Of a stretch of 39,983 bases of DNA, positions 1 to 39,983 are shown one piece after another. The DNA lies in assembly GCA_039794085.1 (NCBI GenBank), contig JBDIWC010000037.1, positions 1 through 39,983 on the forward strand, in the 5' to 3' direction. The stretch comes from Gemmatimonadales bacterium. GTDB lineage: Bacteria; Gemmatimonadota; Gemmatimonadetes; Gemmatimonadales; GWC2-71-9. A model generated the notes under the pieces. That model was not told where the DNA came from, did not search any database, and saw only the letters and a program-made list of their open reading frames with translations. The first letter of the stretch is position 1, and each line of letters starts with the position of its first letter. The position numbers were made by a program, and so were the translations under genes.

Positions 1-127
1 TCCGCAGTCGCGGTTTCCGCAACAAGGAACGCTTCAAGACGGCCATCTATTTCCATCTGGGTGGCCTGAATCTCTATCCGGCTGGTGTCAAGTGAGGCCG
101 GTTACCCACTCAATCGGGTGAAGACCC
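1..127 (+). mobile_element. Right end of an ISL3-family insertion sequence
   Basis: Transposase C-terminus ends at 95, followed by a terminus ...GGGTGAAGACCC (GGGTCTTC on the other strand, typical ISL3 IR start) ending at 127. The interrupted KilA-N-type frame resumes at once. Confidence 0.8.
3..95 (+). CDS. ISL3 transposase, C-terminal end (5' part outside window)
   Basis: Frame 3 reads RSRGFRNKERFKTAIYFHLGGLNLYPAGVK*, matching the RGFRN...F..AIYFHLGGL.LYP tail of ISL3 transposases. Not in the ORF track. Confidence 0.85.
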   Translation, partial: RSRGFRNKERFKTAIYFHLGGLNLYPAGVK

Positions 128-569
128 ACTCTTTCTGATCAAGGAGTTCCAACGGCTGAAGGAGGATGAAAACAGCCGACTTTCGCTTGCCTGGAACCTG
201 AACCGCACGCTCTCCAAGCTCAACTACCGCATCCATACCGATGCCATCCAAGCCCACTTGATCCCCCCGGAGGTGACCCCGGCCCGGGCGGCCATGACCT
301 ACGCCAGCGAGGCCGATGTCCTGAACGTCGCCCTGTTCGGGCACACAGCCGCTGAATGGCGTCGCGATCATTCGGGCAAGAAGGGCAATGTCCGCGACCA
401 CGCCACGGTCGAACAGCTTCTCGTGCTGGCCAACATCGAGGGCATGAACGCCGAGCTCATCCACATGGGCCTTGCTCAGGGCGAGCGCCTCAAACGCCTG
501 AACGAAATCGCCATCCGTCAGATGCGGGTATTGACCACCGCGTCTGCCGTAAAGCAGTTGAAGGGATAA
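128..569 (+). pseudogene. 3' half of a KilA-N-domain DNA-binding protein gene, interrupted by ISL3
   Basis: Frame runs LFLIKEFQRLKEDENSRLSLAWNLNRTLSKLNYRIHTDAIQAHLIPPE...YASEADVLNVALFG..., the conserved C-terminal part of RM-associated KilA-N proteins. It has no start of its own. Confidence 0.8.
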
Positions 570-570
570 C

Positions 571-1140
571 GTGCTCGACACTGACACCAAACGCCGCATC
601 GACACCGCCCGCGACATCCTCGTCGGCAAGGTGCCCGACCGCAAGAGCCAGGTCGAGCAGATCACCATCGCGCTGATCTACAAGTTCATGGACGACATGG
701 ACGCCGACAGCGAGGAGCTGGGCGGCAGTCGCAAGTTCTTCGCCAACGGCTACGCCCGCTACGGCTGGGCCAAGCTGATGCGCTCGGGGCTGGGCGGCCA
801 CGAGACGCTCAACCTCTACGCCGAGGCGATCGCCAAGATGCCGGAGAACCCCGGCATCCCGCCGCTCTTCCGCGACATCTTCAAGAACGCCTATCTGCCG
901 TACCGAGACCCGGAGACCCTGCGCGCCTTCCTCAAGATCATCGACGAATTCGAGTACGACCACTCCGAGCGGCTCGGCGACGCCTTCGAGTACCTGCTCT
1001 CGGTGCTCGGCTCGCAGGGCGACGCCGGGCAGTTCCGCACCCCGCGCCACATCATCGACTTCATCGTCGCGGTGGTGGACCCCAAGAAGACCGAGACCGT
1101 GCTCGACCCGGCCTGCGGCACCGCCGGGTCCTGATCTCTC
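571..1140 (+). pseudogene. hsdM: Type I RM methyltransferase subunit, truncated N-terminal fragment
   Basis: MLDTDTKRRIDTARDILVGKVP, ERLGDAFEYLL, GDAGQFRTPRHII and DPACGTAG motifs. The frame breaks inside motif I (GGGTCCTGATCTCT, one T short of G-F-L-I-S) and homology is lost by about 1140. Confidence 0.88.
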
Positions 1141-1186
1141 CGGCGGAGATCGGTCCCTTCGTCTTGATTGATCGGTGAGGCTGCCT

Positions 1187-1260
1187 ATGCACCCGACGCC
1201 CCTTCACGCGGCCGCTGATGCACGTTGCGCGGGGGTGCGGGTGATGGCGAGCCGTTGGGC
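1187..1260 (+). other. Partial attC site (R'' box missing)
   Basis: Imperfect stem GCACCCGACGCCCC / GGGGTGCGGGTG followed by R' GTTGGGC (1254-1260). GTTGGGCTGC is 9/10 complementary to GCAGCCGAAC at the end of the BrnTA cassette. Confidence 0.65.
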
Positions 1261-1321
1261 TGCCTGATCAGGACAGGCTGAAGGCGTCTGGGAGTGCCGG
1301 GATTTCCGCAGCTCGGGTGCC

Positions 1322-1350
1322 TTGACGAACGTATATGACCCCAATATACT
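1322..1350 (+). promoter_or_regulatory. Sigma70-type promoter of brnTA, probably leaderless, with overlapping inverted repeat
   Basis: TTGACG-17 bp-TATACT with ATG at 1357. A GTATA...TATAC inverted repeat overlaps the -10 (candidate autorepression operator). Confidence 0.7.
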
Positions 1351-1356
1351 GAATCC

Positions 1357-1665
1357 ATGGTCAGCCTTGCGGCGCTCCTTGCAGATGTGGAGGGTTTCGA
1401 GTGGGACGCCGGGAATACGGCAAAGAACGTTCTCGGTCACGGGGTGTCCCGATCAGAGGCTGAAGAAGTGTTCTTTGTTGCTCCGATCGTCTTGCTCGAG
1501 GACGAAAGGCATTCGACCGTGGAACGGCGCTATCTGATTTTCGGCCCGACCGGTGCGGGGCGCCTGCTCACGGCCGCCTTCACGCTCCGCGAGCGCAGGA
1601 TTCGCATAGTCTCAGTCCGCGACATGAGTCGCCAGGAGCGTCGCCGTTATGCCCAAGCCCACTAA
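1357..1665 (+). CDS. brnT: BrnT-family toxin (RNase)
   Basis: GFEWDAGNTAKN..GHGVSRSEAEEVFF, HSTVERRY, RIRIVSVRDMSRQERRRY motifs; overlaps the antitoxin gene. Confidence 0.9.
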   Translation: MVSLAALLADVEGFEWDAGNTAKNVLGHGVSRSEAEEVFFVAPIVLLEDERHSTVERRYLIFGPTGAGRLLTAAFTLRERRIRIVSVRDMSRQERRRYAQAH

Positions 1666-2014
1666 GCAGCTCAAGCCCATTCCGGAGTTCCGCTCGCACG
1701 AAGAGGCGGGAGAGTTCTGGATGACGCATGATACGACGGAGTACTTGGACTGGAGCAAGGCGCGTCGTGTCCAGTTTCCGAAGCTCCGGCCATCCACAAC
1801 GACCATCTCGCTCCGCCTGCCTCAGGGGATGTTGGACCAGCTGCGCACCCTGGCCAATCAGCAGGATGTCCCGTACCAGAGTCTCCTCAAGGTGTATCTG
1901 GCGGAGCGCCTTGCAGCGGAGCGGGGACGCCCGGCAACGGAGCAGCCGAACACACGCGCGCAGCCGCCCAAGGGGGCACGGCCACGACGTCGGGCACAGG
2001 CCAAGTCCAAGTAG
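1649..2014 (+). CDS. brnA: BrnA/CopG-like antitoxin
   Basis: IPEFRSHEEAGEFWMTHDTTEYLDW and TISLRLP...DVPYQSLLKVYL (RHH). The C-terminal tail reads into the attC. Confidence 0.88.
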   Translation: MPKPTKQLKPIPEFRSHEEAGEFWMTHDTTEYLDWSKARRVQFPKLRPSTTTISLRLPQGMLDQLRTLANQQDVPYQSLLKVYLAERLAAERGRPATEQPNTRAQPPKGARPRRRAQAKSK

Positions 2015-2052
2015 CTGCAGCGCCTTCGCGGCTGACGCGCAGGTCGTTATAC
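1945..2052 (+). other. attC site (integron cassette recombination site)
   Basis: R'' GCCGAAC (1945-1951), L-box stem GCGCGCAGCCG / CGGCTGACGCGC, R' GTTATAC (2046-2052); 108 bp. Confidence 0.8.
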
Positions 2053-2070
2053 GGCGTCGAAAGAGATTCA

Positions 2071-2250
2071 GTGGGCCACCACTTCGTTCCTCGTTTCTAC
2101 CTTCGGTCCTTCCAGGACCCTTCAAAGCCTGGGCATATCTGGACTCTGGTCCGCGGCCAGGCCCAGCCGCGGCTGCTCCCGATTGACGTCGTGGCGCAGT
2201 CTCCTGCCTTCTACGATCCAACCACAGAGCAGGTACTAACTGAGTTATAT
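2071..2250 (+). pseudogene. Truncated DUF4238-family cassette gene
   Basis: GHHFVPRFYLRSF...VAQSPAFY N-terminal signature. After about 2250 the frame runs into REP-like repeat DNA. Confidence 0.7.
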
Positions 2251-2271
2251 AATGGCGGGGTTAACAAGCCC

Positions 2272-2693
2272 CGTCATTCCCGCGGGACGCGGGAATCCAT
2301 TTGCGGCTCTTCGGGGTTTCCGGTAGGTGGCCCCACTCGGCGTGCTCCACCTGGAATTGGGGTTCTTCTCCAGTTTGAGGTGATCGCTGTTCAGTCGTCA
2401 TCCCGATCTTGATGCGCATGGAACTGCCTCAACGCAAGGGCGCCAGGACGCAGGGGCGCAACGGCGCCTGGGTCTGCCGCGCTTCGGCCATGCCGCCTGC
2501 ACGGAAATCGGGAGAAGAACCGGAATTGGATTTTTCCCCAAGGCTGACGCCAGGGGAGAGGGGGGAGCAGGCGATTTTGTGAAATATTTCACAAGCGCCA
2601 CTCGGGATCTCGTCATTCCCTCGAACGCGGGGATCCATTTTCGGCTCTTCAGGGTTTCCTGTGAGGCGCCCCGCTCGGTGTGCTCCGCTTGGA
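2272..2693. repeat. Two copies (2272-2355, 2611-2693) of an ~84-bp direct repeat beginning with a GTCATTCCC..GGGAATCCA REP-like palindrome
   Basis: CGTCATTCCCGCGGGACGCGGGAATCCATTTGCGGCTCTTCGGGGTTTCC.. vs CGTCATTCCCTCGAACGCGGGGATCCATTTTCGGCTCTTCAGGGTTTCC..; a third REP head lies at about 18696-18723. Confidence 0.8.
2577..2594. promoter_or_regulatory. Rex-operator-like palindrome TTGTGAAATATTTCACAA
   Basis: Perfect 18-bp palindrome matching the Rex consensus TTGTGAA-N4-TTCACAA. Confidence 0.6.
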
Positions 2694-2728
2694 GTGGCAT
2701 TTCCCGGGGCTGACGCTCCCTTCCCCCC

Positions 2729-2842
2729 GCGGGGTTACGGGATTGGGCTGCGGGTGGTAATGTTCTGTGGCTTTCCGCCCCGGCCCGGGGCGAGTAAAGG
2801 CGCTTAGGAGCGTCCTTCCAATATTTTTACAAGTTGGGAAGC
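2729..2842 (+). other. attI-like cassette entry module, copy 1
   Basis: Shares a 45-bp core and GCCCCGGnCCGGGGCGAGTAnAGG with 3661-3752. Ends TTTACAA-GTTGGGA (2833-2839) with no attC-type hairpin. Confidence 0.5.
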
Positions 2843-2866
2843 AGGCACTAGGTGGGATAGCGGGGC

Positions 2867-2895
2867 TTGACAATACACTTAACTTGTCTTAGCTT
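2867..2895 (+). promoter_or_regulatory. Cassette-internal sigma70 promoter
   Basis: TTGACA-17 bp-TAGCTT with an overlapping GACAA..TTGTC inverted repeat, upstream of GAGG-N6-ATG (2927). Confidence 0.55.
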
Positions 2896-2926
2896 ACCTC
2901 ATCTTCCGGCCACGGTGAGGACCACA

Positions 2927-3580
2927 ATGCTCGATTCAATCGAACAAAGGCTCAAGCAGCGGAAGGCGCAGCTGCACAAAGAGATGGCCGCTGCGGCAAC
3001 CTCCGGCGACTCGCCCACGCTTCTTAGACTAGGGGATGAGCTCCGGGGCGTGGAATCAGTAGCCACGAAGTTCCGATCGTTGGTCGACGAGGCCGAGGCG
3101 GTTATCAGCGGGCCGGCCAGTCATGGCAAGCCGGACACTCCGCCCGACGTGGATGTTGGAACACGCAGTCGCCGAGTACACGGTCGTGGGCAAGGTGTGG
3201 AGATACGGACGGCGTTTCTCCAAGACGCCGCCAGCCGGGGGATTCAATTGACCCCCCACCGGGGTTCGATATTCACGACCGTCACGGGCCGCAAGGTGGG
3301 ACTCGCCGTCGCAACAGAGCGCCAACGGGATCGCTGGTTCCTCGGTTTGCCAGCGAATAGTGTCGATTCCGCGGTTCTCCTCTGCCAGACCAACGGTGGG
3401 AAGCGGCTGGACGTCTGCTTGCCGGGTCGCTTCTTTCAACGGTACGGAGCGCAGCTCAGCAATTCTGGTGGCCAATGGAAATTCAACGTTCATCGTCGTG
3501 CAGGTCGCATCGTTCTCAATATCCCGGGGCATTCATCGTTCGACGCGACCGACTTGGTTGGCGAGGTTTCGGAACTCTGA
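2927..3580 (+). CDS. Hypothetical cassette protein (217 aa; N-terminal coiled coil plus globular C-terminal domain)
   Basis: ORF with RBS and its own promoter, bounded by GTTGGGAAGC (2833) and GCTGCCCAAC (3589-3598), which are 9/10 complementary. Confidence 0.75.
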   Translation: MLDSIEQRLKQRKAQLHKEMAAAATSGDSPTLLRLGDELRGVESVATKFRSLVDEAEAVISGPASHGKPDTPPDVDVGTRSRRVHGRGQGVEIRTAFLQDAASRGIQLTPHRGSIFTTVTGRKVGLAVATERQRDRWFLGLPANSVDSAVLLCQTNGGKRLDVCLPGRFFQRYGAQLSNSGGQWKFNVHRRAGRIVLNIPGHSSFDATDLVGEVSEL

Positions 3581-3607
3581 ACGCCCCAGCTGCCCAACAA
3601 GAGGGCG

Positions 3608-3625
3608 TTGTGAAGTATTTCACAA
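3608..3625. promoter_or_regulatory. Rex-operator-like palindrome TTGTGAAGTATTTCACAA
   Basis: Second match to TTGTGAA-N4-TTCACAA, located just after the R'' box of the preceding cassette. Confidence 0.6.
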
Positions 3626-3660
3626 TGTCCACCCGGGATCCGACGGATGCTCTCTTGCCT

Positions 3661-3880
3661 GCGGGGTTACGGGATTGGGCTGCAGGTGGTAATGTTCTGT
3701 GGCTTCCCGTGTTCAGGCCACCCTGATGGCCCCGGACCGGGGCGAGTAGAGGTCTGTACGGGAGGGAGCCTATGGTATCCTGTTGTGCCGAGGGGCATGC
3801 TTGCGCAGCGTTGGGCTTTTGTACTGCGGAGGGCGGGTCCTCCCCTCGCTGGCTATTTACAAGTTAGATGCCAGCGAGGG
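3661..3880 (+). other. attI-like cassette entry module, copy 2
   Basis: Core GCGGGGTTACGGGATTGGGCTGCrGGTGGTAATGTTCTGTGGCTT shared with 2729. Possible extended -10 TGGTATCCT at about 3773-3781. Ends TTTACAA-GTTAGAT (3863-3869). Confidence 0.55.
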
Positions 3881-3900
3881 ACAGGGATTTCCAATTTGAT

Positions 3901-5421
3901 ATGACGTCTATCAACGATCTCCCTCCTCGCCGAATCCCACCGCGATCCTCAGCGCTCACCGGGTCAGAGTCTCGCCTCGACAAGCTCAGCCGAGAGACGT
4001 TCCTGAGTCTTTGGAGTTATCCCGGTGTTTGTCGGGATCAAGGGAGTGGTAAAGGAGATCGTGGGGCCAAGGAAGTCTGCGACCTTCTGGTCGTGTTCGA
4101 AAAAGACATCCTCATCTTCTCTGATAAGACCTGTGAGTTTCCTGCGACAGGAGATCTCTCGCTAGACTGGAAACGCTGGTATCAACGAGCGATAGTCAAG
4201 TCAGCTAGACAGGCTCGAGGTGCTGAGCGTTGGATCCGAGAACACCCAACCCGCCTGTTTCTCGACCGAAGCTGTAAGCATCCGTTCCCGTATCCCCTGC
4301 CCGACCCCGCTTCCGCACGTTTCCACCGCATTGTCGTGGCTAGCGGGGCATCAGGTCGCTGCCGAGAAGAGCTTGGTGGCAGTGGCAGTTTGATGCTTAG
4401 GCTGGGCTTCGAAGAAATCCCCGGTTTAGACCTCCCATTCTCAGTTGGCCGGCCGGATGGACACCCCGGGCTCATCCATGTGTTCGATGAAGTCACTCTA
4501 GGGGTTGTTCTACGTGCGTTAGACACAGTTTCTGACCTTGTCAACTATCTCGTCGCAAAAGAGCGCCTTGCCTCAACCGTGAGAATGGTAGCGGTTCCCG
4601 GAGAGGAGGATCTGCTCGCCAGATATCTCAAGCACCTCGGCCCTTCGGGGACACACGACTTCGGATTCCCGACCGGGTACGATGGGATCATGATAGAGGA
4701 GGGAGCGTGGGAGGAACTGGCCATGAACCCCCAATGGCTGGCGAAGCTTGAGGCAGATAGGGTTAGCTATGCCTGGGATGCTCTAATCGAGAAGTTCACT
4801 CACTACTACGCTACTGGGGAGTCGAGCTTATCGGCCAACGCGGGCGTTCATGGGTTTGAACAGGGCCTGCGCTTTCTAGCACGTGAATCCAGGGTCAGGC
4901 GCCGGATGTTGGCCGACGCGTTGCTCCAGAACATGCAGAAGGCGCGCGAGGGCACTGAGCGCTCGACGCGCCTTGTGATCCCGACCAGGGCAGGCGATCC
5001 TCACTACGTATTCCTCGCATTTCATCACCCGCCGCACATCCCAGAGGAGCGCTACAGGATTACTCGCCGTGCAATGCTGGATGCACTAGCACGTGCGACG
5101 CGGTTGCGGTGGCCGGAGGCCGTGGATATCGTGGGCATCGGCACGGACCCATTGGAATCGCCCAACATGTCCGAGGACTTGCTCTACCTCGATGGCAGGG
5201 AATGGGATGCTGAGGCCGTGGCCGAGGCAGAAGCTCTACAACGGCACTTCGGGCTGTTTACGGCCCTAAAATTCGGCCAAGCGACTGCAAAGGAATACCC
5301 AGAGCCTCCACGTGGGCGGCGAGAGCCCTACCGCAAGGCTGGGCTTCAATTTGGTCGCAACGACCCTTGCCCTTGCAGGAGCGGCAAGAAGTTCAAGCGC
5401 TGCTGCGGGTCAGGGCGGTGA
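3901..5421 (+). CDS. SEC-C motif protein with an N-terminal nuclease-like (NERD/PD-(D/E)xK-type) motif; cassette gene
   Basis: C-terminal GRNDPCPCRSGKKFKRCCG; N-terminal KEVCDLLVVFEKDILIFSDK. Codon usage is more AT-rich than the core genes. Start is 3868 or 3901. Confidence 0.8.
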   Translation: MTSINDLPPRRIPPRSSALTGSESRLDKLSRETFLSLWSYPGVCRDQGSGKGDRGAKEVCDLLVVFEKDILIFSDKTCEFPATGDLSLDWKRWYQRAIVKSARQARGAERWIREHPTRLFLDRSCKHPFPYPLPDPASARFHRIVVASGASGRCREELGGSGSLMLRLGFEEIPGLDLPFSVGRPDGHPGLIHVFDEVTLGVVLRALDTVSDLVNYLVAKERLASTVRMVAVPGEEDLLARYLKHLGPSGTHDFGFPTGYDGIMIEEGAWEELAMNPQWLAKLEADRVSYAWDALIEKFTHYYATGESSLSANAGVHGFEQGLRFLARESRVRRRMLADALLQNMQKAREGTERSTRLVIPTRAGDPHYVFLAFHHPPHIPEERYRITRRAMLDALARATRLRWPEAVDIVGIGTDPLESPNMSEDLLYLDGREWDAEAVAEAEALQRHFGLFTALKFGQATAKEYPEPPRGRREPYRKAGLQFGRNDPCPCRSGKKFKRCCGSGR

Positions 5422-5422
5422 C

Positions 5423-5534
5423 ATCGAACTGACGCTTGCTGCGGGCGGGGCTGACAGAATCGGTCTCCGGGCCGTAGCTTCCCATCACGCAGGGGCCGTA
5501 CCTAGCCCCGCCGCAGAACCGCGGGTCGTTGGAC
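5423..5534 (+). other. attC site
   Basis: R'' ATCGAAC (5423-5429; CATCGAAC is 7/8 complementary to the cassette start GTTAGATG), stem CTGCGGGCGGGGCT / AGCCCCGCCGCAG, R' GTTGGAC (5528-5534); 112 bp. Confidence 0.82.
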
Positions 5535-5585
5535 ACCAACCGAACTCCCGATGTACCTTTCGGGTACGCTGCCAGGGAGGCCCAA

Positions 5586-5810
5586 GTGACTGAAGCCACG
5601 TTGCCGTTCCACCGCGACCGCGAGATCATGGGCGGCGCCTTGGTTTTTGTCGGAACCCGAGTCCCGGTACAAACCCTGCTTGAATATCTTGAGGCGGGGG
5701 ACCCCTTGGACGAGTTTCTCATGGACTTCCCGAGCGTGCGCCGCGAGCAGGCGGTGGCCACCCTCGACCTGGCGAAAGGCCTCCTGCTGCAACAGGTACC
5801 GGTGGCCTGA
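5586..5810 (+). CDS. DUF433-family antitoxin
   Basis: DREIMGGALVFVGTRVPVQTLLEYLEAGDPLDEFLMDFPSV; GGGAGG RBS before GTG 5586. Confidence 0.88.
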   Translation: MTEATLPFHRDREIMGGALVFVGTRVPVQTLLEYLEAGDPLDEFLMDFPSVRREQAVATLDLAKGLLLQQVPVA

Positions 5811-6134
5811 GTGCGGGTGTTGCTCGATGAGTGTGTCCCCAGGCGGCTGCGTCACGCCCTGCCCGGGCTCGAGGTCTCCACGGTCGCGGACGAGGGTTGG
5901 CTGGGGCGTCGCAACGGCGACCTCCTCCGCTCGATGGCGGAGGTTGGGTTCACGCACCTGGTCACTGTGGATCGCAACCTGATGTTCCAGCAGAATGTCG
6001 CGGCCGCTGGTGTGGCGGTCCTCGTTGTGCGGGCGCGCACCAACCGAATCACCGAGCTCCGGCCACTCATGGCGACGGTCGCCGAGATGCTGCCAACGGT
6101 GGCGCGCGGCCAGGTCGTCCACGTCGGTGTCTGA
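5811..6134 (+). CDS. DUF5615/VapC45-like PIN toxin
   Basis: MRVLLDECVP, GWLGRRNGDLL, LVTVDRNLMFQQN; directly abuts the DUF433 gene. Confidence 0.88.
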   Translation: MRVLLDECVPRRLRHALPGLEVSTVADEGWLGRRNGDLLRSMAEVGFTHLVTVDRNLMFQQNVAAAGVAVLVVRARTNRITELRPLMATVAEMLPTVARGQVVHVGV

Positions 6135-6261
6135 CGGGCGTTTGCATTCGCTACCCCCGCAGCCAAAGGCTCGGAAGACACCTCGATCGGTTCGCCAACC
6201 GGCCTAGCCCGTCAAGCCTCCTCCCATGGCTCGGTGGTTGGCCGAGAGTTGGACGGACGAT

Positions 6262-6330
6262 CACACCAGCACCTCGGTGCCCGGCATGATGGCCAAGCCG
6301 ATCATCGACAGCGACATCGTCATCTCCTCC
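6262..6330 (+). pseudogene. GrpB-family (UPF0157) gene fragment
   Basis: Frame reads HTSTSVPGMMAKPIIDSDIVI, resembling the HIGSTSVPGLxAKPIIDID signature; no intact ORF. Confidence 0.6.
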
Positions 6331-6690
6331 CGGGATCTTCGTTTCGCCGACTGCTTCAGGGCTCGCGAGCACACCACCACAGCCGCCGATCGCCGATGAT
6401 GCGCCTACGGCGAGCATGCTCGCTGCTGATTGGCATCTCGTTAGGCGGCGGCCGCGAGAGGTCAGGAGCGTGGTCCCGATCCACGACGAGCATCCAGACA
6501 AGCGCGGGCGGCCGCCGGGCATCGGGACCGAACGCCGAGCCGGACTGGAGCGGCTATGGCTTGCGAGATGCCTCCAGCCGGGTGATCAGGGCGGAGCCCC
6601 GGTCACCGTTGCGTTCAGCCGCCGGGCAACCTTTCATTCAGCCGACGCCCAAACTTGCATATAGCCGACGCCGGGACTTACGATTAGCCG

Positions 6691-6816
6691 ATGCCCGACG
6701 CGGTCCTCTACCCCCGCTTCGCCGAACGTCGATTGACCGAGGCCCTCGCCGATTCGCCGGCCGTGCTGATTCACGGGCCCCGCCAGAGCGGGAAGACGAC
6801 CCTGGCTCAGATCGTA
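6691..6816 (+). pseudogene. N-terminal fragment of an AAA_14/DUF4143-type ATP-binding protein
   Basis: LYPRFAERRLTEALADSPAVLIHGPRQSGKTTLAQ (Walker A); runs into an attC right arm. Confidence 0.75.
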
Positions 6817-6865
6817 GGCCGGCCGGCGGCCGGTAGATTCTTTGGGGCACGCGCGGGCCTCGGCG

Positions 6866-6896
6866 GGCCCCGCCGCAAAAGCGACGAACGTTAGAC
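6866..6896 (+). other. Right arm of an attC site
   Basis: GCCCCGCCGCAAAAGCGACGAAC-GTTAGAC, similar to the right arm of the 5423-5534 attC; R' at 6890-6896. Confidence 0.7.
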
Positions 6897-6914
6897 GGCG
6901 ACAGGAGACACCGC

Positions 6915-8105
6915 GTGCACCACGCGCCGAACAGTTCTGCGACAGCCACCAGCGTTCCGATAGCGCGGGCCAGGATCACGTTCGACCGGAACGAGCTTGC
7001 GGGGGCTTTCGGAGACATGGGGACGGATGTGCCCCTCCTCATCGGGATGGCGCTCGCCGCCGGTCTTGATGGAACGAGTGTCCTCGTGATGTTCGGCGTC
7101 ATGCAGCTTGTCACGGGGCTCGCCTACCGGATGCCGATGCCGGTCCAGCCCCTCAAGGCGATGGCGGCCATCGTCATCGCGCAACAGGCGTCCGCCGCGA
7201 CGCTCTACGGCGCCGGGCTTGCGATCGGGCTCGTCATGCTGGTTCTGGCATCCACGGGATTGCTCGACTGGCTGGCCCGGGTGGTTCCGAAGTGTGTCGT
7301 GCGGGGCATCCAGTTTGGTCTCGGCCTCCAGTTGGCCTCCGTCGCCTTGGGAAAGTTTGTGCAGGCCGACGGGGCTTCCGGGTACGCGCTCGCGGCGGGC
7401 GCGTTCGTCATTACGATACTGTTGCTGGGCAACCGGCGGTTCCCCGCAGCACTCCCCGTGGTGGTGCTCGGAGCAGTGTATGCGCTGATCTTCAATTGGG
7501 ACGGCGGCCTCGCTCGCAGTTTCGCCTTCCAGCTACCCGCGTTGCACGCTCCACAACCGGCCGACATCCTGACGGGGTTCCTGGTCCTCGCCTTGCCCCA
7601 GATACCGCTCTCCCTCGGCAACTCCGTGCTCGCCACCCGGCAGCTCGCCGAGGACCTCTTCCCGGAGCAGCGGTTCACGATTCGCAAGATCGGGCTGACG
7701 TACGCTCTGATGAACCTGATCAATCCATGGTTTGGTGGCGTGCCGATATGCCACGGCTCGGGTGGAATGGCGGGGCACTTTGCCTTCGGGGGGCGAACGG
7801 GTGGGTCTGTCATCATCTATGGTTCGCTCTTTGTACTACTCGGCCTGTTCTTCGGCTCGGGCTTCGACCACCTGGCGACGACGTTTCCGCTGCCGATGCT
7901 GGGAATCATCCTTCTCTTCGAAGCGCTGGCGCTCATCTGGCTTGTCCGTGAGACATCTCAGTCTCGTAGCGAGTTTCCGGTTGCGGTGCTGGTCGGTCTC
8001 CTCGCCGTCGGGTTGCCCTACGGATACGTGATCGGCCTGGTCGTTGGAACCGCTCTTTTCTACCTTGGCCATCGGACACGCCTCATCAGCCCGGACGCCG
8101 TCTGA
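6915..8105 (+). CDS. Putative molybdate/sulfate transporter (MOT1 family), cassette-like
   Basis: FDRNELAGAFGDMGT, PMPVQPLKAMAA, PICHGSGGMAGHFAFGGRTGGS motifs; many TM segments. Bounded by GTTAGACGGCG / CGCCGTCTGAC. Confidence 0.88.
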   Translation: MHHAPNSSATATSVPIARARITFDRNELAGAFGDMGTDVPLLIGMALAAGLDGTSVLVMFGVMQLVTGLAYRMPMPVQPLKAMAAIVIAQQASAATLYGAGLAIGLVMLVLASTGLLDWLARVVPKCVVRGIQFGLGLQLASVALGKFVQADGASGYALAAGAFVITILLLGNRRFPAALPVVVLGAVYALIFNWDGGLARSFAFQLPALHAPQPADILTGFLVLALPQIPLSLGNSVLATRQLAEDLFPEQRFTIRKIGLTYALMNLINPWFGGVPICHGSGGMAGHFAFGGRTGGSVIIYGSLFVLLGLFFGSGFDHLATTFPLPMLGIILLFEALALIWLVRETSQSRSEFPVAVLVGLLAVGLPYGYVIGLVVGTALFYLGHRTRLISPDAV

Positions 8106-8223
8106 CAACCGCATGCAGCGGAGCGGTAGGTATCCTCGGAGTTGTCAATGTCGTACTCCTCGTCCCCAAGTGTCGATTCTGTGCTGGTGATCGAATCCCT
8201 GCCCGGTGGTGATCTCTGCCGGC

Positions 8224-9429
8224 TCAGGGCGTGCGGGATGCTTTCAGTCGCGTGATCAGGACGACACCGTTGATCGCGGCCTCGCCGTACCGAGCCACGG
8301 CTGCGGGACCCTTCACGATCTCAATGGAGGCAATCGATTTGGGGTCGGTGATCACCAGGCTCTCGGCGGAGAGTCCCTCGGGCCAGACCTTTCCGTCGAC
8401 CAGCAGGAGAGGTCCATCCGGGTCACCGAGACGCACCCGGGAGCCCTTGGCTGCCTGGATCTGCACTCGCTCCTGCCTCGCCCGGGCGGCCGACGCGCTT
8501 GGCGTCGAAGGAGAGGCAGGTGGATCGGTCACCGCGGCATCGCAGGCCAGCACGAACAACAGGGCGGCGAGACTTCCGGCCAGGGCCGGCAGCATCGGGC
8601 CCCGGAGGGAGGAACGGGGACGGGTGATCATGTCGATTCTCCTGCCAAGGTGGGAACGAATGGGGGCAAAGGCCACGGCGGCGATCAGCGGCCGAGACGC
8701 GCGGGGACGGGGAAGATCGAGCAGCATCTCCGCGTAGTGCCGGAGAGATGCTCCCGCATGCAGAACCCGCCGGTCACAATCCAGCTCCAGGGAGAGACGC
8801 AACCTCCGGAACGACCACCAGAGGAGGGGATTCCACGGCATGATCACGAGGAGCACGAACCCGGCATGGAGCAGGGCCACGTCTCCCGCGCGGGCATGTT
8901 CGCCCTCATGAATCAGCAACAGCCGGCGGCGGCGGGTGTCCATGCGCCGAGCCCACTCCGGAAGGACGATCCGCGCGGGCCGGAAGCCAACCACCGCCGG
9001 GCCGAAATCGGTGGTGTATCTGACCGGAACCCCCGCCACCGACCCTGATCTCCACCCCCGCGCCTGCCTGCGGAGCGTCAGCACTGTCGCGGCAAAGGTG
9101 AGACCGACGCCGAGACTCAGAGCCACCCAGAGGAGCCCGATCCACCCCGTGCCCGGCGCGGACTCGGTGATCGTGCCGGCGTTCGCACCGATGTCCACCG
9201 CCGGGATCCAGTGGGAAACAGACAGGTCCCCGGGAAGGTGAAGGGGGGCCATCATCCCGGACAGCCAGGGCCCCAGGAAGGGGAGGGAGACCGAGGCCAC
9301 CATCGCCGTCACCCACAACCACCGGGTGTGGGAGGAGAACCGCTCCCGGAGGGTCCATTCGAGTAGAGCGGCACCGGCCACGCAGAGCGCCGAGACAACC
9401 AGCGCGTTGACCATCCACGACGCGCTCAT
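8224..9429 (-). CDS. BlaR1-like M56 metallopeptidase with C-terminal TonB-receptor plug-like domain
   Basis: GPAVVG, HEGEH zinc motif, WNPLLWW, ELDCDRRV; C-terminal PLLLVDG..IASIEIVKGPAAVARYGEAAINGVVLIT. Confidence 0.88.
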   Translation of the reverse strand: MSASWMVNALVVSALCVAGAALLEWTLRERFSSHTRWLWVTAMVASVSLPFLGPWLSGMMAPLHLPGDLSVSHWIPAVDIGANAGTITESAPGTGWIGLLWVALSLGVGLTFAATVLTLRRQARGWRSGSVAGVPVRYTTDFGPAVVGFRPARIVLPEWARRMDTRRRRLLLIHEGEHARAGDVALLHAGFVLLVIMPWNPLLWWSFRRLRLSLELDCDRRVLHAGASLRHYAEMLLDLPRPRASRPLIAAVAFAPIRSHLGRRIDMITRPRSSLRGPMLPALAGSLAALLFVLACDAAVTDPPASPSTPSASAARARQERVQIQAAKGSRVRLGDPDGPLLLVDGKVWPEGLSAESLVITDPKSIASIEIVKGPAAVARYGEAAINGVVLITRLKASRTP

Positions 9430-9800
9430 GGCTCCGTCTCCTTGAGCCGCTCAGCCAGAATGCGCCGGATCCTTCGCAGCTCCTCCGGCGTCACCGTGTC
9501 GTCCTCCACCAGCCGGGCAATCAGCAACTCGCGGGATCCCTGGTACACCCGGTCGAGGATCTGCTTCAGGGGCCGGTCCCCCGCCGCCTCGGCGGAGACG
9601 AGCGCCCGGTACCGGTGGGCCTTGCCGTCCTTGGCGTGGGTGACGCAGCGCTTCGCCTCGAGGCCCCGGAGCACGGTCAGAACCGTGGTGTAGGCGAGGC
9701 CGGCATCGAGATGGTCCCGGACTTCGGTGACGGTGCCGGGGCCGTGGGCCCAGAGCACACCCATGATGTCGAGTTCCCGGCTGGTGAGGCGGACGGCCAT
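9426..9800 (-). CDS. BlaI/MecI/CopY-family repressor
   Basis: LTSRELDIMGVLW..GTVTEVR..LAYTTVLTVLRGLEAK..GKAHRY; ATGA overlap with the M56 gene. Confidence 0.92.
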   Translation of the reverse strand: MAVRLTSRELDIMGVLWAHGPGTVTEVRDHLDAGLAYTTVLTVLRGLEAKRCVTHAKDGKAHRYRALVSAEAAGDRPLKQILDRVYQGSRELLIARLVEDDTVTPEELRRIRRILAERLKETEP

Positions 9801-9808
9801 GGTGTCTC

Positions 9809-9859
9809 CTATCTACTAAGTACGTAGTAGATAGTATCACAAAGTGCAGACGGTGTCAA
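9809..9859 (-). promoter_or_regulatory. Promoter and probable autoregulatory operator of the blaI/blaR-like operon
   Basis: Minus strand TTGACA (9859-9854)-17 bp-TACTAT (9836-9831). A perfect IR CTATCTACTA-N6-TAGTAGATAG at 9809-9834 overlaps the -10. Confidence 0.8.
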
Positions 9860-9876
9860 GAGCCAAGGTATGGGTT

Positions 9877-9956
9877 CCTGTGGGTGCGCCGCGTGCGGCG
9901 CACTTGGGTGGAGAAATGGGAGTGCCTTGGTGCACCGCAAGCGGCGCACCCACAGG
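9877..9956. repeat. Inverted REP doublet (REPIN/BIME-like)
   Basis: CCTGTGGGTGCGCCGCGTGCGGCGCAC (9877-9903) and its 25/27 reverse complement at 9930-9956. Confidence 0.75.
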
Positions 9957-9985
9957 GTCTTTCCCCTACAGCGACGAAGGCGGCC

Positions 9986-10636
9986 TCACCGCCGCCACAC
10001 CCGCGTCACCCGGGCCGCCAGAATCCGGTCGAGCAACGGAAACTCCCGGTCCAGATACCGGTTCCCCTGCGCCCCAATCGAGTCCTGGCGCTGGGCCGGT
10101 GTATTGCCATATCCGCCATGGAACGAATCCACCACCTCCATTCCATGGGTCACCTCCCCGAACGGCGGATACCCGACCACACCACGGGCATCCAGAGTGT
10201 CGAGCCTCGGGTTGTCGCGCAGGTTGATGAACACCTGCACCGACCTGGTCTCGGGTCCGGATCGCGCAAAGGACATCCGACCTCGGCGGTTGAGTTCCCG
10301 GACCGGTTCATCCCCGAGCCCGCGAGTCCTCCAGGCGGCATTCACCGCCGAGTCGCCGGTGAGGCCGAACTGGACCACGAAGTTGGGGACCACGCGGTAG
10401 ATCCGGAGGTCGTCCCAGACCTTCCGCTCCACCAGATCGAACACCCGGTCGGCGGCGAGTGGCGACCACGCCCGGTGGATCATCGCCACGACCGTGCCTC
10501 GGCTGGTGCGGAAGGTGACTTCGAAGCTGTCGGGTCGGCTCTCAGCGGGAACGGGACGATCGGACGGGAGACGGGATGAGCCGCCGCAGGCCGCGAGAAC
10601 GAGAGGGACCACAGTCCAGGCCAAGGGACGCATCAT
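9986..10636 (-). CDS. Cyclophilin-type peptidyl-prolyl isomerase, lipoprotein
   Basis: YRVVPNFVVQFG, MSFARSGPETRSVQVFINL, GYPPFGEV; lipobox VLAAC after MMRP (start 10636). Confidence 0.88.
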   Translation of the reverse strand: MMRPLAWTVVPLVLAACGGSSRLPSDRPVPAESRPDSFEVTFRTSRGTVVAMIHRAWSPLAADRVFDLVERKVWDDLRIYRVVPNFVVQFGLTGDSAVNAAWRTRGLGDEPVRELNRRGRMSFARSGPETRSVQVFINLRDNPRLDTLDARGVVGYPPFGEVTHGMEVVDSFHGGYGNTPAQRQDSIGAQGNRYLDREFPLLDRILAARVTRVWRR

Positions 10637-10888
10637 CGTGGGTGCACCTCGGATGAAGGATGCATCATGGTCAGTCGGACACCAAAGAGACCGCCCTCTC
10701 GGAGGGTCATCCCGAGGGTGAAGCCCGAGGGATCGGTGAAGGGGTTCCGAGTCAAAGATATAGTTACGGTCCGGCGTTGAAAATGGAGGCAGGTGGCTCA
10801 TGGGATGACCTGTTGGGAAAATCATTGGGGGAGGCTGGTCATGACGGAGAGTGACTGCAGGTCACGCGGAGACGCGGAGGCGCGGAGG

Positions 10889-11056
10889 ATGGATTGGGAT
10901 GAGATCACGGGAGCGATCATCGATGACGCGATGAGGCTGCACCGGGATCTGGGACCGGGGTTGTTGGAGTCCGTGTATGAGGCTGTTCTCGAAAAGATGC
11001 TGGTTGGGAAGGGGCTTTCGGTTGAGCGGCAGAAGAGAGTGATCTTTGAATATGGA
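10889..11056 (+). pseudogene. Truncated GxxExxY protein gene, copy 1
   Basis: MDWDEITGAIIDDAMRLHRDLGPGLLESVYEAVL..VERQKRVIFEYG, then a repeat arm; catalytic half absent. Confidence 0.85.
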
Positions 11057-11191
11057 CCTCCGCGTCTCCGCGTGAGATTCAGTCGACGTCCTGTTCCGAA
11101 ACGGGGGAGTGACACTTGGAGGAGGGGGACCCAGCCTCCCACCAAGCCCAGGCTACCAGGAGACTCCGAAGAGGATTAGACCCTGGATCCC

Positions 11192-11450
11192 ATGCCCGAC
11201 ATCACCCCCCGGTTCCCCTCCTCGGAGCAAGAACTCGCCCTGCGCCTCCAGGGGTGTGTGCGTGCATACTGGGAGGCCCGCGGTGGTCAGTCCCGCCGCC
11301 AGGAGGACGGTGGGGTCAAGGATGCCGGGACTCGTGGGGAGGTGACGGGTGGCCAGCACCTGAACGCGTTTGTTCAGCTCCTGTCCGAGATCATTCGATC
11401 CGCCGGTTATTCCGAGTCAAAGATATAGTTTACGGTCCGGCGTTGAAAAT
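11192..11450 (+). pseudogene. N-terminal fragment of a PaeR7I/XhoI-like type II restriction endonuclease
   Basis: VRAYWEARGGQ...DAGTRGEVTGGQHLNAFVQLLSEII motif; stop/frameshift at about 11426. Confidence 0.7.
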
Positions 11451-11554
11451 GGAGGCAGGTGGCTCATGGGATGACCTGTTGGGAAAATCATTGGGGGAGG
11501 CTGGTCATGACGGAGAGTGACTGCAGGTCACGCGGAGACGCGGAGGCGCGGAGG

Positions 11555-11722
11555 ATGGATTGGGATGAGATCACGGGAGCGATCATCGATGACGCGATGA
11601 GGCTGCACCGGGATCTGGGACCGGGGTTGTTGGAGTCCGTGTATGAGGCTGTTCTCGAAAAGATGCTGGTTGGGAAGGGGCTTTCGGTTGAGCGGCAGAA
11701 GAGAGTGATCTTTGAATATGGA
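11555..11722 (+). pseudogene. Truncated GxxExxY protein gene, copy 2
   Basis: Same sequence as copy 1, enclosed by a perfect 27-bp inverted repeat (11528-11554 / 11723-11749). Confidence 0.85.
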
Positions 11723-11870
11723 CCTCCGCGCCTCCGCGTCTCCGCGTGAGATTCAGTCGACGTCCTGTTCCGAAACGGGGGAGTGACACTTGGAGGAGGG
11801 GGACCCAGCCTCCCACCAAGCCCAGGCTACCAGGAGACTCCGAAGAGGATTAGACTCTGGATCCCATGCC

Positions 11871-11984
11871 GCGCTTCTTGCCTCGCCTCGCGGCACCACC
11901 GGCGCCTTCTCGACGCCCGATCCCGCCCTGGGCTTCATGCCGCTCGCGCGTTCCCTCTACGGGCATCTGATCGGAGCGGCGTAG
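11871..11984 (+). pseudogene. Probable C-terminal fragment of the same PaeR7I-like endonuclease
   Basis: ALLASPRGTTGAFSTPDPALGFMPLARSLYGHLIGAA* resembles PaeR7I-family C-termini (recalled similarity only). Confidence 0.5.
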
Positions 11985-12103
11985 ATGTCCACGCTTGAGT
12001 TGTTCACGAGTTCCTGGGAGGACCTCTTTCCGGCCGGCTGCGTCTCCCCGTGCAGGTACAGTCATCAGAGTCCGGACGACGGGAAGTTCACCCGCAGCCT
12101 CCT

Positions 12104-12193
12104 CAGATCCCTCGCTTCCGCTCGGGATGACAGATTCTCTCGGAGGGATGACAGATCACGGTCGGGATGAGGCTCATGGTCGGGATGAGGCTC
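12104..12193. repeat. REP-like GATCCCTCGC..CTCGGGATGAC element plus short tandem GGGATGA repeats
   Basis: Inverse family member GTCATCCCGAGGG..CGAGGGATC at about 10706-10734. GGGATGACAGAT occurs twice and GGTCGGGATGAGGCTC twice. Confidence 0.65.
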
Positions 12194-12198
12194 CAAGT

Positions 12199-12282
12199 GT
12201 CATTGTTCATTAGTCATTGTTCATTAGTCATTGGTCATTGGTCATTGGTCATTGGTCATTGGTCATTGTTCATTGGCCATTG
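12199..12282. repeat. Heptamer tandem array, 12 x GTCATTG variants (STRR2-like)
   Basis: Twelve consecutive 7-nt units counted; the array overlaps the stop codon of the FG-GAP gene. Confidence 0.92.
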
Positions 12283-14123
12283 TGTCGAAAGAACCTCACC
12301 CCTCCTCCGACTCCGCCCAGGATCAGATCGGCTCGTCCGTCACCATCGAGATCACCGAGAACCGGTGCGGCAAGGGCGGGGGCATCGAGCCGGAAGGTAT
12401 CGTCCCGGACAAACCGGGGAGCGGTCCGGGTTCCCTGGTTCCGGTACAACACCACGCCGTCCACCTCCGACCCGATGAGGAGATCGAGAAGCCCGTCTCC
12501 ATCGTAGTCCACCAGATACGGAGAGCTGCGGCGCCCGATGTCGATCCCCTCCCACTCGTCGCTCACCAGAACGAATCGGGGCGCCGTCCTCGTCCCCTCG
12601 TTCCGGTAGAAGTTCAGAGTGCCGGAGGCCTCGCCGATCAGGAGGTCAAGGTCACCATCCCCGTCGAGATCGCCGAGGGTTGGGGTGGTGTTGCTCCCGC
12701 GCGTGATGGTCACCATCGCGGAGTCGACCAGCGTGAAGCGAGGGGTTCCCTCCGCGTTTCGGCCGGTGTTGCGGTACCAGGCGATCCGCGGCCCCCACCC
12801 GCCGAGAAGGAGATCAACCTCCCCGTCACCATCGAGATCCCCGAACGCGGGCGCCAGGTGATAGGCACCGGCGAACGGGGCGGGCAGGACCCCGCGCATC
12901 CGGAGCCCCTCTCGTCCCCGGTTTTCGAACCAGTAGACCCGGGAGGTGGAGAGGTCCGCCGGGTCGATCTTGTTGGCCAGGAGGAGGTCGAGGTCCCCGT
13001 CGCCATCCCAGTCCACCAGGGCCGGAATGCTCTCGCTCCCCACGTCGATGTTGCCGACGAGCTGGCGGGTGCGCTCCACCCAGGCGCCGTTGCCATCTCG
13101 AGTGACGGCGATGAGATTGGCGATGGTGGTCCGGTTGGGGTTGAACGCTCCCCCCAGCACCCCGATCGCGACGTCCAGTCCACCGTCTCCCCCGAGATCG
13201 CCGAAGGCGGGGGCATTGTACCCGCTGGTCAGCACCGGGGCCGCGGTGGGGAACTGCACCGGAGTGCTCCGGTAGTTGAAGGCCTCGCAGCTCCCGGTGT
13301 TCTCGATCCGCAGCAATCCTTCCTCGAAGAAATCGCCCCAGAAGAGGTCGAGGTCCCCATCGCCGTCGCTGTCGGCCAGGGCCATGGTGTTGGCGCCATG
13401 CAGACTCCCGCCGAACTGCGCCACGATCAGGATGTCCTCGAATCGGTCGGTGACCCGCCGGAATCGCGGCACCCGGGACGTGCCGGGCAGCATCTCGTAC
13501 CGGCTCGCGGTGCCATCCACCTTCCCCACCAGCAGGTCGGGGAGTCCGTTGCAGTCGAGGTCGGCGATCTGCGGGATGTTCTGCCGGTCGGAAAAGAGGG
13601 GGGATCCATCCTCGAGCCGCAGGGTGTCCGTAGCGAGAACGAACCGGGCCTCGCGCGGAGTTCCCTCGTTCCGGTAGTACCGGATGTAGCTGAACCGCTC
13701 CTCGGAGAGAAGATCCATGTCGCCGTCGCCATCGAGGTCGGCAAAGCGGTACCACTCGCCGATGGTCAGGCCGCCGTAGTGCCGGCTCCGAAGCACGAAG
13801 CGCGGCAGACCGTTCTCCTCCGTCCCGTCGCGTTCGAGGAACATCACGCGATCCGTCGTCTCCTGGAGAAAGAGGTCGTCGTCTCCGTCGCCGTCGATGT
13901 CGATGAGCTGGGGACGGGGCGCGTTCAACCCACCCAGAAAGGGGATCTCGAGCCGTCGTCCCGCGGTGTCAATGACGGGAAACGGCGCCGCCTCCTCACG
14001 CCACCCGTGCATCCCCTGGATCGGCGCCACCCCGGGAGTCGGAGAAGGGGTGCCCCCTGTTCCTGACGCACAAGCGGCGGCGAACCCGAGGCCCGCCGCC
14101 GCCAGGAGCCGGGAGATCCTCAC
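12270..14123 (-). CDS. FG-GAP/VCBS-repeat lipoprotein
   Basis: Many P.L.DLDGDGDLDLL repeats; signal with AAAC lipobox. Start is GTG 14123 (GTGA overlap with the upstream gene) or ATG 14129. Confidence 0.88.
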   Translation of the reverse strand: MRISRLLAAAGLGFAAACASGTGGTPSPTPGVAPIQGMHGWREEAAPFPVIDTAGRRLEIPFLGGLNAPRPQLIDIDGDGDDDLFLQETTDRVMFLERDGTEENGLPRFVLRSRHYGGLTIGEWYRFADLDGDGDMDLLSEERFSYIRYYRNEGTPREARFVLATDTLRLEDGSPLFSDRQNIPQIADLDCNGLPDLLVGKVDGTASRYEMLPGTSRVPRFRRVTDRFEDILIVAQFGGSLHGANTMALADSDGDGDLDLFWGDFFEEGLLRIENTGSCEAFNYRSTPVQFPTAAPVLTSGYNAPAFGDLGGDGGLDVAIGVLGGAFNPNRTTIANLIAVTRDGNGAWVERTRQLVGNIDVGSESIPALVDWDGDGDLDLLLANKIDPADLSTSRVYWFENRGREGLRMRGVLPAPFAGAYHLAPAFGDLDGDGEVDLLLGGWGPRIAWYRNTGRNAEGTPRFTLVDSAMVTITRGSNTTPTLGDLDGDGDLDLLIGEASGTLNFYRNEGTRTAPRFVLVSDEWEGIDIGRRSSPYLVDYDGDGLLDLLIGSEVDGVVLYRNQGTRTAPRFVRDDTFRLDAPALAAPVLGDLDGDGRADLILGGVGGGVRFFRHNGQ

Positions 14124-15220
14124 CGGCATGCGTCGGGAGAAACTCCCGCGGAAGAGCCGCTGGTCGTGGGGAGCCCGATCCCGGCGGCATATCCCCCCGC
14201 CGGGACCGTCACCAGGACCTTCCGGGTGGCTCGGCAGATCGCCATCGCGGTGCCTCTGCCGGTGGGCTTGCCTCCCTCGTGGTCGTGGGCGCCTCCCATC
14301 TGGTGCCGGTTCGTCACCCAGACGATTCGTCCATCCGGCTCCATGGCAATGCCATGCGGCTGCGCGAAGCCGGGGTCTTCGATGACCTCCGAAACGGTCC
14401 ATCCCGTTGTCTCGATCACCGTCACCACGTTGGCATCCAGCGTGGTCACCCAGAGTTCGGATCCGTCCGGGGAAAAGGCCGGTTCGAACGGTCCGCGCCG
14501 GGTGGACACCGAGGTCACCAGGGTCGGGACCTTGCCGTCGGTGACATCGAAGATGTGCACCTGGGCCGTGGCCTGAGCCGTGAGGGCGAGCCACCGGCCG
14601 TCGGGGCTCTGGGCCAGCTGGACAAACGCTCCCGGAGGTCCCGGAATGTCCACCAGGTCCACGCCGCCTCCCCCATCCTCGGCGTCCACACGGGCGAGCT
14701 GATTCACTCCAAGACTCGCGGTGTAGAACCGGACACCCCGGGGATCGGCGATGAGGGCATGGGGACGGGGGAAGAACACGTCGATCTCGTCGAGAATCGT
14801 CATGTCGCTCCGCCGGATCACCGCCACCCGCGAGGGGGGATTCACCGCGCTCATCGACCGGCCCACGAACATGAGGTCCGCCACCGGATGGAGCGTCATC
14901 AGGCCGGGCACCTCCATCTCGGCCGAGGCCACGACGTGGTTGTCGCGGTCGAACTTGAGCACCTTCCCCGCCCCGATCATGGTGAGATACCACCCGCTCC
15001 CATCCGGCTCGACCTGGGTGTGATGCGGCTTGGCGTTGGCCCCAAACCCAAGGGCCTTGAGGTCGAGGGTCTCGACGACCGTCCGGGAGGTGAGGTCGAC
15101 GATGGTGACGGTGGCGTCGTCCTGGTTGGGAACGTAGAGACGGCCCCCGGCGGACTGGGCGGCGAGGGGGGATGCTGCCGCAAGGAGGAAAGCGGTGGCG
15201 AGGGTCAAGTGGAGGGACAT
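14120..15220 (-). CDS. YncE/YVTN-type beta-propeller secreted protein
   Basis: Signal peptide MSLHLTLATAFLLAAASPLAA; RLYVPNQDDATVTIVD, AFSPDG and QPHGIA repeats; RBS before 15220. Confidence 0.85.
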   Translation of the reverse strand: MSLHLTLATAFLLAAASPLAAQSAGGRLYVPNQDDATVTIVDLTSRTVVETLDLKALGFGANAKPHHTQVEPDGSGWYLTMIGAGKVLKFDRDNHVVASAEMEVPGLMTLHPVADLMFVGRSMSAVNPPSRVAVIRRSDMTILDEIDVFFPRPHALIADPRGVRFYTASLGVNQLARVDAEDGGGGVDLVDIPGPPGAFVQLAQSPDGRWLALTAQATAQVHIFDVTDGKVPTLVTSVSTRRGPFEPAFSPDGSELWVTTLDANVVTVIETTGWTVSEVIEDPGFAQPHGIAMEPDGRIVWVTNRHQMGGAHDHEGGKPTGRGTAMAICRATRKVLVTVPAGGYAAGIGLPTTSGSSAGVSPDACR

Positions 15221-15227
15221 GACCACC

Positions 15228-17678
15228 TCAGGGAATCGGCGCACGGGGCCGGTGACGAAGGATGAAGAGACCTTCCCGCATGCTCGACACCGCGATGAGG
15301 CCGCTCGGAAAGTACGGGTAGTTGCTCCACGACCCGGTGAATCCCGCGGAATTGTTACCGAGAGGAACCGTGTCGAAGTGTCCCACCTCACGGGGCGCGG
15401 TGGGATCGCCGACGTCGATGATGCGGAGGCCCGCGGCATAGTTGGACTGGTACATGTACCGGCCCTTCACGTACAGATTGTGATCGGAGGCCGCCGTTTC
15501 GCCGAGAAACTCCCGCAGCAGGACCGGATCGTCGAGATCGGTCACATCCCAGACCAGGGTCCGGGTGCGAGCCACGGTTCCCGCCAGCTCGTCGAGTTCA
15601 TCGTTCAGGTAGAAGTATTTGTGATCGTCGCTCAGCCACCCCTGGTGGGAGTAACCCACGTTGGGGTACGAGGCGTTGGAGATCGCCTTCGGGTTCTTCT
15701 TGTCGGTGACGTCGGCGATGCCGATCGCGGTCTCGGAGGCGTTGAAACAGATCTGCCGCCCCTGGTACCGGGTGTCCGGCCCGTGGTACACCGTACACTG
15801 CGCATCGTGGGTGTAGCCGGTCCGGGCGGTGCCAGTGGCGGGATCGCCGAAGCAGCCGGCGAAGGTGGGTGCCGTGGGACTCCGGATGTCGATCATGTGG
15901 AGCGCGCCGCCGCAGGTTTCTCCTCCCATGCTGGCCCCCACCGCATAGGCGAAGCCCGACGCCTCGTCGATCACGATGTTGTGCGCGCTCGCAATGCCGT
16001 TGTAGTGTGCCGTTTCCGCGAACGTGGCGGGGGCGTTCGTCACCGAGAGCAGCTGGGTCAGGTCAAACACCTGCATCCCGTGGGGTCCCGCCCCATCCGA
16101 CACGATGAAGGCGTGGTCCCGGTAGACCTTCATGTCCCGCCACAGGTTGGGGTGGGCCCCCTGGTGCAGGGGCAGATCCCCCAGGAACACCGGGTTCGCC
16201 GGATCGGTGATCTCCACGAACGAGGTCCCGTCGAACCGGCCGATGAGGACGAACTCGCGCCCGCTCCCGGCATGAGTCCATCCCCAGAGGTCGTTCACCA
16301 TGATGCCGCGCTTGGCGCCCACGGCGCTCGCCGGCAGGAAGGACACCACATCCACGTCCTGGCACGTGAACAGCTCCACCTTCCCTTCCTCACAACGCCG
16401 TTCGCCGCCGGTGATCGCCTGGAGATAGGGAGTGTCGTCCACAATCGATGCCGTTTCCGTCCACTGGCCACCGGCACCGCGGGAGTAGATCCTCCCCTTC
16501 CCTTCGAAGAAGTCGTCCGAGGGAGCCCCTATCGCGAGAATGCCCGCCGCACCGGCCATCGCGGACCCGAATCCGACCCCCACACCGGACATCGGCACCG
16601 TGATCTTCTGGCCCTCGGACCAGGTCCCGTCCGGACCCCGACGGAGAATGTGCACCGCACCGGCACCGCCACCACTCACCGGGGCGCCCACCGCGAGATC
16701 ATCCCCGGCCCGAACGATGGAGCTCCCGAACATCGCGGGTCCCGACGCCGAGGAGGGGGTGATCACCCGGCCCGGACCCCAGCCCGAATCCCCTCGGGCA
16801 TGCACCTGGAGTCCCCCGGCCATGCCGTTTCCGAAGGGGCTCCCCACGAACGCCTCTCTTCCATTGATCAGAATCGCGCTTCCGAAGCCGCGCATCTCTC
16901 CCGACGCGGGCGCCAGCCGACCCTCCAAATTCCACTCCGCGCCTGCGCGACGGTAGGCGAACACCGCCCCCTCCTTCGGTTGGCCCCCGCCGAGGAATCC
17001 GCCGGCGGTCGGTCCGGGAGCACCGACCAGAACGCGCTCTCCGTCGAACGCGAGAGCGGCGCCGAACCGGTCGCCCACAGCCACCTCCGCGGAGAGGGTT
17101 CCGGCCGGGACCCAGGTGCCATCCGCACCACGGCGGAAGGCGTGGACCTTCCCGGTTCCTCCGGCGTCGTTCGGGGCTCCGAGCAGGATCACGTCGCCCA
17201 CCACCGCCACAGCGGATCCCACCCCGGCACCGGCTCCCGCGGTGGCCGCGACCAATCGGGCCCGCTCGGTCCATCCCGTGGCGGCGCGCTGATAGACGAA
17301 CGCGGCGCCGCGTCCCTCGTCGCTCCCTGGAGCACCCACGACCAGCCACTCTCCGGCCACCGCCAGGGAACCACCGAACCCGTCTCCCACTCCGGTTCCC
17401 GATCCGGCAAAGCTCCCCACTTCGGACCAGCTCCCGTTCCTCGCCGAGAAGAGATGCACGGCACCCGCCTGAACCACCGGCATCGGGAATCCGGCCACGG
17501 CGCCGGGACGGCCCACCAGGAGTTGGTCCCCCGCCATCGCCACGGCCGAGCCGAACCCAAGGCGGGCCATGGGGTGGGGACCATCTCCAACCCTGGTCTG
17601 GGCGGCGAGTGAGGTAAGGGAGACCAGACCGGCCACGAGCCCGAGGGCGGTGGGGGTCCATCGAGAGGTGCGAACCAT
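15228..17678 (-). CDS. Choice-of-anchor B family protein with N-terminal FG-GAP repeats
   Basis: FG.AVA..G..L.VGAP repeats; C-terminal NDLWGWT, WRDMKVY, AHNIVI, YTHDAQC, YSHQGWL, DHNLYV, GSWSNYPYFPSG. Confidence 0.88.
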   Translation of the reverse strand: MVRTSRWTPTALGLVAGLVSLTSLAAQTRVGDGPHPMARLGFGSAVAMAGDQLLVGRPGAVAGFPMPVVQAGAVHLFSARNGSWSEVGSFAGSGTGVGDGFGGSLAVAGEWLVVGAPGSDEGRGAAFVYQRAATGWTERARLVAATAGAGAGVGSAVAVVGDVILLGAPNDAGGTGKVHAFRRGADGTWVPAGTLSAEVAVGDRFGAALAFDGERVLVGAPGPTAGGFLGGGQPKEGAVFAYRRAGAEWNLEGRLAPASGEMRGFGSAILINGREAFVGSPFGNGMAGGLQVHARGDSGWGPGRVITPSSASGPAMFGSSIVRAGDDLAVGAPVSGGGAGAVHILRRGPDGTWSEGQKITVPMSGVGVGFGSAMAGAAGILAIGAPSDDFFEGKGRIYSRGAGGQWTETASIVDDTPYLQAITGGERRCEEGKVELFTCQDVDVVSFLPASAVGAKRGIMVNDLWGWTHAGSGREFVLIGRFDGTSFVEITDPANPVFLGDLPLHQGAHPNLWRDMKVYRDHAFIVSDGAGPHGMQVFDLTQLLSVTNAPATFAETAHYNGIASAHNIVIDEASGFAYAVGASMGGETCGGALHMIDIRSPTAPTFAGCFGDPATGTARTGYTHDAQCTVYHGPDTRYQGRQICFNASETAIGIADVTDKKNPKAISNASYPNVGYSHQGWLSDDHKYFYLNDELDELAGTVARTRTLVWDVTDLDDPVLLREFLGETAASDHNLYVKGRYMYQSNYAAGLRIIDVGDPTAPREVGHFDTVPLGNNSAGFTGSWSNYPYFPSGLIAVSSMREGLFILRHRPRAPIP

Positions 17679-17862
17679 GAGTTGCTCCTGCGTGCATGGA
17701 GGAGGAAGTCATCCAGAAATCCAACCGGGACCGCCACGGAATCTACCGGGTACAGGCGATGTTGCCAGCGCGGCGGGTCCTTCCTCCCAACGAGCGGGAT
17801 GCGCTCCCGGTTTCAGGAGCGCGGGAGGGAGGTGGGGGTGATGGTGACCGGGCCGCCGGGCC

Positions 17863-18444
17863 TTACATGCGCGGGACGTACATGATGTGGGCCTTCGGTG
17901 TGCCCGGGAACATCAGCCACGGTTTTCCGGGCGCCGGACGGGCGGGAATCCCTGAGCTTTCCTCGGTGGCGTTCGGGATGTAGACCACATAGAGCGGCCG
18001 TGCCCCCGTCACGACATTGGTGGCGGGATCCCAGCTTCCGGCGGGCCCGGTGAGGGAGTAGAGCGACGCGGGGCCCGAGGGCACCGGCAGCTTCCCCTCC
18101 CGCACTTCGCGGAACCGGACCGTGTCGACCTGGTCCCCCTCGACTCCCTCAATGCGAAGCGCTCGGCCCCGGGCCATGAAGGGCTCCATCGCCTCGTGAT
18201 AGCATGCCACCTGAAAGGCCGCGACGGCCGGATTGTCGGCGAGGCAGATCATCCCGTTGGTTCCCTTGCGGAGCTCGGTGAGCACGCCGGAGGTCCGGTA
18301 GCCCAGCACCGTGGCCCCCTCGCGGAATGCGTCGGGCAGCGGGAGCACCGCACTCGCGATCTGCTGGGCGGGGGTGGGAAGCTCCTGCGCGGGGAGCCCC
18401 CCGGCGATCAGGGCAACGAGACCAAGACCGGGCATCACTCTCAT
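17863..18444 (-). CDS. Conserved secreted hypothetical protein
   Basis: Signal peptide; SAVLPLP..R.GATV, GTNGMICLAD, PWLMFPGTPKAHIM motifs; core-like codon bias. Confidence 0.75.
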   Translation of the reverse strand: MRVMPGLGLVALIAGGLPAQELPTPAQQIASAVLPLPDAFREGATVLGYRTSGVLTELRKGTNGMICLADNPAVAAFQVACYHEAMEPFMARGRALRIEGVEGDQVDTVRFREVREGKLPVPSGPASLYSLTGPAGSWDPATNVVTGARPLYVVYIPNATEESSGIPARPAPGKPWLMFPGTPKAHIMYVPRM

Positions 18445-18525
18445 GAACCAACTCCTCGCGAACGGTGGGTGGGAAGACAACCTCGCTTGAAACTACGCCC
18501 CGGACGCGGGTCGCGCCAGCAGAAG

Positions 18526-19093
18526 CCCTCACCCCCGGCCCCTCTCCCGCAGAGCGGGAGAGGGGGGAAGCTTGAAGGAGAAAGTTCGAAGTTGGAATGG
18601 GGACGTAGGGGCGAAATGCTTTCGCCCGCATGGGATGCTCACACGAAGCCACGAAGAGCACGAAGGAAATCGGGATCCCGATCGCACATCGGGAGCGTCA
18701 TTCCGGCGAACGCCGGAATCCATTCGCGGTTGGTGCAAAGAACTCACGCGGAGACGCGGAGCCGCGGAGGTCGCATCGTGCTGGTGGGGAACGGCCACAC
18801 GAGGCACTTTTCTTGTGTCTTTTGTGCTTTTTGTGGTTGGCTGTCGGGAGGGGGGGAAACCACAGATGACGCCGATGACACAGAGCCCCACCCCACCGAC
18901 TGAAAGCCCAAGACCCAAGGCCAACACTGGGTAATGGACGTTGGGTATTCGACCGGCCTGGGCAGCATTCCATCTGCGTCATCCGTGTCATCCGTGGTCT
19001 TGTTCCTACTCCACCCATCCCTGTCGCGGTGGACACCGGACGCCTTCCCGGACCAGGACCCACATTTCGTGCCTTTCGTGTTTTTCGTGGTTC
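18526..19093. repeat. Intergenic cluster of several REP-like palindromes and 8-9-nt periodic repeat arms
   Basis: CCCTCACCCCCGGCCCCTCTCCC..GGGAGAGGG (18526-18567); GTAGGGGCGAAATGCTTTCGCCC (18605-18627); GTCATTCCGGCG..CGCCGGAATCC; periodic arms at 18638, 18744, 18814, 18859, 18971 and 19065. Confidence 0.8.
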
Positions 19094-19224
19094 CAACCCG
19101 ACCGACTCCGGGAACCCCAACCGGCCCACACGCGCCGGAGCAGTCTCGCCCTCACGACGCGGACCCCATACATTCCAGAAAGGCACCCACCCCGCGACTC
19201 GTTCCCCGCCGAAGGAGCACCATC

Positions 19225-19872
19225 ATGACCAACCGCACACTCGTCCTCCTCAGCCTGGCCCTCGCCACCGTCCCTCCCCTGGCCGCCCAGGGCCCCGACC
19301 CGAAGATGAACTTCTTCGTCACCAGCATCGGATCCGGCGATGGCGCCAATCTCGGCGGCCTGGCCGGGGCCGACCGCCACTGCACCGAACTCGCGGCCGC
19401 CGTCGGCGACACCAGCCTCACCTGGCACGCCTACCTGAGCGCCACGGCCACCGACACCTCCGCGACCGTGAACGCGCGGGACCGGATCGGAACCGGACCC
19501 TGGTACAACCAGGCCGGGATCCGGATCGCGGGCAGCGTGGAGGAGCTCCACGGCGAGAACAACAACCTCACCAAGCAGACCGTGATCACCGAGAAGGGCG
19601 GCGTGGTCAATGGACGGGGCGACTCCCCCAACCGGCACGACATCCTCACAGGCTCTCAGCCCGACGGCACCGCATACCCCGGCACCGGGGACACGACGTG
19701 CCGCAACTGGACCAGCAACGGGGCGGGAAGCGCCCGGGTGGGCCACCACGACCGGCAGGGAGGCGGGCAGTTTCCTACCTCCTGGAACTCGGCCCACCCC
19801 TCCCGGGGGTGCGGGCAACAGGATCTGCAGGGAACCGGAGGAAACGGTCTGTTCTACTGTTTCGGCGTCTGA
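19225..19872 (+). CDS. Secreted lectin-like (endostatin/C-type-lectin fold) protein
   Basis: AAGGAG RBS, signal peptide; NFFVTS.GSGDGANLGGLAGADRHC, WHAYLS, HDILTGS, TGGNGLFYCF. Confidence 0.82.
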   Translation: MTNRTLVLLSLALATVPPLAAQGPDPKMNFFVTSIGSGDGANLGGLAGADRHCTELAAAVGDTSLTWHAYLSATATDTSATVNARDRIGTGPWYNQAGIRIAGSVEELHGENNNLTKQTVITEKGGVVNGRGDSPNRHDILTGSQPDGTAYPGTGDTTCRNWTSNGAGSARVGHHDRQGGGQFPTSWNSAHPSRGCGQQDLQGTGGNGLFYCFGV

Positions 19873-21782
19873 CGGCGGGCCGCTGAGTCGTCCCGCAGCC
19901 CTTCGGCCACGACCGAAAGCCGGTTCAGTTCGGCCAGGAGTTCGTCGAGGTCGAAGGGCTTGGTGAGAACCGGAGCCCCCGTTTCCCGGGCGAAGGCCAC
20001 CGTCTCGGGCTGGGAAGGATCCCCGCTCATCAGAATGAAGCGGGACACCAGGCCAGGCCGGAGACCGGCCAGTTCGCGGTGCAGATCAACGCCCCGCTCC
20101 TCGCCAAGCCGTTGATCGCAGAGCACGGCATCGATCGGAACCGTCCGGGCGATCCTGATCGCCTCGGCACGGCTCGTCGCCACGTGAACCTCATACCCTC
20201 GTCCGGCCAGGTAACGCTCCAGGGCGGAGAGAATGGCCGGCTCATCATCCACCACGAGAAGCTGGGTGGGGGTCGGATGTCGATCAGGAGCCTGGTCACC
20301 GCCGGATCCGCTCTCCGGCATCCTGGTCCCGCGGATCGCGGGCAGCGACAGACGAAACCCCGCACCGCCCAGTCCCGACTCCACAAGCACCAGGTCCCCC
20401 GCACGCAACCGGGCCAGCCGGCGGGCCAGGGCGAGTCCGAGTCCGGTTCCCTCGTTGCCCTTCGTCGTCACGAAGGGGTCGAAGAGCGTCTCCTTGAGCT
20501 CCGGGGGCACCCCGGGCCCGTCATCCTCCACAGTGAGGAGCGCCTCCCCATTCACCCATTCCGTCGTGATGCGGATCCGCCCTCCGCCGTTGCACCTGTG
20601 CATGGCGAACTCCGCGTTCAGCAGGAGATTCCCCAGGATCCGCTCCAATTCCCCCGCGATCCCTTCCACCAGGATCGGGTGACCCCCATCCTCGATGACC
20701 GTTTCCACCTGCACACCGTGGGCGGCAAACTGTGGCTCATGGGCGCGCACCGACCGGCGCACGACATCGTTCAGGTCGACCGTGGTCAGCGGGGCCTCAC
20801 GTCCCCGGCTCCGCTCGAGAAGTCGGCGCGCGAGCAGTGATGCCCGGGCTCCCTCCTCCCGGATCACCTCCATCGTTTCCCGGGCCTCGGGCGGAAGGTG
20901 CTCACTCCACTGAGCCAGAACCTCGCAATGGAGTTGCACGCTGGCGATCGGATTGTTGAGGTCATGCGCGATGCCCGAGACCAGCATGCCGAGATCCACC
21001 AGCGCCTCCTGACGACGCGCCTCGGCCGCCATCCGCAGCTCGGCCGATCGGTCGTGGATGGAGAAGAGGCAGCCGAGCAGGTGGCCGTCCTCACCCGTCA
21101 CCGGGCTCGCCACGACCTCTGCCGGCAGCCGTCGCCCGTCGGGCAGCGGAAGCACAGCACTCCACTCTCCCTTGGGCAGGGCCGACGCCAGCGGACTCCC
21201 ATCCGCCCCGGGGACCAGTGCACGGATCGACCCCTCGGCACCCTCCGGCAGGGCAAAAAGCGACCGGGCCTTGTCGTTCACGTACCGGATCTCTCCATAT
21301 TCATTGGCTAGCAGCATCGCATCGGGCGAGGTGTCGAGAGCCACCGACATGATGTCCCGCGCGGTCCGCCGGGCCTGTTCGGCGGTGCGGAGGTACCAGC
21401 CGAGCCACACCCCGAGGAGGCCGATGACGCCGACCGCGACACCCAGCGCGGTGCGTGTGGCCATGTCGGCTCCGTGCCCATACCCTTCGCCGAACCATCC
21501 CTCGAAGAACCAGACCATGATCCCGCTGCCGAGAACCACCAGCAGGCCGCGGCGAAACCCTCCATGGTACCCCGCGACCACCACGGGAACAGCATGCACG
21601 AACCAGAGGAGGTGCGAGGTCACCCCGACTGCGGGCCGGATGGCGGGATGCAGCAGGGGAACGAAGAAGAGAACCACCGCCGTCACCAGCAGACCACGAC
21701 CGGGTCCCCGCCAGGTGGGGGAAGCCGCACGTGATTCCTTCCAGGAGTGCGGCGTCGAATCGGTCGAATCAGCGGACATCAC
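19854..21782 (-). CDS. Membrane hybrid sensor histidine kinase (PAS-HisKA-HATPase-REC)
   Basis: GIAHDLNNP H-box, NLLLNA, VEDDGPGV, GTGLGL, receiver LLVVDDE...LTKPF. Confidence 0.92.
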   Translation of the reverse strand: MMSADSTDSTPHSWKESRAASPTWRGPGRGLLVTAVVLFFVPLLHPAIRPAVGVTSHLLWFVHAVPVVVAGYHGGFRRGLLVVLGSGIMVWFFEGWFGEGYGHGADMATRTALGVAVGVIGLLGVWLGWYLRTAEQARRTARDIMSVALDTSPDAMLLANEYGEIRYVNDKARSLFALPEGAEGSIRALVPGADGSPLASALPKGEWSAVLPLPDGRRLPAEVVASPVTGEDGHLLGCLFSIHDRSAELRMAAEARRQEALVDLGMLVSGIAHDLNNPIASVQLHCEVLAQWSEHLPPEARETMEVIREEGARASLLARRLLERSRGREAPLTTVDLNDVVRRSVRAHEPQFAAHGVQVETVIEDGGHPILVEGIAGELERILGNLLLNAEFAMHRCNGGGRIRITTEWVNGEALLTVEDDGPGVPPELKETLFDPFVTTKGNEGTGLGLALARRLARLRAGDLVLVESGLGGAGFRLSLPAIRGTRMPESGSGGDQAPDRHPTPTQLLVVDDEPAILSALERYLAGRGYEVHVATSRAEAIRIARTVPIDAVLCDQRLGEERGVDLHRELAGLRPGLVSRFILMSGDPSQPETVAFARETGAPVLTKPFDLDELLAELNRLSVVAEGLRDDSAARRQTPKQ

Positions 21783-21813
21783 GCCTCACGAAAGGTAGGG
21801 GAGCGCATCAGGC

Positions 21814-22368
21814 TCACGGTTCGGCGAGAAGTCGCCGCACGGCGGGCTCGAAGGAGAGCATGGCCAGCGGACCCAGGGCCTTGTGACGAATGCGGCCGGT
21901 CCGGTCCAGAAGAAAGGAGGTCGGATAACCCCGGATTCCGCCAAACTGCAACTCCGCATCGCGGCCGACGATCGCCACGGGGTAGGTGATGCCCCGCGTC
22001 GCCAGAAATTGTCGCACGTCATCCGGGGGCCCGAGATCGCGGGAGAGGCCGAGGACCACCAGGCCAGCGTCGCGATGCCGGTCCGCCATGGCCTGCAGGA
22101 GGGGCATCTCCACTCGGCATGGAGGGCACCAGGTGGCCCAGAAGTTCACCAGCACCACCTTCCCCCGCAACGTGTCGTCGGTGATCGCAGCACCCTCCAG
22201 ACTCGTCACCGCGAACTGCGGCCGCTCCACCACCTCGTTCCCGGTCTCGATCCCGACGACCGTCGCGAGGTGTGGAGCAAGCTGGATCAGGATCCACCCC
22301 CACAGGGCGGCCATGACCACGGTCCAGAGGGTGAATTTCCTTGAGGACTCGGGGTCCGGGTGCGTCAT
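21814..22368 (-). CDS. TlpA/ResA-like thiol-disulfide oxidoreductase
   Basis: N-terminal TM; LVNFWATWCPPCRVEMP; GYPTSFLLD. Confidence 0.92.
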   Translation of the reverse strand: MTHPDPESSRKFTLWTVVMAALWGWILIQLAPHLATVVGIETGNEVVERPQFAVTSLEGAAITDDTLRGKVVLVNFWATWCPPCRVEMPLLQAMADRHRDAGLVVLGLSRDLGPPDDVRQFLATRGITYPVAIVGRDAELQFGGIRGYPTSFLLDRTGRIRHKALGPLAMLSFEPAVRRLLAEP

Positions 22369-22408
22369 GGGGGGAAACGTGGCGGAGGATGGGAAAGGGG
22401 AGTCACTA

Positions 22409-25204
22409 TCATCCTCCCGGGGCCATGAGATCCCGTGCCGCTCTCAACAGGGCCGTGACCGATCGCTGGGTCTCCGCGGACACGGGCGCGTCACTCTCTT
22501 CCACCGTGACGAAGGCCCGGAGGACGTCACGCCACATCGCGTCCAGGGGGGTATCGATTACCTGCGCGGCGCTGGCGGCCTCACGCGATGCCCGCGCCAC
22601 CGTGAGGTCGCGCAGAACCCGGCCTGTTTCATGGGAGACGGTATACTGCCGCTGGATCTCTTCGCGCGATGCGCCCCGGAGCGGATCGGGCTCGATCAGG
22701 AGCGGGGCCGTGAGGGTTTCCTCACCGGTGCTGAGGTGAACCGTGTATCGGCCCGGTGGCACCCGGGTCCCGCGCACGCCCTCCACCGTGGGCACCGGAG
22801 ACGCGTGCCGCAGATCCCAGACGAGTCGATGGAGACCGGGAGCGTCTGAGGGGTGCGGATCCGGCCCGCCGGCCTCACTGGAGTACCTCCGCACCACGTC
22901 ACCCCGGGCATCACGAATGTCCAGCGCCACCTCGCCGGGAGCGCGATCCCGGAGGATCCAGTGCAGCATCACGCCGTCAGGTCCAAGCGACGGGGCGGGA
23001 TCATCGGACGGGGGAGTGGTGGTCAGGAGACGGGGACGGGCCCGCCGCACCACGGGCGGTGAAAAGAGATGTGCCGAGGCGGACAGGTGCGCCCCGGTGA
23101 GCTGCCGCAACGGGGTGACATCGTCCAGCGCCCAGAGACCCCGGCCATCCGTGGCGGCCACCAGCGCGGGTCCCGTCACCACGAGATCGCGATATCCCGT
23201 CGGCGGAAGGCCCGATCGCAGGGGCAGCCATCCCTCTCCCTCATCGAATGACACGTAAACACCGTCTCCCGTGCCGGCGTAGAGCAACCCGCGGCGCACC
23301 GGGTCCGCCCTCACACTGTACGTCACCGCTCCCGCCGGAAGCCCCCGAACCACCGCAGTCCATGAGCGCCCTCCATCGCGCGAGCGGAAGAGGCGCGGGC
23401 CCGGAGGGTCCCCGGGGGTGGCTTCCGCCGCCAGCCATGCCGTCAGGGTGTCGAAAGGCGACGCCTCGATCCCCGACACCCTGGACCCAGGTCGAAGCTC
23501 CGGAGGCGTGACCCGCTGCCAGGTTGCACCACCGTCCCGCGTCAGGTGGACTGCTCCGTCGGCCGAGCCGGCCCAGAGCCATCGTATCGAGCGCGCGGAC
23601 GGAGCGAGAATCCGAATCTCTGATCGTCCCGGCACCGCATCCGAGCCCCCTGGATCCCCCATCGATGTCCACGAGGTCCCGCCATCCGCCGAACGCCAGA
23701 CCCCCTCTCCCCCGACCAGGAGCGTGGCCGAATCAGCGGAGGAAAAAACCAGGGGGATGAGCGCGCCGGAGGGATTCCCGGTCCCGCTCCCGGGGGGACC
23801 GCCGTTCCGGATCACACCCGTCCTCCGGTCGATCCTCGTCACGCGTCCGCTGTACCACACCTCCGGGTCCCGTGGATCCGGCACAACGGTGCCCTCCCGC
23901 CCCGCGGGTGTCCAGTTTCCATCGAGCGACCCGCAGACCGGACCCTGGTCACCCGTCGCACAGATCCGCCCAGATGCGGCGTTCCCCGCAGCCACCTGAA
24001 CAAACCTCCCCGTGGGCTGGTTCTGCATGCTGCTCCAGGTCTCACCTCCGTTCACCGACACCAGGGCGCCCTGATCCGATCCCACCACCAGCACGCGCGG
24101 GTTGCCCGGGTCCACCCGGATCGTGTGATATCGGCCGCCGGGAATCGGGCCGCGCAGCATGGACCAGGTGCGTCCCGCATCGAGCGACCGGGTGAGCGCG
24201 TCCCCCGCGGCGTACAGGATGTCCGGACTCCGGGGATCCACCTGGATCTCGTGCACCCCCACCGCGGCGGGAAGCACCCTCCAACTGTTCCCCGCATCAT
24301 CGGAGCGATAGACCGTCTCCCGTCCCTTCACCTCCACCACCGCATAGAGACGGCTCTGCAACCCCGGGGCGCCCGCGAGGCGAATGGCTCCGATCCCCTC
24401 TTCCGCGGACGGAAGCCCCTGGGTGAGCCTCCGCCAGGTGGTGCCCCCGTCGATGGACTTGTGAAGCCCGGTGATCGAGGTTCCCGGCGACCGGGCTCGC
24501 GCGTCGACCAGGGCCGCATAGATGATGTTGGCGTCGACCGGATCCAGGATCACATCCACCGCCCCCACCGTCATCTCTCCCCCCAGAAGGCGCGTGAAGG
24601 TGCTTCCCCCGTCGAGGGACCGGTACAGACCCCGATCGGCATGGGGCACCTGACCCTCTCCCGCCGCCGCCACGAAGAGCCGGTCCGGGTTCCGCGGATC
24701 GACCACGATCGCGGCGATCCGGCGGCTCTCCCGCAGGCCGAGATGACTCCAGGTGGCGCCGCCATCCACCGACTTGTGGACCCCATCCCCCACCGCCAGG
24801 GCCTCACCGGGCCTCGCATCTCCCCCCCCCACGTACACCACGTCGGGGTGTGAAGGAGACACGGCAATGGCTCCGATCGCACCGGACGGTTGGCCATCGA
24901 AGATCGGTCTCCACACCCGCCCGTAATCGGTCGTGGTCCACACGCCCCCGTCGCTGACCCCGGCAAGGAAGAGACCCGGTCGGCTCGGCACGCCGGCCAC
25001 CGCGGGGGTGCGGCCCCCCTGAAGGGGACCCAGGGAGCGCCAGGTCATTTCACTGAAGAGAGCGGCCGTGGCGCGCTGACCGGCGAGCGCCGCGGGAAAG
25101 GCGGGTCCCGCAGCCAACACCGCGAGCAGGATCAAGGGGAGACGAAACCGGCGGAGATGCCCGGGGAGAGAACACGCGACGATCCCCGGGGACCCCCCGG
25201 TCAC
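22409..25204 (-). CDS. Secreted BNR/Asp-box (VPS10/sortilin-like) beta-propeller protein
   Basis: WRSLGP..GGR; repeated S.DGG.TW Asp-boxes; GLHRLVWDLR, PPGRYTV C-terminus. Confidence 0.85.
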   Translation of the reverse strand: MTGGSPGIVACSLPGHLRRFRLPLILLAVLAAGPAFPAALAGQRATAALFSEMTWRSLGPLQGGRTPAVAGVPSRPGLFLAGVSDGGVWTTTDYGRVWRPIFDGQPSGAIGAIAVSPSHPDVVYVGGGDARPGEALAVGDGVHKSVDGGATWSHLGLRESRRIAAIVVDPRNPDRLFVAAAGEGQVPHADRGLYRSLDGGSTFTRLLGGEMTVGAVDVILDPVDANIIYAALVDARARSPGTSITGLHKSIDGGTTWRRLTQGLPSAEEGIGAIRLAGAPGLQSRLYAVVEVKGRETVYRSDDAGNSWRVLPAAVGVHEIQVDPRSPDILYAAGDALTRSLDAGRTWSMLRGPIPGGRYHTIRVDPGNPRVLVVGSDQGALVSVNGGETWSSMQNQPTGRFVQVAAGNAASGRICATGDQGPVCGSLDGNWTPAGREGTVVPDPRDPEVWYSGRVTRIDRRTGVIRNGGPPGSGTGNPSGALIPLVFSSADSATLLVGGEGVWRSADGGTSWTSMGDPGGSDAVPGRSEIRILAPSARSIRWLWAGSADGAVHLTRDGGATWQRVTPPELRPGSRVSGIEASPFDTLTAWLAAEATPGDPPGPRLFRSRDGGRSWTAVVRGLPAGAVTYSVRADPVRRGLLYAGTGDGVYVSFDEGEGWLPLRSGLPPTGYRDLVVTGPALVAATDGRGLWALDDVTPLRQLTGAHLSASAHLFSPPVVRRARPRLLTTTPPSDDPAPSLGPDGVMLHWILRDRAPGEVALDIRDARGDVVRRYSSEAGGPDPHPSDAPGLHRLVWDLRHASPVPTVEGVRGTRVPPGRYTVHLSTGEETLTAPLLIEPDPLRGASREEIQRQYTVSHETGRVLRDLTVARASREAASAAQVIDTPLDAMWRDVLRAFVTVEESDAPVSAETQRSVTALLRAARDLMAPGG

Positions 25205-25728
25205 GGCGAGGGCGCCCCGTACCGGAGGAGAGTCGTGGTCACCTGGCCCTCCGTGAGGACCACGATGTAGAGTCGGTCGTACTCACTGTCCTCTATCGCG
25301 CTCACCGGACCGCCGCCCAGGGCGAGAACCAGTCCGGGAACCGTGTTGCTGTGCCCCACCACCAGGACCCTTCCTCCACGGGAACGGAGTGTGTGCGCGG
25401 TGGCCGCGGGATCGCGTGGATCGTAGGTCTCGATCGTGAGGCCCCGGGCCGTGGCCAGCGGCTCCGCTGTCCGGCGGGTCCTCTTGAAATCGGAACTGAA
25501 GACGGCTGTTACCCCCTCCTCACCCAGGACGCGCGCGAGTTCGGCGGCCCGCACCCGGCCGGCCGGCGAGAGATCGGAATCGGCGCTCTCGTCCACCTTT
25601 TCGGCATGCCGCACGAGGTAAACCACCGTCGCGGGTGGGATCCTCTCCTGCGCCGCGAGTATGTGTGCCCCACTCCCCAGGACCAGCCCCAGGAGCAGGC
25701 CGAGGGAGCGGAACGCGGCCCGTCTCAC
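25201..25728 (-). CDS. Histidine phosphatase (SixA/phosphoglycerate-mutase-like), exported
   Basis: [33 protein letters not shown] start overlaps the M28 stop. Confidence 0.88.
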
Positions 25729-27461
25729 TGACTCGCCCCTCCGGCCGACAACATGGCTTCCCGGATCGACTTGAACTCGGTCCCCGGCTTCCAGGCGGGC
25801 CACACCGCGGCATTCGCCACCCGGTATCCCACCGAGAGCAGGAGGCCGAGATCCTGCACGGCGCCGGAGAGATCCCACTCCGGCTTCACCTCATCCGAGG
25901 GCTTGTGATAGTCGGTGGCGGTGTACTCCTCGCGCTTCGTGGCTCCATACCCCTCGGGCTTGCCGATGAACTCCGTACCCGCGTCGGTGTAGAGCGCCGG
26001 GACCCCCTTCTTGGCAAACTCGAAGTGGTCGCTGCGGTAGAAAAATCCCTTCTCGGGTTCCGGATCGGCCACCAGCACGCGACCCCGGGTTGCCGCCGCC
26101 TCGGCGAGCACGTCATCCAACGTGGAGTTGCCCAGACCGACCACCACGATGTCGCGGGTCGGCCCCCACTGGTTGAGGCCATCCATGTTGATGTTGGCCA
26201 CGGTCTTGTTCAGTGGATAGAGCGGGTTCTCGGCGTAGTATTTGGCGCCGAGCAGACCCGACTCCTCGGCGGTCACGGCGAGGAAGAGAAGGGTGCGGGC
26301 CGGGGGAGTCTCCAGAGCGGTGAACGCCTGGGCCAGTTGCACGAGCCCCGCGGTGCCGGTGGCGTTGTCGAGGGCTCCGTTGAAGATCCGGTCCCCGTCT
26401 CCCTCGTCGGCGGTGCCGAGATGATCCCAGTGGGCGGTGTAGATCACGTACTCGCCGCGAAGGGCGGGGTCGCTCCCTTCCAGCTTCGCCACCACGTTCC
26501 GGGACTCGATGTCGCGGAAGGTGTTGCTGATGTCGAAGGAGGCCGTGGCCCCGCCGAGCGGTACCGGACGGAAGTCGCGGGTCCGGGCCAGGGCCTTGAG
26601 GGAATCGAGGTTGAGGCCCGCACCGGTGAAGAGGGAATTGGCCACGTCGGAGTGGATCCATGACTCGACGGCCACCCGGCCCGCGTTGCCGTCGGCGCTC
26701 CGCACGTCGATGTTCTCCCGGGCGCCCCAGCTGCCCGACACCACTTCCCACGGGTAGCCGGCCGGGCCGGTCTCATGGATGATGATCGCCGCGGCGGCGC
26801 CCTTTTCGGTCGCGATCTCGTACTTGTAGGTCCAGCGCCCATAGTAGGTCATCGCGGCACCGCGGAACATCGCGGAGTCGAGGCGGGCGGGGTCGGCGGG
26901 ATCGGCCACGGCGGGATCGTTGACCAGCATCACGATGGTCTTTCCGCGCACGTCCACGTCCTTGTAGTCATCCCAGCCGTACTCCGGGGCCACAACCCCG
27001 TAACCCACGAACACGATCTCGCTGTTGGTCACCGTCACCCGCGGCTGGTTGCGGCGGGTCATCGCCACGTACTGCGCCGGGAATGCGGGCTGGATGGTCT
27101 GGTTCCCCACGCGGAAGGTCGCGGTCGGCTTCCCGCGCCACCCGACCATGGCCACGTTCTGGACCCAGCTCCCGTCGGGGTTGCCAGGGCTAAGGCCAAG
27201 GGCCTGGAACTCGCGGGTCAGGAAGGCCACGGCGCTGTCCTCTCCGGCGGTTCCGGGGGCGCGGCCGCCGTAGGCGTCGGAGCTCAGGGTCTCGATCCGG
27301 GACAGGAGCTGGTCGGCCCGGATCTCGGCGAGGGCCGGTTCCAGGGCGGACTCGGCGGAGTCGCCTGCGGGGGCGCAGGACGCGCCCACGGTGACGGCGG
27401 CGAACAGGAGAAAGAAGCGGCGCAGCGAGGAGACGGGGGAGATGGGGGACGGGCTGGACAC
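25725..27461 (-). CDS. M28 family peptidase with PA domain, lipoprotein
   Basis: [47 protein letters not shown]; lipobox GASC. Confidence 0.92.
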
Positions 27462-27575
27462 GGTTGCTCCTTGGGAAAAACCGGTGGGGGACGGGGGACC
27501 TGATGGAATCTATATCACCTTCGTGTCTTCGTGTCTTCGTGTGAGATCATGAACAACCGCCGGCAACGCGCACCG

Positions 27576-27677
27576 CTACCTCCGCTGGAGGCGCTTGATG
27601 ATCGCGGCCACGCCGAGGAGGGCGAGGAGGAAGACGAGAACGGTCCAGGGGCCGAGGGTGTTCATGAGGTTCTGCAT
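27576..27677 (-). CDS. 33-aa single-TM small protein (below the ORF-track cutoff)
   Basis: MQNLMNTLGPWTVLVFLLALLGVAAIIKRLQRR*; C/G-ending codons, hydrophobic core and basic tail. Confidence 0.6.
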   Translation of the reverse strand: MQNLMNTLGPWTVLVFLLALLGVAAIIKRLQRR

Positions 27678-27718
27678 GGAATCTGGTTTCGCTCTCTGGC
27701 AAGGGTGTTCGGGGAAAC

Positions 27719-30700
27719 TTAATGCCTCAGGGTCGTTCCCCGCTCTCCGTTCGGACGGAGTTCGTCCGAGGACTCGGGTTCCACCCGCACCGTGATGGAT
27801 GTCAACGCCAGAACCGCCGGGACAATCCCGATCTCAGAAGCCCAATCGGGCCGGAGAAATCCCCGTGCGTGGCCCGCGGCAATGCTGTCTCGGGACAAGT
27901 CGGCAAGATCATTGCCATCCCCCCAGATCGGCTCTCCGATTTTCCAGTTCGTGCCGGAGGCGATCCACCGTCCATCCGGTTCTGCTGCGAACGCGAAGAG
28001 GAGATGGTACTCACCCGGTGCCTGAGGACCCTCGATGACCACGGGCTGCCGCAACCCTGCTCCGGCGGTTGGCGTTGACACGGCGGCCAGTGTCACGAAC
28101 GAACTCTCCTTGGCTCCCCAGGTGGGCACCGCCACCAGGATGACGGAAGAGGCCGCCCAGAACGCATCATATCGGAAGAACAACTCCCCGGTGACCTGCT
28201 CTCCCTGGCGAAGGATCACGACCGGCGACTCGGGGGAGAGGATCTGCCCGTTCAACACACCCCGCTCCAGGTGGAGCGCGGCGGCCTCCATGGGTCGGAG
28301 GGTGTGCCGGAGGGGTGGAAGCCCCTTGGCAGTGAACCGAAGTGTCTGTCCCGACGCAGTGCCGTCTCGAAATGTCACCCGGTCGAAGGTGGCATGACCC
28401 TCAACCAGCTTCGCCACGGTTGTCCCCACCAACCCGTTCGGATCACCCTCCATCTCCATGGTCACGAACTCGCCTCCCTTTCTGACCCGGCGACCACTCC
28501 GATCCCGGATCTCCACCACGGGAATCGGAACCAGGCCCTTGTCATTGCCGGCCAGGGGTTGCTGAACCAGGGCCAGGCTCGCAGGAAGGAAGCCACTCCT
28601 CGTGTCCCAGGCGATGAGTCCCGTCACAATCATCATCACAGCGATTCCAGCAGCCCACCGCCGGGCCTGGGTCCCGAACCCGAGCCTCCGCGACAGATCC
28701 CGGCTTCGGAGTACCCTCCTCAAACGGGGTCGCGTGGCCAGTGCCCCGAGGAGGTCATGCGCGAGTTCGAGATCTGTCCGGCGATCCTGCTGGTGATGGG
28801 CCGCGTGGATCCAACGACGGTAGACCGGGCCCAGGGCCGCTTCGTCGCCACCGGCAATCAGCAGGCGCACGGCCTGCCGAAGATCGAAGAGGGTGACATC
28901 CTCGGCGGTGGCCAACCCCATCCCCGCATCTCGCTCCAGGACGTGGCGCTCCTCCGCGCTCAACCGCTCGAGCAACACACGGGTCATTTCATCATGCGTG
29001 AGATGCCATCGTCCGTCGGCGGTGAACACAAAACCACCCGCATCCAACACCCCGAGAAGGTGCTCCATCCGGTCCGCCGGCAAACGCACCCCGCGGACAA
29101 GGGCACCCCGGGACAGCGACCCACCCGCCACCGCCAGCAGCGACATCACGCGCTGCGCATCCGCCCCGAGCTCTCCCACTCGAATGGTCAGGGCCCCGCC
29201 CTCGGCGAGGAGGCCCACTGCATCCGGAGCGGCGCATGACCAGCCCATGTCCCCGATTCCGAGCACCCCCCTGTCCAGCGCCAGCCGGAGGCTCTCGAGC
29301 ACGAGGTGCGGTGATCCTCCCGTCGTCTCGTGAAGCTGCGTCACCAGAGTCCCCACCCAGTCCGACGATGGCAGAGGAGCCAGACTGGACATCAACTGCT
29401 CCATCTCCTCGATGGTGAGCGGGGCCAATCGCATGACGGTGGCATCGGCAGCCAGGCGCCCCTCGTCCCCGAACGGCCGACTCGCCGTGACGACCAGAAC
29501 CGGCTGACCGGTGATCCGTGCCAACAATCCGGTGAGAACCTGGAATGACTCCCCGTCCATCCAGTGAACATCGTCCAGAAGGAGAGCCAGCGGAGCCTCC
29601 TCAGTCACCGATTGCAGAAGGTCGGACAGGGCCAGCGTCCGTCGGCGTGGTACATCGACCTTGTCGGTCCGATCCGGAGTGATTCCGGGAGGAAGCCCGA
29701 TGGTCGGATCGAGTGCCGCGATGGTCTGGAGCGCCAAGGGCGAAACTCCCAGGGCCCCGGGAAGGGCCATGAGCATTCGGCTCACGGCAGCAGCCCAGGT
29801 ATAGGGGATCTGCCGTTCACCCGGGGCTGAGCGGAGGTAGAGCACAAATCCACCGCCGACAGCGCGGAGACGGCGCTCCAGGTCACGCAGCAGCCGGGTC
29901 TTTCCCAACCCGGCCGGTGCCCGGATGTGCATGTGTTGCGGCCCCCCATTCAACACCGACTGCCAGGCGCCCACCAGTTTTCGAAACTCCCTTTCGCGTC
30001 CCGTCAGTTCCGCCACGAGAGGGCGATGCCCGGTGGGATTGCTCGGCACAACCATCTCCCGGACGCGACGCAACTGAGCCGCGGATTCCGGCTCGAGGTC
30101 TTCTCCCTCATCCGCGAGCAGTCTTTCCAGTCCGTCCGCTTCCATCCTGGCGGTCCCGATGTCGTTCGCCGCCACCAGGCTGTCAATGAGCAATCGCCAT
30201 GCAACCTGGCTCGTCGGGTCCGCCTCGCGAACCTTCCGGGCCATCAGAACCGCCTCGCCCGCCCTTCCTGCATCCAGCGCTTCCCGTATCCGCCGCGAGA
30301 GCCCGCCGAGCCATCTCCCCCTCAGACGAGTCCGCATCTGATCGGCCCAGTGCTCGAACCTCACTCCCCCCGGCACGCCGAAGGTGGGGAGAAAATCACC
30401 CGGGTACCGCCGGGCTCCGTCATCAGGGCGCCCCTCCGCAAGCGCCCGTTCCACTTCCGCGTAGTCTACCGTGACCTGCGCGCACCAGGTCACGGATTCC
30501 GCGTCACCACTGATCACGTCGGCGCCACACCGGCGGCGAATCTGCCACAGGACCTGGCGCAGGGAGAGACGACCCTTTTCAACCGGAGAGTCACTCCACA
30601 GCAGATCCACCAGAGTTTCGCGATGGGCGGAATTGTCAGGTTGCAGACAGAGATAGATCACCAGCGCCAGCGGCTTTCCCGCCCCAAGGAGCAACTCCTC

Positions 30701-30814
30701 CTCACCTGTCGCGGACACCGAAGCAAGGCGTGGCGCCTTCCCCAACGTGATCAGGACGAGGACACCGGAACTCAACGCGACTCCGCTCCGTGGTCCTGTG
30801 GGCCCGTGAGGCAT
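27719..30814 (-). CDS. SARP-like wHTH/BTAD plus AAA ATPase regulator with TM helix and extracytoplasmic C-terminal domain
   Basis: GKPLALVIYL, RETLVDLLW..SLRQVLWQIR, Walker A APAGLGKTRL, Walker B LLLDDVHWMD, TGGSP; TM WAAGIAVMMIVTGLIAW; beta-rich tail. Confidence 0.85.
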   Translation of the reverse strand: MPHGPTGPRSGVALSSGVLVLITLGKAPRLASVSATGEEELLLGAGKPLALVIYLCLQPDNSAHRETLVDLLWSDSPVEKGRLSLRQVLWQIRRRCGADVISGDAESVTWCAQVTVDYAEVERALAEGRPDDGARRYPGDFLPTFGVPGGVRFEHWADQMRTRLRGRWLGGLSRRIREALDAGRAGEAVLMARKVREADPTSQVAWRLLIDSLVAANDIGTARMEADGLERLLADEGEDLEPESAAQLRRVREMVVPSNPTGHRPLVAELTGREREFRKLVGAWQSVLNGGPQHMHIRAPAGLGKTRLLRDLERRLRAVGGGFVLYLRSAPGERQIPYTWAAAVSRMLMALPGALGVSPLALQTIAALDPTIGLPPGITPDRTDKVDVPRRRTLALSDLLQSVTEEAPLALLLDDVHWMDGESFQVLTGLLARITGQPVLVVTASRPFGDEGRLAADATVMRLAPLTIEEMEQLMSSLAPLPSSDWVGTLVTQLHETTGGSPHLVLESLRLALDRGVLGIGDMGWSCAAPDAVGLLAEGGALTIRVGELGADAQRVMSLLAVAGGSLSRGALVRGVRLPADRMEHLLGVLDAGGFVFTADGRWHLTHDEMTRVLLERLSAEERHVLERDAGMGLATAEDVTLFDLRQAVRLLIAGGDEAALGPVYRRWIHAAHHQQDRRTDLELAHDLLGALATRPRLRRVLRSRDLSRRLGFGTQARRWAAGIAVMMIVTGLIAWDTRSGFLPASLALVQQPLAGNDKGLVPIPVVEIRDRSGRRVRKGGEFVTMEMEGDPNGLVGTTVAKLVEGHATFDRVTFRDGTASGQTLRFTAKGLPPLRHTLRPMEAAALHLERGVLNGQILSPESPVVILRQGEQVTGELFFRYDAFWAASSVILVAVPTWGAKESSFVTLAAVSTPTAGAGLRQPVVIEGPQAPGEYHLLFAFAAEPDGRWIASGTNWKIGEPIWGDGNDLADLSRDSIAAGHARGFLRPDWASEIGIVPAVLALTSITVRVEPESSDELRPNGERGTTLRH

Positions 30815-30898
30815 GGATCTCCTGGTCTCGATCTCGTGTCCGGCAACCCAACCCGCAAGTGCTTGCAGGTATGGTGTTTGCCCGCGACGACTCGCACC

Positions 30899-30927
30899 CT
30901 TAACGGGATGTTAACGCCGGCGTGACA
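30899..30927 (+). promoter_or_regulatory. 11-bp-period direct repeats, candidate SARP-type binding site
   Basis: TTAACG (30900), TTAACG (30911) and GTGACA (30922) in the divergent intergenic region. Confidence 0.5.
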
Positions 30928-31004
30928 GATTGCGCAACGTCACCCGGTGCTCCCACCGGAGGCAAGCCTGCCCCTGTGACGCGTTCAGCCAACCGGAGGA
31001 GTCC

Positions 31005-32180
31005 ATGTCCCGCACGCAGTTGATCATGCCGCTTCTTTCCCTTTCCCTGGCAGGGCTGCTCGGGTGTGATGCCACCGAGCCAAGCTCCGAGACTCCGGCA
31101 CCGCCCCCTCCGTCGCTGGCCCGTGGCATCAAGCCCGTTCTCTCGCCCTGGCGTGGATCGGTGGAGGACGGCGGGGTGTGGAGCTTCCTGGGCACCACCA
31201 CGCTCACCATCAACCTTCCCGGCCGCCAGCTGGTGACGAGGGGATGTCCCGCGCCCGGCCTGTGTGGGGGAATCATCGGGAGTTCATCCTTCTCCGGCGC
31301 CTTCGTGCACATCGCGGTGATGGACGAGTACTCGCGTGGCGCGTCGCGTATCGTCTTTGGGATCGCCACGGGAGACGCCAGCACGTTCGAAGCCGCCATC
31401 ATCGAGGATCAGAACGCCTGGCGCGCCTTTCTCCAATCCCAGTCGGGAGTGTCCACCGGGGCCGTCGCCGCGAACATCCGCTCCTTTGTCTCGACTCAGG
31501 CGAACGTTGTCCGTGGCCTCACGCGGCTAAGCCCATTTATTGCGCTACCTCCCGATATCACATCTGGATTGAGAGCCTACTATCCCTTTTCTGGTAACGC
31601 CCAAGACGCCAGTGGAAACGGCGAGCACGGCATTCCTGCAAGCGGCGCAGTCCTCTCCGCAGACCGCTTCGGCAACCCGGCATCGGCGTACTCATTCTCG
31701 GGAAATCTCGGCTTCATCAATATCGGTCAAGTGCATCTGACCAGCGCATTCACTCTTTCGGCGTGGATACGTCCTGACCAGCAACTCGTTGGCGGTGTCA
31801 TATCGAAATTCGCGACGGGCGGTGGGCAGGGATATGAACTACTGTACGCCGGCGAGCAACAGCAGCACTGCATGCGGCTCCACACGAGCGGCCTGCGAGG
31901 AACCGTTGGTTTCGATTGCGGAGTCGCCCTCGCACTCGGTCGTTGGTACCACGTTACCGGTACTTACGACGGCTCCAGCGTAGGTCGCCTGTATCTCGAC
32001 GGTGAGCTTGCTGGGGAATTTTCCGGCCTGTTGCCCGATCTCGCTGGCGGTCCGGCGACGTTGATCGGAAGGTCAGCTTGGGGTGCCCAGACGTTTCCTG
32101 GTGCCATAGACGAGGTGCGCATCTATGATCGTGCGCTGACACCGGAGCAGGTAGCCTATCTTCGATCTGTCTTCGAATAG
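31005..32180 (+). CDS. Lipoprotein with C-terminal LamG/concanavalin-like domain
   Basis: GGAGGAG RBS; lipobox LLGC; GLRAYYPFSGNAQDASGN, DRFGNP, FTLSAWI, WYHVTGTYDG, GAIDEVRIYDRAL. Confidence 0.88.
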   Translation: MSRTQLIMPLLSLSLAGLLGCDATEPSSETPAPPPPSLARGIKPVLSPWRGSVEDGGVWSFLGTTTLTINLPGRQLVTRGCPAPGLCGGIIGSSSFSGAFVHIAVMDEYSRGASRIVFGIATGDASTFEAAIIEDQNAWRAFLQSQSGVSTGAVAANIRSFVSTQANVVRGLTRLSPFIALPPDITSGLRAYYPFSGNAQDASGNGEHGIPASGAVLSADRFGNPASAYSFSGNLGFINIGQVHLTSAFTLSAWIRPDQQLVGGVISKFATGGGQGYELLYAGEQQQHCMRLHTSGLRGTVGFDCGVALALGRWYHVTGTYDGSSVGRLYLDGELAGEFSGLLPDLAGGPATLIGRSAWGAQTFPGAIDEVRIYDRALTPEQVAYLRSVFE

Positions 32181-32433
32181 GGAGAGTCACACCGAAGGTC
32201 AGGTGCAGGTATGTGGAAGTCCTGCTTCGGCTGACACACTATTCTGAGGCTCTGCTGACCGCCTTGTTGATCCGCCTCGTCCGGGACAGCGCGCGAACGA
32301 TGCGACTGCCTCCGGATGGGGTCACCGCAGTGCGGCTATGCGAGGGTAGGAGTGGCCCCCTCATGTTCGCCCGACTGAGCAGCAGCGCCCGGTCAAGGGA
32401 GTGTCCCCAGTGCCCCGAAGGAGGAGTGTCCTG

Positions 32434-32670
32434 ATGACGATCATCATTGCGTCCCTGGTCGCGCTGGCGGTGGGAGTCATCATGGTGTCCACTGCGGCCT
32501 ACAGGTACATCACCTTCATTGCCCAGATGGAACGCGACTGGATGAAGGTCATGCCGCCGGGAAGCGTCACCCCGCCGGATGTTGCCACCCGCTCCGAGTC
32601 ACGGGGCGCAATCACTCTCGGAGCGAATACCGAGCACCCACTGCAGGTGGAGGAGACCTGGACCACCTGA
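32434..32670 (+). CDS. Small membrane-anchored hypothetical protein (78 aa)
   Basis: AGGAGGAG RBS; N-terminal hydrophobic helix. Confidence 0.6.
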   Translation: MTIIIASLVALAVGVIMVSTAAYRYITFIAQMERDWMKVMPPGSVTPPDVATRSESRGAITLGANTEHPLQVEETWTT

Positions 32671-33312
32671 CACACCGCCTGAGTCGGGTGGTTCATGTCA
32701 TCGTGCGAACACACGAGCGCACCCAAAAACCGCCACGCAGGTGCCAGTAGCGCGGCATCCCCGCGGGGCCATCCCTGCGAGCGCCGGAGTCACCTGAGGA
32801 TCGCGCCCACGGCGATGAGGCCCAGGCCCCGAAACCGGGTGAGCCTCTGCTCAACCCGAGCTACCGCGCCGCGGCGACGGCCTCCGCGATCTCCAGGCGG
32901 AGCAGCTCCGTGGCCTCGGTATTGGAGGAGAGATGCCGCGCGACATCCTCCTGCCGCTCGATCACCGCGGTGTTGGGGCACGCGGCCATCCGTACCGCCC
33001 GGCGCCGTGCCGCAGACAGGGCCGTGGACCTCGAGCGCCCGCCTGGGTCCGATCTTCCTCCCATGACGTCATCTCCCGTTCAGCATCGAGGCCATGGCCA
33101 GGCCGGAAACCTGCGAACCGTTCCAGTAGACGGTCGCGAGCATTGAATTTCCCAGAACGGGGAGAATGGTCGCGTGCGGAGGGAGGGTGGCACGAGAGCG
33201 TGGACCACTGCAGGTGAATCGCGGGAGGAGATCTCGCACCGGGAGTGGGCGATGGGTCCGGGTTCCGCACCCTTGCACCAACGTGCCCTGACGGGTAGCC
33301 GGCTCCCCTCCC

Positions 33313-35097
33313 CTACGGCTTTGCCGCCCGTCCTCCCCGCTTCCGCTGATGCCGCGGCGGGCCCGTGGGCTTCGGGAGAGGCAACTCCGCATCCGCCTGA
33401 CGCAGCGTGCGGATCGCCAACCGGTCGCTCGCGAGCCGCTCCGACGCCGAGGCCACATCGAGGTCCAGAAGGGCGATTTCCGCCTTCCGGATCTCCATCT
33501 CGGTCGTGATCGCCCTCAGACGCGCGGCCGCCTCCGCCTGGGCGCTCTCGAGCCTCACCCGTGCGATCTCCCTGGCCTTCGCCGTCTGCTCCCTCTCGGT
33601 TCGCTCCGCCTGTTCCCGTTCCCAGCGGGCGACACCCATGAGCACCTGACCCTGAGCGGTAAAGACATCCGTCAGGGTCACGCCGGACTCCGACAGGGTC
33701 AGCTCCCGCACCTGGTTCGAGTGGCCCGACCCGCGCGACTTCACGATCGTCAGGGCGCGGTTGCGTTCTCCCTCGTGCACCACATAGGACACGTGGATCC
33801 AGGTGTCCGCGATCGTCGAGATTCCCGTCGCCGTCGCCTCACTGACATCGGGGCCGTCCAGCAGCGAGGTATTGACGACGGTGATGCCCTCCATTTTGAG
33901 ATAATCCAGGAACATCTGCGTCGCGTCGGCGGAGGCGACGTGAGCGAGCTTGCTCGACAGGGCCGACAGCGGGTCGATGACCAGGCATCTCGGCTTGTGC
34001 ACGCCGATCACCTTCCGGAGTTCACCGAACTGGTCCTCGATGTTGGGCCCCCGGGTGCGGGTCGAGTAGATCTTGAGCAGACCCGATTTCTGATGAGGCT
34101 CCAGAGGGATGCCCACCGACTTCAGGTTCCGGGCGATCTGGGTCGCCCCCTCATCGAAGTTCACGTACAGCGCCCGTTCGCCCCGCGCGCACGCCGCGGC
34201 GACGAAAAGCCCGGCCAGTGTCGACTTGGCCGTCCCGGGCGCACCGGATATCAGGATGTTGCTCCCGCGATAGTAGCCACCGTGAAGCATCGCGTCCAGG
34301 CGGGGCAGCCCGGAGGAGATCCGTTCACTCGTGACGGCGTACTGAAGCTCGACGGGACCGCGGTTGGTGACCCGGATCCCTCCCTCGGTAATGGTGATGG
34401 GGAACTCGTCGCCGAGGAAGCCTGATCCCCGGTACTTCATGACCCGCAGGTTGCGGAAGCTCGATCCCGCCACGACCTGGTGGCCCAGATTGACCACGCA
34501 ATCGGCCATGAATTGCATGAAGTCGTAGTGCTGCCCGCTGTGGTTGCCGTCCGCGCCGACCTTCTGGGTGATCATGGCCGTGAAGGCGTTCCGGGTGAGC
34601 CAATCGCGGACGCGGTAGATCTCCCGACGCTCCGCGACCGGGTTGTCGAGCAGGCGCAGCAGCACGTCAATCCCGTCCAGGACGATGTGCCTGGCGCCGG
34701 CTTCCTCACTGATGGCCTGGAGCACGTTGAGCAGGCGCGTCACGTCGAACTCTCCGCCCTGCATCATCTCGGGCGACAGGCTCGCATCCAGAAAGAAGAG
34801 ATTTCTCGCGGCGAGGTCCGGAATGTCCCAGCCGAGGGTCGCCGCATTGGCCACGATCTGGTTGGCGTTCTCCTCGAAGGCCACGAGGATCCCGGGCTCC
34901 TGGCGGTCCCGGGCGCCGTTGATCAACGCCTGCAACGCGAACACCGTCTTCCCGCATCCCGGGCCGCCCCGGACCAGGGTGGTCCGACCGAGGGGCAGTC
35001 CCCCATAGGTGATCTCGTCGAACCCCGTGATGCCGGTGGGCACCTTGGCCAATGGCCTGTGGGGCATGGGGGGGGACACTTTCGGATCTCTCTTCAT
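33313..35097 (-). CDS. kaiC: Double-domain KaiC-family ATPase/kinase
   Basis: KVPTGITGFDEI, CI Walker A GGPGCGKT and FEE, CII GAPGTAKST and FDE, GISTIADT (S/T phosphosite pair), KSRGSGHSNQVRE, coiled-coil tail. Confidence 0.92.
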   Translation of the reverse strand: MKRDPKVSPPMPHRPLAKVPTGITGFDEITYGGLPLGRTTLVRGGPGCGKTVFALQALINGARDRQEPGILVAFEENANQIVANAATLGWDIPDLAARNLFFLDASLSPEMMQGGEFDVTRLLNVLQAISEEAGARHIVLDGIDVLLRLLDNPVAERREIYRVRDWLTRNAFTAMITQKVGADGNHSGQHYDFMQFMADCVVNLGHQVVAGSSFRNLRVMKYRGSGFLGDEFPITITEGGIRVTNRGPVELQYAVTSERISSGLPRLDAMLHGGYYRGSNILISGAPGTAKSTLAGLFVAAACARGERALYVNFDEGATQIARNLKSVGIPLEPHQKSGLLKIYSTRTRGPNIEDQFGELRKVIGVHKPRCLVIDPLSALSSKLAHVASADATQMFLDYLKMEGITVVNTSLLDGPDVSEATATGISTIADTWIHVSYVVHEGERNRALTIVKSRGSGHSNQVRELTLSESGVTLTDVFTAQGQVLMGVARWEREQAERTEREQTAKAREIARVRLESAQAEAAARLRAITTEMEIRKAEIALLDLDVASASERLASDRLAIRTLRQADAELPLPKPTGPPRHQRKRGGRAAKP

Positions 35098-35239
35098 GGA
35101 AGTCCTGGCACCAGCGAGACGGCAACGAGGCCCGAACGGGGCGGCAAGAGTTGTTGCGGCGCCCCGTACCGGGCGGGAGCATGAGGAAAGAGAGCCGGAA
35201 ATCCCGGCGGAGACAATCGATCCTTCGATGGAGGGAAAC

Positions 35240-35686
35240 TCACATTTCGTCCACCGTCACTCGTTCGAGACCGTGGGTCGTGAATTCCTCCCCATACCTC
35301 TGGCTCAGGTCTCCGATGAGAGTCCAATACTCCTCGGACCGGGGGGACTGATCCGCCAGATGGGGCGTCTGCGCTGCGATGTCCCTGTCGACCAGGCGCT
35401 GGATGAGTTCCTCCCAGAACGTCTCGTTGTCATACGCCTCGACGATCTCCCGGATGCCGGAGTCCTCATACTGACGCGTCGGGAAATGCATGCCACCTTC
35501 GCTGTCCCCCTCGATCAGGGACTCGCACCCCATCGCCTTGGCGAAGGAGTAGATCTTCTGCACCACGGCACGATGCGTCCGCTTCGCGGGATCGTCCCCC
35601 GGGTCGTTGGCGGTCAGCATCCATTCCCCCAGATAGACCAGATCCAGAAGGACCCGGTATTCGGCCTTCGTAATCGAAATATTCAT
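35240..35686 (-). CDS. Conserved acidic hypothetical protein
   Basis: MNISITKAEYRVLLDLVYLGEWML...YDNETFWEELIQRLVDRD; start at 35686 preferred over 35806. Confidence 0.7.
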   Translation of the reverse strand: MNISITKAEYRVLLDLVYLGEWMLTANDPGDDPAKRTHRAVVQKIYSFAKAMGCESLIEGDSEGGMHFPTRQYEDSGIREIVEAYDNETFWEELIQRLVDRDIAAQTPHLADQSPRSEEYWTLIGDLSQRYGEEFTTHGLERVTVDEM

Positions 35687-35775
35687 GTCGTGACAATCTT
35701 CCATGCGCAGGTGAACAGAGGGCACGCTCCGGCCCTGATACGTCGCAGTATACCGGAGGGCGGTGCTCAGGGGCC

Positions 35776-38445
35776 TTATGGATTCTCCTCCTCCCGCGGC
35801 CCGCACAGATGGATCAGCTCCGCGACCAGTGCGGTCCAGCCGGTCTGGTGCGATGCGCCGAGTCCGTGGCCATCCTCCCCGTGGAAATACTCGTGAAACA
35901 GAATATGATCGCGGAAATGGGGGTCGGTCTGGAGCTTCTCGTTGTCACCGAACACCGGTCGGCACCCCCCCCCCTGCGGGTCGGGAAGGAAGATCGAAAT
36001 CAGACGGCGGGACAGCGCCACGGCCGCCCCGCGGATCGTGGTGTACTGGCCGGAGCCGGTGGGACACTCGATCGTGAAGTCGTCGCCGTAGTAGCTGTGA
36101 AACTCCAGCAGTGACTGCACGATCAGGAAATTGACCGGAAACCAGACCGGTCCGCGCCAGTTGGAGTTTCCCCCGAATTGACGCGAGCGTGATTCCCCGG
36201 GCTCGTAGTCCACCGTCCAGGATGTGCCGTCGCTCGAGAAGGAGTAGGGATGCTCCCGATGCACCCGGGACAGTGCCCGCACGCCGTGCGGCGAAAGAAA
36301 CTCGTTTTCTTCCAGCATCCGGGCCAGCAGGCGCTTCATCCGGTGTCCCCGCAGCAGCGACAGGAGGTGGCGCTCCCCCTCCCCCACATCATCCCACCGG
36401 GACACGAGCGACGCCAGATCGGGGCGATTCTGGAGGAACCAGCGGAGCCGGCGCGCAAAGTCGGGGAGCTTGTCCAGGCATTCCTGGTCGATGACCTCGA
36501 CCGCGAAGAGAGGGATCAGCCCGACCATCGAGCGAACCTTGAGGTTCACATGCCCGCCGTCGGGAAGGTGGAGCACGTCATAGAAGAATTCGTCCTCCTC
36601 GTCCCACAACCCCACCCCATCGCCTCCGATGTCGGTCATCGCCTTGGCGATCATCAGGAAATGCTCGAAGAACTTGGTGGAGATGTCCTGATAGACCGGA
36701 TTGTGCGCGGCCAGCTCAAGGGCGATCCGCATCAGGTGCAGCGAGTACATCGCCATCCAGCTCGTCCCGTCGGCCTGGTGCAGGTGCCCGCCGGTCGGCA
36801 GTGGGGAGCTCCGATCGAACAATCCGATGTTGTCGAGGCCCAGAAACCCGCCCTGAAAAATGCTGCGACCCTCGGGATCCTTGCGGTTGACCCACCAGGT
36901 GAAATTCAGCAGGAGCTTGTGGAACACCCGCTCGAGGAAGGCGTGGTCGCCCGCGTCGCCCCGTTGTTCGCGGTCGATGCAGAACACCTGCCACGCGGCC
37001 CACGCATGCACCGGCGGATTGACGTCGCCAAAGGCCCACTCGTAGGCCGGCATCTGCCCGTTCGGGTGGATGTACCACTCGCGGGTCAGCAGGTCGAGCT
37101 GGAGCTTGGCGAAAGCGGCGTCGAGGCGGGCGAGGGGGACACAGTGGAATGCCAGGTCCCAGGCCGCGAACCAGGGATACTCCCAGGCGTCCGGCATGGA
37201 CAGGATCTCGAAGCTGCCCAGATGTTCCCAATCGGCGTTGCGCCCCTCGTGCCGCCCGGCAGGCGGGGGGGGCTGGGTCGGGTCGCCCGCCAGCCATCGC
37301 CGGACATCGTAGTGGTAGCGCTGCTTGCTCCAGATCAGTCCGGCCCAGGCCTGGCGCTGGACCCGCCGGGATTCCTCGTCGAGGCCCACCTGCAACTCGG
37401 CGTAGAACGCATCGGCCTCGGTGCGCCGGGTCCGGACCACCTTGTCAAAGTCCCGGAAGCCCCGGGACACCGAGCCCGGTGTGAGCCGCACCCGGACGCG
37501 GCGGGACTCCCCGGCCGGAATCTCCATCACGTGGTGAAACGCCGCCTTCGTCCCCTCCGCGTCGCGGCTCACCGCATCGGGGCGTCCCCCCACGACATAC
37601 TCGTGGAAGGCGTCCTTCGGACAGAGATGCCCCTCGGCCTCCGCCCCCCACAGCCGACGGGCATTCGACTCGTTCTCGGCAAAGAGCACCTCCGGCGCTC
37701 CATCCGAGACCACGCGGTGGCTGCCCATCGTCTCGTGCGACAGCGCGACCTCGGCATCACCGCTCCGGGTCAGGTTCGGCTTCGAGGCGTCCCGGTCCCA
37801 GGACCAGGTGTTGCGAAAGACGACCTGGGGAAGGACGTGGAGGGTCGCCGCCTCCGGGCCCCGGTTGTGGGCGGTGATCTGCATCAGGATGTCGTCCACG
37901 GTCGCCTTGGCGTACTCGACCTCGACGTCGAAGTAGCGGTCGTCGTCGAAGATCCCGGTGTCCAGCAGCTCGAACTCGCCCTCCTCGGGTCCGCGCCGGG
38001 CGTTTTCCTCCACCAGCCGGGTGTAGGGGTATTCCCGCTGGGGGTACTTGTAGAGCATCCGGAGATAGGCATGCGAGGGAAGGGCGTCCAGGTAGTAGTA
38101 CAACTCCTTCACATCCTCCCCGTGGTTCCCCTCGGAGTTGGTCAACCCGAACAACCGCTCCTTCAGGATCGGGTCGTGGCCGTTCCAGAGCGCGAGCGAC
38201 AGACAAATCCGCTGTTCCCGGTCGGAAAACCCGGCCAGTCCATCCTCACCCCACCGATAGGCCCGGCTGCGGGCGTGGTCGTGGGGAAAATAGTCCCACG
38301 CCGCGCCGTCGGGGCTGTAGTCCTCCCGCACCGTGCCCCACTGCCGCTCGCTCAGGTAGGGACCCCACGCCCACCACCGGCCATCGTCATTCTCCGCCAG
38401 TCGGGCCCGCTCAGCCGACGGCTTTCGTGATCCGCGCTTCGTCAT
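35776..38445 (-). CDS. GH63/MGH1-like glucosidase
   Basis: WGPYLSERQWGTVREDYS, SMPDAWEYPWFAAWDLAFH, FLGLDNIG, NSNWRGPVWFP, EYFHGE.G.GLGASHQTGWT. Confidence 0.93.
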   Translation of the reverse strand: MTKRGSRKPSAERARLAENDDGRWWAWGPYLSERQWGTVREDYSPDGAAWDYFPHDHARSRAYRWGEDGLAGFSDREQRICLSLALWNGHDPILKERLFGLTNSEGNHGEDVKELYYYLDALPSHAYLRMLYKYPQREYPYTRLVEENARRGPEEGEFELLDTGIFDDDRYFDVEVEYAKATVDDILMQITAHNRGPEAATLHVLPQVVFRNTWSWDRDASKPNLTRSGDAEVALSHETMGSHRVVSDGAPEVLFAENESNARRLWGAEAEGHLCPKDAFHEYVVGGRPDAVSRDAEGTKAAFHHVMEIPAGESRRVRVRLTPGSVSRGFRDFDKVVRTRRTEADAFYAELQVGLDEESRRVQRQAWAGLIWSKQRYHYDVRRWLAGDPTQPPPPAGRHEGRNADWEHLGSFEILSMPDAWEYPWFAAWDLAFHCVPLARLDAAFAKLQLDLLTREWYIHPNGQMPAYEWAFGDVNPPVHAWAAWQVFCIDREQRGDAGDHAFLERVFHKLLLNFTWWVNRKDPEGRSIFQGGFLGLDNIGLFDRSSPLPTGGHLHQADGTSWMAMYSLHLMRIALELAAHNPVYQDISTKFFEHFLMIAKAMTDIGGDGVGLWDEEDEFFYDVLHLPDGGHVNLKVRSMVGLIPLFAVEVIDQECLDKLPDFARRLRWFLQNRPDLASLVSRWDDVGEGERHLLSLLRGHRMKRLLARMLEENEFLSPHGVRALSRVHREHPYSFSSDGTSWTVDYEPGESRSRQFGGNSNWRGPVWFPVNFLIVQSLLEFHSYYGDDFTIECPTGSGQYTTIRGAAVALSRRLISIFLPDPQGGGCRPVFGDNEKLQTDPHFRDHILFHEYFHGEDGHGLGASHQTGWTALVAELIHLCGPREEENP

Positions 38446-38629
38446 GTCTCAGATTCACCTGACATCAGAAGGACCATGCCGGTTCCCGGCATGCAGAACA
38501 CCGGAACACCGGGGCGTCCGTCGTCGGCGCCCGATGTCCCTCGCTCCCCCCTGAACGTCCGCGGACGCGCGGTGGTTCCCTCAGCCCGGAAACGGCGAGA
38601 TCAGATTCCCGGTCTCCCCTTCTCTTTCT

Positions 38630-39205
38630 TCAGTTCCCGGGCTTGTCCTTGCGGGACGTCGCCGGCATCCCGGCCGCTTCCTTGAGGATGGCGGAAGTAT
38701 GCTCCGTCACCCTGGCTGCAACCGGGGCATCGGCCTTCACCTCGGTTTCGAGCGCTGTCAGGTGCCCGTCGATCGCCGAGAGGTGCCGGGTCATGTCCTC
38801 CATCATCGTCGCCATCGACTTCTTCGCACTGTCGCCCCTCATTCCTCTCGGCATCCTGGTGCTGTCACCCATGGCCGCCTGCTGGGCCTGGTGGTGCTGA
38901 CGCATCTGGTCGAAGCTGCGCCTCATCTCCGCCACCGCCGGACGCACGAGGGTGAGGTTGACGGTCTTCATCCGAGTGCCCGGACCCTCGACAGCCCGCG
39001 CGAAATTCACCAGGTTGTCCCGATAGGCCATCGCGAGCACATGATGCGGTTGCCCCATCATGCCCTGCATCCCGTCCTGATGCATGGCTTGTGGAGCGCG
39101 TTCCTTCTTGGGGTCCTGCGCCGTGATGGATGTGGTGGCGCCGCCCAGCACGAGGGCCATGAGGCCAACCGTGGCCAGGGCGTGGGTGTGGCATGTACGT
39201 GTCAT
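38630..39205 (-). CDS. Secreted Met/His-rich helical hypothetical protein
   Basis: AAGGAG RBS; signal peptide; MHQDGMQGMMGQPHH and other Met/His clusters. Confidence 0.75.
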   Translation of the reverse strand: MTRTCHTHALATVGLMALVLGGATTSITAQDPKKERAPQAMHQDGMQGMMGQPHHVLAMAYRDNLVNFARAVEGPGTRMKTVNLTLVRPAVAEMRRSFDQMRQHHQAQQAAMGDSTRMPRGMRGDSAKKSMATMMEDMTRHLSAIDGHLTALETEVKADAPVAARVTEHTSAILKEAAGMPATSRKDKPGN

Positions 39206-39401
39206 GGTGCGTCATCTCCTTGAGGTGTCGCGGCGACGGGGATGGCCCGAACGCCGGAGTTGGTGGTGATGCGTACCATACCCGCCCGCGGCAAAAGCGG
39301 GAATCGATCAAAGGGACGGGTGTGATCGTCGATCGAGAGAACGAGGGAGCCCAGAACCGAACGGGCGCCCCCGTTCAACTGTATGGCCACAACATCAGAC
39401 A

Positions 39402-39785
39402 TCACAGAATCAGCTTCCGAACTTGGAGTTTGGGCGACCCGAAGTTGATCAACAGTCCATCCCTCATTCGTGCCGCCCGCAGGTACCCAAGAACCTGAGC
39501 GATGTGCTCCGGGCCGAGAGCATTACAGGCCTTCAGTTCCACTATGAGCCGGTTGTCGACAAGCAGATCGGCATGGTATTCCCCCAACCCGGTACCATCC
39601 TCGTCGAACACACTCAGGATCCTCTGTCGTTCAACCTCCAGTCCCAGCCGACGCAGCCGATGCGTCATCCCGGCCTCATACACCTTCTCCAGGTGGCCGT
39701 GGCGCAGATAGGTGTGCAAAGAAAACGCTGTCTCTCGCACTATGTCGCAGAGCGCCAATACCGCCCCTTCATCTCTCATCTTCAA
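39402..39785 (-). CDS. GxxExxY protein (PD-(D/E)xK nuclease superfamily), intact
   Basis: GHLEKVYE motif; ADLLVDNRLIVELKA; HIAQVLGYL; GLLINFG. Confidence 0.92.
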   Translation of the reverse strand: MKMRDEGAVLALCDIVRETAFSLHTYLRHGHLEKVYEAGMTHRLRRLGLEVERQRILSVFDEDGTGLGEYHADLLVDNRLIVELKACNALGPEHIAQVLGYLRAARMRDGLLINFGSPKLQVRKLIL

Positions 39786-39863
39786 TGTCTCCCATCACCA
39801 GTCAACCCAGTCATTGCCATCCCTCCTTGTGCGCGACAACGCGAGCGCCCCGCCCCCACCCCA

Positions 39864-39964
39864 ACAGCCAACCACAAAAAGCACACAAGACACAGAAACA
39901 GCGGATCCAGCGCCCGGGTCGTCCGTGCACTCGTCCTTTTGTGCCTTCTGTGCCTCTTGTGGCC
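39864..39964. repeat. Inverted pair of 9-nt periodic repeat arms upstream of GxxExxY
   Basis: CCACAAAAAGCACACAAGACACA / TTTTGTGCCTTCTGTGCCTCTTGTGG. The segment 39864-39894 is a 30/31 reverse-complement match to 18814-18844. Confidence 0.8.
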
Positions 39965-39983
39965 CTTTCCCCACCCCCCTGAC

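Follow-up and report, generated by a model that had tools for sequence, protein, structure and literature searches.

Two gene cassettes of an uncultured Gemmatimonadales bacterium are each headed by the same module, which starts with a Rex-type palindrome and ends in a GTT triplet, raising the question of what this module is and whether it places cassette expression or capture under redox control. The DNA analysed here (39,983 nucleotides, hereafter the window) is contig C37 of a 4.16-Mb assembly, G000 (115 contigs, 67% GC, 94.7% complete); the features located below lie on its plus strand, apart from the operators, an insertion sequence end and a cluster of palindromic repeats, which carry no strand. 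The palindrome, TTGTGAA-N4-TTCACAA, occurs at 2577-2594 and 3608-3625 and is followed by a shared core (2726-2777 and 3658-3709, 49/52 identical), by the GC-rich palindrome string GCCCCGGnCCGGGGCGAGTA, which starts at 2777 in module 1 and at 3729 in module 2, and by TTTACAAGTT, starting at 2826 and 3856. The GC-rich palindrome of module 1 (2777-2796) reads GCCCCGGnCCGGGGC-GAGTA and is similar to a REP-like family of this genome, and module 2 carries the second copy at 3729-3748. The start of the palindrome lies 256 bp (module 1) and 255 bp (module 2) from the G of GTT; the two-module arrangement described in the earlier note is thus borne out in every named element and in both distances. The same note would have counted a palindrome that is a generic dispersed repeat against its reading. 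The palindrome, or box, is indeed not confined to the module and has 28 perfect copies in the genome; of the core, GCCCCGGnCCGGGGCGAGTA and TTTACAAGTT, the assembly contains exactly two copies each, all inside the window. We consider it probable, from the sequence comparisons that follow, that the locus is a duplicated Pc-attI head lacking intI, a variant of known integron decay, equipped with a likely Rex operator drawn from a genome-wide set.

In an integrated cassette, the R'' box at the 3' end is complementary to the core at the 5' end. R'' of cassette 1 (3589-3598) is complementary to the cassette's own 5' core at 9/10 positions and that of cassette 2 (5420-5429) at 8/10, and the first cassette of the array in a sister genome, G001, has an R'/R'' complementarity of 8/10, so that the pairing is present in all three cassettes downstream of a module, two here and one in G001. 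Both junctions carry insertion cores of the GTTRRRY type, the first of which, GTTGGGA, is one base off the consensus; the crossover G|TT would lie at 2833 in attI-like site 1 (2821-2839) and at 3863 in attI-like site 2 (3843-3880). The 8 bases before the GTT share their A/T richness with intI-linked attI sites, whereas the attC ends of this genome are G/C-rich, and a fold check of both modules revealed no attC-type hairpin upstream of either GTT. Of the further attI elements, an L box and accessory IntI sites (DR1/DR2), the L box is weak by eye, and the module core attains a moderate score on the motif found downstream of intI in this family. Because of the R'/R'' pairing, the different first cassette in G001, the lack of an upstream attC hairpin and the A/T-rich bases, we read the module end as an attI site, at which recombination itself is predicted. 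The pairing and the different first cassette behind the orthologous G001 module, together with the likeness to intI-linked heads, uphold the earlier proposal of an attI/promoter unit, and each module copy precedes a different cassette, a point that the proposal had asked to be checked: cassette 1, cassette 2 and, in G001, yet another. A perfect inverted repeat with arms of 11 bp (3843-3853 / 3870-3880), absent in module 1 and in G001, straddles attI 2, its right arm lying within cassette 2.

ORF-less promoter cassettes reportedly exist, and module 2 does start with a G|TT at the left edge of its box, behind an attC stub, which would fit a decayed attC, or else the double capture of a promoter cassette without an ORF, in place of an attI. 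We regard this reading as quite improbable, since the start of module 1 lacks GTT and the G001 module heads its array directly behind a chromosomal gene, in addition to the missing hairpins and the attI-like bases before GTT.

The attI reading leaves cassette 1 between two heads. Its ORF (2927-3580, 217 aa) belongs to no Pfam, NCBIfam or PADLOC family, its atlas look-alikes are hypothetical proteins, and the cassette has a promoter-like site of its own at 2867-2895. The attC behind this ORF (3589-3607) is truncated rather than absent, because a left stub, R'' at 3592-3598, precedes the junction with module 2. An R'' behind the ORF followed by a second head is the arrangement of delta-attI-type cassettes. 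Cassette 2 (ORF at 3901-5421, with a C-terminal SEC-C motif) ends in an attC at 5423-5534 with G|TT at 5528, and a further attC lies upstream of both modules at 1945-2052 (R'' at 1945-1951, G|TT at 2046, a long bottom-strand hairpin with an energy z of 0.04 against shuffles). With at least these two attC sites, both called from core pairing and fold shape with fold energies not beyond those of shuffles, and no nearby intI, the locus has the composition of a CALIN. A plain attC heuristic applied to the whole genome overlooked known sites, and no count given here is based on it.

If the module is an integron head, its relationship to intI must be accounted for. An integron integrase match was found in 82/151 genomes of the family, and we examined 32 intI loci (30 from these matches, together with G001:C154 and G000:C22). 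A GTTAG core lies at most 350 bp downstream of the intI stop in 19/32 loci, and the motif YTAGRYWG occurs 21 times downstream of intI versus once upstream (shuffles: mean 1.6, maximum 5), three of the 21 downstream occurrences being the GTTAG cores themselves. Judged by this layout, the integrons of the family are of the reverse type, with intI facing into the array, so a divergent intI is not expected. They resemble in this respect the reverse integrons of Treponema denticola, in which intI and the cassettes are co-directional and Pc and attI lie behind the 3' end of intI (PMC7691350); unlike in those integrons, intI is missing at this locus. We found no linked intI on the 40-kb contig, at the end of contig C93 or beside the G001 module, and neither of the two occurrences of the core strings is linked to an integrase, the earlier note having asked for a copy next to a divergent intI. 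The genomes searched (401 of the class, of which only G000 and G001 match) yielded no intact intI beside the head in precisely this form, and the link between head and intI therefore rests on short likeness.

This likeness concerns the core, which consists of two hexamers with 17-bp spacing whose positions are kept across homologues and which form a putative cassette promoter, Pc, at 2735-2763 (TTACGG, 17 bp, TAATGT) and at 3667-3695. A consensus promoter scan makes no call on the core, which falls below its threshold, so Pc can only be inferred. On a position weight matrix the two module copies score moderately (of 8.3 million positions, 118 and 479 reach such scores) and the G001 copy much more weakly. 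The closest non-self matches to the core 29-mer among 8.3 million positions lie on contigs C19 (24/29), C24 (23/29) and C14 (22/29), the last behind a co-oriented intI stub; at 20/29 there are nine matches, among them one on C8, again behind an intI stub, and one on C10. Eight intI-stub heads were found in G000 (C22, three on C8, two on C14, C11 and C18, the last with a decayed core), with further intI-less heads on C24 and C45. The distance from the putative Pc to attI is 98 bp in module 1 and 196 bp in module 2, against about 70-80 bp at the intI-linked heads here. By this comparison, the repeat is likely the Pc-attI head of a reverse integron that lacks intI, probably through deletion of the gene. 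Several copies of an intI 3' stub with Pc and attI are found within a few kilobases at C8:31590-37760 and at C14:23300-26370, and one of the C8 heads also lies behind a truncated attC.

The integrase itself appears to be broken in this genome. The C22 intI lacks residues 60-83 and carries a frameshift when compared with its intact G001 orthologue, and the other IntI-like matches in the G000 assembly are fragments only, so that no intact intI was found in the assembly; a copy absent from the assembly could be present in the organism. A gene resembling a REP-associated tyrosine transposase lies just upstream of the broken intI (L001:496-1035).

The palindrome was proposed earlier to be a Rex operator, and this identification stands at the level of sequence. 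Box 1 matches TTGTGAA-W4-TTCACAA exactly, and box 2 has exact arms and one G in the spacer. A rex gene, for which the earlier note had called, is present in G000, scores above curated cut-offs and has a box directly before its start codon; among 20 boxes picked from 10 relatives, 8 lie before rex and 8 at a cupredoxin locus. Rex of Staphylococcus aureus recognizes an 18-bp consensus with an A/T-rich spacer (Pagels et al. 2010, PMC2883068). Because the palindrome equals this consensus and boxes lie at rex here and at rex and the cupredoxin locus in relatives, it is very likely a real Rex operator. The alternative of a LexA box was rejected on the position of the box at rex. A box conserved across the family between the cupredoxin gene and a divergent 260-aa gene without a family match (G000:C1:155616, L011) is a probable core Rex target.

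The box does not, however, belong to the integron platform, because it is missing from the G001 module (7/14 partial match at the aligned position, by eye), from the 32 intI loci and from the eight other heads. No box with three or fewer mismatches was found in the intI loci (L074-L105, with one duplicate) or in the 1.4 kb preceding each of the eight intI-stub heads of G000, and the heads on C24 and C45 have none. The box consensus and the presence of rex are all that speaks for control of cassette capture by Rex through a divergently transcribed intI. That proposal of the earlier note has against it the lack of intI in the 40-kb contig and in the joined contig start, the inward-facing intI of the family, the 32 loci without a box and the presence of a lexA gene in the genome, and we consider it extremely improbable; with no integrase at the locus, Rex cannot control one here. 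Redox control of gene capture is also unlikely because the box is one of 28 genome-wide and is absent from the module of G001.

Comparison with G001 suggests how the duplicated head arose. Contig C187 of G001 is the orthologous locus with a single module followed by a different cassette. It shares an upstream amidohydrolase gene with G000 contig C93 and shares a DUF433 cassette and BlaR/BlaI genes downstream with the window, in which the two-gene DUF433 cassette (5529-6134) has 98% DNA identity with the G001 array and anchors the orthology. A multicopy insertion sequence, presumably of the ISL3 type, links contig C93 to the window; its end occupies 1-127, and its 8-bp target duplication at 128-135 also borders C93. 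The G001 module lies directly behind the chromosomal amidohydrolase gene, heading an array of other cassettes, and the similarity between G001 and the window ends 4 nt after the G of G|TT at attI 2. Module homologues were found only in G000 and G001 among 61 relatives and 401 genomes of the class. Of two pattern scans of metagenomes for the module, one returned 0 matches and the other 4 chance matches with unrelated flanks; a G001-like module, with a match that ends at 3867, is present on contigs from three runs of a single study, which are not independent of G001, and a fourth run has no coverage of it. The read runs that contain the window are hot-spring metagenomes, two of them labelled as its possible source. 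The G001 array (L073:6150-14600) carries defence-like genes, namely a type IIG restriction-modification gene, PD-Lambda-3-like and PDC-M19A-like genes and a weak match to a type IV restriction endonuclease.

Measured against G001, module 1 has kept an upstream mosaic dispersed repeat (2611-2720, composed of hairpin, IS-end-like and REP-like pieces) but is missing about 98 bp of the stretch from promoter to attI, whereas module 2 has kept the promoter-attI segment and lacks about 99 bp upstream, including the mosaic repeat. The near-equal length of the modules therefore results from two different deletions. A rough post hoc estimate gives a few percent for a 256/255 match by chance, and a length constraint on the spacing from box to GTT is conceivable. 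The fusion point of module 2 lies a few bases past the AAC in the R'' of cassette 1. The two module copies are identical in 73/86 columns and match G001 in 70 and 68 of 86, and the duplication may tentatively be placed after the split from G001.

We propose that IntI encoded elsewhere would have inserted cassettes at G|TT, that the head would then have acquired the box, unless G001 lost it instead, and been duplicated, with the copy fused just behind the R'' of the cassette 1 attC to give attI-ORF-R''-Pc-attI, and that each module copy would subsequently have lost about 100 bp from a different segment. The arrangement would persist because the IntI of G000 is broken. Rex would bind both boxes at low NADH and would at most modulate the second Pc, whose box lies 41 bp upstream of the putative -35 hexamer.

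The closest known arrangements are the delta-attI-type cassettes, in which only R'' is left of attC and an attI fragment, up to 244 nt long in class 2 integrons, takes its place, and the attI-ORF-attI cassettes, which IntI1 excises at about 100% (Gonzales Machuca et al. 2026, PMC12901181). The locus shares with these the substitution of R'' plus an attI fragment for attC and the presence of attI on both sides of an ORF. Set against what the consulted sections of that paper describe, it differs in being a sedentary chromosomal array of an uncultured lineage without linked intI, and in a replacement of about 265 bp that includes a putative Pc and a Rex box. It likewise resembles CALINs, clusters of attC-bounded cassettes without a neighbouring intI that originate from intI loss or rearrangement (Cury et al. 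2016, PMC4889954), in having cassettes between attC sites and no adjacent intI; unlike the CALINs treated in the passages of that paper used here, it has kept and duplicated a Pc-attI head, and the genome contains about a dozen heads. The locus would thus represent a natural chromosomal attI-ORF-attI, preserved where IntI is broken; in laboratory assays, IntI1 eliminates this structure almost immediately. The locus also indicates that integron heads are copied around a genome.

The boxes of the two modules belong to a larger set. G000 has, besides the 28 perfect boxes, 9 with one mismatch and 7 with two, where about 0.001 exact boxes per genome are expected by chance, and only the 4-base spacer, of spacers of 0-11 bases tested, gives boxes. 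G001 has 27 perfect boxes and the other 59 of the 61 relatives have 0-5. Across 401 genomes of the phylum, a tally that includes one unpublished genome (G469) on which none of the statements made here depends, the only others with more than five are 14/24 genomes of a genus in another family, g112 (6-20 copies); seven genomes of g112 have no box, and rex is present in both of two tested. Orthologous G000 boxes exist for 21/27 G001 boxes, and in these the arms differ at 5/294 positions versus 191/1021 in the flanks (p about 5e-17) and 85/373 in A/T flank columns alone, a comparison that omits the six G001 sites without a counterpart and includes the sites at rex and at the cupredoxin gene. This suggests that the boxes are under selection. 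For the six G001 sites without a G000 counterpart (6/27), alignment gave no clean ancestral partial site that would document the conversion of a partial match into a box. One of the G001 boxes lies about 200 bp upstream of a gene whose G000 orthologue has no box (L107, G001:C244:22874); we take this gene to resemble pyruvate:ferredoxin oxidoreductase.

The surroundings of the boxes would also fit neutral passengers, copied with dispersed mosaic repeats and functionless here. At 19/37 G000 sites a repeat flank is common to another site, repeats are more frequent in the flanks than at random intergenic positions that were not matched for size (0.153 vs 0.091), and the neighbouring genes are functionally mixed, comprising rex, ATP synthase subunits and cupredoxin but also Rho, RNase E/G, peptidases, toxin-antitoxin and Fic genes, with a median of about 250 bp from box to nearest downstream start. 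The roughly tenfold greater conservation of arms over flanks, which also holds against the A/T flank columns, makes this reading improbable, as do the several unrelated repeat families that flank the boxes and the g112 boxes that lie within genes without repeats. In g112 the box falls inside an ORF with Pfam support in 7/30 loci examined, in an ABC ATPase and an NADH:flavin oxidoreductase gene (each in both genomes), a sarcosine oxidase-like gene, mnmE and the last codons of a biotin carboxylase gene; these boxes, from the loci L170-L199, fall on A/T-rich codons and lie in genes without repeats. Chromosome sites with an origin/terminus pattern, of the matS, SlmA or Noc type, are enriched around or excluded from the terminus. 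In three single-contig g112 genomes, we saw by eye no exclusion of boxes opposite dnaA, the terminus being placed there only by presumption. Boxes did not significantly avoid the gaps between convergent genes in G000 (2/29 versus about 16%, with 8/37 sites left unclassified by a crude gene caller).

A second possibility, the proposal of the earlier note limited to expression, is that box and Pc together make up a regulatory unit under selection, in which Rex represses or modulates Pc and the first cassettes are expressed as NADH accumulates. The arms are perfect in both copies while the rest of the module has diverged, orthologous arms are far better conserved than their flanks, and the near-identical distance from box to GTT fits such a unit. 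A Rex box also lies about 32 bp upstream of the core homologue on contig C10 (G000:C10:77950-78040, L019) and is conserved in G000 and G001. The perfect arms and the C10 pair in both species argue that a box and a promoter can be a selected unit. The C10 site precedes a low-GC gene, and no attI was seen there. At the locus studied here, however, the boxes end 140 bp (module 1) and 41 bp (module 2) upstream of the putative -35 and so neither overlap nor closely contact a promoter that is itself putative, whereas the mapped S. aureus sites, in the portion of the source drawn on here, lie within promoters or a few bases from them (PMC2883068). The box is also missing from the G001 module and from the heads on C24, C45, C8, C14, C11, C18 and C22, and cassette 1 has its own promoter-like site. 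A selected box-promoter unit is thus rather unlikely; if it were real, expression of newly captured cassettes would depend on the NADH/NAD+ ratio.

The probable reading remains an intI-less head with an operator from a genome-wide set, and the boxes of this set, which look selected, may form a larger regulon, act as decoy sites or have a structural role. The set shares with the S. aureus Rex regulon an identical consensus, an autoregulatory rex site and one-mismatch sites near ATP synthase genes (PMC2883068). It differs from the regulon, as far as that source describes it, by its 28 perfect sites, against 0-5 in relatives, in a genome of 67% GC, and by the placement of most sites well away from starts and next to unrelated or foreign genes and, in a second genus, partly in coding sequence. 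We speculate, with considerable doubt, that Rex was redeployed here and independently in g112 from a regulator of two to three metabolic sites into a protein that binds across the whole chromosome at 10-30 perfect sites under selection, located in repeat-rich hot spots of foreign DNA and even in genes, and was here wired to an integron Pc. Perfect Rex operators have become numerous and are kept conserved, even inside genes, in two lineages of the phylum that are unrelated to each other. We found no paper that joins a Rex regulon to integrons, integrases, gene cassettes or transposable elements in a search that covered few subscription journals.

The module gave no indication of a structured RNA or ribozyme (RNA fold z -0.83), and an Rfam search of window positions 1-13000 returned only two weak miRNA matches, both outside the module. 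Upstream of the modules lie a BrnT toxin/CopG-type antitoxin cassette (1357-2014) and a cluster of dispersed palindromic repeats (2272-2576) that interrupts a DUF4238 gene fragment. The insertion sequence with its 8-bp target duplication splits one gene between window positions 1-569 and C93:1-530, which is presumably KilA-N-like, although a Pfam search of the window fragment returned no match. Further downstream, the window contains a tandem duplication with a period of about 670 bp (10764-11870) and an array of 7-bp tandem repeats (12185-12296).
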